A DNA stretch of 64,000 bases from assembly GCA_965218795.1 (NCBI GenBank), contig OZ244653.1:736001-800000 (forward strand), read 5' to 3'. The notes under the pieces were generated by a model. The model worked only from the letters and a program-made list of their open reading frames with translations, did not search any database and was not told where the DNA came from. Positions 1-64,000 of the stretch are shown here, in pieces (position 1 is the stretch's first letter; every line of letters begins with the position of its first letter). A program made the position numbers and the translations under genes. This DNA comes from a bacterium (GTDB lineage Bacteria > UBA8248 > JACPRG01 > G963555815).

Positions 1-470
1 CCCTTTCCAATGACGACAGCCAGCTCTGCTTCCCAATCCACCTTCTGGGTGTTTGCGGGCAGATGGATGGTTTCGCCGGGACCGATCACGCAAAGATGGG
101 GGATCTTGAGAAAAAAGTAGGGATCCCCCTGCGACTTGTCGGTGACCTCACCGCCCATTTCCTCGGCGTGGGCCTTGTAGTTGGCAGCCGCGCAGAAAAT
201 CGAGGGCGGGTAGAGAATGGGCGCCCGGAGCGCGGAGGCCTCGACTTCGTGCCGTTCGTAATCGGCGACGCCGCCAGCCAGCTCTTCGAGCTGGGGGTGG
301 ATCTCATCCAGGTTCTCGATCATCTCGTGGATGGGATAATCGCCGCTGATGAGCGGGGCCCCGAGCACTTCGTCCCAGGCCCTCATGCAGTCATAGGTCT
401 TCTCTTCGACGACGATCCCGACCTTCGGCTGTCCGTCCCGCTCAAAGCTTGTCAGCGCATATTGCGCCAT
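1..470 (-). CDS. Fumarylacetoacetate hydrolase family protein (3' end runs off window)
   Basis: Minus-strand translation gives ...PYFFLKIPHLCVIGPGETIHLPANTQKVDWEAELAVVIGK (FAH DxExEL motif). ATG at 470 is preceded by GGAGG. Absent from the ORF track because there is no stop in the window. Confidence 0.85.
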   Translation of the reverse strand, partial: MAQYALTSFERDGQPKVGIVVEEKTYDCMRAWDEVLGAPLISGDYPIHEMIENLDEIHPQLEELAGGVADYERHEVEASALRAPILYPPSIFCAAANYKAHAEEMGGEVTDKSQGDPYFFLKIPHLCVIGPGETIHLPANTQKVDWEAELAVVIGK

Positions 471-1052
471 CTTCACCTCCTGTGGATCTGACCCTCCGTT
501 GCATCCATGGACTTCAGGTGCTCAATCAAGCTGCATGGTACGGAGGTCAACCCGGCGATGGTCGCCACCACCATCGGGAAAATGAGATCAGGAAGCTCAT
601 TGCGATCTTCGAGATCATCCCGTATCCGAACCAGATGACCAGAAGGGGGCAAAGGCAACCTTGAGGACCGATTGAAACCCCACGAAGGCCAGAGCGTCCT
701 TCCAGAACTGCGACTTTTCTTCCGTTGCAACGCTTCCGCCGGCCATGGTGTCCAATCGCATGAAGGATTCGGAGTAGCATCGGTGATTCCGAATTATCGG
801 ATTTTCAAAATTCTAATCGCACCTAAGGAATCTGCGCAAGCAGGCGCGGTATGCTCTGTTTTCGTCTGGCTCATGCCCTGAAAGGATATCAATCCCTTCG
901 GATCCGACAGGGAAGAAGATGGCGGGGGGATATTCTCCGGTCCAGATTGCTCTCCCGATCCCGATGGCCAAGGCGCAGGGCGTCCAGAGGGATGGAAGAT
1001 CACAGAAAGCATCCCGCGGGATCAGATTTACAGCTACAAGTACCTTAGGTGT

Positions 1053-1557
1053 CGGACCCGCCCGCTCCGCTCATTGCTCTGGACGCGCGTCTCAGGCTTC
1101 ACGGCCCGGAGGGTGACGGGGAGATCCTCTGGCCGAATTCTTCAAAGGCTACTACGAGGTGGACAAGAGGCCGGCGGAAATTCTGACGGAGGTTCGCGTC
1201 CCCCGTTCCTTGGAGAAGGCTCGAGGCACCTATCTGAAATTTGTCGGGAACGCGGCGGCCGATTGGCCGATTCCGGGCGTCGCGGCCCTGCTGCAAACCG
1301 GACGGGGCCGGGTGGTCAAGGACCTGCGGGTGGTACTTTCCTGTGTTTCCTCGACGCCGCTGAAGGTCGCCGGTCTCGGAGATCTGGTTTTCGGACAGCC
1401 CCTCACCGAAGAGCGCATGGAATCCATCGCGGCTTCGGCGGCTGAGCAGGCGGACCCTATCGAGGACGGCAGGGGATCGGCGTGGTACAAACGGGAGATC
1501 GTCCGCGTCCACGTGAGGCGGGCGCTGGAACAGCTCACCAACGGATCGGGAGGCTAG
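1053..1557 (+). pseudogene. 5'-truncated, frameshifted FAD-binding medium subunit (CoxM/XdhB-like) of a molybdenum hydroxylase
   Basis: SDPPAPLIALDARLRLHGPEGDGEI, then a 1-nt frameshift near 1127 into LAEFFKGYYEVDKRPAEILTEV...DGRGSAWYKRE. The N-terminal half is missing. Confidence 0.75.
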
Positions 1558-1561
1558 CCGG

Positions 1562-2116
1562 GTGAATGCTCACGGACAGGCGGCCCGTCCCGTTGAAATT
1601 CATGTGAACGGGGAGAGGCGGATCGTCTTCATCAAGGACAACGCGCTGCTGCTGGACGTCCTGCGGGAGCAGATCGACCTGGCCGGACCGAAGGAGGGCT
1701 GCGGAGTGTCCGCTTGCGGGACCTGTACGGTTCTTCTGGACGGCGAGCCCGTAAGCGCTTGTCTGGCTCTGGTTGCGCAAATCGGACCGGACGAGGAAAT
1801 CCTTACAATCGAAGGCTTATCCGCCGACGGGAATCCGGACCCGATCCGGAAGGCCTTTTACGAAGAGTCGGCCTTCCAGTGCGCGTTTTGCACCCCGGGC
1901 ATGATCATGGCGGTAAAGGGTTTGCTCAGCGAAAACGCGGATCCGACCGATGCGGAAATCCGTGAGTACCTGATCGGCAACTACTGCCGATGCGGAGCTC
2001 ACACCGACATCCTGCGCGCCGTCCACCGAACTGCCGATTCGATTCGGCTCCGGCCTGAATCATTCCGCAGTAGCGGCCGGACCTATCCCGGCGGATCCCA
2101 GCTTTTTCTCACTTGA
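1562..2116 (+). CDS. 2x[2Fe-2S] small subunit (CoxS/XdhC-like)
   Basis: GCGVSACGTCTV and QCAFCTPG...GNYCRC motifs; follows the CoxM-like remnant. Confidence 0.9.
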   Translation: MNAHGQAARPVEIHVNGERRIVFIKDNALLLDVLREQIDLAGPKEGCGVSACGTCTVLLDGEPVSACLALVAQIGPDEEILTIEGLSADGNPDPIRKAFYEESAFQCAFCTPGMIMAVKGLLSENADPTDAEIREYLIGNYCRCGAHTDILRAVHRTADSIRLRPESFRSSGRTYPGGSQLFLT

Positions 2117-3603
2117 AATTCCAGGCTCTCGGGATCTCTCGCCAAATATCGACCGTAACCGCTCTTCCCGGTCACCTCGCCGTTTTCAAAAACCACCGAA
2201 CCTCGGCAGATCGTCGTGATCGGCCAGCCCTTGACCGGTAGTCCCTCGAACAGGGTGAAATCGCCGAAACCGTGGAGCTTATCGCCCGAAAGCGCGACCT
2301 CCCGATCCATGTCCAGGATGACCAGGTCCGCGTCAGCCCCGACCATCCACGAGCCCTTCTTGGGATACAGGCCGAAAGTCCTGGCGGTGTTCTCGCAGCA
2401 AATCTGAACGATCCGCTCCAGGGGGATCCCCCGTTTGTGGACTCCCTCGCTGAGCAGGAGGGGCAGCAGGATCTCCATCCCGACGAAGCCGGACCCCGCC
2501 GACCATACGTCGTCGATCTCGTCCCCTTCGCGGTCGCCGCTGTCTCCGCGGACCATCTTCTCTTCGTAATTCGTGACGACGTGATCGCTGCCGATGCACT
2601 CGACGCGGCCGTCCATCACCCCCTGCCAGAGGGAGTCATTGTGGTGGCGGTCGCGGATCGGCGGATTGACCTTGAGGAGGAGACCGGCGGGGCTGTCTGT
2701 CGTCGCCAGCAGGTATTGGGGGCAGGTCTCCACTGTGAGCGGGACGCCTTGCCTCTTCAATTTCGTGCACGCATCCAGTCCGTCACGGGTGGAGATGTGC
2801 AGGCCGTACAGACGGCAGCCGGCTTGCTCGGCAAACAGGGCGTACCGGACGAGATGCTCCGATTCGCACCAGGGCGGGCAACGATCCGTCCACGCAGCAA
2901 TGTCCCTGCGGCCTTCTTGAATCAGCCGCTTCATCAGTACGGTCGTAACCTCCGTGTTTTCATTGTGAACCATGGCCAAGGCTGCCGGTCCGAGCCTGCC
3001 GATCTGCTCGAATCCGGCCCAGATCAGACCGTCGTCGAAAGAGGCGGGAACGGCGATCCGCATCTTCCATTTGGGGACGATGTTCGTCGTCGCGTGGCTC
3101 TTGAGGTTGGGGTAGAACTTGAAGGACGTGACACCGAACCTGCGGGCGATCTCCGGGATTTCCTCGACCTGCTCCTCGGTGTTGATCGTGGGTGAATGGA
3201 AGAAGTCGACCGTCGAATGGTCTTCGCCCATCTCTCTGAGGACGGGGAAGGCCTCGGTCCACGGGCGCGTGTCGTCCACGGTGACGAATTCCTTGAACGT
3301 CCAGGACGCCCGGCCGGAGCCGACCATGACGCCGTACGTGGTGACGCCCCCCGCGGCGGCGGCCGGACTCTCATCACGAAAGTCCTGATCGAGGGGGTTT
3401 CGGCACCCGGGATGGGTATGGGGATCGACCACGCCTGGGATGACATGACGCTCCTGGGCGTCGATGACGCGTTTCGCAGAAGGAATCTTCGCATCGGACA
3501 CGATGCCCGTAATCTGTTCACCCTGAATCAGGACGCTTCCTCGCCGGATTCCCCCGGAGGAGACCAGACGGGCGTTGATGATCGCAAGATCGATTTCTGA
3601 CAT
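2083..3603 (-). CDS. Cyclic amidohydrolase (dihydropyrimidinase/allantoinase/dihydroorotase family)
   Basis: PGVVDPHTH, SFKFY (carbamylated Lys), VHNEN, ETCPQYL, NPPIR, GSDH, GADADLV. Confidence 0.9.
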   Translation of the reverse strand: MSEIDLAIINARLVSSGGIRRGSVLIQGEQITGIVSDAKIPSAKRVIDAQERHVIPGVVDPHTHPGCRNPLDQDFRDESPAAAAGGVTTYGVMVGSGRASWTFKEFVTVDDTRPWTEAFPVLREMGEDHSTVDFFHSPTINTEEQVEEIPEIARRFGVTSFKFYPNLKSHATTNIVPKWKMRIAVPASFDDGLIWAGFEQIGRLGPAALAMVHNENTEVTTVLMKRLIQEGRRDIAAWTDRCPPWCESEHLVRYALFAEQAGCRLYGLHISTRDGLDACTKLKRQGVPLTVETCPQYLLATTDSPAGLLLKVNPPIRDRHHNDSLWQGVMDGRVECIGSDHVVTNYEEKMVRGDSGDREGDEIDDVWSAGSGFVGMEILLPLLLSEGVHKRGIPLERIVQICCENTARTFGLYPKKGSWMVGADADLVILDMDREVALSGDKLHGFGDFTLFEGLPVKGWPITTICRGSVVFENGEVTGKSGYGRYLARDPESLEFQVRKSWDPPG

Positions 3604-3693
3604 GTCGGCGTTTCCAAGATGGAGGGGTACGCCTGGGGGCGGAAATCACCCAGGGGTTGAGCATGAACTCCGAATGGACCGTCGGCTTGATGA

Positions 3694-4371
3694 TCAGTCT
3701 GCGGCGTTGGACGCCGCCTTCGCGGCCAGGATTTCAATGATCCGGTCGCTCTGCGTGACAACCCCGAAGAGAAAATCGATGTTCTTGAGCGACATCCGAT
3801 GGAGGTCCTCTCCGTAGGCCGCTACGCAGTCCTCGGGGACCACGCAGTAATAATCCATGAAGTAGGCGTGGCGGATCGTGGACTCCACGCAGACATTGGT
3901 GGTCACCCCGCAGATGATCAGTGTGCGAATCCCTTTGCTGCGCAGGATCAGGGGCAGGTCCGTGTCGATGAACGCGTTGAAACGGTGCTTGATGACCTCG
4001 CAGTCGCCTTCTTTGGGCTCCAGTTCTCCGAAATAATCCCACCCCCAGGTGTCCTTCTTGCAAAGCGGCACATCATGATAGAGCCCTTTGAGACTTTTCC
4101 GGGTCTGTCCGAGGGCGACCTCGGACAGATACCACCCCTGTTCGGTGGCGTAGATGTTCCGGACCCATATGATCGGGACCCCCGCGTCCCGGACCTCATC
4201 AATGCATCGGCCGAGCGCGGGAGCGATCTTTCCCATCGGGGCCACGTCGAAGCCGCACTGGTCGAGCGCTCCGCCTTTGGCGCAGAAGTCGTTCTGGTAA
4301 TCGATGCAGATGAGGGCGGTCCACTCGGGGTTCAGCTTCTCCTCCAGCGTCATCAGCGGTTTACCGGCCAT
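3694..4371 (-). CDS. Isochorismatase-family cysteine hydrolase (RutB-like)
   Basis: IDYQNDF, KHRFNAF and GVTTNVCVEST supply the D-K-C triad. Confidence 0.9.
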   Translation of the reverse strand: MAGKPLMTLEEKLNPEWTALICIDYQNDFCAKGGALDQCGFDVAPMGKIAPALGRCIDEVRDAGVPIIWVRNIYATEQGWYLSEVALGQTRKSLKGLYHDVPLCKKDTWGWDYFGELEPKEGDCEVIKHRFNAFIDTDLPLILRSKGIRTLIICGVTTNVCVESTIRHAYFMDYYCVVPEDCVAAYGEDLHRMSLKNIDFLFGVVTQSDRIIEILAAKAASNAAD

Positions 4372-4775
4372 ATCGGCACTCCCTCCACGCCAGGTCGCGA
4401 AGGCGATCTCGAGACCCGGCTCGTTGGGGATTGAGAAAAGTTCCGACTCTCCCTCATTGGGCGAATCCTTCGATCGTATGTGCGAAAGATTGTATCTCGC
4501 GGAGGGAAAGGGGGAAAGCGAATTTCAAACCGGGGGCGGGTCGCGTCTAATCCGGGTCTGCTGTTTTTTGTTATAATCGACCATCGGCTCGGACCATGAG
4601 GCGCGTCGAGCCATCGATGGATTGTTTTTTTCTTCTTTCGACCGTATCGGGTTTCGAGGAATCCACCCATCCTCGGGAATGAGAACGCCAGGCGCATTCC
4701 ACGGGTCATTCTTCCGGCGTGGATTCCATTCGACGATGGAACGTACAACCGGCCAGACAATCTGAAGGGAATACG

Positions 4776-5726
4776 ATGAGCAAGAACGGCGTCACGTTCG
4801 GACTGGCAGTCAGAAACTTTACGGCTTACCCGGAGATGCCCGACGCGGATGCGCTGATTGCCTACGCGAAGCGCGCCGAAGAATTGGGCTATGACTCCCT
4901 CTGGGTATGGGACCACATCTTCCTCGGAGTGGACCCCTGCTTTCCCATCCTCGACTCGCTTACTCTGCTGACCGCCATCGCCTGCCACACCGCCAGGGTG
5001 AAGCTGGGGACGGGCGTCCTTGTCCTTCCCATGAGAAATCCCGCGGTCCTGGCCAAGGAAGCGGCGACGCTGGACGTTATCTCCAAGGGGCGTCTGATCC
5101 TGGGGATGGCCAGCGGGTGGTACGCGCGCGAGTTCGATGCGGTTGGGATTCCGTTCAAGAAGCGGGGCGACATCTTTGACCGGAATCTGGAGATCCTCAC
5201 GCGGCTCTGGACCGAGGATATGGTGAGCGGTGAGTATCCTCCGCACAATCTGCGCAGTGCCGTCCTCCACCCCAAGCCGGTTCAGAAACCGCGCCCCCCC
5301 ATCCTGATCGGAGGCTACGCGGACCGGGTACTCAAGCGCACGGCCGAGAAGGGCGACGGCTGGCTGACCTATTTCTACACCCCCGATGCGTATACCCGTT
5401 CGATGGACCGGATCCGGAAGTTCGCCGAGGACGCCGGCCGCGATCCGGATACCCTCGACAGCCTCAACCAAATTCCGATCATGGTGGCCGAGAGCGACAA
5501 AGACCGCGCGGCGATGGATGAATGGCTGACCACGGAGTGGGATTATGCTTCCTGGAGCGAATCGACCAAAGAGAGCGCGATTATCGGATCGGTCGACCAT
5601 TGCGCGGAGCAGCTTCAGGCCCACGTGGATGTCGGCGTGAGGCGGATCGTCCTGGTTCCGTTCAAGTACCAATCGGACCAGGTGGAGGTATTGGCCAAAG
5701 ACGTGATACCGAAGGTCAATACTTGA
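4776..5726 (+). CDS. LLM-class (luciferase-like, possibly F420-dependent) oxidoreductase
   Basis: AEELGYDSLWVWDH, GTGVLVLPMRNP, PKPVQKPRPPILIGG. Confidence 0.88.
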   Translation: MSKNGVTFGLAVRNFTAYPEMPDADALIAYAKRAEELGYDSLWVWDHIFLGVDPCFPILDSLTLLTAIACHTARVKLGTGVLVLPMRNPAVLAKEAATLDVISKGRLILGMASGWYAREFDAVGIPFKKRGDIFDRNLEILTRLWTEDMVSGEYPPHNLRSAVLHPKPVQKPRPPILIGGYADRVLKRTAEKGDGWLTYFYTPDAYTRSMDRIRKFAEDAGRDPDTLDSLNQIPIMVAESDKDRAAMDEWLTTEWDYASWSESTKESAIIGSVDHCAEQLQAHVDVGVRRIVLVPFKYQSDQVEVLAKDVIPKVNT

Positions 5727-5797
5727 TGGGCAAGCGGATCAGGGGCCGGGTTTGTTCCCCGAAAGGCCGATCTCTCCCGATACCCGATCACCGTTTT

Positions 5798-5815
5798 CCA
5801 TGATCTGCATCATGG
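5798..5815. promoter_or_regulatory. CRP/FNR-type palindrome upstream of the Rieske/cytb/HAO operon
   Basis: CCATGAT-ctgc-ATCATGG, perfect 7-bp arms; same TGAT-N4-ATCA core as FNR boxes. Confidence 0.45.
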
Positions 5816-5932
5816 TTCACACCCACCGTTGAATGTAAATTTTGGGGGAAGTTCGTGAGAAGAGTGAGATCACCAGTCTTCTAACGGGCGTTTCATCGCC
5901 GGTCTGGATAATCGCAATCGGGGGGGACGACT

Positions 5933-6385
5933 TTGCTCGCCGAAAACTCTCCCAAAATTGATAGGCGCGGCTTCATCGGAGCGGTCTTCATGGCCGTCAG
6001 CCTGGTGTTGAGTTTCGGGACCGCCGCTGTTTATGGATTGCGATACCTTTTCGGCAGGCAGAGCCGGCCGCCGACCGTCAACGTTCTGGTGGCCTCCCTG
6101 AATGATATCCCGGCTGAAGCCAGCAGAACCTACAAGGACCTGTCCGGACGGAAGTTCCTGCTGGTGAATTCGGGGGACGGCATTCAGGCCTTCGATACCA
6201 CGTGCACCCATCTCGGCTGTCAGGTCTTCTGGCGCGCGCAAGAACAAAAATTTCACTGTCCCTGCCATGAGGGCTACTTTGACGCTGAAGGCCGGCCCAC
6301 CCAGGGCCCCCCGGTGACACCGCTTCGCCGGCTCCCTGTCGAAATTCGAGGGAAGAGCATCTTTGTCGAGATGACGGAGGCCTGA
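5933..6385 (+). CDS. Rieske [2Fe-2S] protein with Tat anchor
   Basis: DRRGFI twin-arginine motif plus TM helix; CTHLGC and CPCHEG. Confidence 0.93.
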   Translation: MLAENSPKIDRRGFIGAVFMAVSLVLSFGTAAVYGLRYLFGRQSRPPTVNVLVASLNDIPAEASRTYKDLSGRKFLLVNSGDGIQAFDTTCTHLGCQVFWRAQEQKFHCPCHEGYFDAEGRPTQGPPVTPLRRLPVEIRGKSIFVEMTEA

Positions 6386-6388
6386 GCT

Positions 6389-7447
6389 TTGGCGCGATCC
6401 CGGACGCTCAACTGGGTGAACGAGCGGATCCCGTTCAACTGGGACAATCTGAAGCACCTCACGAGCGAGCCGATCCCCAATCATCTCAAGTCCTGGTGGT
6501 TCTGCCTGGGCGGGACCCCTCTTTATCTTTTTCTCATCCAGGTGACGACGGGCATCGCGCTCACGTTCTATTACGTTCCGCAGCCCGACAAGGCCTACAG
6601 TTCGGTTCAGCACATCACGGAGGTGGTGCCTTTCGGCTGGTACCTGAGGAGCATCCACAGCTGGGCGGGCCATCTGATGGTCGCCGCCGTGATGCTTCAC
6701 ATGATGCGCGTGTTCTTTACTTCATCCTATCGGAAACCGAGGGAGCTGAACTGGGTGATCGGTTTCTCCCTGCTTCTTGTCACCGTGGGTTTCGGGTTTA
6801 CGGGCTACTCCCTCCAATACACCCAGCTCTCGTACTGGGCCGCCGTGGTGGGGACTCATATCGCGGAGGCTGTTCCCTTCGTGGGTTCTTATGCTGCCGG
6901 TTTCCTCCGAGGCGGACCCGCCGTAGGCCCAAACACGCTGACGCGGTTTTATATCTTCCACATCGGGGTGCTTCCGACGTTGGCCTTTCTCCTGATCGCG
7001 TTGCACGTCTTCCTGATTCGTACCCACGGCGTGACGGAATTCGCGGGTGGCGATGAGAAGGCCGGGCGGGACAAGGGCCGATTTTTCCCGTTCTTCCCCG
7101 ATCATGTGCTGACGGAGATGATTGTCGGGGTTTTTCTGATGTTCCTCCTGACCCAGTTGGCCATCGTCTTTCCGGCCGGGTTGGGGGAGGCGGCCAATCC
7201 GGCGGTCACGCCCGAACACATCAAGCCGGAGTGGTACTTTTATCCCGTGTTCCGATGGTTGAAGCTGTTTACGTTCGAAGCCGGTCTCGTGAGCGCCCTG
7301 GTGGCCGCTGGGGTTATGGCGGTATGGCCCTGGATCGATGCCGGCCTTGAGAGAAAGGCGCCCGGAATGGAGATCAGCGTCTATGTCGGCATCGTTGCGG
7401 TGTTGTTGCTGATGGGTCTCATGCTTTGGGAAGGTTTGGCGGCCTAG
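6389..7447 (+). CDS. Cytochrome b of a Rieske/cytb complex
   Basis: RSIHSW..LHMMRVF, PRELNW, HIGVLP...LHVFLI and PEWY motifs. Confidence 0.93.
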   Translation: MARSRTLNWVNERIPFNWDNLKHLTSEPIPNHLKSWWFCLGGTPLYLFLIQVTTGIALTFYYVPQPDKAYSSVQHITEVVPFGWYLRSIHSWAGHLMVAAVMLHMMRVFFTSSYRKPRELNWVIGFSLLLVTVGFGFTGYSLQYTQLSYWAAVVGTHIAEAVPFVGSYAAGFLRGGPAVGPNTLTRFYIFHIGVLPTLAFLLIALHVFLIRTHGVTEFAGGDEKAGRDKGRFFPFFPDHVLTEMIVGVFLMFLLTQLAIVFPAGLGEAANPAVTPEHIKPEWYFYPVFRWLKLFTFEAGLVSALVAAGVMAVWPWIDAGLERKAPGMEISVYVGIVAVLLLMGLMLWEGLAA

Positions 7448-7477
7448 CCCCGAAAAGCGCGCAGCCGAACCGCCGGC

Positions 7478-8833
7478 TTGGAGGATGGACACTTGGATTT
7501 CAGAGTCAAACAGTGGATTATCGGAATCCTGAGCCTCTTTTTTCTGGCTGCCCTCCTGATCGTGGGTTACATCGAGAGCAAGCGACATTTGCCCGATAAA
7601 AAGACGCGCCCGGTCGTGACGGCGAAAAACGAGAGTTGCGTGAACTGCCACACGGAGAAGTCGCCGGGCATCGTGACCCAATGGGAAGAAAGCACGCACG
7701 CCGGCTTGGGGGTGGGGTGCGCCGACTGCCACTCGGCCAACAAGGGGGACCCGGATGCCTGGGAGCATGAGGGGAGCCTGATTGCAACCATCGTCTCACC
7801 CAAGGACTGCGCCAAGTGCCACCAGCCCCAGGTGGACGAGTTCATGGCGAGTCACCATGCCAGGGCGGCCCAATTCACCGGTTCCCTGGACAACTTCCTC
7901 GGCGTGGTCGTGGAAGGGAACCCGGCCGCGATCACCGGTTGCCAAAAATGCCACGGCAGTACGGTGAAGGTTTTGCAGAACGGTCGATTGGATCCCGCCA
8001 CCTGGCCGAATACCGGCATGGGCCGAATCAACCCGGACGGGAGCAACGGGGCCTGTTCGGCCTGTCATGCGCGCCATCAGTTCGCCCGTGCACAGGCGCG
8101 GCAGCCGGAGAACTGCGGGAAGTGCCACATGGGCCCGGATCACCCGCAAATCGAGATCTACAACGAATCCAAGCACGGGATCGTGTATCACGCCCGTCGG
8201 GAGGAGATGAACCTCTCCAGCAAGTCCTGGGTGGTCGGGAAGGATTACACGGCCGCGCCGACGTGCGCGACCTGCCATATGAGCGCAACGGAGAAACTTC
8301 CGATCACGCATGACGTAGGCAAGCGGATCAGCTGGACGCTGCGTCCCGTGATTTCAACGAAACTCGAAAACTGGGAAGCGAAGCGGAAGGATATGAAGGA
8401 TGTCTGCGCGGCTTGTCATGGCCCGAAATTCGTCGACGGATTTTATTCTCAGTTCGACAGCGCGGTCGTCCTCTACAACGAAAAGTTCGCCCGCCCCGCG
8501 CAGGCCGTCATGAAAGAGCTCAAGGCGGAGGGAAAGATCTCGGCGGCGCCGTTCGACGACAAGATCGAATGGACATTTTTCGAGCTCTGGCACCACGAAG
8601 GGCGCCGGGCCCGCCATGGGGCCTCGATGCAGGGGCCGGATTTCACGCAATGGCACGGGTTCTACGAGGTTGCCAAGCATTTCTACTTCAAGTTCCTCCC
8701 GGAGGCGGAGGAGTTGATGCCCGGGATCTCGGAAAGGCACGTGACAGGCAAGTACCACGAATGGCGGAAGGGGATGTCGAAGGACCAGATTCAGGAGTTG
8801 CTCGATTTCTACAAGGACCGCTACGGTCAATAA
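7478..8833 (+). CDS. Membrane-anchored octaheme cytochrome c, hydroxylamine oxidoreductase (HAO) family
   Basis: Eight CxxCH (CVNCH, CADCH, CAKCH, CQKCH, CSACH, CGKCH, CATCH, CAACH); HMGPDHPQIEIYNESKHG and APTCATCHM HAO signatures; N-terminal TM. Confidence 0.9.
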   Translation: MEDGHLDFRVKQWIIGILSLFFLAALLIVGYIESKRHLPDKKTRPVVTAKNESCVNCHTEKSPGIVTQWEESTHAGLGVGCADCHSANKGDPDAWEHEGSLIATIVSPKDCAKCHQPQVDEFMASHHARAAQFTGSLDNFLGVVVEGNPAAITGCQKCHGSTVKVLQNGRLDPATWPNTGMGRINPDGSNGACSACHARHQFARAQARQPENCGKCHMGPDHPQIEIYNESKHGIVYHARREEMNLSSKSWVVGKDYTAAPTCATCHMSATEKLPITHDVGKRISWTLRPVISTKLENWEAKRKDMKDVCAACHGPKFVDGFYSQFDSAVVLYNEKFARPAQAVMKELKAEGKISAAPFDDKIEWTFFELWHHEGRRARHGASMQGPDFTQWHGFYEVAKHFYFKFLPEAEELMPGISERHVTGKYHEWRKGMSKDQIQELLDFYKDRYGQ

Positions 8834-8891
8834 CCCGGCCGAACATTCCCAGGGGATGAGGCCTCCGCCCATTCGGGAACGGCGGGCCGGG

Positions 8892-10532
8892 TTATAGATT
8901 CCAGGTCTTGGCCCGGAGCTCTTCGATCAGAACCCGTTCGTTTTCTGAATAATCCACGGGAACCTCCACAATATGGACCCCCGGCTGATCCAGCCCTTCC
9001 CGAAGCAGCCCGGCCAGTGACTCAGAGGACTCCACCCGGCAGCCCTTGGCCCCGTAGCTCTCCGCATACCGGAGGAAGTCCGGGTTTCCGTAGCTGAGCC
9101 CGAAGTTCTCGAACCCCATCCCCGCCTGCTTCCAGCGAATCATCCCGTAGGCATCATCCCGCAGGATGACCACAACGAGATCCATGTCCAGCCGGACCGC
9201 GGTCTCCAGCTCCTGGGAATTCATCATGAAGCCCCCGTCGCCGCAGATAGCCATGACCTTGCGGTCGGGATAGACCAGCTTGGCCGCCATAGCGGATGGC
9301 AGGCCGGCGCCCATGGAGGCCAGGGCGTTGTCGAGCAGAATGGTGTTCGGCTCGCATGCCGTGTAGTTGCGGGCGAACCAGATCTTGTACACCCCATTGT
9401 CCAGTGCGATGATTCCGTCCGGAGGCACCGCCTCCCGGATGGTTGCCACCAGGTATTGAGGAATGACCGGAAACCGCGAATCCAGGCTCTTTTCCGCAAT
9501 GTGCTTCTCGATTTCCTCTTTCACCTGCCCGAAGTAGTGGCATTCCCACCGGCCGGCGACTTTGAGCTTTGCGGTCAGAGTTTCAATGGTGGAAGCGATA
9601 TCGCCGACCAACTCCAACTGCGGGAAGTAGACCTCATCCACGTTGGCTGAGAAGTTGTTGATGTGGATCACTTTCGTGCCGCCGGGCTCCATGAAGAACG
9701 GTGGCTTTTCGATCACGTCGTGGCCGATGTTGACGATGAGGTCGGCGGCACCGATAGCGAAATGGAGGTAGTCTTCCGCGGACAATGCGGCGGTCCCCAG
9801 ATACATTGGATGCCGCTCGTCGATCACCCCCTTGCCCATCTGGGTGTTGAAAAAGTAGATGCCCGTCTCGTCAACGAACCGGCGTAGAGCCAGGCCCGTC
9901 CGGTTCCGGTTGGCCGCGGCGCCGATGAGGAGTAGCGGCATTTTGGATTGCTCGAACATTGCCACGGCGTCGTCAATCACTTTTCCGTCGGCGCGGGGCC
10001 GTCTTGCCCGGCAAACTTCGAAGGGCTCGGCGGAGGCTTCTTCCGTAGCGATGTCCTCAGGCAGCTCGAGATGGACCGCACCCGGCCGCTCCTCTTCGGC
10101 GATCCGGACGGCCTCCCGGACCAGGACCGCAACATTGTTTCCGTTGACGATCTGCTTGGTGAACTTGGTAATGGGCCGCATCATCTCCACGACGTCGATG
10201 ATCTGAAACCGTCCCTGCTTGCTCTTTTTGACCGGCTTCTGGCCGGTGATCATCATCATCGGCATCGCGCCGAGTTGGGCATAGGCGGCGGCGGTAACCA
10301 GGTTGGTCGCGCCGGGTCCCAAGGTGGCCAGACAAACCCCCGCCCGGCCCGTCAGGCGGCCGTACGTGGCGGCCATGAAGCCGGCGGCCTGTTCGTGGCG
10401 GTTCAGAATAAAGCGTATGTTCGAGCTTCTGAGTGCTTCGAGGAAATCCAGGTTCTCTTCGCCCGGAACGCCGAAAATGTATTCCACTCCCTCCCGTTCC
10501 AGGGATCGGATGAACAGGTCAGACGCCTTCAT
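8892..10532 (-). CDS. Acetolactate synthase large-subunit family TPP enzyme
   Basis: FGVPGEEN, RHEQAAGFMA, TLGPGATN, GDGGFMMN; start MKASDLF at 10532. Confidence 0.92.
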   Translation of the reverse strand: MKASDLFIRSLEREGVEYIFGVPGEENLDFLEALRSSNIRFILNRHEQAAGFMAATYGRLTGRAGVCLATLGPGATNLVTAAAYAQLGAMPMMMITGQKPVKKSKQGRFQIIDVVEMMRPITKFTKQIVNGNNVAVLVREAVRIAEEERPGAVHLELPEDIATEEASAEPFEVCRARRPRADGKVIDDAVAMFEQSKMPLLLIGAAANRNRTGLALRRFVDETGIYFFNTQMGKGVIDERHPMYLGTAALSAEDYLHFAIGAADLIVNIGHDVIEKPPFFMEPGGTKVIHINNFSANVDEVYFPQLELVGDIASTIETLTAKLKVAGRWECHYFGQVKEEIEKHIAEKSLDSRFPVIPQYLVATIREAVPPDGIIALDNGVYKIWFARNYTACEPNTILLDNALASMGAGLPSAMAAKLVYPDRKVMAICGDGGFMMNSQELETAVRLDMDLVVVILRDDAYGMIRWKQAGMGFENFGLSYGNPDFLRYAESYGAKGCRVESSESLAGLLREGLDQPGVHIVEVPVDYSENERVLIEELRAKTWNL

Positions 10533-10658
10533 GGAGTCGGCCTCCGGTGGATGAGCCAGCCGATCCACTTCTCACCGAGACGGTGACCAGCGGTCCGGCA
10601 CGGAATGGTTTGCCTGCGTTGCCTTCGGGCGGGAAGCCACAGAGCGCACCGGGGAAGG

Positions 10659-11160
10659 TCAGTGCTTTGCGGCATGCCCCCAACCATAAGGAAAAATGAC
10701 CGGATAATCCGGGACAATCATTTCGCGTGTCCGCCTGGATTCCTCCACGGTCGGGGCCACGAGGACGACCCGGCAAGGCGCGCTTTTAATGACGGCGCGG
10801 GCCGTGCCTCCGATGGCCGTGTCGAGACCCCGTTTCGTGTGAGTCCCCATCACGATGATGCGCGCGCCGATTTCACTCGCGACTCTCTGAAATCATGACA
10901 CGGGGGGAATCCTCCACGACCCGGGTTTCCACCTCCAGCCCTTCTTCGACGAGCAAGGTGATGAAGCGGTCGAGCTTTTCCTCGGTCCGCTGACGTGCCT
11001 CGGAGATCTTCGCTATGGGAAAATGAACCGTCATCACGGTGAGGGAAGCCCCGGACGCCCGGGCGTGCTCGGCGGCCACCTCCCGGATGGCGACGGCAAG
11101 AGGGGTGATGTCGGAATACCGCTGCAAGGCCACCGCCACAAGGATACGATTGCCGGCCAT
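10659..11160 (-). pseudogene. Universal stress protein, split by a 1-nt frameshift
   Basis: MAGNRILVAV... then a shift near 10887 into RVASEIGARIIVMGTH...IGGTARAVIKSAPCRVVLV (USP C-terminal motif). Confidence 0.75.
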
Positions 11161-11917
11161 CGCTTCCTCTCCGGATAATAAGGACAACTTTGCTCCATCT
11201 TAAGGGGTATCCGTCCTTCTCGCCACCGAAATTCCGCGTCTTCACACGACGAAGGAGGGGGTGGTTCGCGCCAGGAGTGCCGATCCCGGGGAAATCGTTC
11301 CGCAAGCCCATTTCTCATCGCCTGAGCCGGCTGATTATCTCTTCTGATCCGACTCTTCGCCCGATGCGACGGTTTCCATTTCAATCCTCCCGCGATCGAT
11401 CCCCGGCCAAATGGGGACCAGGTCAATGAGCACGCCGGCTACGCGCGCGGCCTTACTGGACTCGAAAATCCGGGAAGAGACATCACCGCATTCCTCAACG
11501 TCTCTATCGAATTTCCGACCTTCGACGACTCTTTCATCCAAGCTGTCAGTTCGTTGGGTGCCATACAGGAATACCACCGCATGACCGGGACCTACGCCTA
11601 TCTCCTTAATTGAGGTTCGAGTTGAGAGCGCACAGGCTCTCGACCGTCCCATCATGGATGAAATCAGAGAGCTATCAAGGGAGTGACGGCAACGGTCACT
11701 CCCGTCGCCCTTTCATGCGCAAAGGGCGAGGCAGGATCCCTTTGAATGTGAACGAAACGAATGGGAAAGGAAAGAGAGGCGCGCGGCGGAAGTCCCGGTC
11801 AGGGTGACCCCGAGGTTGGCGGGAACTTCAGGCGCCGGCGAAGCCTTCGGTTTGGTCAGTGATTGAAAATAAGAATTAAACGAAGCTATTTCAACAGGAT
11901 AATCAATCTATATAATG

Positions 11918-12718
11918 TTATACTTTAATTCTTCCTTCCATTGTCGTAACGGCCTTGCCCCCGAGGACCACTCGGTCGCCCCGAAGGTGAATCCGCACAA
12001 CGCCGCCCCTTTCCGAGGCTTGGAATGCGGTGAACTCATCCTTTTTCAATCGGGCGCTCCAGTAAGGTCCGAGGAAGCAGTGAGCGGATCCGGTGACCGG
12101 ATCTTCGTCGATCCCCGCCGCAGGCGCGAAAAAGCGCGACAAGAAATCAAAATCTCCGGTTTCGGAAAGACAAGTCACAATCACGCCACGGGGTGGAAGC
12201 TCCGCAAGCGACTTGAAGTTTGGTCTCAGGGATCGCAGGGATCGTTCAGGATTGACTTCAACCAGGTAATCGAACCGGTTGACCGCAAAGTTCTCGGCCT
12301 TCGCGCCGAGGACCTCCTCCACGCGGGACACGGGCTCCTCTCCCGACAAAGGTCGTCCGGGTTCGGCTGGAAAATCCATTTCAATCCACTCACCCGCCAT
12401 TTCGGCTGTCAAGACTCCGCTTCGGGTGTGAAAAACGGCGGACCGGTCGTGGGGAAGCCGTTCCGTCTCCCACAGGACGTGGGCGCTCGCGAGCGTCGCG
12501 TGTCCGCAGAGGTCCACCTCGGTTTTTGGCGTGAACCAGCGAAGGCCGAAACCGTCCTCATTGGGCAGGAGGTAAGCGGTCTCGGGCAGATTCATTTCCC
12601 GCGCCACATCCTGCATCCAGGCTTCCGCAGGCGGCTTGTCCAGAATGCAAACGGCCGCCGGGTTGCCGCGAAAGGGCCGGTCCGTGAAAGCGTCGACTTG
12701 AAGAACGGGAATGGTCAT
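11918..12718 (-). CDS. PhzF family isomerase/epimerase
   Basis: VDAFTDRPFRGNPAAV, ETAY, EVDLCGHATLA, EDPVTGSAH; ATGA overlap with the upstream gene. Confidence 0.92.
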   Translation of the reverse strand: MTIPVLQVDAFTDRPFRGNPAAVCILDKPPAEAWMQDVAREMNLPETAYLLPNEDGFGLRWFTPKTEVDLCGHATLASAHVLWETERLPHDRSAVFHTRSGVLTAEMAGEWIEMDFPAEPGRPLSGEEPVSRVEEVLGAKAENFAVNRFDYLVEVNPERSLRSLRPNFKSLAELPPRGVIVTCLSETGDFDFLSRFFAPAAGIDEDPVTGSAHCFLGPYWSARLKKDEFTAFQASERGGVVRIHLRGDRVVLGGKAVTTMEGRIKV

Positions 12719-13539
12719 TCTTCCAGTGCGGTCTCCGTCGTGATGTCGGATTCGATTTGCATCCCCGACGCGATGGTGTTGAAGGAGTTGTAATGGTCGA
12801 CCACTCCGATCACTTCGAGAATCCTGCCGTCGTCCCAACCGGCGTGCCGAATCGCATCCGTGAAGTAGCGGATGAAGTAGCGGCACCCGTTCGTCACGCT
12901 GACGCCCAGGCCCACGGCGAGCTTGGCGGCGGGTTCGATGCCCGGGCGGTCGAACAGGAGCTGATGCTTCGTCCAGGTGGCGTCGAGATAATGGACGTTT
13001 CTGGCGAGCGCTCGCCAGATCTTCGGGACGCCGGGCCGTCCCAAGCGATTCCCCTCATGCTCGGCCACGAGGCTCAGGACTTCCCGGCTTCGGACGTCCA
13101 GCTGATCGTCGGCAGGATAGGGGATGCTCGGCTCTTCAAGCCCCTGGTCGTCCTCCAGCATCAGGCCGAAGGCGACCTTGTTCATCGATCGGCAGTGCTC
13201 GGTCAGGCCCAAAAGCTCCGTGACATCCTTTTCATCCGATCCCAGCCGCATGACCGCGGCCACATGAGAATCAATTCAGTATTCGCACACGTTCACGATG
13301 GAAACGGCGGAGGCCACCATCTCTTTGATATGGGGGGAGACGTCGCCCCGCTGCATGGTCGCGCGCGACCGGTTCCAACTGGCCTCGATGTAACCGGGGA
13401 GATGGGCCTGGGCCTTCCAGATGTTGGAGAGCGAGTCTGCGTTGAAGAGCTTTTTTTCGCGGATCAGGACCCGTTCGACGATTCTTTTATCGGGTCCCGT
13501 AAGGATTTTTTCATCGCTGAGAAGCTTGATGGTCGGCAT
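12715..13539 (-). CDS. Two-domain AhpD/carboxymuconolactone decarboxylase family selenoprotein (CxxU)
   Basis: The two tracked ORFs are in one frame, joined by TGA at 13278-13276: KEMVASAVSIVNVCEY-U-IDSH. Hairpin GCCGC-GGTCAT-GCGGC begins 15 nt after the TGA. Confidence 0.85.
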
Positions 13540-14016
13540 GATTCCTCCTATGAGAATCCCGGCGCATTCCCATCCGTCGAAAAGAACGACGGCTGGAACG
13601 GCGTCGAATTCATGGCTCGGCCTTCGCCGGGCATGGATGGTGAAGGACGCACGTCTGGGGGCAGCCGTCCCCGGACGGTTATGAGCGGATGGAGCTTCGC
13701 CCTGACGAAATTGTGCGTCCGGGGTGAAACCATGTCAACGATGCCCTCGACGGGCCGGGTTGCGAGGCACCGGAGGGCCGATCTCTCCCCCGGAACCCGC
13801 ACAGGATGTCGATGCGCCTTCTCGGGAGAAGGGCTCAAGGTATCGGGGCGAATCCCCTAGAGGTCCTTCGGGATGTGGTTTCGGTGCAGCAGGCCCAGGT
13901 TTTCTGGAGAGGGTCTCCACGCACGTCCCGGCCTCAATCGTGCCGTGATGGTGCAACCCATTGATTGATTTCAAGTTCTCACGTTTCTTATCCATTTGAG
14001 TTCCTGCAAATTTTTT

Positions 14017-14060
14017 TGATATGCTGATGTTCCTGCGCGTCAAAATGCTTTGAAAACCGC
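14017..14060 (+). promoter_or_regulatory. Extended -10 promoter and leader motif (copy 1)
   Basis: TGaTATGCT ends 58 nt before the ATG, followed by TCAAAA-N5-TGAAAACCGC; the same arrangement precedes the paralog. Confidence 0.5.
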
Positions 14061-14082
14061 TTTTAGATAGGAGGGGGCGATC

Positions 14083-15107
14083 ATGAGGAAAATGTTGATG
14101 GTTACAATTGTAACGCTGTTCCTGGCGGTGGGACTCACCGGGCAGGCAGCCGCCGCAAAGACCACATTCCTGCTCGACTGGATCGTCTATGGAAAACACG
14201 CGGCTTTCTTCGCAGCCCAGGATTTCGGCTTTTACAAGAAGTACGGACTGGACATGAACTACAAGCGGGGATTCGGCTCGGGTAGAACCATCAAGGACGT
14301 TGCCGCCAAGATTGCCCCTATCGGGTTTGCCGATGCCGGCTCGCTGGTCAACGCCCGGGCCAATAGCGACGTCAAGATCAAGGAAGTGGCCATGATCCAC
14401 GCCAAAACGATCATGATTGTGGCCTTCTTCAAAGACAAGGGCTACAAGACGCCCAAGGACTTGGCAGGCGCTACGATCGGATCGCCGATTGCCAACTCCG
14501 TCCGCGTCATTTTCCCGGCCTTCGCCGCGGCCAACGGGTTCGACGATAAGACCATCAAGTGGATCGACATGGGTTATGGGAATGTCCTCCCTTCCCTATT
14601 GGCCGGAAAGCAGGATGTGGCTCTCTACTATGCAACCGAGATCCCAGGTCTCCATATCGCCGCCAAAAAAATCGGAAGAGAGATAACGTCGTTCTCTTAT
14701 GGAGACTGGGGCGTGGAGGTTTACAACAACGGCGTCATCGTCCGCGAGGACACCATCAAGTCCGACCCGAAGTTCGTCCGAAACGCGGTGCACGCCGTCA
14801 TAGACGGCTTTGCGTGGTCGTTGGTCAATCCGGACAAGACGATAAAGAACTTTCGCAAGTACGCCCCGGGGATGAGTGAGCGCATCATCCGCCAACACTT
14901 TGCCATCAATACGGAGTATCTGTTCGACGAAGGAGTCCGGCTGCACGGCTTGGGATACATGGATCACAAGAAGATGGACAAAACCGTCGAAACGCTCACC
15001 GTGCTCGGGAAGCTGAAGAAGCGCATTCCGACCAAAGACATGTACACGACCGGTTCCTTCCCCAGTGGCCTCAGATCAAGGAGGAACTTGGCGATAAGGC
15101 CATGTAA
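14083..15107 (+). CDS. NMT1/THI5-like ABC transporter substrate-binding protein, copy 1 (1-nt deletion near 15049)
   Basis: Signal peptide, LDWIVYGKHA, RGFGSG. Restoring one base gives ...MYT-x-RFLPQWPQIKEELGDKAM*, matching the paralog end (1025 vs 1026 bp). Confidence 0.85.
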
Positions 15108-15519
15108 CCATTCGTACCGCCCCTCACCCGCGGCACCCGCAGGCCCCGGATGGGACTCCTTTCGGCGCCCGGGTTCCGGGTGCAGGGGCCGTTGGCCCAA
15201 TCCCTGCGGGTCAGCGTGCGCCCGTAAGGCGTCGCCGCCATATATTCCGACCGCTCCTCAACACATCGAGGCCTTCAAAAATCCTTTCAGGATGATCTCG
15301 GTGGGCACTTCCCCCACCAACACGTCTTTCATCTGTTGAAGAGCCCGGCCCAAGCCTTTGCCCTCCTAAAGCAGCTACGGCTGCATGGGTGTACTCCTCC
15401 GTTCAACGGTTCCGTTGCTCCTCGGAAGAGTAGACTCCCATTTTTTCCAAAACCACTTCTACACACGAAACGGGTGCATCACCTGCCTCGAATCCGTTCA
15501 AATATCTGTAAGAATATTG

Positions 15520-15564
15520 TGATATACTACCGGCTCTTTCGATTCAAAACATCCTGAAAACCGC
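15520..15564 (+). promoter_or_regulatory. Extended -10 promoter and leader motif (copy 2)
   Basis: TGaTATACT ends 58 nt before the ATG, followed by TCAAAA-N5-TGAAAACCGC. Confidence 0.5.
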
Positions 15565-15585
15565 CTAAGTTAAAGGAGGGCAAAC

Positions 15586-16611
15586 ATGAAGAAAGCGTCT
15601 GCTGTTTTGATTGCGTCGCTGTTCCTGGCGATGGGACTCGCCGGGCAAGCGGCCGCCGAAAAGACCACGTTTTTGCTCGACTGGATCGTCTACGGGAAGC
15701 ACGCACCGTTCTTCGCCGCCAAGGACTTCGGCTACTTCAAGAAGTACGGCCTGGACATCGAGTACAAGCGCGGATTCGGTTCCGGCGATACGATCAAGAA
15801 GGTTGCCGCCAAGGTGGCTCCCATCGGTTACGCGGATGCCGGTTCCCTGGTCAATGCCCGGGCCCACAACCCGGACATCAAGATCAAGGAAATCGCCATG
15901 GGCCACGCCAAGACGATCATGAACGCCTTCTTTTTCAAGGGGAAGTTCAGGACCCCGAAAGATCTGGCGGGCGCACGGATCGGATCGCCGCAGGCCAACG
16001 CGGTTCGCGTGATCTTCCCGGCCTTTGCCGCGGCCAACGGCCTGGATCCGAAATCCGTCAAGTTCATCAATATGACCTACGCTCAGGTTACGCCGGCGAT
16101 GATGACCGGCCAGATTGACGTGGCCCTTTGGTACGCGACTGAGGTGCCGAAGCAGCTCGAGTCTGCCAAGAAGGTCGGGAAAGAGATGGACTGGTTCTCT
16201 TACGGCGATTACGGCGTGAAGGTGTACAACAACGGGATCATCGTCCGTGAGGAGACCATTGAGAAGGACCCCCAGTTCGTCAAGAACGTTACCCATGCCG
16301 TCGTCAAAGCCTGGGGAGATTGCCTGATCATGACGGACAAATGCCTCAAGAACTTCCTGAAATACGCTCCGGGGATGACCGAGCGGATCATCCGCGGACA
16401 GTTCGCGATCAACACGGAGTACCTCTTTGACGAGCATACCACGCGGCACGGCCTGGGTTACATGGACCACGCCAAGATGGACGCGACCGTCGAAATCCTG
16501 ACGAACCTCCAGAAGCTGCCGCGGCGGGTGCCGACCAAGGACATGTACACCAACCGGTTCCTGCCCCAGTGGCCTGAGATCAAGGCGCTCCTTGGGGATA
16601 AGGCAATGTAA
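15586..16611 (+). CDS. NMT1/THI5-like ABC transporter substrate-binding protein, copy 2
   Basis: Collinear paralog of 14083-15107; signal peptide; AAGGAGG RBS. Confidence 0.9.
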   Translation: MKKASAVLIASLFLAMGLAGQAAAEKTTFLLDWIVYGKHAPFFAAKDFGYFKKYGLDIEYKRGFGSGDTIKKVAAKVAPIGYADAGSLVNARAHNPDIKIKEIAMGHAKTIMNAFFFKGKFRTPKDLAGARIGSPQANAVRVIFPAFAAANGLDPKSVKFINMTYAQVTPAMMTGQIDVALWYATEVPKQLESAKKVGKEMDWFSYGDYGVKVYNNGIIVREETIEKDPQFVKNVTHAVVKAWGDCLIMTDKCLKNFLKYAPGMTERIIRGQFAINTEYLFDEHTTRHGLGYMDHAKMDATVEILTNLQKLPRRVPTKDMYTNRFLPQWPEIKALLGDKAM

Positions 16612-16710
16612 CCATCCGGACCGCCCTTCGACTACTCCCGAAACATGATGTGACGCTTTGACGGTGGCGGGCGCAAGGGGCATCCGGTACAATGAAGGTT
16701 CAGATGTAAA

Positions 16711-16752
16711 GGGGCGGCGGCCTCCATAAGCCGCCGCCCCTTTTCTTGTTTT
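16711..16752 (+). terminator. Rho-independent terminator
   Basis: GGGGCGGCGGC-N8-GCCGCCGCCCC followed by TTTTCTTGTTTT. Confidence 0.85.
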
Positions 16753-16791
16753 CCCGAATGTCGCGTCAGTCGATACGGAGGAAACCCGGTT

Positions 16792-17871
16792 TTGGCCCAC
16801 GACCCGATCGACGGCCCCATGCGTGAGGGCGCGAGAAACTGCATTGTGAATTATTCCGGGATCCAGCCGGGAGAAAACGTGCTGGTCTGGATTGACCGGG
16901 ATGAGCCGCCCGAGCCGGGCGTGGCCGAGATGATGATCGAGGCCGCCGAGGAGGCCGGGGCCCATGTGACTCTTCTCGAAGACCGAGCCCCGGAATTCCG
17001 CCTGGGCGAGCGCATGGGCGCATCCACGGAGGCCGCCATACAGGCCAGCCACTGCGTCATCCAGCTCCTTCCTCTCCTGAACGTCGCCTCCATCGACAAC
17101 ATTCACATCCTGCGCTGCCTGTTCGAGCATGAGGTTCGCATCACCGCCTGCATGACGCCCACGCGGGCGCTCCTGGCCTCGGAATGGGCCCGCTACCCGA
17201 TTGAGATTGCGCGGACGATCATGCGCAGGTCGGCGGCCTGTGTGAAGGACGCCGAATTCCATCTGACCGAGGAAACAGGAACCGACTTGAAGGGACGTCT
17301 GAAGGCCTGGCCCGGCGGGACCGGATTTTCGGGAAGCGGAGGCCTTCGCGGCGGCGCGTGGACGTTCTTCCCCTTCGGAAACGTCGCGCTCTACCCGGAG
17401 GCGCCGGTCAACGGACGGATCGTATTCGAGACCTGGGAGGGCACAGCGGGGATTCTGAAAGAGCCCGTCGAGTTGGAGATCCGAGACCAGCGGGTCGTGA
17501 ATTGCTCGGGCGGGGACGAGGCCCGTTGGTTCAACGAGATGATGAAGCGGTATCCGAACGCCGACTTCTGCTGTGAGATCACCTGGGGCATCAGCCCGGT
17601 CGTCAGCATTCAGGAGGGTCTCAAGCAGCGGGCGTGCGACACGCTTCTGTATCGCCACGCCGGTGTGTACCACATCGGTTTCGGGCTGTGGCCCTGCGAA
17701 GGGCTCTGGAGCGATTTCCACTGGGACGGCGGGGGAATCAAGCCGACTCTGGTCCACGGCGGAGAGACGATCATCGATAAGGGGAGACTCTTGATCCTGG
17801 AAGATCCGGAAGTCCGGGAGGCGGCCTCCAGATATGGCGACTCGGATCAACTGCTGGCAGAGGTGCCTTGA
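16792..17871 (+). CDS. Peptidase M29 / NicX-like metalloenzyme fold protein
   Basis: IQPGENVLVWID, GTDLKG, FPFGNVALYP, NGRIVF, EPVELEI, EITWGI, HIGFG pattern. Confidence 0.65.
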   Translation: MAHDPIDGPMREGARNCIVNYSGIQPGENVLVWIDRDEPPEPGVAEMMIEAAEEAGAHVTLLEDRAPEFRLGERMGASTEAAIQASHCVIQLLPLLNVASIDNIHILRCLFEHEVRITACMTPTRALLASEWARYPIEIARTIMRRSAACVKDAEFHLTEETGTDLKGRLKAWPGGTGFSGSGGLRGGAWTFFPFGNVALYPEAPVNGRIVFETWEGTAGILKEPVELEIRDQRVVNCSGGDEARWFNEMMKRYPNADFCCEITWGISPVVSIQEGLKQRACDTLLYRHAGVYHIGFGLWPCEGLWSDFHWDGGGIKPTLVHGGETIIDKGRLLILEDPEVREAASRYGDSDQLLAEVP

Positions 17872-18305
17872 ACATGGCGGACCCGCTGACGGAATCTGCT
17901 CGCGATTTTTTCGAAGGACTCAACGGGCGCGGCGACATGCGCGGGCTGTTGTCCAGTTTGGATCAGACCATACGGTTTCTCGTGGAGGACGGTGAATCTT
18001 TTCATCTCGGAGCGTCCGGGGGCACGCTTCGCGTCTCCGAGGGCGCCGGCGGCCCGGAGGTCAAAGACCATCCGGATGTCACCCACTTCCGGACGAACCG
18101 GGAGACCCTCAGGCGGTTGTGGGCGGGAGAGATTCGGTACTCGGACGCCGTGATCCCGTCCGGCCCGGACATGGGCTATCTGAGACTGGTGGAAAAGTGG
18201 ATGTTCAAGAAGGGGGTCATCAACTGGCTCGGTCAGGTTATCCGTATGGGCCAGATGGGCCCGTCCTGGCCGGGCTCTCGGCCGACCGAGGGATGGAAGG
18301 AATAG
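17868..18305 (+). CDS. Hypothetical protein, possible SCP2-like fold
   Basis: 4-nt overlap with the upstream stop; TIRFLVEDGESFHL...PDVTHFRTNRETLRRL pattern. Confidence 0.55.
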   Translation: MNMADPLTESARDFFEGLNGRGDMRGLLSSLDQTIRFLVEDGESFHLGASGGTLRVSEGAGGPEVKDHPDVTHFRTNRETLRRLWAGEIRYSDAVIPSGPDMGYLRLVEKWMFKKGVINWLGQVIRMGQMGPSWPGSRPTEGWKE

Positions 18306-18571
18306 CGACGTCCAGCGCGCAGGGCTCATTCCAAGTCCACCCTGCGAATTTGTCATGACAGCCGCCCCGGCTACCATAAGTCGAATCCCCGGCGCGAGTT
18401 GCTCGGTCGATCTGAAAATCAGGCGTATTCATCAATCGTATCAACCCTGTCATGCCGAACAGCGTGAGGAATCCCCCCGAACTCAATCGGCGATAAATTT
18501 GGCGGGCCTGAAGATTTGGATCCACCGGACCGGCATTCTTCGCTTGGGGACATTATCCAGAGCGCATACGG

Positions 18572-18825
18572 TCATTTCAAAGCTCTTACGTCTGTTAGCT
18601 GCGTCTGATGCTGCAAAAGCTCCCGAGCCCCCGCCGGAAAATTGATCTTCACCGTAATCGTTCCCTCGTTCATCAGCCAGGGCCGGATGGTGAACGTGCG
18701 CGCCCCGCTTGAATGCATGGGATCCGATTCGGCAATCTCCCTGGCCTCCGCCAAAGAGCCCGCGCGAATGAGCACCATGCCGTCCCCCAGCCAGATCTCT
18801 TCATCGTCCTCGATCGGGTCTCGAT
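18572..18825 (-). pseudogene. 5'-truncated YciI-family protein
   Basis: GDGMVLIRAGSLAEAREIAESDPMHSSGARTFTIRPW is a YciI C-terminal half; no start before it meets the divergent gene. Confidence 0.7.
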
Positions 18826-18834
18826 AGATTATCA

Positions 18835-20031
18835 ATGGGAGTCTTGCGGTTGAAGGCCGAAGAGTTGATTCAGCGCGCGAGGGATCTTGCCCCCAAGTTG
18901 CTCGAAAACGCGCGGGACACCGAAACCCAACGTCGTATTTCCGACGAGGCGATGAAGGATTTGCAGGCCGCGGGTCTGTTCGGGGTGGTCCAGCAGGAGC
19001 GGTATGGAGGCTTGGAACTGGGCCTCGACGCGTTCGTCCGGGTCGTGCAGGAAATCGCACGGGCCTGCGGGTCCACCGGCTGGGTCTACAGCGTGGTCGC
19101 TATGCACCAGTGGTTGGTGGGTCTGTTTCCGCCGCAGGCTCAGGAGGACGTCTGGGGGGAGGACATCCACGCCCTGGCTTCTTCCTCCTTCCCGCCCATG
19201 GGAACCGTGGCCCCCTCCGACGGCGGATTTCGGTTGACGGGCAAGTGGATCTTCGCCAGCGGGTGCGACAATACCTCGTGGTCGATTATCGGAGGTCGCG
19301 CCCCCTTGAACGGCCGGGAGGATCCTCTCAAGCAGTGCTTCTTCCTGGTTCCCCGGTCGGATTATGAGATTGATGACTACTGGCACGTGGTCGGGCTGGC
19401 GGGCACGGGCAGCAAGAACCTCGTTTTGGAGGATGTCTTCGTGCCCGCGCATCGAATGCTGGTGATCGAGGAGGCGGGGGCCGGGCGCGCCCCCGGCGCT
19501 CAGATCAATCAGGGGCCGCTCTTTCGGGTTCCGTTCTTTACCGGGATCACCACGAGCATCTGCTCCCCGGTCCTCGGGATGGCTCAGGGGGCCTTGGACC
19601 ACAGTCTCCGGATGATGGATACCCGGGCCACGAAAGGGGCGTTCACCCCCGGGGTGGGAAAGGTCGCCGAGTACCAGACCATCCAGCTTCGGGTGGCCGA
19701 GGCGGCGGCTTCCGTGGACGCGGCCTGCCTGCTCTTGATGCGGTTGGCCGAAGACACGATGGCCGCAGCGGAATCACCCGAGGGTCCGAGCCAGGAGCTC
19801 CGCGTCCGGAACCGGAGGGATCAGGCGTTCGCCGTACGGCTTCTCGTGCAGGGCGTGGACCGGCTCTTCGAGTCCACGGGCGCCAACGGTTTGTTCCTGG
19901 CGGACGACGTTCAGCGGTCTTGGCGTGACGTGCGGTCGGCGGCTCAGCACATCACCAACAATTGGGACGCGGCCGGAACCTTGTACGGCCGGTTCGTGTT
20001 GGGACTGGATACCGGCGGGACCCCCTATTGA
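18835..20031 (+). CDS. Acyl-CoA dehydrogenase-fold flavin-dependent monooxygenase (HsaA/C2-like)
   Basis: ACGSTGW, GKWIFASGC, DYWHVVGLAGTGS, QRSWRDVRSAAQH. Confidence 0.9.
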   Translation: MGVLRLKAEELIQRARDLAPKLLENARDTETQRRISDEAMKDLQAAGLFGVVQQERYGGLELGLDAFVRVVQEIARACGSTGWVYSVVAMHQWLVGLFPPQAQEDVWGEDIHALASSSFPPMGTVAPSDGGFRLTGKWIFASGCDNTSWSIIGGRAPLNGREDPLKQCFFLVPRSDYEIDDYWHVVGLAGTGSKNLVLEDVFVPAHRMLVIEEAGAGRAPGAQINQGPLFRVPFFTGITTSICSPVLGMAQGALDHSLRMMDTRATKGAFTPGVGKVAEYQTIQLRVAEAAASVDAACLLLMRLAEDTMAAAESPEGPSQELRVRNRRDQAFAVRLLVQGVDRLFESTGANGLFLADDVQRSWRDVRSAAQHITNNWDAAGTLYGRFVLGLDTGGTPY

Positions 20032-20091
20032 GCCGTCCGCCACACTTCCTTCCCGGCGTGGTCCCGACGGCAATCCCGTTTCGACGAGCCT

Positions 20092-21321
20092 CTAGGCACC
20101 GGCCACCCTGATTCTTTGTGCGAAATAAATGAGCGCATTGGCTGGGACAATGTAAACGATACACGCCGCGGCGATAAACTCCATCGTCACCCCCCGATCG
20201 ATCAGCCAGCCCATCATGACCGGAGCCAGCGCGGTCGAGATGACCATGAGCGTCGCCACGAGCGCCCGAATGGCGCCCAAATGCGTTACGCCGTACAACT
20301 CGGCCCACATGGCCGCAAACAGGGCGTAATTGCCGCCCGTTGTCAAACCGGAAGCCAACATGAAGAGGAGGGCGACGACCGGATGGTCATTGACCGAAAG
20401 GAGGAGCAGAGCCAATCCCAAGGGCGGCAGGACGCAGGGAAGCAGCCGCCAGGCGGTCCTGCGGTCGATCAGCGGCCCGGACAGAAGGGATGCGATGACG
20501 GTCGTCAGGGAATAGGCGATAAAGGTAGCAGCGAACCAAGTCATGTCCCAGCCCTTGCTTTCGACCAAATGAACCTGGTGAAAGAAAAACCCTGTCATGA
20601 TGTAACCGGGCGCCATGACGGCCGGAAGGATCAGATAGAACCGGGGATCCTGGAGAACCATGGACCGGGTCCATTGACGGTCGGACGATTCCAGACCGGG
20701 GTTGGGCTGAAGTGAATCCCGTGCCAGGTTCCGGTGCCGTTCCCCGTGGCCTTTCAACAGCCAAAGGACGACGGGGATGAGAATGAGGACGAGAGCGCCG
20801 GCGATGAGCCCCCAACCCTGCCGCCATCCGAACGCCCGGCTCAGCGTCACTCCGATCAGCGGAAAAGCCGCGGCCCCGAGCGGGTAGCCGAGGGCCGCGA
20901 TGCTCACGGCCTTTCCACGCTGAAGGCCGAAGTACCGGCCCATGCTCGTCATGCCGGTGTGCGACATCAGACCCTGGCCGGCGAGCCGCACGGCGAACAG
21001 GGCGAAGTAAAGGAGCGCGAGCGTGGGTACGAGGGCCATCAAGAAACAGGAGAAGATCAGAAAAAAGCAGGTCAGGAGCGTGAAAAGACGCAGCTCCATT
21101 TGGTCGATCAACCGGCCGAGCCAGAACATGGACATCCCGCTGACCAGCGTCGCGACGGCGTAAATGGACCCGAACTCCCCATGACTCAGCCCGAACTCGC
21201 TGCGAATGTCCGCATTGAATACCGCAATGAAGTAGGTCTGCCCGAATCCCGAAAACCAGGTCATGAGCAGGCCGAAGAAAAGGAAGCGTCGATGTTCCTT
21301 CAGAAAGGCAATGTATTCCAT
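20092..21321 (-). CDS. MFS transporter
   Basis: About 12 hydrophobic segments; GRLIDQ and GPLIDR loops; FGQTYFI. Confidence 0.9.
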   Translation of the reverse strand: MEYIAFLKEHRRFLFFGLLMTWFSGFGQTYFIAVFNADIRSEFGLSHGEFGSIYAVATLVSGMSMFWLGRLIDQMELRLFTLLTCFFLIFSCFLMALVPTLALLYFALFAVRLAGQGLMSHTGMTSMGRYFGLQRGKAVSIAALGYPLGAAAFPLIGVTLSRAFGWRQGWGLIAGALVLILIPVVLWLLKGHGERHRNLARDSLQPNPGLESSDRQWTRSMVLQDPRFYLILPAVMAPGYIMTGFFFHQVHLVESKGWDMTWFAATFIAYSLTTVIASLLSGPLIDRRTAWRLLPCVLPPLGLALLLLSVNDHPVVALLFMLASGLTTGGNYALFAAMWAELYGVTHLGAIRALVATLMVISTALAPVMMGWLIDRGVTMEFIAAACIVYIVPANALIYFAQRIRVAGA

Positions 21322-21374
21322 TGCGGCGTTCCGCCTCCTTTTGGGGAGCCGAAGAAAGGATGCTCGGCGGTCGC

Positions 21375-22271
21375 CTACTGTCTCGACATGGTGACCAGCG
21401 CCGCGCCGGCGCAAATCAGGATGGCGCCGATGATCAGGGGCGCGTTCAGCCGCTCGGACTTCCGGAAGAAGATCCACGAGAAAAAAACGGCGAACAGCGG
21501 CGCGGAATAGACCAGAGGCGCCACGGTGGACAGGGGTCCAATCTGCAAGGCGGCGAAGAAGGCCAAGTGCCCCGAACTGGAAATGACGCCACTGGCGATG
21601 AGGAACTTGGCGTCGTACGAACCGATTCGAATCCGGTCATTCTCGGGCAGAAAGAAGTTCCAGACCACCGCGACCAACAACGCCCCCAGGGCGGCAATCG
21701 AGAGGCCCACGCTCAGGCTGGGTACCATCATGACGCCGATTTTCCGAAGAACGGCCGTCAGGGCGAACATGAAAACCGCAAGTCCCGCAAAAATGAATGA
21801 GTGCCATACCGATCTCCCGGAGGCTTGTCCCATTCCGCCCTTTTGGCGTTCCTGCGCCAGCAATATGACGCCCAGGACGATGAACAACGTTCCGATGAAC
21901 ACGAGGTAGGTCGGGCTCTCGCCGAAAAACACGATAGCGAAGATCACGGTCAGCAGGGGGGCGCATGAAATGATCGTGACCGACCGGGAAAGGCCGATTC
22001 TCCGAAAGCTCATATAGAGCAGGGTGCCCGCCAGACCGGGCGAGGCAATTCCGGCCGCGAGGAAGATCAGGAAGGCATACCATCCGATCTCCGACACCGG
22101 AAAGGTAGCGAGCGCGACCGGGCCGTAAATCAGCAGCGTCACGACGGACAAGGCGAGGATGCCCGTGATCGGCGTCGACGTGCGAAGGGCGAAATGGACC
22201 GCCGTGTCGCCGGCGGCGAAGGCAAACCCCGTCAGGAGAGCCAGCAGATTAGCCAGGATGAGCGGATTCAT
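21375..22271 (-). CDS. DMT/EamA family transporter
   Basis: About 10 TM segments in two EamA repeats. Confidence 0.88.
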   Translation of the reverse strand: MNPLILANLLALLTGFAFAAGDTAVHFALRTSTPITGILALSVVTLLIYGPVALATFPVSEIGWYAFLIFLAAGIASPGLAGTLLYMSFRRIGLSRSVTIISCAPLLTVIFAIVFFGESPTYLVFIGTLFIVLGVILLAQERQKGGMGQASGRSVWHSFIFAGLAVFMFALTAVLRKIGVMMVPSLSVGLSIAALGALLVAVVWNFFLPENDRIRIGSYDAKFLIASGVISSSGHLAFFAALQIGPLSTVAPLVYSAPLFAVFFSWIFFRKSERLNAPLIIGAILICAGAALVTMSRQ

Positions 22272-23003
22272 GTCCCTCTCGATTTCCCCCGGAAAACTGA
22301 ATCAGCCGTACCCAAGCCGGTTCTCACATTGGTCTCTCTGAAAGACGAGGCCGGAATGGTCTCGCGGCAACGACATCCCTTTTGTCCCGTCAAGTTCATC
22401 CCCGTCATGACCGATGAGAGAAATGAGTGACCGAGGATGAGATCAGCTCTCGATGCTCCCCAGGGGTGAGGCAGGTTGCCCGAAATCCGTGCCCTCTGAA
22501 CGAAGAAGATCCCGGAAGGGGAGAAAGATCGCAATTCTACTCCTGAAAAGACGAATTCGTCAGCCTTCGTTCCACTCGGATGGGAGGAGATATGAATTCC
22601 AAAGGAATCATTCAGACGATTTTTGTGACGGTGGTCCCGCTGGTGAGCGGATTGAGCGCTGCCGTCGCACAAGAACGGCTGATTTCGGGAATTCATGGGA
22701 ACGGGAAAAAGCGGTCCCCGCGGGGATCAGAGCATCCGGAACCGAAGCGCCCGGAAAGATGTCCAGGGGACGGAAAAAGGAGGAATTGGATACCGGCCAA
22801 TGGGCGGAGGTCATCCAGGCGGCGGAACGTCTACTTGGGATCTCCTCGCGCAGGGTCCTCGCCTCAAAGCCTTCGCAGGATCGAAGAACGGGCCCAAAGG
22901 TTGGTGTCGGCTGAGGCTTTTCACAGTCCACTTTTTCCCAGCACAGCTGCTGTCCAAAGAACTCCCACGCCATAACCATCCCGTCCTGCGGGCCCGCAAT
23001 TCA

Positions 23004-24392
23004 TCATTCATCCGTTAGAAGGAACGATACCCCATCCGATAGCCGCGTCATTCGGCCGAGGAACAGGCTCCCCTTCGCCAGGAAGAAGGCGCGGCCGAGA
23101 CCATCATCCCTGAAACCGCGCAGTGCGTGAGGCAGCGCCGGAACCGCAGAGGCGATGTGGCCCTGGGAAGGCGCAAAGCCGGGGAGTCCATGCTTCTCCG
23201 CAAAGCGGGGAATCTCCGTCCGGTCGATTTCACCACGAAGGGCCGCCAGGGCCGCGATGTATTGATAATTCGTCCGAGGTACGTCTCCCGCTCCCGCCGG
23301 GACGGTGATCTCGGGGTTATGCAACTCTGTCGCAAACAGAGGGACTTCGGACAGCTTCAACCCAAGTCGGTCGAGTGGCTCCGCCACCAGGGATTCCAGA
23401 ATGGCCTGCTGGGTATGGCCGGCTCCGATCCGGTGAAGGCCCACATGGTCCAGCCGGATTTGCGGTCCCTCGCCATCGGCTGTCACCATGACGGAAAAGC
23501 CCGCCAGAACGTCCTCGAGGACCGGCATGTCTTTCTCGAGATGCGCGGCGGCCTTCATCCCCAGCTTGGGAAGCGAGCCGCCCCCGACGACCGCTACCCT
23601 GTCGAAAACTCCAGCGGCCACGAGACTCCCTGCCAGGACCATCGCGTTCAGCGGTCCGGCGCAGAAGTTCTTGACGTCCGTTCCGCTGGCGTATTGTAGT
23701 CCGGCCATTTCTCCAACGGCCTTGGCGAGGTTGCCGCCGCCCCGTTGGTACCGGTCACCGACCGCTTCTTCGGAGCAGCCGATCAGGAAATCCGGCGGGG
23801 GCGCATCGGAAAGGCCCGTTTGCCCGAGCAGTTGTTTCAGGGCCAGATAGGCCGTGGTCTTTGCCGCCAGGTTTTCCAGCAAGACGGACGCCGCGAGCGA
23901 TTCATCTTCTTCGTGATCTCCGCGAAAACTCCCCACGGCCTCGTCATTGTGGAACAGGGGAAGGGCGGCCGCCCGGTTCCCCCCGGATGCGGCACAGACG
24001 GGCGGGTCGCCGAGCTCTTCCACTTCCTGGGCGCGCGCAAATTCTCCGGAGAGTTGGACGAGACCGTACGCATCGGCCCGCTTCAGGAGAACGAGAAACT
24101 CCTCCTCCGAGGTGATCCTTCCGAACGGACCGGACGGTGCGGCATCGGGAGATGGGTTCTCATACCAGGGAAAGGGCGTTTCCCGGAGAGCCTGTGGGGC
24201 GAGATTTCCGATGAACACTTGATGGGGCGGGTAGGCGACGGCTTCATCGAAGCTCCTCAGCCGGGATTCAAGGGATGCAAGGAAGGCTCCATCCTGCCGG
24301 ATGACCCGACTCGGTTTCGACCCGTACCGGACGAATGAGGGAACGTGGGCGAGGACACATGCGGAGGCGGTGACGGCGGCCTTGCGGGTCAT
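23004..24392 (-). CDS. grdC: Glycine/sarcosine/betaine reductase component C, beta subunit
   Basis: YPPHQVFIGN, CSEEAVGDRYQRGGGNLAKAVGE, ELHNPEIT, GHIAS, KGSLFLGRMT. Confidence 0.9.
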   Translation of the reverse strand: MTRKAAVTASACVLAHVPSFVRYGSKPSRVIRQDGAFLASLESRLRSFDEAVAYPPHQVFIGNLAPQALRETPFPWYENPSPDAAPSGPFGRITSEEEFLVLLKRADAYGLVQLSGEFARAQEVEELGDPPVCAASGGNRAAALPLFHNDEAVGSFRGDHEEDESLAASVLLENLAAKTTAYLALKQLLGQTGLSDAPPPDFLIGCSEEAVGDRYQRGGGNLAKAVGEMAGLQYASGTDVKNFCAGPLNAMVLAGSLVAAGVFDRVAVVGGGSLPKLGMKAAAHLEKDMPVLEDVLAGFSVMVTADGEGPQIRLDHVGLHRIGAGHTQQAILESLVAEPLDRLGLKLSEVPLFATELHNPEITVPAGAGDVPRTNYQYIAALAALRGEIDRTEIPRFAEKHGLPGFAPSQGHIASAVPALPHALRGFRDDGLGRAFFLAKGSLFLGRMTRLSDGVSFLLTDE

Positions 24393-24401
24393 GGAAAGGT
24401 C

Positions 24402-24866
24402 TTATTCCGGTGGAGAAATCGTGCGGAATTGATCCAGGGCCTCTCCGATTGCGGGCAAATCGGCCACCATCGACACCAGGCCGAGTTTCTCTTCGTACAG
24501 GTCCGCGGGGATTTGAGCGCGGAGGCCCGGCTCCAGAATGTGGAACACGGGCAGTCCCAACGAGACGCCCGCCAGTGGACCGGCATAGCTGGGGTCGCCT
24601 GAGACCACCGTTTCGGCCGCGAGAGCCAGAAAATCCACGTCCGTCGCGCCGAGCAGCACGATGAGGTCTTCGCGTCCGTGCTCATCGACTACGGTCTGAA
24701 TATCAGCCTGTCGCTCCATGTCCATGGCGCCGGCCGACGTTCAGACGAAGCACTCCGTCAATTGAAGGACGATGTCGGCTCCGGCGGCTTTCGCGCATTC
24801 GGCGATGGTTTCGCCATGGATGCCGTCCCGTTCCCCCAGTGCGATGACCTTTTTCCCATTGATCAT
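24402..24866 (-). CDS. grdA: Glycine reductase selenoprotein A
   Basis: MINGKKVIALGERDGI...TECFV-U-TSAGAMD (TGA at 24743-24741), ETVVSGDPSYAGPLAG; hairpin CCAT-GGAC-ATGG 13 nt after the TGA. Confidence 0.95.
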
Positions 24867-24971
24867 TCCATCTCCTCCCGATGAGTGAAACAAGCCACAT
24901 CCTAGGAGCGACGTTTTCCGCCGTCAAGGTGAATGGATCCCGGGGGGAAGCCGGATCCAGGGTCGCGGGGT

Positions 24972-26276
24972 TCAAAACTCGGATTGTTCTTCGATTGGCG
25001 TGGCGAGGGCCTCCAGGGCCCGCTCGACGAGTTCTCGGCGGAGGCCCGCTTCCTGATCCGGCTTCAATTGAGGATCTCCGACCACGTGGGGAACCCCCGC
25101 TCCCGGGACGATCCGGTTCGCGCCGACGTTCCGGGCAACGGAGATCAGCGTCGTGATCACAACCGCCGGAATTCCCGCCCGGTCCATTTCTTTGGCGACC
25201 GCTGACCCGCAGCGGGTGCAGGTCCCTCATGCGGAGGTGATGAGGGCGGCATCGACCTCGCGGTTCCGCAAGTCCAGGGCAATCTCCCGCCCCATTTCGG
25301 CAGCGGATTCATAATAGGTGCTGCACCCGGAGAAGGTATAAAACTCCTCGAGAATCCCGGCTATCCGGCCTTCTCGCTCCAGTGCCCGGAGGATGTCCAG
25401 GGGGACCAGCCGGTTCGGGTCCTGATTCACTTCCTGCGTCGAGTAACCGCCGTGGTGGGCTTCGTAAGCCTTCGCGTCCAATCTCTCGATTCCACCCAGG
25501 GAATACCGGGCGTAGGTCGACGCTTTGGTCGACGGGAGTCCGTCGGGATTGCCTTTGGGGACGAGGCCGCCGGTCGTCATGACGGCAATCCGGGCCTTTG
25601 CGAGATCTTTGACGGGGGGCGCCGGAGGGACGCGATCGAACTTCGGAAGCACGAGCTCCGTGTCGTACGGACGGCCTTGGATCTTTGCCAACAGCACGTC
25701 CAGGGCCCGCTGGGCGCCAACCCGCTCGGTCCGGACGTTTTTTCGGAGCCCTCGGGGGAAAAATTCCGCTGGTTCGCCGCGCCTGGGAAACCCGCCGCGA
25801 ACCAGCTTGAGCCCAACACGGGAGATGCCCCCAAGCGCGACGTTCATTCCCCGGGCGCTTTCGGACGTAGGGACGATATAAACGTCCTTCCGATAGGCGA
25901 GACCCGGGTTCTCCTCCGCCATTCCCGAGACCGCGGGGATGCCCAGGGTTCGGCCGACTTCCCGGCCGATGTGGCCGCAGGCTTCACCGTAGCGTCCGGC
26001 GTTGAATGCCGGTCCGGCTATGAAAAGGTCCGGCCGGCCGGGCTGAATGAGTTTCATCAGCTCTTGAGCCGCAGCATCGGGGTCGCCGGCGTACCGGTCG
26101 TCTCCACAGGCCACAGTCAGGACGATGTCCGCCTCCTCCCCCAGCGCGTCTTGCAGGAGACGGCCCGGTCCGGCGGGGCCGGGGATGGATACGGGTTCGA
26201 GGGAGGCATGATCCTCGCCTCCGAATCCCGCAAAAAACTGGTTCAGGTAATGGACGACGCGGTATCGTCTGGACAA
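24972..26276 (-). CDS. grdB: Glycine/sarcosine/betaine reductase selenoprotein B
   Basis: VVHYLNQFFAG, GPAFNAGRYG, HGGY, ITSA-U-GTCTRCG (TGA at 25229-25227); hairpin CCGCTG-CGGGT-CAGCGG 11 nt after the TGA. Confidence 0.95.
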
Positions 26277-26299
26277 GCCGGGCTCTCCCTTGAGCGCGT

Positions 26300-27571
26300 T
26301 TACACTTCTGCGGCCGTCAGCGTATTGGCCCCAAGCATTCCGATCGTTCCCGGAATCTTGTTGTAGGGGACCCGGACGGCACCGGCCGGGTCCTGATCAT
26401 AATCCTTGAGAGAGCTTCCGCCGATGACCCGCTTCATCGCTGGCAGCTCCATGGGCTCGGCGCAGTTTCCCGCCGAGACGATGGCGTCGGCCCGCGGGGA
26501 GGCGTCCACCAGAGCCCCCGCCGAGGAGCCTTCGTCGCCGGCGAACTCCATCGTGAGCAGCGCGGTCTTGATGCCGCGGTCTTCGCAATGCTCGCAGATC
26601 TGCATGAGGTCCGTGTCGGCCTGGCCGCCCGAATCCTTGGTGATGATAACGCCGTGCGCGCCCAGCACATCGCCCGCGATGCGGGCCATCATCCCCGCAT
26701 GGAGAATTTTTTCAGCGTATTGCTTGGGGTGATTGGCCACAATGGTCCCGGCGAACTCGATGGAATGACCATGAGCCGCGTACAGCGTCCGGAGCACGCC
26801 GTGGTTCAGGTGGTCATAGGTGGTGTTCTTGGTGGGCCGGCAGAATCCCGACCAGACGACCGCGCCGTCGAACACTTCGTTGGGGTGAATCATCGTGGGA
26901 ACCAGCTCCCTTGTGTTTTTTCCGTAGAGCAGCATGTCCCGTGCATCGCCCTGCGAATAAATGGGGTAAATATACGCAATTCTGGGAAGAGGCTCCCGGC
27001 GGCCATTGAAGGAGGATAGCCGGGAAACCGCGAGCGTCTCCGAATCTTCGGGGGAATTCTCCCAGGCGGCCCCACCCAGGAAGACAGCAGCGCGCACGCC
27101 GGCCCGGACAGCGGCTTGTGCGAAATCACCCCGGCTGAGATCTTCAGCGGGTTGCAGAGTGAGCACGACGTTCTCGAGGTTGGAGAAGATGGATAGGCCA
27201 GCGCACGGCCCTTTCATGTCCAGGAGGGCATCTTCCGCTCCGTTCATTTGGCCGCACGTGATGACGCTCATCCCCTTCAGGACGTTTGTCGCGCCGCTGC
27301 CGCAAAGCCCGGGCGGCCCGAGGATGCCCGGAAAGGTCTCGGCGTCCCCGCCGGCCTTGATGCGGGGCTCCAGGATGTCGAGGATGTTGATGATGCGGCA
27401 GGAATCGCCCGGGTGAACGAGGTCTATCCGGACGGATCGAAAGCTGGGTTCCTCCCGGAGGATGAGATTGCACAGCTTATCGGTGTCGATGAGAAGCCTT
27501 CGGCCGTCCAGCCGGGTCTCATCGCCTCCCTCGATGGAATCGATCTGGAAATGGTTCAGCGTGAGCTCCAC
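26300..27571 (-). CDS. grdE: Reductase component B proprotein subunit (GrdE/G/I family)
   Basis: DILEPRIK, PTMIHPNEVFDGA, KNTTYDHLN, DTDLM, ADAIVSAGN; directly upstream of grdB. Confidence 0.85.
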   Translation of the reverse strand: MELTLNHFQIDSIEGGDETRLDGRRLLIDTDKLCNLILREEPSFRSVRIDLVHPGDSCRIINILDILEPRIKAGGDAETFPGILGPPGLCGSGATNVLKGMSVITCGQMNGAEDALLDMKGPCAGLSIFSNLENVVLTLQPAEDLSRGDFAQAAVRAGVRAAVFLGGAAWENSPEDSETLAVSRLSSFNGRREPLPRIAYIYPIYSQGDARDMLLYGKNTRELVPTMIHPNEVFDGAVVWSGFCRPTKNTTYDHLNHGVLRTLYAAHGHSIEFAGTIVANHPKQYAEKILHAGMMARIAGDVLGAHGVIITKDSGGQADTDLMQICEHCEDRGIKTALLTMEFAGDEGSSAGALVDASPRADAIVSAGNCAEPMELPAMKRVIGGSSLKDYDQDPAGAVRVPYNKIPGTIGMLGANTLTAAEV

Positions 27572-27697
27572 AACGGCTTCCCTCTTGCGGGGGGAGACTC
27601 TGGCGGGGGAGGATGGTGTCCAGCTTCCTCCCTCGGGAGTCAGCGTATTGAACTTGGGTTGGCGCAGTCAAGGGCGGAAGATAGATGAGGTGAATCG

Positions 27698-28702
27698 ATG
27701 CGATTCGGCGTAGGACTTTGGGCGGACCGACCCATTGAGGAGATTGTGGACCTGTGCCGGCGCGCCGAGGCGCTCGGCTTTGATGACGTCTGGGTCAACG
27801 ACCACTTTTTCGTCAAGGACGTTTATGTCGTCCAGTCCCTCGCGGCCGAAAAAACCGAGACCATCCGGTTCGGGACGTCGGTGACGAGCCTGTTCCTTCG
27901 TCATCCCGCCCAACTGGCCTCTTCCGTGCGAACGCTCCACGAGGTCTCCGGCGGACGGGCCATTCTGGGGCTGAGCAGCGGCGGATTCGAATATCCGGAA
28001 AATCTGGGTACGCCCATACCCAAGCCCATGACCTCCTGCCGGGAAGCCATCGAGATCGTCCGGGGGCTCTGGACATATCAACCCACATCGGCCGGGGGAG
28101 GGGTCTTCCGGGTGGAAAACGCACGACTGGAATTCGGCGACCCCGTCTCCATTCCCATTTACCGGGGCGCACGGGGCCCGCGCATGCATCGGCTGGCCGG
28201 AGAGATGTGCGACGGAATTCTCATGCACGGACCGACTGTGGATCACTGCCGCTACGTCCATGAGCGGGCGGCGGAAGGGGCCGCGCGCTCCGGCCGGGAC
28301 GTCGAAGAAGTAGAAATCGGCGTGGTGACGGAAGTCGTCATCACGGAGGATCGGGAGGCCGCCGTCAACGATCTGAGGCCCCGTTGCCTGATCATGGCCG
28401 GGGGAGAGTATTCCTTGGAGGTCATGGACCATTACGGACTTCGGCGGGAAGATGTGGAGCCCCTTCGCGAGGCCGTCCGCCGGGGAGACAAGGAGACGGC
28501 CGTTTCCCTGGTGACGCCGGAAATGGTCAACGCATTCGTCATCGTGGGGGATGGGACGGATTGTCTGGAAAGGCTTCGCGCCCTGGAGTCTGCCGGCCTG
28601 TCCCTCATGGTGTCCTCATCGGGACTTCGGCGGTCCACCGATTATATCGTGCGTTCCATGGAAAACGTCGCCGAGCATCTGATGAGGCCGTATCGGGAGT
28701 GA
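27698..28702 (+). CDS. LLM-class oxidoreductase (Mer-like)
   Basis: AEALGFDDVWVNDH, FLRHP, SGGRAILGL, GARGPRM. Confidence 0.88.
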   Translation: MRFGVGLWADRPIEEIVDLCRRAEALGFDDVWVNDHFFVKDVYVVQSLAAEKTETIRFGTSVTSLFLRHPAQLASSVRTLHEVSGGRAILGLSSGGFEYPENLGTPIPKPMTSCREAIEIVRGLWTYQPTSAGGGVFRVENARLEFGDPVSIPIYRGARGPRMHRLAGEMCDGILMHGPTVDHCRYVHERAAEGAARSGRDVEEVEIGVVTEVVITEDREAAVNDLRPRCLIMAGGEYSLEVMDHYGLRREDVEPLREAVRRGDKETAVSLVTPEMVNAFVIVGDGTDCLERLRALESAGLSLMVSSSGLRRSTDYIVRSMENVAEHLMRPYRE

Positions 28703-28756
28703 TCCTCCCGGTAACGGCCCGCCGGAATCAGGGAATCAGCCGGATTTGAAAGCGCA

Positions 28757-29860
28757 TCACGCCACCGCCGCCAGCAGTTCCCTCCGGTTCTTCGCGTGAA
28801 TTCCCAGGCTCCGCAGGGTTCTTCCCCCGGCCCGGTAATCGACCCCGTTCATGGCCGAGGCCATAGCTATCAGGCCGTCGATCAATGGAACGTCAACGCC
28901 TGCGGCCCGTGCGATGGAGGAGATGCAGACGAGGGAATAGGGGACATCTTCGGTGATGTAGCGGGTCTGGAGCGCGTCCGGTCCGCACTGATACCGGCTG
29001 GCGGCCAGGGCGCTCGCCTGGATGGCCTCATGCGTCGTTCGGCGCTTCCTGTCGAGCATGCCCTGCTCGTAGAGCCAATGACGGTAGGGCGTACGGTCCT
29101 TGAAGCGGAGCGCGGCGCGGATGGCCAGGATTTCAGTGTCGACCGCCTCGATGCAACGGGCCACCGAAGGCGTCGCGCCCTCGCCCCAGAGGAGCATGTC
29201 CGTCGTTCGGCTTTCCAGACGACCGGCGTTGGAGAGGACTGTTGCGACATGATCGATGGCGTTGAAATTGATGAGGATGGTCTCCAGAACGTTCGTCGCG
29301 GTCCGAATGTTGGGATAGAGGGGCTGGATGGCGTCGAACAGCTCCTCGTTTCTCGACGCGGGGAGCGCGGCCAGGACCACGCCGCCCTTTTTCTTGACAC
29401 GCACCTGGACCGTTCCGGGTCCGGTTGCGCGGGCCGAATAGGGCAAGGTGTTCGTCTCTCCAATGAGCACACCCCTGGCCTGTTTCAGTACGCGCCGCGC
29501 GTGATGGAAAACCAGCGCGCCTCCTCCTTCGCCCATGAAGACCACGATTTGTTCCCGGTGGACGCGGGGAACAAATGCCCGGGCAAAGACCTCATGGCCG
29601 AAACAGGGGACGGCGATGATGACGATCTCCGCGTCCTTGACGGCCCGCCGCGGGTCACTCGTCGCGCCCGCCAGGCGAACAAACCTCGCCTCCGCGTCGC
29701 CCTCAATCAGGGTGATGCCGCCTTTTTCCCGGATGGGCTTCAGGTTCGCCTTGAAGCGGGGTGTCTCATAGATTGTCACCCGGTGGCTCATCCGGGAGAG
29801 GTCGGCGGCGATCGACATCCCCCCCGCGCCGGCTCCCAGGACGCTGATGTTGCGGCTCAT
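28757..29860 (-). CDS. NAD-dependent opine (octopine/nopaline) dehydrogenase family
   Basis: VLGAGAGG Rossmann motif, ETNTLPY, RYITEDVPY; start MSRNI at 29860. Confidence 0.88.
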   Translation of the reverse strand: MSRNISVLGAGAGGMSIAADLSRMSHRVTIYETPRFKANLKPIREKGGITLIEGDAEARFVRLAGATSDPRRAVKDAEIVIIAVPCFGHEVFARAFVPRVHREQIVVFMGEGGGALVFHHARRVLKQARGVLIGETNTLPYSARATGPGTVQVRVKKKGGVVLAALPASRNEELFDAIQPLYPNIRTATNVLETILINFNAIDHVATVLSNAGRLESRTTDMLLWGEGATPSVARCIEAVDTEILAIRAALRFKDRTPYRHWLYEQGMLDRKRRTTHEAIQASALAASRYQCGPDALQTRYITEDVPYSLVCISSIARAAGVDVPLIDGLIAMASAMNGVDYRAGGRTLRSLGIHAKNRRELLAAVA

Positions 29861-29927
29861 GGATCCACCTCCCGTCCCGATGCCCGGACCGGATGGATTG
29901 GCTGGCGGTCTTTGCCCGGCGTCCGGG

Positions 29928-32030
29928 TCAAACCGATTCAGGAACCGCGTTGGATTCGATATCCGCCCGCGTGGACGCTGGCACCTTCTCGACCTGCACC
30001 AGGTTGGAATGGAAGGTGGCGCCTCTTCCCATATCCGAGAGCCGTTCTGAGGTAATCTGGTTGACTCCCTTGCGTCCCGGTGAGAGTTTGGCCCACCAGG
30101 CCCCCTCGGAAACGGCGACCCCGGACAGGGTTTTGACCCCGACCTTCGCGTACCGGTAGATTTCGCCCCGGTCATTGAAGACGCGGACAATATCCCCTTC
30201 CTTGATTCCCCGGGCTTCGGCATCCTCGGGATGGAGCAGGAGGCAGGGCCTTTTCTCCCCCCGGATGCATCTTTCCGCATCCCCCAGCGATGAGTTCAGG
30301 AAATGGTGTGCGGGAGGGATCACCAACTGCAATGGATACCGTCCCGTCAACTCTTCCGATTCACTTCCTTCCGTCAGGGGGACATACGCGGGCAAGGGAT
30401 CCATCCCGTCCTTTGCCATGGATTCCGAGTAGAACTCCATCTTTCCCGAAGGCGTAAAAAAACCGTTCTGAAATGGGTTTTCCCCCCTGCCGGGACCGAC
30501 CCGGTGACCCTTGAGGTCGGAGAGATCATCCAAGTCGATGCCGTTCTTCCCGTTCCCTCGATGGGCCAGGAGGTCCTTGATGACGGTCTCTTGCGAATCC
30601 TGAAGCGCGGGATCCTCCAACCCCATCTTCTCGGCCAGCAGGGCGAACAACTCCCGGTTGCTCTTGGCCTCGCCCACCGGCTGGATCGCCGGCTCCGACC
30701 GTTGGAGGTAGTACTGGCCGTAGCTCCCGAAGAGATCGCCCGTCTCGATAAAGCTGGGCGCGGGCAGAACGTAATCCGCGTAGTCGGTCGTATCCGTGAA
30801 GACCACCTCGTGGACGACGGTGAACAGGTCCGCCCGCTGGAGCCCTTCGATCACCTTGGCAGACTGGGGGGTGATCGCCGCCGGGTTGGAAGAGTAGACG
30901 AACAGGGCCTGGATCGGCGGATCATCGACCTCGTTCAGCGCTTCTCCGAGCCTGCACATGTTCAGGATTCGAGCGTCTTTCCCGTCCGGCTGAAGGTCGG
31001 GTCTCTCGACGATGGTCTTGTTGATTCCGAAAGCGGCCGAGCTGGACAGAAACGCCCCGCCGCCCTTCCTGTGATAGGCCCCGACCAGCCCCGGCAGGCA
31101 GGCGATGGTTCTCACCGTCATGCCCCCGTTCGTGTGCCTGGAAATGCCGATGCCAATTCGAATGAACGGGGCGCGGGCCTCCGCGTATTGAAGGGCGAGG
31201 CGACGGATAAGCGGTGAGGGGATCCCCGTGATCTCCGAAACGCGCCCGGCCGGATATTCGGCTAGGCGCTTCACGAGCGCTTCGAAGCCCAGCGTGTGCC
31301 GCTCGATGTAGTCCCGGTCGATGAGATCTTTTTCAACGAGGATGCGCATGATCCCGAGCGCCAGGGCGGCATCCGTGCCCGGGCGAATCATCAGATGCTC
31401 GTCCGCGAATCTGGCTGTGCGGTTGGCGTACGGGTCAATGGAGATGATCCGGGCGCCCCTTTTGCGGGCCTCCTGCAAAATGGGGAGGAGATGAATGTTC
31501 GTCGTTACAGCGTTGGATCCCCAGAGAACGACGAAATCGGATTCCGAGGCCGTCTCCGTATCGTTCCCGATGACTTGACCCACAGTTGCCTCCCAGCCCG
31601 CATAGGCCGTGTGCACGCAGATCGTCCGGTCCAGGCGGCTCGCCCCGATATTGTGAAAGAACCGCTGGGGGAAGTTCCGATGCACAAGACCGAGGGTTCC
31701 GGCATAGGAGTAGGGGAGGACGGCCTCGCCTCCCCACTGCTCGATGATGTCCCGGAGTCGCCCGCCGATCTCGTCCAGCGCTTCGTCCCAGGACACAGGC
31801 TCGAAGCGGCCATCTCCTTTCTCGCCGACACGCCGCATCGGTTTCATGACGCGGTAAGGGGAGTAGACCCGGTCAGGGTACAACTCGACCTTTCGGCAGA
31901 TGAAACCCTTGGTATAGGGATGCTCGGGGTCGCCGGTGACCTTCACGGCCTTGCCGTCCCGGACCGTCACGAGGAGGGAACAGCAATCCGGACAGTCCAG
32001 TGCGCAGACGCTTCTTTTGATCTCTTCCAA
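29928..32030 (-). CDS. Molybdopterin (bis-MGD) oxidoreductase with N-terminal 4Fe-4S site
   Basis: CALDCPDCC...GFIC, SWDEALD, RTIC, PGTDAALA, TPSGKMEF. Confidence 0.92.
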   Translation of the reverse strand: MEEIKRSVCALDCPDCCSLLVTVRDGKAVKVTGDPEHPYTKGFICRKVELYPDRVYSPYRVMKPMRRVGEKGDGRFEPVSWDEALDEIGGRLRDIIEQWGGEAVLPYSYAGTLGLVHRNFPQRFFHNIGASRLDRTICVHTAYAGWEATVGQVIGNDTETASESDFVVLWGSNAVTTNIHLLPILQEARKRGARIISIDPYANRTARFADEHLMIRPGTDAALALGIMRILVEKDLIDRDYIERHTLGFEALVKRLAEYPAGRVSEITGIPSPLIRRLALQYAEARAPFIRIGIGISRHTNGGMTVRTIACLPGLVGAYHRKGGGAFLSSSAAFGINKTIVERPDLQPDGKDARILNMCRLGEALNEVDDPPIQALFVYSSNPAAITPQSAKVIEGLQRADLFTVVHEVVFTDTTDYADYVLPAPSFIETGDLFGSYGQYYLQRSEPAIQPVGEAKSNRELFALLAEKMGLEDPALQDSQETVIKDLLAHRGNGKNGIDLDDLSDLKGHRVGPGRGENPFQNGFFTPSGKMEFYSESMAKDGMDPLPAYVPLTEGSESEELTGRYPLQLVIPPAHHFLNSSLGDAERCIRGEKRPCLLLHPEDAEARGIKEGDIVRVFNDRGEIYRYAKVGVKTLSGVAVSEGAWWAKLSPGRKGVNQITSERLSDMGRGATFHSNLVQVEKVPASTRADIESNAVPESV

Positions 32031-32175
32031 TGTCGGTCTCGATTCGGAGCAAGAGTTAACCGCTACTCACATGATAATCGGTTTTGAAACCGGGTTGGGA
32101 AACGAAAACTGCGAACCTATCATTAATGGATAAAATTAATAATATCTTATTAACTAATTGAATATAAATAAAATA

Positions 32176-32250
32176 TGGTGGCCCCAACGGGGATCGAACC
32201 CGTGTTTTAGCCTTGAGAGGGCTACGTCCTGACCGCTAGACGATAGGGCC
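32176..32250 (-). tRNA. tRNA-Glu (CTC)
   Basis: GGCCCTA/TGGGGCC acceptor stem, TAGCC-CTCTCAA-GGCTA anticodon arm, GGTTCGATCC, encoded CCA. Confidence 0.95.
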
Positions 32251-32483
32251 ACTGATTTGTGAAGCAACACCCGGGATTTCCAGTTTGCCCTTCGTTCAAT
32301 CCCTGGCTGCGATTTCAGGGTTGAGACTCTTGCCCGGCAATGAAATCGATTATGGTCTCCGGCCTTCGACCTGTCAAATAGATGGTTCACCGCGCACGAG
32401 GTCTTTCGGATGAACGTTCAGGCGGTCCCGTTCGGATCAGCCGCAAAAGCGAGGGTCGTGAATCGGCGAATCTCGCTTTGGTG

Positions 32484-32511
32484 AAAAAGGCTACGACACA
32501 TAGCCGTAGCC
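32484..32511 (-). terminator. Rho-independent terminator after tRNA-Gln
   Basis: Minus strand GGCTACG-N9-CGTAGCC-TTTTT. Confidence 0.65.
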
Positions 32512-32524
32512 CTGGTGGTTGATA

Positions 32525-32598
32525 TGGCTGGGGAGCTAGGATTCGAACCTAGGTTTTCTGATCCAGAGTCAGACGTCTTGCCGCTGGACCACTCCCCA
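32525..32598 (-). tRNA. tRNA-Gln (CTG)
   Basis: TGGGGAG/CTCCCCA acceptor stem (U1-A72), TCTGA-CTCTGGA-TCAGA arm, GGTTCGAATCC, encoded CCA. Confidence 0.95.
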
Positions 32599-32677
32599 GC
32601 AAAAACACGTTGATAATCTACCTTCCGGCCCTATGCCGGTCAAGCCGAATCGATTGGGAGACAGCCGGAGACGGATC

Positions 32678-34099
32678 TCACTCTCCCGCATCCATGGCGT
32701 GCGCGATGCCCCTGTCGAGGCGAGCGAGGGTCTCCTCCTTTCCCAACAGCACCAGCACCTCCGTAATGGGCGGGCTGACGGTCCCGCCGGTCGCTGCAAC
32801 CCGCGCGGGCTGGGCCACGGCCAGCAGCTTGATGCCTTCTTCCTGGACGATGCCCTGAAATATGTCGTTGATGCTTTCTTCGCTGAAGTCCTGCAAACCT
32901 TCCAGGCGGGAACGCAGTTTCTTGAGCCGTTCTCCCGTCTCCCCTTTCAGGAATTTCCTCGCGGCTTTCTCGTCATATTCAAAATCGGAGCGATAGAAAT
33001 ACCGAGTGGACCGGGCCAGTTCACGGAGAGTCCGGGATCGCTCCTGAAGGCTCCGGATGATGCGCTCCAGCCGGGATTGAGATTCGGCGTTCTCCGCAGT
33101 CTCTACGCCTTCCTCGGCGAGGAAAGGTTTCAGTAGAGGCATGATCTCCGCAGGCGCCATCCGGTTCATATGCTGAGAGTTCACCCAGCGGAGCTTGTCC
33201 ACGTCGAAAATAGCGGACGACGTGCCAATGGGCGCAAGGTCGAACAGCCCGACAATCTCCTCCCGGGTGAAGATTTCCTGGTCGCCGTGGGACCAGCCGA
33301 GCCGGACGAGGCAGTTGTTCATGGCCTCGGGGAGGTATCCCTCCCGCTGGTACTCCTGAATGGACGTCGCTCCGTGCCGCTTGCTCAGGCGCTTCTTGTC
33401 CGGCCCCAGAATCAGCGAGACGTGGGCGAACCGGGGGAGCTCCCATCCGAGCCCGTGATAGATCATCGCCTGGCGCGGGGTGTTGGCAAGATGGTCGTCC
33501 CCGCGGATGACGTGGGAGATTCGCATATCCACGTCATCCACCACGACCACGAAGTTGTAGGTGGGCGTCCCGTCGCTCCGCAGGATGATCATGTCGTCGA
33601 GCTGGGCGTTTTCGAAGGTCACATCGCCCCGCAGCAGGTCGTGAATGACGGTCCGGCCTTCCTCGGGCGCGGCGAACCGCAGTACGTATGGAAGATCCGG
33701 CTCGTCGCTCCGGTTTCGGCACCGTCGGTCGTAACGCGGCGGCCGGCCCTCGGCCCGCGCCTTCTCGCGCATGGCTTCGAGCTCATCAGGCGTGCAGAAG
33801 CACCGGTAGACCTTTCCCTCGGCGAGCAGTCGCCGGGCGGTTTCCGTGTAGATATCCTGGCGCTCGGATTGGCGGTGGGGACCTTCGTCCCAGTCTATCC
33901 CCAGCCATGTAAGCCCGTCCAGAATCTGCTGGATGGACTCCTCGGTGGAGCGCTCCCGGTCGGTGTCCTCGATCCGGAGAATGTACGCTCCCCCGTGGTG
34001 CCGGGCGAAGAACCAATTGAACAGCGCGGTCCGAACCCCGCCGATGTGAAGGTGGCCGGTTGGGCTGGGGGCGAAGCGGACTCGAATTTCCTGGCTCAT
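32678..34099 (-). CDS. gltX: Glutamate--tRNA ligase
   Basis: RFAPSPTGHLHIGG, LRIEDTD, RLSKR; adjacent to tRNA-Gln and tRNA-Glu. Confidence 0.97.
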   Translation of the reverse strand: MSQEIRVRFAPSPTGHLHIGGVRTALFNWFFARHHGGAYILRIEDTDRERSTEESIQQILDGLTWLGIDWDEGPHRQSERQDIYTETARRLLAEGKVYRCFCTPDELEAMREKARAEGRPPRYDRRCRNRSDEPDLPYVLRFAAPEEGRTVIHDLLRGDVTFENAQLDDMIILRSDGTPTYNFVVVVDDVDMRISHVIRGDDHLANTPRQAMIYHGLGWELPRFAHVSLILGPDKKRLSKRHGATSIQEYQREGYLPEAMNNCLVRLGWSHGDQEIFTREEIVGLFDLAPIGTSSAIFDVDKLRWVNSQHMNRMAPAEIMPLLKPFLAEEGVETAENAESQSRLERIIRSLQERSRTLRELARSTRYFYRSDFEYDEKAARKFLKGETGERLKKLRSRLEGLQDFSEESINDIFQGIVQEEGIKLLAVAQPARVAATGGTVSPPITEVLVLLGKEETLARLDRGIAHAMDAGE

Positions 34100-34336
34100 G
34101 GGCTTTCCTTCATTCGGATTCCCGGCGGCTCATCCTCTCTCGTGCCGTGTCTCTCAAATGCATCGGCACATGGGTGATGGCAGAAGCCGCTTCAATCATA
34201 AGAACTGCGCTCGCGGCGGGCATCTTGCCCGGCATTGCGGGAGAACGATGGCCCGCGGAACTGTGGCGCCTTCGCTACTGCACTATCCTTTAGGTAGGGG
34301 CTCCCCCATCCCGCGTAAAGGGGTCCGGCGTTTCCA

Positions 34337-35215
34337 TCAGAGAAGAAAGATCAGGACGAGCGGCGTCGTCGCGAGGCTGATCACGGTCGAGACCCAGACC
34401 ACCGATGCCACCATCTCCGGGTTCTTGTCGAACTTTTGAGCGAAGATGAAATTGATGACCGCGGAGGGCATGCTGAAGCCCAGGATCACGACAGCCCGCG
34501 CGACGCCTTCCAGGTCCAGGAGCGTGACGGTCAGCCAGGCGAGGGCAAATCCTCCAGCGATGCGAAGGGCGGCGGCGGCGGTCGCCATCTTCAAGGCGCG
34601 GACGCGGACCGTCACCAGCCGATAGCCCAGAGAGAAGAGCATGAACCCGATGGCCGCGGTACCCATCATTTCCAGCGGCCGCTGTATGATGAGGGGCACC
34701 TTCCATCCCATGAGAGAGACGACGATGCCGGCGCCGGCAGTATACATCATCGGCATTTGGAGGGCTTCAGAGGCGTTCTTGGCCCCCCGGCTGACAATCG
34801 CCATCCCCAGGGTGTAGTGGATGATGACATTTGTCGCGAAAAAGATTACGGCAAGCGCCAGCCCCTGCTCTCCGAAAGCGAACAGGCAAAGCGGCAGGTT
34901 CATGTTTCCGGCGTTGGGAAACATGATCGGGAGGTAAAGCCCGCGGAGGTCCTCCCGGAAGAATCTTAAAAAAATGGTGCACAGGAGCCACATCCCCAGT
35001 ATGATGAGGAGTACGGCGAGCGGGATGAAACCCATCATCCGCGGGGAAAGGTCGCTTTTGGCTAAGGCAGAAAACGCGAGGGCCGGGGAGGCGACGTAGA
35101 TGATGACTTCCGTCAGCGCGTCCAGGTCGATTTTCTTCAGCCGCCCGAACAGGTACCCCAGCCCAATCAGAAAAAACACCGGGAAAACGATTGAGAAGAC
35201 CTTGGCGGCTATCAT
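34337..35215 (-). CDS. AEC (auxin efflux carrier) family transporter
   Basis: FPNAGNMNLP, SMPSAV; about 10 TM segments. Confidence 0.88.
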   Translation of the reverse strand: MIAAKVFSIVFPVFFLIGLGYLFGRLKKIDLDALTEVIIYVASPALAFSALAKSDLSPRMMGFIPLAVLLIILGMWLLCTIFLRFFREDLRGLYLPIMFPNAGNMNLPLCLFAFGEQGLALAVIFFATNVIIHYTLGMAIVSRGAKNASEALQMPMMYTAGAGIVVSLMGWKVPLIIQRPLEMMGTAAIGFMLFSLGYRLVTVRVRALKMATAAAALRIAGGFALAWLTVTLLDLEGVARAVVILGFSMPSAVINFIFAQKFDKNPEMVASVVWVSTVISLATTPLVLIFLL

Positions 35216-35392
35216 GTGTGCCCAGGGTTCAAATGGCTGCGGATCTGAGCGCCCCGGTTCAGATCCATTGTTCGGGAATGGGGCGGGGAGACGCGGAATC
35301 TTATCTCATACATCGGCCCCCTGGCAAAAGGCCCGGGCAGACGCGCAGCACAGGAAGTCCCCGATGCCGATCGGAATCGGGATCCACGCCGA

Positions 35393-36628
35393 ATGAATCG
35401 TCTGAGCGTCCTCGGTTGGTCCTTCTACGATTTTGCCAATTCAGCTTATCCCACGGTCATCGTGACGGTGGCCTACAGCATCTATTTTAAAAATGTGGTG
35501 GCGTCCGGCGGAGGGGATTTCTTTTGGGGGCTGGCCATCTCGGTGTCGATGGTGAGCGTTGCCGCCTTGGCCCCCTTTCTTGGCTCCGTCGCGGACGTTT
35601 CGGGATCCAAGAAAAAGTTTCTTCTTCTCTTCGCCACCCTCTGCGTGGTCTTCACCGGGCTTTTGTTCTTCGTGGAACGCGGAGACTTACTCGCCGGAGT
35701 CCTGTTTTTTATTCTGGCGAACATCGGCTTCGAGGCGAGCTTGATCTTCTATAACGCATTTGTTCCGGATCTGGCGGATCCGAAGGATTACGGAAAGGTC
35801 TCCGGCTACGGCTGGGCGTTCGGATACGTCGGCGGTCTGCTCTGCCTCTTTTGGGTGCTCCCGCTGATCAAGGGTGGTTTTGCGGAGGAAAATCTTTTGA
35901 ATTTTCGCTCCGCGTTCCCACGGGTGGCGATCTTCTACGCCGTGTTCACCCTCCCGACCATCCTGTGGCTCAGAGAGGAAACGTCCCGGCCGAAGGGAGT
36001 CGGCTGGGACGTGATGGTCCGCCGGGGTTGGGTTCAGCTTCGCGAGACCTTTCACCACATACGCCGCCTGCGGCACCTCTTCCGGTTTCTGGTGGCCTTT
36101 CTTCTGTACAACGACGGCATCGCTACGGTGATCGCTTTCAGTTCCATATACGCCGTCGGCACGCTGGGCTTCAGCGTGGCGGAGGTGACGGTCCTGTTCA
36201 TCGCCGTCCAGGCATCGGCGTGCGTCGGCGCATTCGCTTTCGGGTTCGTCGTGGATCGGTGGGGCGCCAAGCCGACACTGCTGTTGCTGCTGGCGGTTTG
36301 GTGTCTCGTCGTCCTCGCGGCATTCTTCACCACGACGCAGGGTCAGTATTTTGGGGTGGCCATGGTGGCGGGTATCGGCCTGGGATCGGTCCAGTCCGCC
36401 AGCCGAAGCCTGATGGCGATGTTCATTCCGGAAGGCAAAAGCGCCGAATTTTATGGCTTCTACGGGATTTGCGGAAAGCTCTCGGCCATTCTGGGGCCAG
36501 TGACGTTCGGAACGGTTTCCGTCCTGGCGGGAAGCCAGCGGGTGGCCATCCTCTCTGTCTTAATCTTTTTTCTGCTCGGAATGGCAACGCTTGCGACCGT
36601 TCGGGTCAGTCGAGTGAAGGAATCGTAG
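35393..36628 (+). CDS. MFS transporter (UMF1/ATG22-like)
   Basis: WSFYDFANS, FYNAF, SGYGWAFGY, QSASRS, EFYGFY. Confidence 0.9.
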   Translation: MNRLSVLGWSFYDFANSAYPTVIVTVAYSIYFKNVVASGGGDFFWGLAISVSMVSVAALAPFLGSVADVSGSKKKFLLLFATLCVVFTGLLFFVERGDLLAGVLFFILANIGFEASLIFYNAFVPDLADPKDYGKVSGYGWAFGYVGGLLCLFWVLPLIKGGFAEENLLNFRSAFPRVAIFYAVFTLPTILWLREETSRPKGVGWDVMVRRGWVQLRETFHHIRRLRHLFRFLVAFLLYNDGIATVIAFSSIYAVGTLGFSVAEVTVLFIAVQASACVGAFAFGFVVDRWGAKPTLLLLLAVWCLVVLAAFFTTTQGQYFGVAMVAGIGLGSVQSASRSLMAMFIPEGKSAEFYGFYGICGKLSAILGPVTFGTVSVLAGSQRVAILSVLIFFLLGMATLATVRVSRVKES

Positions 36629-36703
36629 AGACCGCCGGGCTCAGGCGAGGGCGGGCTGGAGGGTTTCCTGCGGGCATCGCAACAATTCTTCGGTGCGATA
36701 GGG

Positions 36704-36900
36704 TTAGGCAATGACGCGGGGGAAGCCGTACTCCTGATAGTTCGCCATGATGGGAGCGTTGGAGTAACAGCTGGAGACGATGGCCTTCACGTCAGGGTCG
36801 ATTTGAAGCAGCCACGGAATCGTTTCCCGGCCGCCCGCTCCCTTGGGAACGGTCAGGTCGAGGATCACGCAATCAAACGGCCGCCCTTCTTCCTGTACCC
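36704..36900 (-). pseudogene. Orphan fragment of a response-regulator receiver domain
   Basis: PFDCVILDLTVPKGAGGRETI...DPDVKAIVSS; both termini missing. Confidence 0.7.
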
Positions 36901-37416
36901 TTGGTAGCAGCGAGCAGCGAAGGGCCTCTTTACCTTCTTCGGCCGGATTCACTCACCATATATAAGAGCTTAAGGCAATATCAACACTAAAAGGGGCATA
37001 TCCTGCGCTTGAAAGGTCGCTCCCGAAGCCGGAGACCGTCATTAGGGGCGCAAGAGGAACACGACATATCTGAAAATCAATCAACGTATTCCTTGCAATA
37101 AATTATGGGGATAAAACATTTCGATTCATGACGCAAGACCTTGAAAGTCTGCATCCGGGTCGTAATGGCCCGGCTTCCGGCTGAAACGCCGAGGCGCGCA
37201 GAACCACTTAGAAAAATTCCCGCCTCGAGCCTCTTTCTCAGGGTTGATTGCCGCCCATTTGCCTTGGAGAACTGAAAATTTTCGGCCTGTGTTTGAAAAG
37301 TCTCGAAATTCAACCCTGTCGGATACACATTTTTCTAGACAGGCAAGGCGTTTCGTTGAGCCTCACGATCGAAAGTGATAATTTCACTAAAGTCGCCGGT
37401 TTTCGAGGGTTTGCGA

Positions 37417-38667
37417 ATGGTTTCGTTAGATGAGGGCAGAAATACAGCCGTTGATCGCGCGCCTTTCCTCGGGGCGGAGAAGGTCGAAGTTTTAGAGGGC
37501 AGGAACCGGGCGAGCGCCGAAGACGTTCTTGCGGGCTTTGACCATCCCCGTTGGGATCAGTCCGCAATGGACGGATTCGGGTTCAAGGCTGCGGATACGG
37601 CGGGGGCCTCCCCGGCCTCTCCCGTCCGTCTGAGGCTCACCGAAACACTGACCGCGGGCGGCGCGGCCTCTGCCGACATCGGCCCCGGCGAGGCCGTCCG
37701 AATCATGACCGGCGCGGTCATTCCGCCTGGAACGGACGCCGTCGCACCTCTGGAAGAGGCCCACGCCGAAAACGGATTCGTTTTCATCCAGAATCCGGCG
37801 CAAGCCGGCCAGTACGTTCGGAAGGCGGGAGATGAAGTCGGCGCGGGTTCGCGCATCCTCGACCGGGGGGAGGAGATTCGGGCGACCCACATCGAATCCC
37901 TGACACTGATGGGGAGAACACACGTTGAGGTGGGGAGGCGACCCCTGGTGGCGATTTTTTCCACCGGGGATGAAGTCGTCGAGCCCGAGGATCACCGGAC
38001 TGTGGAAGGGGGCTTGGGCCATGGTCAGTTCTATTGTTCCATCAACTACTATATGGCGGCCCTGGTCATGGAGGCGGGAGGCGTCCCGCTTCGGATGGGA
38101 ATCGCCGAGGACACGCTGAAATCCACTTCGGAACGCGTCCTCGCCTGCGCCAACGCGGACGCCGTGATCATCACGGGAGGAACGGGGAAGGGAGACAAGG
38201 ACCTCGTCGCGCCGGCGATGACAGAGGCCGGCGTGGAAATGGTGTTCAAGAACGTTGACATATGGCCGGGGACTTATTCGGCCTTCGGTCTTCTGGGACG
38301 AAACCTGGTGTTCAACATTCCGGGGAACCCTTCGGCCGCACACATTTGCTATGAGTTGTTCGTCCGTCCGGCTTTTCGTCGCATGGCGGGATACCGCGAT
38401 CCAGGACCCCGATTCCAGCGGGTCATGCTGGGCGCCGGGATTCGGGTGAAGGCGCGTGAAGGGCTTCCGAACTTTGTGCGGGGTCGCGTTGTCTTCGGTG
38501 CCTCGGACGGCCGTCTGATTGCGATGCCGTGGAAGAGCGAGGGGTTGCCGCCCTCGCGGATGAACGCCTTTCTCGTCGTCCCGGCCGGGGTCGGAGAGGT
38601 CCGCCAGGGGGAATCCGTGGAGGCCCTGCTTTTTTCTCCTCCGCAGCAGGATGATTCGCCCGGCTGA
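37417..38667 (+). CDS. moeA: Molybdopterin molybdotransferase
   Basis: SAMDGF, IMTGA, STGDEV, ITGG..GDKD, IPGNP; start uncertain. Confidence 0.92.
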   Translation: MVSLDEGRNTAVDRAPFLGAEKVEVLEGRNRASAEDVLAGFDHPRWDQSAMDGFGFKAADTAGASPASPVRLRLTETLTAGGAASADIGPGEAVRIMTGAVIPPGTDAVAPLEEAHAENGFVFIQNPAQAGQYVRKAGDEVGAGSRILDRGEEIRATHIESLTLMGRTHVEVGRRPLVAIFSTGDEVVEPEDHRTVEGGLGHGQFYCSINYYMAALVMEAGGVPLRMGIAEDTLKSTSERVLACANADAVIITGGTGKGDKDLVAPAMTEAGVEMVFKNVDIWPGTYSAFGLLGRNLVFNIPGNPSAAHICYELFVRPAFRRMAGYRDPGPRFQRVMLGAGIRVKAREGLPNFVRGRVVFGASDGRLIAMPWKSEGLPPSRMNAFLVVPAGVGEVRQGESVEALLFSPPQQDDSPG

Positions 38668-38801
38668 AGCAATGGAAGCCTGGGCCGAATTCGAATGCGA
38701 AACGACTGCCGGAGGCTCAAGTCTGCCCCTATGTTCCGGACGCCCGGTTGAAGTGAACATAGCGCAGTCTCATCTTTACATGAGCCCGCAAGGAGTCAAC
38801 C

Positions 38802-39275
38802 ATGTCATCCAATGACCGTATCGATCAACGACTCAACGAGCTTGGGATCCAGCTTCCTGAACCACCCTCGCCGGTCGGGGACTATATCGCCGTCCACCAT
38901 GCGGGTCATTTGATTTTCGTATCCGGACAAATCCCTCTGGAAGCCGGGAACCTCAAATTTACGGGGAAGATCGGTTCCGATTTGACCGTCGAGGAAGGAC
39001 AGGCGGCGGCGCGACTGTGCGCCATCAATGCTCTGGCCCAGATCCGCAAATCCCTGGGGAGCTGGGAGGGCTTCGGCGGCATCGTGAGGATGAGCGGTTA
39101 CGTGGCCAGCGCCGAGGGATTTACCGGCCAGGCGCAGGTCATGGACGGCGCATCCGGGTTGATGGCCGAGGCGTTGGGTGACCGGGCCGCTCATGCGCGT
39201 CTGGCCATAGGCGTGAGCGAGTTGCCCCTGGGAGCGCCGGTCGAACTGGAGGTCATCGCCAAGAAGTCCGGATAG
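38802..39275 (+). CDS. RidA/YjgF family protein
   Basis: VSGQIP, HARLAIGVSELPLGAPVELE; AAGGAG RBS. Confidence 0.9.
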   Translation: MSSNDRIDQRLNELGIQLPEPPSPVGDYIAVHHAGHLIFVSGQIPLEAGNLKFTGKIGSDLTVEEGQAAARLCAINALAQIRKSLGSWEGFGGIVRMSGYVASAEGFTGQAQVMDGASGLMAEALGDRAAHARLAIGVSELPLGAPVELEVIAKKSG

Positions 39276-39345
39276 CTCAGATCTTTGTGCCGTATCGGGT
39301 CCGTTGCCACTGTTCCCGCATTGAATCATTTCCCGGGAGTTCCGT

Positions 39346-39921
39346 TTGGCCGCTGGCAAGGGAAGTCGCAAAGATTTCGAAGAGGTGGCCCTGGTCCACC
39401 TGGACTCCATTTACCGTGCGGCCTTGCGTCTTAGCCGGGAACCCGCAGACGCACAGGATCTTACCCAGGACGTCTTCCTCCGAGCCTATCGCGCCTTTCA
39501 CCAATTCGAGGTTGGGACCAATTGCAGGGCCTGGCTGTTCAAGATTTTGAAGAACGCTTTCATCAACCGGGAGCGTTCGATGAGCCAATCCCGGACCCAC
39601 ATTCCACTGGACGAAACCGAAGCCTTCAATGAAGGGTGGATCGAGGAAGCCTCTTCCGCCGCCGGCGAGAGGCCCGAAGACCGATTCCTGAGCAAGCTGA
39701 CCGGGGATCAGATCCGCCAGGCGGTGGACAAGCTGCCGGACAGCTTCCGTCGGGTCTTCATTCTCTCCGAGGTTGAAGGCTTTACGTACAGAGAGATCGC
39801 CCGGATCGAGGACTGCCCGCTCGGCACGGTGATGTCCCGTTTGTTCCGCGCACGGAGGATGCTCCAGTCGCACCTGCGCGAATATACCGAGGAAACCGAT
39901 TATCGCGTCACGAAGACATAG
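39346..39921 (+). CDS. ECF sigma-70 factor
   Basis: DAQDLTQDVFLRA, AWLFKI, YREIA..PLGTVMSRLFRAR. Confidence 0.92.
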   Translation: MAAGKGSRKDFEEVALVHLDSIYRAALRLSREPADAQDLTQDVFLRAYRAFHQFEVGTNCRAWLFKILKNAFINRERSMSQSRTHIPLDETEAFNEGWIEEASSAAGERPEDRFLSKLTGDQIRQAVDKLPDSFRRVFILSEVEGFTYREIARIEDCPLGTVMSRLFRARRMLQSHLREYTEETDYRVTKT

Positions 39922-39976
39922 GGCAGATGGTTCCCTTATTTGATTCATCTGGATTCATCTCAAGAAGGATTCGACC

Positions 39977-40756
39977 GTGCACCCAGTCTTGTTCGAGTTC
40001 GGCCCGGTGGTGGTGCGGTTCTATGGGCTGATGTACGTCATCGCCCTGCTCGCGGGCGTATGGATCATCCGCGGGGAGTCGGACCGCCTCGGGCTCGGTC
40101 TGGCGAAAGAAGACGTCTACAATTACTGTTTGTACGGCTTGATCGCGGGCATCATCGGCGGCCGGATTTACTACGTCATCTTCAATTGGCCCTATTACGG
40201 ACGAAACCCCGCGGAAATCCCGGCCATCTGGCACGGCGGTCTGGCGATCCACGGCGGTGTGATCGCCGGGTTCCTTTTCTCTCTGTGGTATGTCCGGCGC
40301 CGAAAGATTCCGCTCTGGAGGTTGGGCGATGCCGCGGCTCCGGCGCTCATCCTGGGACAGGCCTTCGGCCGCTTCGGGAACTTCATGAACGGCGACGCGC
40401 ACGGGGTTCCCACGTCAATGCCGTGGGGCGTCATTTTCCCTCGGGAGAGCATCGCGGGCTGGGAGTTCCCCGGCCGGCCGGTTCATCCGACCATGCTCTA
40501 CGAGCTGCTGTTCAACCTCTGCTGGTTCGGAATCCTCTGGAGGTTGAGGAAGCGCCCGCACAAGGACGGGTTCATCTTCGGGCTGTACGTGATCCTGTAT
40601 TCCGTGGGGCGGTTCATCGTCAGCTCGTTCCGGGCGGACAGCTTGATGCTTGGGGGCCTTCGGACGGCCCACGTCATCAGCATCGTTCTGATCGCGATTG
40701 CCGGGTTATGGATTGCGAGAGGGCGTCTCTGGTCGGCCCCAGAGGAGCGCGGCTGA
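39977..40756 (+). CDS. lgt: Prolipoprotein diacylglyceryl transferase
   Basis: GGRIYYV, WHGGLAIHGG, GRFGNFMNG, HPTMLYE. Confidence 0.95.
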   Translation: MHPVLFEFGPVVVRFYGLMYVIALLAGVWIIRGESDRLGLGLAKEDVYNYCLYGLIAGIIGGRIYYVIFNWPYYGRNPAEIPAIWHGGLAIHGGVIAGFLFSLWYVRRRKIPLWRLGDAAAPALILGQAFGRFGNFMNGDAHGVPTSMPWGVIFPRESIAGWEFPGRPVHPTMLYELLFNLCWFGILWRLRKRPHKDGFIFGLYVILYSVGRFIVSSFRADSLMLGGLRTAHVISIVLIAIAGLWIARGRLWSAPEERG

Positions 40757-40993
40757 CGGCGGCATGGAAGGCCTTTTGCGTCACCGGATGCGGGTGACCC
40801 GTTTCCGTCGCCGCTCCAAGCACTTCGCGGCGCCAGAACCAGGCAATGGGAAACGTGTCTTGCGGGCCGGACTGTCCGTTTCGTCGCTATGGCTGAACGA
40901 ATGCGGACTGGTTATCATCCAGACGATGAGCGAAGATATCGTCGTACCGAATTATTGGAGCGCGCACGATCCAATCTTGAGCGAGAGCAATGA

Positions 40994-41841
40994 ATGACTG
41001 ACGTCAACCCCCCACCGATAACCTGCTTTGGCCAACCCTTAAAGCATTGGAAGCCCGGGGAGGTTCCGCCTCCGTTCAGGAACTATCGGAACAGTTGGCC
41101 TCCGATCTGCAATTGCCCGACGAGGTCTTGAACGTCCCGCACGGAGAAGGACCGCAATCCGAATTCGATTATCGCGCTGGATGGGCGCGCACCCGCTTGA
41201 AGTATGCTGACGCAGTCGACAACACGTCGAGAGGCATTTGGACGATCACGGAACTTGGTCGACGGATTCGAACGGAGGAAGAAGTACGCGACCTGGTCCG
41301 TCAGGGACGTGCCGAGCGGCACCGGAAGAGGCGATCGCGGAACATCGAGTCTGAAGCAGAGAACGGCGACGGGGTCAAAGAGCAGGATTGGACGGAAGAT
41401 ATTCTCGATATTGTGCGACGTATGAAACCCGACGCCTTCGAGCGACTTTGTCAGCGCGTTCTTCGGGAATCAGGATTCACCAAGGTTGAAGTATCGGGCC
41501 GCTCTGGAGATGGCGGTATCGACGGTGCCGGGGTATTGCGCGTCAACCTCATCTCGTTTCATGTTCGCTTCCAGTGCAAGAGATACGCTGGTTCGGTCGG
41601 TGCGCCTGAAATTCGAGACTTCAGGGGAGCCATGATCGGTCGCGCAGACAAGGGGTTGTTCATCACCACAGGCTGGTTCACCAAGGATGCGGAACGAGAA
41701 GCCGTCCGGGACGGGGCACCTGCTATCGATCTGATCAATGGCATCGAACTTTGCCGGCTTCTGAGGGAGCTTGAACTGGGTGTAAGCATCGTGACCGTCG
41801 AAGTTGCCAAGCCTAGGCCGGAATTCTTCGAGGGCCTCTAA
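40994..41841 (+). CDS. mrr: Mrr-family (type IV) restriction endonuclease; start codon one base out of frame at a C6 run
   Basis: Mrr_N LLWPTLKALEARGGS...RAGWAR; catalytic SGDGGID..QCKRY. One extra C at 41008-41013 joins ATG 40994. Confidence 0.85.
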
Positions 41842-41923
41842 GACGCATGCTCACAGCGCTCGGCGTGCGGCCGAGCCTCTATCTCGCGACGAAGGCGCAC
41901 AGGGTTGTATGGAAGTTGTAAAG

Positions 41924-42947
41924 TGTGGGGTTCGTATAGATCATTTCAATTCGTGCAGCTTCTGATCCATCACGTAGTTCTGGTCCCGGATTCGCTCCTT
42001 GGTCGGTTCGAACGCGGCGTAGACGTCTTCGGGCAGGGGCGTTTTCGACAGCAGGTCGCAAACACGATCAATGGGTGAACGGCCGTTCAGGGCCGTATGC
42101 GGTCGATGCCAATTGTAGAAGTACCGCCATTCGTCCAGCTGCTGTTGAAGATCGACTGCCTTCAGAGCGACGGTTGACCAGAACTCCTGCAGATCGGTCT
42201 TCTGGCTGCGCTTGCCCTTGCCGTTCAGATGGGGTGACCGAGGCTTGATCGGACGGAACTTGATCGCCCATTCGCATGAGGCGTTGCTGGACCTTGCAGG
42301 CGAAGAACTCGCGGCCACGGTCCGTCTGGGTCCGCTGTATGGGGAAAGGCATCTCCTCAAGCACCTGCTCAAGGAAGTCAAGGGTGTTCGAGGCCGTGCG
42401 GCGCGGATCAATCCCAACACCTTGTAGCGGCTGCAATCGTCTATCGCCGTATATGGATACAGGGCCGGGGCGATCTGACAGACATCCATCAGGACGCGGT
42501 CCCCCGGGACGGGCCGGACATAGCGTTTGCTCCTTTTCCGCCAAGACCGTTTGCGTTCGAGAACGTTGACCCCATGCCGCTCCAGGACCTTGTGGACCGT
42601 CTCAAGCGAGAGGCGAAGGTCGTGACGACGAATGAGCTCGCTTCTGAGCTGCTTTATCCCAAGCCGCCGCTCAAGACGGAGGCGGACGATCAAGCGCTCT
42701 TCCCGCTCGAACACCTTCTTCCTCGGAGATCGGTGAGGACGCCTGCTCTGGCTACTCAGGCCGTCCACACCGGCCTGGTCGTATCTCCGTTGCCATTTGC
42801 GTAGGGTCGGTCGGGAAATACCGCATCGTCGGCAAACGAGGCCCGCGTCGCCGGTTGCCTTATACAACTCGATCCAGCCCAGGCGCTTCTCCTGATCCGC
42901 ATCCATTCCTCATCTTACGAGATGAAATGATCTATACGAACCCCACA
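41924..42947 (-). mobile_element. IS481-family insertion sequence (1024 bp)
   Basis: Perfect 25-bp terminal IRs TGTGGGGTTCGTATAGATCATTTCA (41924-41948 / 42923-42947); flanks TGTAAAG and TATAAAG (imperfect 7-bp TSD). Confidence 0.93.
41941..42906 (-). pseudogene. IS481 DDE transposase with two compensating frameshifts
   Basis: HTH, TAIDDCSR and YNWHRPH lie in one frame, but NTLDFLEQVLEEMPFPIQRTQTDRGREF lies in another; the usual NGKVER appears as NGKGKR. Confidence 0.85.
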
Positions 42948-43159
42948 TATAAAGAAAACGGTGCCGGGAACCTGGACAAATCTCTGTTCCGAGCCAGGTA
43001 AAGCAAATCCCCGCTATCCTAGAGGCAGCAGTTTCCCCACGAGATACCACACAGCGCAAATAAGCTGGTGGCCACACTTGCCCCGACTCTTGCGGGCGGT
43101 CAATCAACCGGTTAGATTTCAATCGAACGGATTCGGGCTCAAACCGGAAGGGGCGCTCA

Positions 43160-43960
43160 TTGAGACTGGAAGATAAAGTGGCTCTCGTTACGGGCGGCAG
43201 CCGGGGGGTCGGCCTGGGGATCTGCACATGCTTGGCGGAGGAGGGGGCGTCGGTCATCGTCGCCGATGTCGACGCCGAGACCGCGGATGAGGCGGCGAAC
43301 GCCCTGAGCAAGCAGGAAAACAAGCCCCTCGCGCTGCTCATGGACGTGCGGGATGAATCCTCAGTCCGCGAGGGCGTGCGAAAAACCCTGGAACATTTCG
43401 GCCGGATCGACATTCTTGTCAATAACGCGGGCGTCCTGGGCGGACGGGTTCTGGGCGTTCCGCTGACCGACCTGTCCGTTGAGGACTGGGACCGGGCCTA
43501 CGAGGTCAACACGCGGGGGACCTTCCTGGTCTGCCGGGAGGTTGCCCCGCACATGAAGGAGCGGCGCTCCGGGAGTATCCTGAACGTGTCCTCCCGCGCG
43601 GGTCGGGACGGGCGCGAGACGCTTCCTCATTACGGGAGCGCGAAGGCGGCGGTGATCAACTTCACGATGGCGCTGGCCAAGGAGATGGCCCCGTATTTCG
43701 TGACCGTCAATGCGGTCTGCCCCGGACTGCTCTGGACGCCCATGTGGAACGACCTGGGAAAGCTTTACGCCGAGAAGTTCCCTGAATTTCGGGGGATGAC
43801 GCCCCGGCAGGTCTTTGACGAGTTCGTGAACCGTCAGCCGCTCAGAAGGGAGCAGACCACGGAGGACATCGGCCGCGCGGCCGTATTCCTTGTATCCGGA
43901 GACGCGCGGAATATTACCGGCCAAGCCCTTCTGGTGGATGGTGGTTCGGTAATGTTTTGA
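43160..43960 (+). CDS. Short-chain dehydrogenase/reductase
   Basis: TGGSRGVG, NNAG, YGSAK, VCPG. Confidence 0.92.
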   Translation: MRLEDKVALVTGGSRGVGLGICTCLAEEGASVIVADVDAETADEAANALSKQENKPLALLMDVRDESSVREGVRKTLEHFGRIDILVNNAGVLGGRVLGVPLTDLSVEDWDRAYEVNTRGTFLVCREVAPHMKERRSGSILNVSSRAGRDGRETLPHYGSAKAAVINFTMALAKEMAPYFVTVNAVCPGLLWTPMWNDLGKLYAEKFPEFRGMTPRQVFDEFVNRQPLRREQTTEDIGRAAVFLVSGDARNITGQALLVDGGSVMF

Positions 43961-44180
43961 TTTCAATTTCAAATATATATGTGCTATTCTTTAATGTATT
44001 TATGAAGGATAGGCGGAAGGCGCAGTCAAGTTCGGATGAGTGTTGCCTGTTCCACTTGGAAAGCCTATTCTTTCAAGTAGATCAGACGGCGGTCCGGAAG
44101 TGTGGGGAGAGCCGCGTATATGGACCGTGCTGAAGAAGATGAGGGTCTGCGGGCCTGCAACCAACCCACGTGGAGATGAG

Positions 44181-46997
44181 ATGTTCGGATTCATCAGAAA
44201 GGTCGTCGGGAGCAAGAACGACCGAGAGCTCAAGCGTATTGGTGCATACGTCGAGCGGACCAACGCGTTCGAACCGGAGATGCAGAAGCTCTCCGACAAC
44301 CAGTTGCGCGGGAAGAAGTCCGAGTTCAGGAAACGGCTGGAAGAGGACGCGACGCTGGAGGACCTGATACCGGAAGCCTTTGCCGCGTGCCGAGAGGTTT
44401 CCCGCCGCAAGCTCAACATGCGGCACTTCGACGTTCAGCTGATGGGCGGGGTGGTCCTCCACGAAGGAAAGATCTCCGAGATGAAGACCGGCGAAGGCAA
44501 GACCTTGGTCGCCACGCTGGCCGTCTACCTGAACGCGCTGGAGGGAAAAGGGGTCCACCTCGTCACGGTCAACGATTACCTGGCCGGGCGCGACGCCGAA
44601 TGGATGGGCTCGCTCTATGAAGGGCTTGGCCTCACCGTCGGGGTCATCCAGCACGACATGGACGACGCCGACCGCCAGCAGGCCTATGCCTGCGACGTAA
44701 CCTACGGGACGAACAACGAGTTCGGCTTCGATTACCTGCGCGACAACATGAAGTTCTCCGTGGAGGAGATGGTCCAGCCCGAGCTGAATTTCGCCATCGT
44801 GGACGAGGTGGACAGCATCCTGATCGACGAGGCCCGGACGCCGCTCATCATATCGGGTCCGGCCGAGCAATCCACCGACCTGTACTATAAAATCGACCGC
44901 CTCATTTCCCCCATGCTCAAGGTCAAGGAAGGGTTCGAGGAAGAAGAGAGCGTCGAGGAGGATCTGCCCGATTCCGAAAAGGACGCTATCAGCAAGGTCA
45001 AATACGAATACCTGACGGTGGACGAGAAGAGCCGGACGGCCACCCTGAACGAATCTGGTATGCCCGAGATGGAAAAGCGCCTCCAGAAGGCGGGACTGAT
45101 GGATTCGGGCAGCCTGTTCGACCTGGAACAGATCGAAATCCTGCATCACGTCAATCAGGCCCTGAAGGCCCACGTCCTGTTCCAGCGAGACGTGGACTAT
45201 GTCGTCCAGGAGGGACAGGTGGTCATCGTGGACGAGTTCACCGGACGAACGATGCCCGGCCGTCGTTACAGCGAAGGCCTCCACCAGGCCCTGGAGGCCA
45301 AAGAGCACGTCAAGATCGAGAACGAGAACCAGACCCTCGCCACGATCACCTTTCAGAACTATTTCCGAATGTACAACAAGCTGGCGGGAATGACCGGGAC
45401 GGCGGACACCGAGGCCGCGGAGTTCGCTCAGATATACAACCTGGACGTCGTCGTGGTTCCGACCAACCAGACGCTCATCCGGACCGAGTACCCCGACGTG
45501 GTCTACCGGACCGAGTCTGAGAAGTACGATGCCGCGGTGAACGAGATCGCCGAGTGCCATGAGCGCGGCCAGCCCACTCTCGTCGGCACCGGGTCCATCG
45601 AGAACTCCGAGAAGGTCAGCAAGCTCCTGAAGCGGCGGGGGATCCCTCATAACGTGTTGAACGCCAAAAACCACGCCCGGGAGGCGGATTTCATCGCACA
45701 GGCGGGCCGGCTCAAGGCCGTGACGATCTCAACGAACATGGCGGGCCGCGGGACGGATATCCTTCTGGGCGGCAACCCGGAGTTTCTGGCGAAGACCGCG
45801 GCGGCCGGCGATGAGCGCTCGACGTTCGAAGCCGAGTTCCCCAAGTATCAGGAGATCTGTGATCAGGAGCATCAGGATGTCGTCGCTCTCGGCGGTCTGC
45901 ACGTCATCGGCACCGAGCGACACGAGAGCCGCCGCATCGACAATCAGCTTCGCGGCCGCTCGGGCCGTCAGGGCGATCCGGGCTCCTCCCGTTTCTATCT
46001 GTCTCTGGAGGACAGCCTTCTCCGCATCTTCGGCTCGGACCGCATCAGCGGGATCATGGAAAAACTGGGCATGGAAGAGGGCGAGCCCATTGAGCACAAC
46101 ATGGTCACCAAGGCCATCGGCAATGCCCAGAAGAAGGTGGAGGCCTATCACTTCGACATCCGCAAACATCTCCTGGAATACGACGACGTGATGAACAAGC
46201 AGCGGGAGGTCATCTACGACCAGCGGCGGGAGGTCATCGACGGCGGGAACAGCCGCGAGATGCTCTTCAGCATGGTCGAGGACGTGGCCGAGGCCGCCGT
46301 CGGCCAGTACCTGGACAACGATCTCCATCCGGATGATTGGGATTTGGACGGGCTGGTGCAGGCCCTGGAACGGCTGTTCAATCTGGAGGTCGAGCGGAAC
46401 GGCTTCATGATCTCCCTGGGCGGGAGCCAAAACTGGATCAGCTTGGAGGAGTCCACGCCGGACGAAGTGACCGAGCAGGTCATGGCCGCCATTGCGCAGG
46501 CCTACAAGGGAAAGGAAGAGGCGACGGGAGAGGATACACTCCGCTTTCTGGAGCGGCTGGTCATGCTGCAGATCATCGACGACCAGTGGAAGGACCACCT
46601 CCTGGCCATGGACCACCTCAAGGAAGGCATCGGGTTCCGGGGTTACGCCCAAAAGAATCCGCTCAACGAATACAAACGGGAGGGATTCGACATCTTCTCG
46701 TCCATGATGGACCGTATCAAGGAGGAGATCCCGGAATACCTGCTCCGCGTCCAGGTGAGCCCGGATGAGGAGGGGATGGACGAAGGCCTGTTGGGCCGCC
46801 GGGGGGCACGGATGTTCGAGCACCGCGGCGAGGAGATGGCGCCTTCGTCCTACGAGGGCGAAGACGAGTTGGTTGCGAACACCTCGGAGCCCGCTGCGGT
46901 CGAGACTTACCGGCGCGACGGACGGAAGATCGGCCGGAACGAATCCTGCCCCTGCGGAAGCGGGAAAAAATACAAGCACTGCCACGGAAGGACCTGA
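44181..46997 (+). CDS. secA: Preprotein translocase ATPase SecA
   Basis: [44 protein letters not shown]-terminal [13 protein letters not shown]. Confidence 0.98.
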
Positions 46998-47001
46998 TCG
47001 G

Positions 47002-47823
47002 TTGGGGTTCAAGATCGCCGGTATCCAGATGAAGTGCACCCCGGAGAAGGATCGAAACCTGAAGCGGGCTTTGGAGTTGGGGAGCCTGGCCGCCGACCAG
47101 GGAGCCCGCCTCATCTGTTTTCAAGAGCTGTTTCACACGCGCTGGTTTCCCCGTAACTCAGATCCCGATGCCCAAGACCTGGCCGAGCCGATTCCCGGTC
47201 CCACGGTGGATCGCTTGGCCCTCGAGGCGCTGAAGTGGAAGGCAGCGGTCATCGCGCCGATCTTTGAGCGGGACGAGCAGGGCCGGGGATTCAACTCCGC
47301 CGCCGTCATCGACGAGAAGGGGGATCTGCAAGGGGTCTACCGAAAGGTTCACGTGCCGCATTTCGATTTGTGGGAGGAGCGCTCCTACTTTGAACCGGGC
47401 GACAGGGGGTTTCCCGTCTTCGACCTGGGTTTCGTCCGGCTCGGGGTCCTCATCTGCTGGGACGTCTTCTTCCCGGAGGGCGCGCGGGCTTTGGCCCTGG
47501 GGGGCGCTCAGTTGATCGCCGCGCCCACGGCGGCGGCCTTCGCCAGCCACCTGCGGTGGGAGACCGTCCTGCGGTCCCACGCCATTACCAACGGAGTGTA
47601 CGTCCTTCGGGTGAACCGGGTCGGTAGCGAAGAAGAGCAGGATTTCTACGGCGCAAGCTTTTGCGCGGATCCCGAAGGAGACCTCGTGGGCGAGCCGAGC
47701 GGCATGACAGACGGCGTCCTCCTTGCGGATATTGATCCGGCCCGCGTCGACCAGGTTCGGAACGAGTGGACCTACATCTCCGACCGACGCCCCGACGTCT
47801 ACGGATCGATCGTACGGGAGTAA
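47002..47823 (+). CDS. Carbon-nitrogen hydrolase (N-carbamoylputrescine amidase-like)
   Basis: FQELF, YRKVH and ICWD supply the E-K-C triad; RRPDVY; TTG start just after secA. Confidence 0.9.
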   Translation: MGFKIAGIQMKCTPEKDRNLKRALELGSLAADQGARLICFQELFHTRWFPRNSDPDAQDLAEPIPGPTVDRLALEALKWKAAVIAPIFERDEQGRGFNSAAVIDEKGDLQGVYRKVHVPHFDLWEERSYFEPGDRGFPVFDLGFVRLGVLICWDVFFPEGARALALGGAQLIAAPTAAAFASHLRWETVLRSHAITNGVYVLRVNRVGSEEEQDFYGASFCADPEGDLVGEPSGMTDGVLLADIDPARVDQVRNEWTYISDRRPDVYGSIVRE

Positions 47824-47864
47824 GCGGCGGCAGCTCCGCCTTCCCCTTGGATTGGGTTTGCCGC

Positions 47865-48209
47865 ATGGCAAGTTCTTGGAGGGCCTCCTTGTCGCTCAGG
47901 ATACTCTCGGCTTTCCTCATCGCACTCACGCTGGTTGCCTGCGGGCCGTCCTGGCGGGCCCGCTTCGTGAGAGAATCTGTTGATCAAGCGACCCGGGATT
48001 CCGTAACAAAGAGGCTGGGCGCGCCCCACTTCACCCGCGAACTGGACTCCGGCGGGTCCGTCTGGGTCTATCAGTACAAAGGGTCACGGCCGTTTTTGAC
48101 GACGTTTCGCAGTCACGCCCAGGGCGGCGGCTCCTACTGCACGGAGTTCATCCTGACCTTCGACGAGAAGAAGATCCTCCGTGAGTGGAAAGCCCACGAT
48201 TGTAATTAG
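47865..48209 (+). CDS. Small lipoprotein (BamE/SmpA-like pattern)
   Basis: Lipobox LVAC; LGAP...WVYQY...LTFDEKKIL. Confidence 0.65.
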   Translation: MASSWRASLSLRILSAFLIALTLVACGPSWRARFVRESVDQATRDSVTKRLGAPHFTRELDSGGSVWVYQYKGSRPFLTTFRSHAQGGGSYCTEFILTFDEKKILREWKAHDCN

Positions 48210-48359
48210 ATTCGAAGGGAAACCGGGGGCCAAGCCCTCTACAAACCTTATCCCCAACGCCGCGCGCTGAGACGTCTCGCTCCGTGTGTCCTTCTGATGG
48301 CCTTGTCCCTTGCGGCTTGCTCCTTTGTTCAGAAGATGGGGGGGAATCCGTATCAGGCC

Positions 48360-48700
48360 CTGCTCTGTTAGCCCGAGACCGGATCCCCGCCGTACCCCCG
48401 GTCATCTTTCATCACGGGATGGTCGTAGGCCTTCATGGACTCTCGGGCGCCTCCGAGCGGAGGTATTCGCTGGAGTCGTTTTGTCACGCCCTGGCGGGGG
48501 ACGGTTACCTGGCTTCCCTCCCGGTCCGGAGGCTCCAAACCCCCGGCCCGTCATGGCGGTGGATGACCGGGGCGGTACAGCCGGAGCAACACCGACTGCC
48601 GTCCGGGTCCGACGCGCGCCCACCGACTGTTTTACGCGGTCGGCCCTACTGGTCGGCCGTGCGGGCGTTCCTGGACAAGTATGTGAAGTCATCCGAGGAT
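48360..48700 (+). pseudogene. Degraded alpha/beta-hydrolase (dienelactone hydrolase-like) remnant
   Basis: PPVIFHHG...LAGDGYLASLPVRR joined to a C-terminal YWSAVRAFLDKYV with the core missing. Confidence 0.35.
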
Positions 48701-48969
48701 TTCTCTTTCCGGTTCGGCTCGGATTCATGATCGAGTTCCCGGCCTTCGGTCGTCTCCCTCCAATCCTTTCCGCATCATTTGTTTCGGTTTTTCTAATCCG
48801 GCAAATCTGTGTAATCTGTGGATTCAATCTCAACATGGAGAATGGAATGGACGCCTCCCACTCCCTGATGTCGGACGGCGAGAGGGCTAAAGTGGACCCA
48901 CGGGGGCCGACGGCATCACAGTGCCCAAGGGGGAAGAACAAACTCTTCCCAAGCCAACCGGAGGGTCCA

Positions 48970-49999
48970 ATGATGAAGACTGGCAGAACGGTCGTGGGCG
49001 TGGATACGGCGAAAAGGGTGTTTCAACTGTACTGGGTCGACATGGAGACGGGCGAGATCATGGGTCTGAGGCTGACACGGGCGAAGTTCCTGGAGCACTT
49101 CGCCAATCGCGCGCCGTGCCTGATTGGCATGGAGGCGTGCGGCGGCTCGCAGCACTGGTCGCGCCGGCTGCAGGAGCTGGGCCACGCGGTCAGGCTTCTG
49201 CCGGCAAAGATGGTCAGACCGTTCGTGGGCGGCAACAAGAGCGATGTACATGACGCACGCGCGCTCTGGACGGCGGTGCAGCAGCCCGGCATCAAGACGG
49301 TTGCGCTCAAGAGCGAGGAGCAACAGGCGGTCCTGGTGCTGCATCGCATGCGCCAGCAGCTGGTGAAGTTCCACACCGCCCAGATCAACGGCCTGCGTGG
49401 TCTGTTGGCCGAATACGGCGAAGTCATGCCGCAAGGCCGGGCCGGTATGAGGGGGGGGTATGGCCGTGGCCCTTGAGCGGGTCTCGGAACGATTGCCGGC
49501 GATGGTCGTGGAGACCTTGCGTGAGCAGTGGGCGCGTGTGGCCCGGCTCGACGAGGAGATTGGTGATATCGAGCGGCGGCTCAAGCTGTGGCATCGGGAC
49601 AATGCGGCCAGCCAGCGGATCGCGGAGATCCCCGGTGTCGGGGTGCTGAGCGCGACCGCCGCGGTGGCCGCGATGGTCGATCCGGGCGCGTTCAAGTCCG
49701 GCCGGGAGTTTGCCGCCTGGCTGGGTCTGGTGCCCCGACACAGCGGCACCGGCGGGCGGGTTCGCATGCTCGGCATCTCCAAGCGCGGGGACACCTACCT
49801 GCGGACCCTGCTGATCCACGGCGCCCGCTCGGTGCTCACCCACACCAAGGCGCCGCCGGAGTGGCGGGTGCGACTGGCCGAGCGCCGGCCGGCGAACGTC
49901 GTCGCTGTTGCGCTGGCGAACAAGACGGCGCGCACGATCTGGGCCTTGCTGGCCCATGCCCGGGCGTACCAACCAAATTTTGTCAGTCAGGCCGCGTAA
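48970..49999 (+). pseudogene. IS110-family DEDD recombinase with a +1 frameshift in a G8 run (49451-49458)
   Basis: GVDTAK, GMEACG, KSDVHDA (DEDD); IPGVG, FKSGREFAAWLGLVP, SKRGDTYLR, VALANKTAR. Confidence 0.9.
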
Positions 50000-50258
50000 G
50001 CGCGGTTGGCGACAGGAACCACCAACCAAGGAGGTGGCACGCTGAAAGGTTGCGCAAGGTACGACAAGGTGTGATGGCCAACAGGTCAGACCGCGATCCG
50101 CCAAGCCTGCATGTCGTCAGGGGCGAAAAGCCCTCAAGGAGAATGAGGCGCGGGTCGGCAGATTCCATCGGGGCCAGCAGGCACAAGCCCTGCACAAACA
50201 GGCCGCATATAGAACTGCAACCTGTTGTCCGGAAACACCAAATCGTCCCTCGCAAACC
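50000..50258 (+). ncRNA. Predicted seekRNA/bridge RNA of the IS1111 element
   Basis: Two parallel stem/internal-loop modules (50105-50149 and 50158-50218) whose loop strands match the target site and the element's own ends. Exact RNA ends are unknown. Confidence 0.8.
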
Positions 50259-50280
50259 GGGAGGCGTCCATATAAACGAT

Positions 50281-51513
50281 ATGAATTCCGTGAAGTATCT
50301 GCTTATCGGTGGCGGGTTGGCTTCCAACCGGGCCGCCAAGACGCTTCGCCAAAAGGACTCGGAGGGTTCCATCCTTTTGGTGGGGGAAGAACCGCACGTC
50401 CCGTATAACCGGCCTCCTCTGTCGAAAGAATTCCTGCGCGGGGAGAATCCGAGGGGGAAATTGTTTTTCGATCAGGAAGGATACTACGGCGAAAAGATGA
50501 TTGGTCTCAGCCTGAACGCCCGGGTGGCGGAGCTGGACCCGGCGGGAAAGTCCGCGAAGCTGGAGGGGGGCGAGACCGTTGCGTTTGAAAAGGCATTCAT
50601 CGCCACGGGCGGACGGCCCGTCAGGCTGAGTGTTGCCGGCGCGGACCTGGACGGCGTTCACTACCTGCGCGATCTGGACGACACGGAAGCCATCGCGGCC
50701 GAGGCGGAGGAGGGCAAGCGCGCGGTCATCGTGGGGGCCGGCTTCATCGGCCTGGAAATCGCGGCGTCCTTGAGGCAGATGGGTGTCGAGGTGAACGTGG
50801 TCGAGGCGGAATCGCGAATCTGGTCCCGATTCACGGACGAGACGCTTTCCGGCTTTTTCCAGAATTACTGCGCGGAGAAGGGGATCACCTTCCACACGGG
50901 GGATACGGTTTTCGGGATCCTCGGCGAGGGACGGCCTTCTGCCGTGACAACGGCATCGGGGAAGGAGATCGCGTGCGACTTCGTCGTCATCGCCATCGGC
51001 ATCGTGCCCAACGTGGAGCTCGCCGAAGGCGCGGGGCTGGAGGTGGATAACGGCATCGTCGTCAACGAGTTTCTGCAAACCTCGAATCCGGATGTATACG
51101 CCGGCGGTGACTGCGCGAATTATCCGGACCCGGTGTTCGGCAAGCGGCGACGGGTGGAGCACTGGGGCCATGCGGGGTATTGCGGCACGCTGGCGGCCCA
51201 GAATATGTCGGGCGAGAAGAACAGGTACGACCATTTAACGACCGTCTGGTCCGACATCTTTGATCTCAAACTTCTGTTCGGCGGTGACGAGCACGAATTC
51301 GACCGGGTGCTGTTACGCGGGAAGCTGGAGGAGAAATCATTTGTGGCGTTTTATCTGAAAGAGAATCTTGTCCGGGCCTATTTCTCCGTGAACTCCGACA
51401 TGAAGCTGCTGCGCTTTTATCAGCGATTGATCAGGGAGAACATCGACCTCAGCGGCAAGGAAGTACAGCTCCGGGACCCGGAATTCGATGTGAAGGAATT
51501 TTTTTCGGAATAG
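50281..51513 (+). CDS. FAD-dependent ferredoxin reductase-type oxidoreductase
   Basis: IGGGLA, PYNRPPLSK, ATGG, GAGFIGLE, YAGGD, RVEHW, WSD. Confidence 0.92.
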   Translation: MNSVKYLLIGGGLASNRAAKTLRQKDSEGSILLVGEEPHVPYNRPPLSKEFLRGENPRGKLFFDQEGYYGEKMIGLSLNARVAELDPAGKSAKLEGGETVAFEKAFIATGGRPVRLSVAGADLDGVHYLRDLDDTEAIAAEAEEGKRAVIVGAGFIGLEIAASLRQMGVEVNVVEAESRIWSRFTDETLSGFFQNYCAEKGITFHTGDTVFGILGEGRPSAVTTASGKEIACDFVVIAIGIVPNVELAEGAGLEVDNGIVVNEFLQTSNPDVYAGGDCANYPDPVFGKRRRVEHWGHAGYCGTLAAQNMSGEKNRYDHLTTVWSDIFDLKLLFGGDEHEFDRVLLRGKLEEKSFVAFYLKENLVRAYFSVNSDMKLLRFYQRLIRENIDLSGKEVQLRDPEFDVKEFFSE

Positions 51514-51572
51514 GGCTTTGGGCTGGCTCATGCCCCGGCCCATACCTGTTTCATCAGCGGGCCCAGGGCGGC

Positions 51573-52763
51573 TTACGGTGGTTGATCAGCGTCGCGTCGC
51601 TTTCCTTGCGCAGAACGGTCAAGGTCCGTGACCTTGCGGAAGTGGGGCATGACTTCCGAGGCGAACATCTCAAGATTCTTGCGGGCGAGGTCGTGGGGCA
51701 GGCTGCCGAAGTGAAGCACCGCCACCAGCAGACCGAAGCCCGACTCTTTCTGGCATTCCTCCAGTTGTTGCCGCACGGTCTCCGCGCTTCCGACCAGGAT
51801 CATCCGCTTCTCCAGAAGATCGCGCGGCACAGTCCTCTTGCTCTGGGTCTTGAGCTTGTCCCCCAGGATCCGCGCCATCGATTTTTCGGAAACGTAACCC
51901 GGGGGGAAGAGGAGGTGGGGGGTCGTCTGAAGGTACCGGTTGAAAAGGCAGTCGATGTGCGGCTCGGCCTCTTTCCAGGCGATCTCGTCCGTCTCGGCGA
52001 CGTAGATCGGGGCGGACCAGCCCAGCTGCTCGGGTTCGGCTTCGTATCCGCTTTTCCGCGCCTCTTCCTTGTACTCCTCATGGAGCGTCCTGACGTGGGA
52101 GAAGGGGCTGTAGATCTGGATGTAGGGATGCCGGTTTCGGGCAGCGAAGGAGATCGTTTCCGCGCTCCCCATGGATGGCATCCAGATGGGCGGGCAGGGC
52201 TTCTGGTAAGGACGCGGCCAGGTGTTGACGCAGCGGAAGTTGTAGTGCTTCCCCTCGAAGGCGAACGGGCCCGGCTCGGTCCAGGCGCGAATGATCAAGT
52301 CCAGGGCCTCGTAGAACCGGTCGCGCGAGGTCGTCGGGTCCATGCTGAACGCGGTGAACTCGGTCCCGATGCCGCGCACGACACCGGAGACGATTCGCCC
52401 TTGGGTGATCACGTCCAGCATGGCCACTTCCTCGGCCACGCGAAGGGGGTGGTTGCGCAGGTTGATGGCGTTTCCGAGGATCGCGATCCTGGCCCGGGAG
52501 GTCCGGCGGGCGAGGGCGGCCGCGATGATGTTGGGCGCGGGCATCAGGCCGTAGCAGGTCTGGTGATGCTCGTTGACGCAAATGGCGTCGAAGCCCAGCT
52601 CGTCGGCTCTCTCTAGAATGTCCAGGTAGGTGTTGTAGAGCTCATGCCCGAGCTCGGGGTCGTAATAATGGTTGGGGAGGGTGGCCCACGAGGAATCGTG
52701 CTTTTCGAGGTAATCCTCGGGCATATGGATATACGGCATCAGGTGAAAGTAACAGAACAGCAT
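51573..52763 (-). CDS. LLM-class flavin monooxygenase
   Basis: ADELGFDAICVNEHH, HPLRVAEEVAMLD, WPRPYQKP. Confidence 0.9.
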   Translation of the reverse strand: MLFCYFHLMPYIHMPEDYLEKHDSSWATLPNHYYDPELGHELYNTYLDILERADELGFDAICVNEHHQTCYGLMPAPNIIAAALARRTSRARIAILGNAINLRNHPLRVAEEVAMLDVITQGRIVSGVVRGIGTEFTAFSMDPTTSRDRFYEALDLIIRAWTEPGPFAFEGKHYNFRCVNTWPRPYQKPCPPIWMPSMGSAETISFAARNRHPYIQIYSPFSHVRTLHEEYKEEARKSGYEAEPEQLGWSAPIYVAETDEIAWKEAEPHIDCLFNRYLQTTPHLLFPPGYVSEKSMARILGDKLKTQSKRTVPRDLLEKRMILVGSAETVRQQLEECQKESGFGLLVAVLHFGSLPHDLARKNLEMFASEVMPHFRKVTDLDRSAQGKRRDADQPP

Positions 52764-53167
52764 GTCGCGGGCCTGCCCCTGTCCACAAAGAGAAGTTGAG
52801 GTTACGCTCGTAAAAGTCTACCCGTGTGGATGGGTTGGGGCAACCTTGGAGTCGCCGGACTCGATTTTCAGCGCTTCAACGGCAGCCGAATAATCTCATT
52901 TCAAACTGCGGCGGCCAGTGACCCAAAGCCGCCGGATTGTCATTTTTTCGCTCCCGACAGGCCAGTGCTTGATCCTTTGTTGCAATTTGTCCCATTTGAT
53001 CCCTGTCTGGGGCTTGCCAACTTCAACTTGGGTCCTGGGACCGGATTGGGCGTAAAATCTTCGAGGAGGCTGAAGTGTCGGGAAGGCGTCAAGGAGGCCC
53101 CCAGTCCCCATCGGCTGAGCCGTTGCCGACCGTATCAACCGGGTCGCCTACTTCCCGCGAATACCTG

Positions 53168-53854
53168 ATGAATCGGATGAGAGGAGAAACCGGATTGACG
53201 GCTGACGAGAAACAAGCCCGCGAAGTGGTTGAGGAGTTCGTGATCCCGAGGGGGTCGGCGAAAGCGTTCTTTCTCCGGAAGGGTCACGTCTTGCGCATCA
53301 CGGCTCACGAGGGGAAGCAGGTAGCGGACGTCAAATTCATCAATGCTCACGATACCAGGGAGCAGGTTTGCGCCTGGTGGTCATCCTGTCTCAACTCTGA
53401 GCGTCCGAGCGGCGAGATTCTCGGAGGCACAAAGAGAATCACGGAGCTTTACTCGAAACCGCCCTGGGAACGGGTGATGCTTCGCGTCATCGATGACAAG
53501 GTGGGCGACCATCTCTTCAACGGGTCGTGTTCGCCGAAGGTCCGGGAGCTGATGCCGGGAGACGAGTATCTGGGCGACAAGACGTGCGTCGAGCTTTTCG
53601 CGGAATGCCTGAAGCCGCATGGGATCGGCCTTGAGGATCTCGATGGCTCCGGCACTTTCAACGTGTTCATGCCCGTGCGCTTCAAGGATGACGAAAACGG
53701 CACCTGGGTGTTTCTTCCGCCGTCATGCGAAAAGGGCGACTCCATAGAGTTCCTGGCGGAGATGGACATCCTGGTGGCCGCCACCTCATGCCCCCAGGTC
53801 AACATCATCAACGACTTCGACCCAAAGGCGATGAAGTACGAGATCCTGATCTGA
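53168..53854 (+). CDS. DUF1989 / urea-carboxylase-associated family protein
   Basis: EGKQVADV, FNVFMPV, GDSIEFLAEMDILVAATSCP; start uncertain. Confidence 0.82.
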   Translation: MNRMRGETGLTADEKQAREVVEEFVIPRGSAKAFFLRKGHVLRITAHEGKQVADVKFINAHDTREQVCAWWSSCLNSERPSGEILGGTKRITELYSKPPWERVMLRVIDDKVGDHLFNGSCSPKVRELMPGDEYLGDKTCVELFAECLKPHGIGLEDLDGSGTFNVFMPVRFKDDENGTWVFLPPSCEKGDSIEFLAEMDILVAATSCPQVNIINDFDPKAMKYEILI

Positions 53855-54151
53855 CGCGGTTCACGAGAGACGTTGCGTCTTGGCCATGTCTCGGCGGTCG
53901 AGTCTCGGTATCTGCGCGCCAGGACGGCGCATTGGGGCAGGGCGCTACCTGTTCATGGAGGCTCAGGGCTTTTTCACCCGACCGTTCCGCAGGCGAGCCA
54001 TTCAATCCCCGCGTGAACGACAACGGAATCGGCATTGGGCCGTATCCTGCAAAGGCGGAAATCAGGACGAAAAAGAGGGCATAAGCGTATGTAAGGATGG
54101 TGTCCCTTATATCTTAGAATTGCCTGGCGATGAATTTAAGCTACAATTGTA

Positions 54152-55300
54152 ATGAGCAAAATGGGAGGATTGATTATGTCCGCAGAACCACCCAGCAAAG
54201 GGCTTCACCTTCCCAGTCTGTCGGTCAAGGGCTTGCGCGGGATTGCAGACCTCTTGATTCCGCGACTGGGCCGCGTGACGCTGATTGTCGGGAAGAACGG
54301 GGTCGGCAAGACCACTCTGCTTGATGCCGTCCGCATCTATGCCGCGCGCGGCAGGTATTCCGTCCTCACGAGCATATTACAGAACAGGGAAGAGCTTATT
54401 ACCGTTGTTGATGAGGACGGTGATGAGATATCTGCGCCCGATTATGAGGCGTTGTTCCATGGCCGCCGCGCCTCGACGGATTCCCGCATATCAGTCGGCC
54501 CGGAGGAGCCGTCACAGCAACTCAGTATCAAGTATGACACGGGGCCATTATTGAAACAGAGAACCTTGTTATCCGAGGATTCCCCGAACGGTGATGAGCC
54601 GATGCTCAAGATTGAATTCCAAGGCATACAGCAAGAAATTCCTGTACGCTCCTTCTTCCGTGAATCGCATTTACTACGCCACCAATATCGCAGGTTTCGG
54701 GATGATGAATCGGAACGTCCGTCTGAGATTCGATGCCTGTCTTTGGGTCCGAGTTTGCCGACCAACGCTGATATAACGCGGTTCTGGGACAGCGTAGCGC
54801 TTACGGATGATGAAGACCGCGCGGTACAAGCACTTCAGTTGATTTACGACGATGAAGTAAGTCGTGTCGCAGTGGTTGATGACGATAGACGGCCGCGTTA
54901 CGGCCGGCGGGCGGTTGTGAAAATCAACGGGCAAGATCGTCCCATTCCTCTGAAAAGCCTCGGAGATGGAGCAGTACGTTTGTTCGGCGTCGCCTTGGCT
55001 CTCGCCAACAGCCAGGACGGTTTTCTGGTTATCGACGAAACGGAAAACGGTATCCATCATTCGGTGCAGCGCGATTTCTGGAAGATGGTTATGCGAACGG
55101 CGCACGAGAACAACGTGCAGGTTCTCGCAACCACGCACGGCTGGGATTGCGTAGCGGGTTTTGCGCGAGCGGCAACGGAATCAGAGCAAGTGGAAGGCGC
55201 TCTCGTTCGCCTTGAGAGGAACGACGACGGAATTCGCGCGGTGGGGTATTCCGAAGAAGATCTCCGAGTCGCAGCCGAGCAAGGCATTGAAGTCAGATAG
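54152..55300 (+). CDS. AAA_15/AAA_21 ABC-type ATPase
   Basis: GKNGVGKT Walker A, SLGDG signature, VIDETENGIH Walker B, ATTH. Confidence 0.9.
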   Translation: MSKMGGLIMSAEPPSKGLHLPSLSVKGLRGIADLLIPRLGRVTLIVGKNGVGKTTLLDAVRIYAARGRYSVLTSILQNREELITVVDEDGDEISAPDYEALFHGRRASTDSRISVGPEEPSQQLSIKYDTGPLLKQRTLLSEDSPNGDEPMLKIEFQGIQQEIPVRSFFRESHLLRHQYRRFRDDESERPSEIRCLSLGPSLPTNADITRFWDSVALTDDEDRAVQALQLIYDDEVSRVAVVDDDRRPRYGRRAVVKINGQDRPIPLKSLGDGAVRLFGVALALANSQDGFLVIDETENGIHHSVQRDFWKMVMRTAHENNVQVLATTHGWDCVAGFARAATESEQVEGALVRLERNDDGIRAVGYSEEDLRVAAEQGIEVR

Positions 55301-55303
55301 CTG

Positions 55304-55951
55304 ATGACAAGCCCGCCTTCGCCGTCATCCGATCGCGTTCTTTTAGTCGAAGGGCCAGACGACAAACACGTGATTTCGCATCTCCGTGAGTGTCATCAAC
55401 TGACGTCGACCTTTTCCATTCTGGACAAGAAAGGCATCGACCAATTGCTCGATTCGATCAACCCCGAAATCAAAGCTCCGGGGCGGCGGGCCGTTGGCAT
55501 TGTCGTGGATGCAAACGACGATTTGAACGCGCGTTGGAATGCTGTCATCGATCGGCTTCGGGGGGCGAACATCCAGGCGCCCCCGTCCCCCAATCCAACC
55601 GGGACAATCATAAACGACGAACCCCGCGTCGGTATCTGGCTGATGCCGGACAACGCCGAGCCCGGCGAACTTGAAAATTTCGTTGTGCGAATGATTCCAT
55701 CCGGTGACCGGGTATGGCCGCTGTCCCAACGCTACATAGACGGTATTCCGACAGCAGAGAGAAAGTTTTCAGAGAGGAAGACAGAGCGAGCCAAACTTCA
55801 TGCCTGGCTGGCGGCCAGGGAGGATCCCAGGCGAATGGGTTCAGCCATTCGTGCGCGTGATTTGGATATTACAGATCCTCTCTGCCAGAAATGCATTGCC
55901 TGGCTTAAGGCACTGTTCGATCAGCCCGTAGGTCGGATTAGCGTAGCGTAA
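55304..55951 (+). CDS. DUF3226-like TOPRIM-fold protein
   Basis: LLVEGPDD, IVVDAND, WLMPDN..GELE, KAKL-like RAKLHAWL; 3 nt after the ATPase stop. Confidence 0.8.
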   Translation: MTSPPSPSSDRVLLVEGPDDKHVISHLRECHQLTSTFSILDKKGIDQLLDSINPEIKAPGRRAVGIVVDANDDLNARWNAVIDRLRGANIQAPPSPNPTGTIINDEPRVGIWLMPDNAEPGELENFVVRMIPSGDRVWPLSQRYIDGIPTAERKFSERKTERAKLHAWLAAREDPRRMGSAIRARDLDITDPLCQKCIAWLKALFDQPVGRISVA

Positions 55952-55993
55952 TCCGACGCATCGCCGTTATTCCCCGACGGCGGTTCCATCCCC

Positions 55994-56244
55994 CCCCACG
56001 CGGGCGATGGCGGCCTGTATCCTTTTCCCGAAGCGAATTAATCAGTTCGCGGTTGGTTTGACGAGGGCCTGCTCCGGCTCTGCCCATCCGGCGGCGGGTC
56101 AACCTCCCGCCTCTCGTGCGCGGGCGGCGGATGCAGCGACCGTCGAATCGACAGGGGAGTAAGAGGCGGGGCATGAGAAAACGGCGTTTCCTTCGAGGGC
56201 GTCGTTTTTTTGGCGTTTCAGCGCCCGTTCACCCCCGGTTTTCC
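55994..56244. repeat. Diverged repeat unit (hsdS 3' tail + linker + hairpin), copy A
   Basis: Alignable by eye to 57825-58072. Confidence 0.75.
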
Positions 56245-56439
56245 ATCGAGAAAATCCCCGGAAATGCAGGCTGAAAACCCTTACGAAAATTGCCGGAAAA
56301 TCTGGGCCCTTTGCAACGGTTTCCGTCCGCATGCAGCCTTATATAGTAAGAATTCGCTGTACGAGACGGACTACCGGCAGCCCGCAGGTCGGATTAGCGT
56401 AGCGTAATCCGGCGGTCTCGCTGATCTCAGGAGAATTGC

Positions 56440-57405
56440 ATGAAGAACATCGTCGTCTGCTGCGACGGAACCGGCAACGAATACGGGCGCAACAACACGA
56501 ACGTCGTGGAAACCTACGTGCTGGCCGTGAAGGATGAGTCGCAGGTCGTGTATTACGACCCGGGCGTCGGCACTGGCGGCTGGGAGTACCACGAGGAGAG
56601 TAGCGTCCTACGAGCGAAAGGCGACCAAGCGACTGGCTACGGGCTCCAAAAGAACGTCGAGGACGCCTACCGCTTTCTGATGGGCTGTTACGAAGACGGC
56701 GACCGCCTGTATCTCTTCGGCTTCAGCCGCGGCGCTTTCACCGTGCGCTCGCTGGCCGGGATGCTCTACAAATGCGGACTGCTCGGGGCGGACGCCGGCA
56801 ACCTCGTCGAGTACGCCGCCAAGCTCTACAACACGGACAACAACGACGAAGTGGCGCAAGGCTTCCGCCGGGAGTTCGGCCGAAAATGCCCTGTCCACTT
56901 CATCGGTGTCTGGGATACTGTGGAGTCGCTGGTGCTGAACGCCGGCAAGCGTTTTCACGACGCCCGACTCAACCCTGAAGTCATCTACGGCTTCCACGCC
57001 CTGGCCATCGACGAGAAGCGCCGCGATTTTCCGCCTTCTCTCTGGAACGAGAGCAACGTTCAGTCACGTCAAACCATCGAGCAGGTCTGGTTCGCGGGCG
57101 TTCATGCGGACGTGGGCGGCTGGTACGACGAACGCGGGCTGTCGAATATCGCCTTGCATTGGATGCTCGGCAAGGCGATGCAGCACGGGTTGCGGGTGGA
57201 CAAGGATAAGCTCACAGAATATCAGCGTGACCCGCATGACGAGATGCATCTGTCGTATACGGGTTTCTGGAAGTTTCGCGGCCAAAGACAGCGCAAGATT
57301 CCACAGGGCGCGATGATCCATGAAAGCGTGTTCAAGCGCCGGGACAATCCGGCCAACCGGTATCAGCCCCGGAATCTGCCGGACGAATACGGTACGGTGA
57401 AGTAG
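56440..57405 (+). CDS. DUF2235 (Tle1-like) alpha/beta hydrolase
   Basis: CCDGTGN, YDPGVGT, FGFSRGA, GVWDTV, AIDEKR, WFAGVHADVGG. Confidence 0.92.
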   Translation: MKNIVVCCDGTGNEYGRNNTNVVETYVLAVKDESQVVYYDPGVGTGGWEYHEESSVLRAKGDQATGYGLQKNVEDAYRFLMGCYEDGDRLYLFGFSRGAFTVRSLAGMLYKCGLLGADAGNLVEYAAKLYNTDNNDEVAQGFRREFGRKCPVHFIGVWDTVESLVLNAGKRFHDARLNPEVIYGFHALAIDEKRRDFPPSLWNESNVQSRQTIEQVWFAGVHADVGGWYDERGLSNIALHWMLGKAMQHGLRVDKDKLTEYQRDPHDEMHLSYTGFWKFRGQRQRKIPQGAMIHESVFKRRDNPANRYQPRNLPDEYGTVK

Positions 57406-57443
57406 GTGACTGTCGGGTTGCGCTCCGCTAACCCGACCTGCGG

Positions 57444-57747
57444 CTATTGGATACTCAAAAGCTCATCTGTCGAAATCTTCGCTTGTTTGAGAATCGCCCT
57501 TAACGTGTCCTCGGGCATATCACCGGGATGGTTGGGGATAGTCGAAAGAATCCCCGGTTTCCTTCAATGCCGGCCGGCCCTGACGTTCGGCCTGGGCTTC
57601 CAGCAGCTTCTTTGCCACGTCGCGGGCAATTTCCAGGGTCTCAGCCACCGTGCGGCCTTGGGCCACCAAGCCGAGGAGCTCGTCCGACATCGCCAAGTAA
57701 ACCCCTTCGGGCAACTTCTCGATATGCAAATTGACGATATGCTCCAT
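57444..57747 (-). pseudogene. hicB-hicA toxin-antitoxin pair fused by an internal deletion
   Basis: HicB-like MEHIVNLHIEKLPEG...GLVAQGRT runs into the HicA C-terminus TIPNHPGDMPEDTLRAILKQA in another frame. Confidence 0.8.
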
Positions 57748-57824
57748 ATTCAAGACCTCGCTTCGCTAACTGCCCTGCGACTTGGTCCCAACCCTTGCTG
57801 GCCGGCGCGACAGCCCGATTTTCA

Positions 57825-58072
57825 CCCCAAACGCGGGAGATGAGAAGCTGAATCTTTTGCTCGAAGCGATCGAGCAGATCCCGGTTGACGGTGACGAGGC
57901 CCTGCTCCGGCTCTGTCCACCCGGAGGTGGGTCAATCTCATCTAGAAGGAAGTAAGGGCCCCCTGATAAGAGGGGCAAGGGGAGGGGGGGATATACCGTG
58001 CATGGTAAAATGGTGCCTCCTTCGAGGAGCACCGTTTTTTGGCGTCTCAGCGTCTGTTCACCCCGATTTTCC
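57825..58072. repeat. Diverged repeat unit (hsdS 3' tail + linker + hairpin), copy B
   Basis: Alignable by eye to 55994-56244. Confidence 0.75.
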
Positions 58073-58303
58073 GTCTGTCTACACCCGGCTTTTCATCGTC
58101 CCTCCACACCCGCGCGATAGTAGCCTGAATTTTCTCGAAACGTTCACCTGCCTGCGCAGGCACTGTGGGCAGGTCAGAATACCCTACAATACCAACCTGG
58201 ATTCGAGGTCGCGAACGGTTCAGCACCCAGAACCGCGCATGCGGTTAAGCGAAGGGCCGAATGGCCCGGAAGCCGGGGGGCATGGTGTAGCGGCAAGCGC
58301 TCC

Positions 58304-58528
58304 TTACGCAAATTCGTACAGAGGCGCCGTACTTGTTGGTTGATGCTCTGTACGCAGCATGACTTCAATTTTGCGAACAGTGTCCGGTTCAAACAGTACG
58401 TCTCCACATACAGAACAAACGTCCGCTGGAACGTGATCAATCACAATCACTTGACCCTGATGACGCACGGTATGCACAACCTTTCGCTCTTCGTATTCTC
58501 CAGGACATCCTTCAATACCGCATTTCAT
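58304..58528 (-). CDS. YgiT/MqsA-type zinc-finger protein (putative antitoxin)
   Basis: MKCGIEGC...VPADVCSVCGD; ATGA overlap with the upstream gene. Confidence 0.85.
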   Translation of the reverse strand: MKCGIEGCPGEYEERKVVHTVRHQGQVIVIDHVPADVCSVCGDVLFEPDTVRKIEVMLRTEHQPTSTAPLYEFA

Positions 58529-58875
58529 GTCAATCGCCTCCTTTGAATCGGCGTTATCCATTTTGGCGGCTTGGGCTCATACACCGTAATGATTATAAGG
58601 ATGGGGCAATCTGTAGTACAAACAACATGAACAGGCCGACCCGCCTCGGTGAAACCATTTAGCAAACAACACGCCCCCCTTCGATGTTGCGCGTAATTCT
58701 CCAAGATATGGCCTTGAGAGATTGCTTCAAGTAATTCATCAAGAACGATATTCTCCTCAACCATCTCTTGTTGGGCATGTTGAGTGAAACGCAGGTTATC
58801 GTCACGATCTTGGCTTAGTATTTTGTCCAGAATCTCGTTCTGGTCGAGGTCACCTGTGTCGACACTCACCAGCAT
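58525..58875 (-). CDS. DUF4258 family protein (putative RNase toxin)
   Basis: FTQHAQQEM, ILENY, RPVHVV, IITVYEP. Confidence 0.85.
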   Translation of the reverse strand: MLVSVDTGDLDQNEILDKILSQDRDDNLRFTQHAQQEMVEENIVLDELLEAISQGHILENYAQHRRGACCLLNGFTEAGRPVHVVCTTDCPILIIITVYEPKPPKWITPIQRRRLT

Positions 58876-58939
58876 ACTCCTTCACTGCAATCTTGCAACA
58901 CAACCAAATCGGCATTTCCGCTAACGTCTTGTCAAGCGT

Positions 58940-59047
58940 CCGAACCGAGAATGCGGTTGGGCGAAGGGCGGAGATGGCAAGCTGAATATTTCGCTCGAAG
59001 CGTTCGAGCAACACGCGGTTGGCTTCAACGAAGGGCTGTTCCGCTTC
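58940..59047 (-). repeat. Third degenerate copy of the hsdS 3' tail
   Basis: Translates as EAEQPFVEANRVLLERFERNIQLAI versus native EAEQALVAVNRELIDRFEKKSQTAI. Confidence 0.75.
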
Positions 59048-59089
59048 AGCCCGCAGGTCGGGTTAGCGGAGCGTAACCCGACAGCCCCG

Positions 59090-59629
59090 CTATTCCCGCC
59101 CAATCCCTTCGCCCAACACCGGCTCCGTACGGCCCCAGTCTCTTGGATAGAGGCCCCGCTGCACGTACCGTCGGAAACTCGAATGCGGCCAGTCACAGGG
59201 CTGCCGGACATATCCGTGTTTCACCGGGTTGTAATGGATATATTCCACATGCTGCCGGTAGTCGGTCTCGTCACGTATGACGTGTTCCCAATACCGCGGC
59301 TGCCATAATGTCGGCGGAGTCCGGTGCGGGTGAGCCGGGACACGCCCGTATTGCAGACGCGGCGGGCAATGCCTGGTCGTCCAGGTTTTGATTAACCGCC
59401 ACCGGGTCGGATAGTCCGCATCCGCGGCCGGCAAGGTCCAGATGCAATGGAGATGATCGGGCAAAACCGCCATCGCGTTGACGGTGAAGGGCCGCTTCCG
59501 GTTGACGTGTTGAAATGCTTGACGCAATACCTCAACGGCCTCTTCGTCGGAGAACAGTTTTCGCCTGCGGGCGGTGACGACGGTGAAGAAGTATGTCCCG
59601 CCGGGGATCAGGGCTCGTCGGTACTGCAT
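59090..59629 (-). CDS. REP-associated tyrosine transposase (RAYT/TnpA-REP)
   Basis: GGTYFFTVVT, LPDHLH (HUH), WQPRYWEH, YIHYNPVKHG; bracketed by inverted REPs. Confidence 0.95.
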   Translation of the reverse strand: MQYRRALIPGGTYFFTVVTARRRKLFSDEEAVEVLRQAFQHVNRKRPFTVNAMAVLPDHLHCIWTLPAADADYPTRWRLIKTWTTRHCPPRLQYGRVPAHPHRTPPTLWQPRYWEHVIRDETDYRQHVEYIHYNPVKHGYVRQPCDWPHSSFRRYVQRGLYPRDWGRTEPVLGEGIGRE

Positions 59630-59849
59630 GGCGTGGGCCGGTTGGGGTTCGTCGGGTTACGCTCCGCTAACCCGACCTACAGTCTGCGTACAACTCTTTG
59701 TTTGCCGCGCAATGCTTTCGGACTTCATCCATCGATCGTACCAGTACCAAGTGTGAGCGACCAGCCCGTAGGTCGGATTAGCGTAGCGTAATCCGACAGT
59801 CTTGCTTTTTGAGGGTTCGCCGCAAGTGTTCTGGTAATCGAGTCTATCG

Positions 59850-60062
59850 TCATCTTAGGCCGATACACATAATCGTCTTCTCGCTGGAGTAAACCTGAAT
59901 TGCCAAACTGTACGACCTTTTGCGAATCTTCTCCAATATAGGAGCAAATTGCTTTTGAAGGGCCTCTTTGCCCAACGAAGCACGTAATAGCTTGCCTTCA
60001 TCAACGTTGGCTATGGCCTCCGACAAATCCTGCAACTGCTGTATCGATTCGTTGCTCACCAT
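59850..60062 (-). pseudogene. Short ORF, probable truncated cargo gene between REPs
   Basis: AAGGGAG RBS plus ATG, lower GC, no recognisable family. Confidence 0.35.
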
Positions 60063-60129
60063 CAGAAAACTCCCTTCTCGCTCATCCCGTAGGTCGGGTT
60101 AGCGGAGCGTAACCCGACGCTTCGCCACA

Positions 60130-62644
60130 TTATGCTCCGGCATTGGGCGCGTCCCCGCCCCAAACGCGGGCGATGGCGGTCTGGCTCTTTTTCTCGAAGC
60201 GATCAATCAGTTCGCGGTTGACGGCGACAAGGGCCTGCTCGGCTTCAATCTCGGCGACGATGGCTTGCTGGGTTTCAGGGGGCGGGAGGGGAATCTTGTG
60301 TTCCTCGACCACCGTCTTCCGCATAGAGGGCGGCTGTGCATCGCTCTGCCCAACGCGAAAGGTCGAATGCCAACAACCAGGTGTGGAGGAAATCCGGTAA
60401 GAGCTTGGAGTTCGGCACGACCCCCATGACATTATTGTCATATGTCGAATCGCGGGTGAGAAGACGTTTTTTGTTCGTGGCAATAGCCGCACCAATCTTT
60501 GGGAAAATGACTGTTCCAGCGGGGAATGTCTTGGCCTTGAGTTCCCGAAGAACACCACTGGATATTGCGTTGTTCCACGACACAATCCGCACTTCGTTGC
60601 CCGGCAAGTTCATATCGCTGACCTTTAGGAACGGAATCTTCTCCTCGCTCTTGCCTTGATAAGCAGTAGGGAAACCAAAACCGCTTTCAACAGATGCCAC
60701 TTCTTTGATTGCCACCATTGGCCAGTCGGGGTCGATGGGGATGTGGGGGCGGTAGTTGTCGATGACGGCACGGGCGCCGTCGATGATCTTCTGGTAGCCC
60801 TCGATCTCGGCGACGATTTCCTTCTGCACTTCCGGCGGCGGTAGGGGAATTTTAAGCTTTTTGATGTCGTCCTTATTGATTGATGCAAACGCTGCTCCCG
60901 TGTTACCAGTTATCTCTCCTTCCAAGCTCCGCAGAACGTAGAAGGCATAAGCTGTGAGCAGTTGGTTCGTTTCGGGCCTTATGGCGGAAAGGCCGCGGCC
61001 AATGCAGATTCGTTCAGTCGCCAGATTGACCGGACCAACCGGAGCACGCACAGACATGAGGATATCGCCTTCCTGGGCAAATCTCTGAGGATCGGTAGTC
61101 CATTTTGTTGGTTCCCCGATCCATAATTGACCAAACTCAGTTTTACCCTGATAGAAGGGCGCGCCAATGCCTGTATCGTTGTAGGACTTTCCAGCTGGTG
61201 ACTGTCCGGCAATAACTTCTGCAACTTTGCCCAATGGCACTATGGGAAAGTGCGATGTGCGGATGCCATTTTCCCGATACCGCTCCCCGCTCAGGTTGTA
61301 ATCCCCATTCGCGGCGATCCTTTCCTTTTCCACGATGAGGGCGGCCCCCCGTTCGATGAAGCTTCTTAACATGGATGAACAGGATTCCTCCTTATCCTGT
61401 CTATCCTGTGCATCCATGTTCATGTATTCCTTCACGCCCTGCGCTGTCTCCGGCAGGTCGTTCCTGTCAACCTCCCGCCGCTGCGCTCCCAGGTCGAACC
61501 CGTCGTTCTCCACCTTGAAGAAGCCGATGCGGTCCGTCCGTTTTGCCAGCGACTTGTCCAGCAGCAGGACCGAGGTCTTGACGCCGGAATACGGCTTAAA
61601 CACGCCGGCCGGCAGTGAAACGACCGCAACCAAGTACTCCTCGACAAGCATCCTGCGAAGCTGTTTGTGGGCGTTCTGGCTCTGGAAGATGATCCCCTCG
61701 GGCACGATGATGCCCGCGCGGCCCGCAGGCGTCAGGTGCTCGGCCATGTAGTCCACGAACAGCACCTCGCTCCGCTTGGACTGCACCGAGAAGCGGTTGT
61801 GGGGCCGGATCCCGCCTTTCGGCGACATGAACGGCGGATTCGCCAGAATCACGTCCGCGTATTCGTTCCAGCGTTCCTCGCTGGTGAGCGTGTCGTACTC
61901 GGAAATATGCGGGTCATTGAAGCCGTGCAGGTACATGTTGACCAGCGACAGGCGCACCATGTCGGGCGAAATGTCGTAGCCCTCGAGGTTGGCGGCCAGC
62001 CGCGTCCGTTCGTCGGGAGTCAAGGCGCTCTGGCCGTTTTCATCCGTGTTCGCCTTAAGGATGTGCTTATACGACGAAATCAGGAAACCGGCGGTGCCGC
62101 AGGCGGGGTCGAACAGCTTCTCGTCTTTTTGGGGGTCAACGATCTCGACGATGAAGTCGATGATGTGGCGCGGCGTGCGGAACTGCCCCGCGTCGCCCTG
62201 GGAGCCGAGGACGGAGAGCAGGTACTCGAAGGCGTCGCCCAGGCGCTCGCTGTGATCGTAGGTGAACTCGTCGATGACCTTGAGAAAGGCCCGCAGGGTC
62301 TCCGGGTCGCGATAGGGCAGATAGGCGTTCTTGAAGATGTCGCGGAAGAGCAGGGGGATACCCGGGTTCTCCGGCATCCGGGCGATGGCCTCGGCGTAGA
62401 GGTTCAGGGTCTCATGGCCGCCGAGTCCTGCGCGCATCAGCCTGGCCCAGCCGTAGCGGGCGAACTCGCCGGCGAAGAAGCCGCGCTTCCCGCCCAGCTC
62501 CTCGCTCTCCGCGTCGATGTCGTCCATGAACTTGTAGATGAGGGCGATGGTGATCTGCTCGACCTGGCTTTTGGGGTCGGGCACCTTGCCCACGAGGATG
62601 TCGCGGGCGGTGTCGATGCGTCGCCTGGTGTCGGCGTCCAGCAT
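60130..62644 (-). CDS. Fused HsdM-HsdS (N6-adenine methyltransferase + two TRDs) with a 1-nt frameshift near 60346
   Basis: GQFRTPRH, DPACGTAGF, NPPF; two IPLPPPE.Q..IVAEIE repeats; the true C-terminus continues in ORF 60130-60585. Confidence 0.88.
61368..61420. repeat. In-frame palindromic insertion inside hsdM-S
   Basis: AACATGGATGAACAGGAT ... ATCCTGTGCATCCATGTT, 17/18 complementary. Confidence 0.75.
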
Positions 62645-62656
62645 GGGGCCTCCTCT

Positions 62657-64000
62657 CTAGGGGTACGGAGCAAACTGGTTCAGGGAAACGTAATCCTTGA
62701 CGTAGTTCGGAATGAGAGCGCGGTACTTCTCCGGCACCTCGCTGAAATTGGCGAGGGATAAGGTCAGGTTCGTGGCGAGTTCGGCGTATCGCCTCTCGTC
62801 GATGATGGCGCGAATCCGGTCGCTCGTGACATACGCCTCGAAGTAGCTCTTCATGGCCGGGATGGCGCCAGCCTCCTCGGGTTTATGATCGGCGATGAAC
62901 TTGGCGAATTCCTCCTCCAGCAGATCGCGCCTGGACTTGAAGTGGGGAATGAGGTCGAAGACCCTCTCCAGAATCTCGCGCAATGTGACGCGGCGATCCA
63001 CGTCGGCGGCCTTGCGCAGCTTGTCGAGGTTGTAATACTCCTCGGGCTTGTCGAAGACCTCGCGGTTCACGTAGTCGATGACGCGACTCCACTCGCCTTT
63101 CCCGACGGCGTCGGCGATGGTCGCATCCTCCCGCGCGGTCTCCCTGAACCTGTCGAACAACATCCGGTCGACCTTCATCCCCCGGGGGCCGACGGTCTCC
63201 TCCTCAATCGTCGAGATGATGTCCTCGCCCAGGTACTCGTATGCGCCATCAACCCGAACCGGCCCCTTGCCCGCCGGGTCGGAATCACCCCCGTCTCCGC
63301 CCTGCGGCAGCTTCAACACCTCATCATAGTTGTACTCGGTCTCGAAGTATTCATAGTTGGCGAAGAAATCGAAAAGCCTGAACGTGGTCTTTTTCGTCTT
63401 TTCCGATTCGGGGAAGTCGTCCTTGAGCCTCTCATCAACAAGCTCTTGCCTGAAATCGTGCGGACGGGTTCCGCGTCCTTTGATTTGCACGAAATCGGTG
63501 GGCGAGAAGATGGGACGAAACAGGCCGATGTTCAGAATATCGGTGCAGTCATAACCGGTGGTCATCATGCCCACCGTCACGCAGACGCGGGCCTTGCTCG
63601 TCCGGTAACCGTCCAGGAAGTTGGCCGAGCCGAGCAGGTTGTTGTTGGCGAAGTTGACAGTGAACTTCTGAGCATCGGCGATCTGCGAGGTCACCTGCAC
63701 GGCGAAGTCGGACTGGTACTTGCCGGGGAACATTCTGTCGGCGATCTGGTTGAATATCTGCGTCAGCTTGGCCGCGTGGCTCTGGCTCACGGCGAAGACG
63801 ATGGACTTGCCAATCTCGCCGCTGACCGGATCGCGCAGAGCATTCTCCAGGAAGGTCTTGCAGAAGAGCTGGTTGGTGGCGTCAGAGTAAAAGCGCTTCT
63901 CGAACTCGCGCTTTTTGTAGATTTCCTCCCACTCCTCGCCCTCATCGTCGGTGAATGCGGCGACGAAGCCATCCTCGGAGAGGAGTTGCGTGGTTACTTC
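62657..64000 (-). CDS. hsdR: Type I restriction enzyme R subunit, C-terminal part (5' end off window)
   Basis: GKSIVFA, VGMMTTGYD, QIKGRGTR, LFDFF helicase C-terminal motifs; frame open to the window edge; upstream of hsdM-S. Confidence 0.88.
   Translation of the reverse strand, partial: EVTTQLLSEDGFVAAFTDDEGEEWEEIYKKREFEKRFYSDATNQLFCKTFLENALRDPVSGEIGKSIVFAVSQSHAAKLTQIFNQIADRMFPGKYQSDFAVQVTSQIADAQKFTVNFANNNLLGSANFLDGYRTSKARVCVTVGMMTTGYDCTDILNIGLFRPIFSPTDFVQIKGRGTRPHDFRQELVDERLKDDFPESEKTKKTTFRLFDFFANYEYFETEYNYDEVLKLPQGGDGGDSDPAGKGPVRVDGAYEYLGEDIISTIEEETVGPRGMKVDRMLFDRFRETAREDATIADAVGKGEWSRVIDYVNREVFDKPEEYYNLDKLRKAADVDRRVTLREILERVFDLIPHFKSRRDLLEEEFAKFIADHKPEEAGAIPAMKSYFEAYVTSDRIRAIIDERRYAELATNLTLSLANFSEVPEKYRALIPNYVKDYVSLNQFAPYP

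Follow-up and report, generated by a model that had tools for sequence, protein, structure and literature searches.

A bridge/seekRNA probably directs an IS1111-group insertion sequence and most of its sampled relatives between Shine-Dalgarno motifs and start codons

Results

An IS1111-group element lies in front of a reductase gene

The window, meaning the whole 64,000-nucleotide stretch of DNA analysed, carries at 48840-50274 a member of the IS1111 group of the IS110 family, which sits just before an ATG (50281-83) that opens a 410-aa pyridine-nucleotide-disulphide oxidoreductase (Table 1). Its DEDD transposase gene (tnp) is frameshifted, with the RuvC-like N-terminal domain on one half (PF01548, E 4.5e-11) and the C-terminal Transposase_20 domain on the other (PF02371, E 8.2e-21), and the C-terminal reading frame contains GLVPRHSGTG, which fits the IS1111 transposase motif GL-P----S(t)G given in section 6 of PMC11187229. 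An intact relative at locus L009 reads through the position of the G8 run and has 341 aa, within the 330-350 aa that go with this motif in the IS1111 group, the window copy itself being split at the run. The G run (49451-49458) has 7 or 9 G in contigs of other runs, and the frame is broken in both copies of the element in the window's genome; because of this break the window copy may be inactive, unless an assembly error is responsible. A protein homologue search gave at least 7996 matches among 8000 scored, with no informative names.

The non-coding sequence is longer downstream of tnp (275 nt, 50000-50274) than upstream (130 nt, 48840-48969), as described for the IS1111 group (PMC11187229, section 6). 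The two subterminal inverted repeats are perfect reverse complements (13/13 bp) followed by short terminal extensions, an IS1111 arrangement that we likewise found in sixty-odd relatives.

Table 1. Features of the insertion sequence, its predicted RNA and its target in the window.
Feature	Position	Strand	Remarks
Left half of target	48831..48839	+	End of the reductase gene's intergenic leader (..AACATGGA)
IS1111-type insertion sequence	48840..50274	+	1435 bp, counting its own core dinucleotide GA (48840-41)
Left subterminal inverted repeat	48847..48859	+	ATGGACGCCTCCC; 7 nt from left end
DEDD transposase gene, two frames	48970..49999	+	48970-49476 and 49460-49999; break at G8 run 49451-49458
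Predicted bridge/seekRNA, structured core	50083..50223	+	RNAalifold consensus
Predicted RNA outer stem	50083-86/50220-23	+	Consensus of 54 relatives
Predicted RNA stems	50094-101/50150-57 and 50105-08/50146-49	+	Consensus of 54 relatives
Target loop, 5' strand (right-target guide)	50109..50120	+	CATGTCGTC; complementary to top strand, core + right flank
Predicted RNA inner hairpin	50121-33	+	Consensus of 54 relatives
Target loop, 3' strand (left-target guide)	50134..50145	+	CAAGGA+GA+AUG; reads like the left junction's top strand
Donor-module stems, with inner stems	50158-60/50216-18	+	Consensus of 54 relatives
Donor loop, 5' strand	50161..50170	+	ATTCCAT; complementary to left end ATGGAAT
Donor loop, 3' strand	50205..50215	+	CATATA+GA+A; right end, core and left end's first base
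Right subterminal inverted repeat	50259..50271	+	GGGAGGCGTCCAT; 3 nt from right end
Right half of target	50275..50283	+	Target-kept core AA + CGATATG, ending in start codon
Target gene: FAD/NAD(P) pyridine-nucleotide-disulphide (ferredoxin-type) reductase	50281..51513	+	PF07992, E 4.3e-66; PF14759, E 2.3e-12

The window's genome contains a second copy with an identical span (C1:2589574-2590804, minus strand), which supports the ends at 48840 and 50274, and the non-coding region (NCR) of this copy is 100% identical over 275 of 277 query bases; ends were also defined in 75 related loci. There is no target duplication, and a core dinucleotide is common to donor and target, as in the IS1111 group: the second copy has GA on both sides, and the window copy has GA at its left and AA at its right junction. 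For one relative whose target is a repeat, a first pattern search for the empty site gave no match and a shorter pattern gave one copy. This uninterrupted target equals the left flank plus the right flank of the occupied copies, with nothing doubled or missing. The right junction retains the target's core in this empty/occupied pair as well as in other relatives (AT at L064, AG at L068). From the uninterrupted target and the junction cores, we infer that the empty site at the window locus was CATGGAAACGATATG, which is the second of two options offered in the preliminary description. The exact pre-insertion sequence at the locus was not found, the nearest genomes being only 67-71% identical in the reductase.

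Comparison with reductase orthologues, 67-71% identical, shows the same start in four of them and a conserved Shine-Dalgarno (SD) position. Two uninterrupted orthologues (L097 and L098) read ..CTGCACC(C/T)TGGAGG(T/C)CCC-ATG, and the left half of the target aligns with this native SD, TGGAGG. In the window, the reductase start is now 16 nt from the nearest GGAGG, which is inside the right repeat. The second copy is flanked by TTAGGGA on the left and GACGACATG on the right, where the junction matches the guide described below at 9 of 9 positions, and its ATG opens the signal peptide of a frameshifted substrate-binding-protein gene. Insertion between ribosome-binding site and start codon is hence seen for two of two copies in this genome, a small sample.

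The downstream non-coding region is predicted to encode a bispecific guide RNA

An RNAalifold alignment of the NCRs of 54 distinct relatives yields 32 consensus pairs, with 98.6% of cells paired and compensatory changes at 14 pairs; none of 500 shuffles scored as high, and slid controls were 31-42% paired. As in bridge/seekRNAs, the conserved fold has two internal loops between covarying helices, and these are the two modules drawn in the preliminary description (50105-50149 and 50158-50218). The structural evidence is carried by this alignment and not by the single-sequence fold of 50084-50240, which is weak alone (z -1.76, equalled or bettered by 13 of 200 shuffles) and folds the donor module differently. 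A cmscan of 48000-51000 against Rfam (E <=1) matched no family. A search of sequencing runs for the stretch gave no RNA run. Contigs from metagenomes depart from the window's sequence precisely at 50109-50113, where the guide starts. Domains, repeats, long NCR and covarying fold thus agree with the earlier assignment of an IS1111-type element with a 3' bridge/seekRNA, and we infer that this RNA is transcribed and bound by the transposase.

The strands of the donor loop match the element's joined ends, as is characteristic of bridge/seekRNAs. ATTCCAT at 50162-50168 is the exact reverse complement (7/7) of ATGGAAT at the left end (48842-48), while CATATAGAA (50206-50214) is identical at 9 of 9 positions to the circle junction formed by CATATA (50269-74) and GAA (48840-42). 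The 5' strand is nearly invariant in the 54 relatives, like their left ends, and relatives with a CATACA right end have GATACAAA in the donor loop.

In the target loop, CAAGGAGAA (50135-50143) matches CATGGAGAA (48834-42) at 8 of 9 positions, a match that extends to 10 of 12 over CATGGAGAATGG. The opposite strand contains CATGTCGT (50110-50117), and the reverse complement of 50110-50118, GACGACATG, matches the right flank AACGATATG at 7 of 9 positions, with one further position forming a G-T wobble. In 20000 mononucleotide shuffles of 50000-50258, the chance frequencies were 0.0006 for the exact donor 9-mer, 0.003 for the exact 7-mer, 0.04 for the 8/9 left match and 0.09 for the 7/9 right match, and all four never occurred jointly (0/20000).

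Overlapping the two guides on a 2-nt core gives the ideal target CAAGGA-GA-CGACATG. The final A of CAAGGAGAA corresponds not to the target but to the element's own base just past the core, and the ideal target is therefore 15 nt long, not 16: the preliminary description, whose quoted strings were all recovered in place on recomputation, had the SD-like purine block plus CATG right and the register off by one. It had also called translation-initiation regions plentiful as targets, which does not hold for this guide in the window's genome, where no site has <=1 mismatch, 10 have 2 and 150 have 3. Among these 160 near-matches, 61 end in ATG and 33 open a reading frame of >=60 codons.

Insertion sites and guides covary among relatives

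Sites of relatives were taken from the best 80 of 521 confirmed loci, of which 75 had a right end; dropping 6 duplicates and 1 short flank left 68. Their transposases are 65-100% identical and come from several phyla; the samples are the closest neighbours of a single query, do not span the IS1111 group as a whole, and are not independent. In this set from the best 80 of 521 loci, an ATG lies 3-11 nt past the right end at 58 of 68 unique sites, compared to 12.1% in a null of 27200 random positions, and only 35 of the 68 have an ATG that opens >=60 codons (4.8% at random). A strict SD stands left of the element at 42 of 61 unique sites (null 7.3%), and an SD (GGAG, GAGG or AGGA before the left end) combined with the ATG at 41 of 61 (null 0.8%), again among the best 80 of 521 loci. 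In all cases the transposase gene runs in the same direction as the target gene. Insertion between an SD-like motif and an ATG in the orientation of the downstream gene, proposed earlier for the window copy, is consequently seen for both copies in the window's genome and at most sampled relatives' sites.

Some relatives' targets, those of the L017 group, are repeats that merely mimic an SD-ATG arrangement.

As expected for bridge/seekRNAs, the two sides of the target loop correspond to the two DNA strands of the target and vary along with it. On average, the right guide agrees with its flank at 6.9 of 9 positions, against 4.28 +/- 0.11 when guides and flanks are permuted, and the left guide at 4.88 of 7, against 2.81 +/- 0.16; none of 500 permutations reached the observed match. 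The preliminary description had named covariation with the flanks as a check on its target loop, and both the match and the covariation bear out the loop at 50109-50145. Guides lacking an SD have matching non-SD flanks (L040, L052, L090 and L036).

Across 50 distinct guide pairs, the left guide carries GGAG, GAGG or AGGA in 39 and the right guide the AU of a start codon in 43, positions 2-3 of the 5' strand being A in 48 and T in 43 pairs. Guides with both SD and AT occupy 38 of 52 tree rows, in both major clades. Judged by their alignment to the flanks, the guides of most sampled relatives are predicted to read a purine-rich, SD-like block by the core and, with AU, the AT of the ATG, with a spacer that varies; a minority of elements are evidently reprogrammed to unrelated sites. 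The G of the ATG faces a non-pairing guide base at 36 of 60 relatives' sites (A in 31, G in 5), and the base after AT is G in 56 of 60. Pairing alone therefore does not explain the start codon.

A model for targeting and its alternatives

We consider it very likely that this IS1111 element is directed by its bridge/seekRNA into the gap between SD and start codon, and that the habit is common to most sampled relatives. On the excised circle, the donor loop would pair across the junction of the two ends, from CATATA (right end) through the core GA to ATGGAAT (left end). In the target loop, the 3' strand (CAAGGA plus core GA) would pair with the bottom strand of the left target, and the 5' strand, complementary to the core plus CGACATG, with the top strand of the right target. 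The guides would overlap on the 2-nt core, the presumed site of strand exchange by the DEDD recombinase, the order of exchange being likewise presumed. The programmed sequence CAAGGA-GA-CGACATG comprises an SD block, a 5-nt spacer and ATG, so that the element would land between ribosome-binding site and start codon; insertion in the gene's orientation would separate the target gene from its SD. Selection presumably maintains this SD/ATG targeting.

A different origin of the pattern, which we regard as unlikely though the strongest competitor, is survivorship: all that the guides specify would be a short block of purines, a spacer and ..CAT, and coding insertions would be lost while intergenic ones at real starts remain. 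The G of the ATG speaks for such filtering, being unspecified by pairing at 36 of 60 sites and yet present at 56 of 60, and of 12 GGAGANNGACAT sites left unoccupied in the genome of one host, 6 continue with a base other than G, whereas all 5 sampled insertions of the element concerned continue with G. Most near-matches in the window's genome, too, are not starts. Against this, the guides themselves hold the SD-like block (39/50) and the start-codon AU (43/50), some occupied sites are repeats without a long reading frame, and an insertion between SD and ATG also damages expression of the target gene and is hence not obviously neutral.

The conserved bases at the loop edges (GGAG..AAAUG and NAUG) might instead reflect constraints of RNA folding or protein binding, with the SD/ATG look of the targets a by-product, which we find improbable. 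The single-sequence fold pairs CAU (50110-12) with AUG (50143-45) at the two loop edges, and the conserved AU/AUG may on this model be partly structural. Additionally, the AUG that follows the core agrees with the conserved ATG of the left end and so would be fixed by the donor, and positions 2-3 of the 5' strand vary little (of 50 guide pairs, 48 have A at the first of these and 43 have T at the second). However, 7 of 50 guide pairs lack the AT and 11 of 50 lack the SD block, with the same fold and with matching flanks, as exemplified by L040 (GCAGCGA/AAAGGCC), L090 (ACTGGAA) and L052 (GACGGA). These exceptions indicate that the SD and AT positions of the guides are free to change, and the helices around the loop covary normally.

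That the GGAG- and CATG-like bases belong to the element itself (its ends having been set too far inwards) or to a target duplication, with nothing being targeted, could be suggested by flanks that are alike across copies (ATGAA follows both copies here), but this is extremely improbable and refuted as far as sequence allows, since one genome carries identical elements between different flanks (L062-L069), the sequence to the right encodes conserved N-termini of host proteins (as in orthologues), the uninterrupted repeat copy is left plus right flank with nothing missing or doubled, and BLAST identity of this genome's two copies ends at the proposed ends, target-like bases aside.

Discussion

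RNA-guided recombinases of the IS110/IS1111 kind are programmable, with a single sequence generally taken to be the goal of each element. In our bridge/seekRNA model, the natural programme would be a functional class of sites, the SD-to-start gap, which most of the 50 distinct sampled guide pairs retain while their spacer part changes. By the sequences compared, this habit appears clade-wide among sampled relatives; start-site targeting itself was already reported for IS900, an element of the IS110 group and not of the IS1111 group.

The target motif of IS900, the IS110-family insertion sequence of Mycobacterium avium subsp. paratuberculosis, is given as CATGNNNNNNTCTCCTT, the reverse complement of AAGGAGA-N6-CATG, that is, SD plus start codon (PMC8141618), and the title of Doran et al. 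1997 begins 'IS900 targets translation initiation signals...'. The preliminary description's statement that no such specificity had been described is therefore wrong for the wider IS110 family. Insertion between ribosome-binding site and start codon is shared by both elements. The IS900 transposase, however, is antisense to the target gene, and the hed ORF on the other strand uses host signals, whereas the window element is co-oriented with its target. In the IS900 paper, typical terminal inverted repeats are said to be missing from the IS110 family. The window element thus resembles IS900 only in target choice, and because the orientations are opposite, the two cases look convergent. The literature searched gave no link between IS900 and a bridge RNA; our model nevertheless offers a likely RNA-level explanation for a target choice that resembles the one reported for IS900 in 1997.

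Among IS1111-group elements with a 3' seekRNA, ISEc11, ISPa11, ISKpn4 and ISPst6 (Siddiquee et al. 2024, PMC11187229) share with the window element a DEDD transposase of ~340 aa, the GL-P----S(t)G motif, subterminal repeats and a long 3' NCR. Their seekRNAs also have the segment complementary to the top strand 5' of the bottom-strand one, the two overlapping in the target (section 9). Sections 6, 9 and 13 of that paper name no translation-initiation target and do not mention IS900, and the window element differs from the set as described there in a site made of SD, spacer and ATG, with a variable spacer. We found no IS1111 case of ribosome-binding-site targeting in the literature searched, which for PMC11187229 covered passages of its text. 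Earlier IS1111 work, as listed in the references of Durrant et al. 2024 (PMC11208160), concerned Tn21-family inverted repeats and integron attC sites.

The bridge RNA of IS621, in the IS110 group, is bispecific with target and donor loops, as predicted here; its left guide binds the bottom strand of the DNA and its right guide the top strand, as in our model, and a 2-nt core is common to donor and target (PMC11208160, PMC11208158). The handshake guides of IS621, extra bases that match the partner DNA after exchange (PMC11208160, PMC11208158), have a counterpart in the AUG after the core, which matches the left end. Unlike IS621, which targets REP sequences (title of Choi et al. 2003), the window element has its RNA in the right end rather than the left, a reversed guide order in the loop, a GA/AA core rather than CT, and long subterminal repeats.

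The closest named transposase found is of the ISBcen4 family (64.7% identity to the L009 relative), a name taken from the RefSeq annotation of a Burkholderia ambifaria plasmid gene. Its element agrees with the window element in ends and NCR architecture; it differs in its left guide, GGCAAAA, and left flank, CGGCAA, which are non-SD, and ISBcen4 would accordingly lie outside, or at the edge of, the SD-targeting set.

A more far-reaching reading, which we put forward tentatively and hold to be doubtful, is that a large, multi-phylum IS1111 clade has evolved class targeting of translation starts, with a host-dependent transposase and the target gene switched off. Its bridge RNA would keep two anchors, the SD-like block and the start-codon AU, around a freely drifting spacer guide, and the G of the ATG would be read by the protein or by a non-canonical rather than a Watson-Crick pair; the two anchors together with this readout would bring the element home to start sites, always in the gene's orientation. 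The host promoter and SD would then land 6-7 nt upstream of the left-repeat ATG, which in the window element's subclade is in frame with the transposase. Transposase output would be tied to the host gene, as has been suggested for the IS900 hed ORF, and the target gene would be off, a switch that would be reversible if excision is precise, as we assume from the family.

The natural guide-target pairs record tolerated mismatches, core mismatches and one position unexplained by pairing, which informs the specificity of IS1111 bridge recombinases. The insertions would uncouple a gene from its ribosome-binding site with the coding sequence untouched, reversibly if excision is as precise as in the family, and would also flag candidate start codons in unannotated genomes.

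We also considered whether a host SD feeding the left-repeat ATG (48847) is a family-wide feature, and rejected this, as only 17 of 54 distinct left ends, mostly those of the window element's subclade, have this ATG in the tnp frame with no stop before tnp. Traced upstream from tnp, the frame of this gene reaches the left end without a stop in 20 of the 54, and the two other frames do so in 13 and 12. When the reading frames that start at the repeat's ATG were counted separately (n=54), 13 run into tnp, 5 end <=30 nt from the tnp ATG and 36 are short.

Insertion at translation starts

The IS1111-type element inserted at window positions 48840-50274 ends just before the start codon of a reductase gene (see table). 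Reductase orthologues in four related genomes (67-71% identity) have the same start and read uninterrupted ..TGGAGG(T/C)CCC-ATG, and the TGGA left of the element aligns with their Shine-Dalgarno (SD) motif. A GTAATCTGTGGAT motif located 25-80 nt ahead of the reductase start is conserved between the window (48795-48825) and two orthologue loci (L097 and L098, twice in the latter), and may act as an operator or promoter.

Coordinates of the element, its neighbouring gene and related sequences in the genome (plain numbers, window positions; C1, contig of the same genome)
Feature	Position	Details
Insertion sequence	48840-50274	1435 bp
Left inverted repeat	48847-59	13 bp, perfect; 7 nt in from left end
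Transposase, N-terminal part	48970-49476	DEDD_Tnp_IS110 domain, PF01548, E 4.5e-11
Transposase frame break	49451-49458	eight-G run
Transposase, C-terminal part	49460-49999	Transposase_20 domain, PF02371, E 8.2e-21
Right inverted repeat	50259-71	13 bp, perfect; 3 nt in from right end
Reductase start (ATG)	50281	410-aa pyridine-nucleotide-disulphide reductase, PF07992, E 4.3e-66
Copy 2	C1:2589574-2590804	minus strand; 98-99% identical to window element
Relic L004/L006	C1:2653794-2654087
Relic L005	C1:5086463-5086639	both RNA modules kept, target loop different (TATGGATAGG / TGTGGAGAA)
Relic L007	C1:1322232-1322268	37-bp right end, then GCCTGTCATG

Relatives were collected by a DNA search across the phylum's 51 genomes, which gave matches in 6 (own genome included), and by a protein-seeded scan, taking one genome from each species, that confirmed 521 loci. 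The best 80 of these were kept; the right end was defined in 75, and removal of six duplicates and one short flank left 68 unique sites, all from the neighbourhood of one query and related to each other. Within this sample from the best 80 of 521 loci, an ATG lies 3-11 nt past the right end, mostly at 6-8 nt, in 58/68 sites, compared with 12.1% for 27200 positions drawn at random from those loci, an enrichment of insertions just before an ATG. The ATG opens at least 60 codons at 35/68 sites (null 4.8%), GGAG, GAGG or AGGA occurs within the last 9 nt plus core (the 2-nt strand-exchange dinucleotide) at 42 of the 61 left-flanked sites (null 7.3%), and the SD-like motif and ATG occur together at 41/61 (null 0.8%).

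The same anchors are present in the guides. Among 50 distinct guide pairs, 39 left guides carry GGAG, GAGG or AGGA, 43 right guides have AT at positions 2-3, and 36 pairs have both, while right-guide positions 5-10 show a near-even base mix. In a 52-row transposase phylogeny, the class with both anchors (38 rows; hosts in Pseudomonadota, Acidobacteriota, Nitrospirota and Actinomycetota) fills both major clades with the other classes nested inside, and well-supported branches require at least six class changes. Judged from these sequences, the bridge RNAs of most sampled relatives, whose hosts span several phyla, retain an SD anchor and a start-codon anchor on either side of a variable spacer, which is a new observation. 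The preliminary description, which had the guide RNA aiming the element at SD/start-codon sites, was right in substance, and wrong on the register, on site abundance, on the G of the ATG and on the lack of a precedent.

One relative (L037) has as its right flank the beginning (MKTNRTVV..) of a further transposase gene of the same kind, the elements being nested or adjoining, and annotated Bradyrhizobium and Paraburkholderia plasmids carry two IS110-family transposase genes in tandem (L120 487-3104; L119 1501-3800).

Guide RNA fold and pairing with the flanks

Aligned, 54 distinct non-coding regions gave a consensus fold of 32 base pairs: an outer stem comes first, followed by a pair of stems up to an internal loop that a small hairpin closes, and last by a further stem with its own internal loop and inner stems. 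Paired cells make up 98.6% of the consensus, compensatory changes occur at 14 pairs, none of 500 column shuffles attains the observed pairing values, and sliding the partners by 1-3 columns lowers pairing to 31-42%. The two modules previously drawn from the single sequence coincide exactly with both internal loops. The single-sequence fold itself is weakly better than shuffles (z -1.76), and in it AU and AUG at the edges of the target loop (50109-50145) are able to pair together in the free RNA. No Rfam family matches the non-coding RNA region.

All strings quoted in the preliminary description are present where it placed them. When the non-coding region is shuffled 20000 times, the exact circle-junction 9-mer arises at a frequency of 0.0006, the left-end complement of 7 nt at 0.003, the 8/9 left-flank match at 0.04 and the 7/9 right-flank match at 0.09, and all four jointly in no shuffle. 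The target loop of relatives has a 3′ strand that reads as left flank plus core and a 5′ strand complementary to core plus right flank. Across 67 unique sites, 6.9 of 9 right-guide positions match (4.28 ± 0.11 with permuted guides), as do 4.88 of 7 left-guide positions at the 60 of these with a left flank (2.81 ± 0.16 permuted); for neither guide do any of 500 permutations reach the observed match, confirming that loop strands covary with flanks. Non-SD guides go with correspondingly different flanks, both in L040 (GCAGCGA against flank GCAGC|GA; AAAGGCCCTC against flank GAGGGCCTT) and in L090, L052 and L036, which shows that the target loop is truly programmable. Related elements on metagenome contigs match the window until 50109-50113 and then carry other guide sequences. 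The donor loop matches right end, core and left end, and tracks right-end changes among relatives (CATACA versus CATATA).

Core and empty site

In relatives, the core at the left junction comes from the element and that at the right junction from the target, with left/right pairs of AA/AT in L064, AA/AG in L068 and GA/AA in the window copy; the empty site predicted for the window locus is CATGGA-AA-CGATATG. In one host genome, an uninterrupted repeat copy, TTTGGGG-GAGAGGGATGCG, equals the left plus right flank of occupied copies exactly, and comparison of empty with occupied copies shows no duplication. Since the target guides overlap by the 2-nt core, the ideal site is the 15-nt CAAGGA-GA-CGACATG rather than the 16-nt target proposed earlier. 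The RNA AUG after the core agrees with the opening bases of the left end, and may be akin to the handshake guides described for IS621 (PMC11208158).

Site abundance and the G of the start codon

Several findings tell against a simple reading as start-site targeting, among them the relatedness of the sample and the AU-AUG pairing described above. Of the 58 ATGs at relatives' sites, 23 open fewer than 60 codons; some of these are at contig ends or within frameshifted genes, and others in repeats that only look like SD-ATG. One such relative in genome G052 has at least five copies (L017-L021, L123) in a dispersed repeat, ..CCCTTTGGGG|GAGAGGGATGCGGAGG.., that mimics SD-ATG, yet opens just 23-31 codons; G052 also has one uninterrupted copy of this repeat.

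Target sites had been thought plentiful, which does not hold for the window guide in its own genome: no site comes within one mismatch of the ideal target, 10 have two mismatches and 150 have three, and of these 160 near-matches 61 end in ATG and 33 open at least 60 codons. Pairing alone also leaves the ATG's G unexplained. The target base facing the first right-guide position is G in 56/60 sites, whereas the guide itself has A at 31 of these sites and G at 5 (36/60). Moreover, in one host genome (G051, L105-L116), G follows 6/12 unoccupied GGAGANNGACAT sites and 5/5 sampled insertions of its element. One or more further factors must therefore be at work: read-out by the protein, a non-canonical pair, or the loss of insertions at other places.

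Comparison with known elements

RNA-guided target choice is established for IS110/IS1111 elements (PMC11208160, PMC11208158 and PMC11187229). The last of these, in its text, names ribosome-binding sites for a cloned cassette only. For IS900, PMC8141618 reports the target motif CATGNNNNNNTCTCCTT, whose reverse complement is AAGGAGA-N6-CATG, and cites Doran et al. 1997, titled as IS900 targeting translation initiation signals. IS900 is therefore a precedent in the family for targeting translation starts, of which no described case had been known to the preliminary description, although the IS900 transposase is, by that source, antisense to the target gene and the window element is co-oriented. 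Our literature search, which covered the text of PMC11187229 rather than its target logos and supplements, found no paper tying IS900 to a bridge RNA, and no IS1111-group element aimed at ribosome-binding sites. Among named families ISBcen4 is the closest, with 64.7% identity to the L009 relative, and its left guide, unlike that of the window element, is not SD-like, which also tells against a simple start-site reading.

State of the element and its copies

The transposase gene (tnp) consists of two overlapping frames, its C-terminal part contains GLVPRHSGTG, and the non-coding region is twice as long 3′ of tnp (275 nt) as 5′ (130 nt). By sequence, the element's features all fit the IS1111 group as defined in PMC11187229, and it is an ordinary, probably decayed, member. 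An intact 341-aa relative is uninterrupted where the window transposase breaks, and seven G in place of eight would keep the frame.

The genome, a single contig of 5.17 Mb, contains a second copy and three relics of related IS1111 elements. Copy 2 (TTCTTAGGGA - element - GACGACATGAACCCG) has a 200-bp internal deletion, further indels and the same G8 frameshift; its non-coding region is 100% identical across 275/277 query bases, and guide 50110-50118 is 9/9 complementary to its right junction. The ATG that follows opens a 38-codon signal-peptide ORF and then, after a frameshift at a G5 run (L003 about 1380-1440), a 314-aa substrate-binding-protein ORF, so that both genome copies immediately precede a gene's start codon.

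Contigs from four runs in four studies bridge both junctions of the window insertion, which is thus present in those populations. Short contigs of these sequencing runs have 7 G in one run and 9 G in another at the G8 position; given these variants and the second G-run frameshift beside copy 2, homopolymer assembly errors are possible, and the G8 and G5 frameshifts may be either such errors or real slippage.

After insertion, the GGAGG nearest the reductase ATG is within the right repeat, 16 nt upstream, and the reductase gene is probably left with no effective SD. At the left junction, a GGAG is formed (flank GGA plus element G; 48837-48849) 6 nt before an ATG in the left inverted repeat; this ATG shares the transposase frame, and its reading frame stays open as far as tnp (48847-48969 region). 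This arrangement of an in-frame ATG open to tnp occurs in 17/54 distinct left ends, mostly in the window element's subclade, and is therefore not family-wide. The reductase frame is open for 231 codons upstream, across the element's entire non-coding region into tnp (49588-51513), which may be chance, given the 60% G+C genome.
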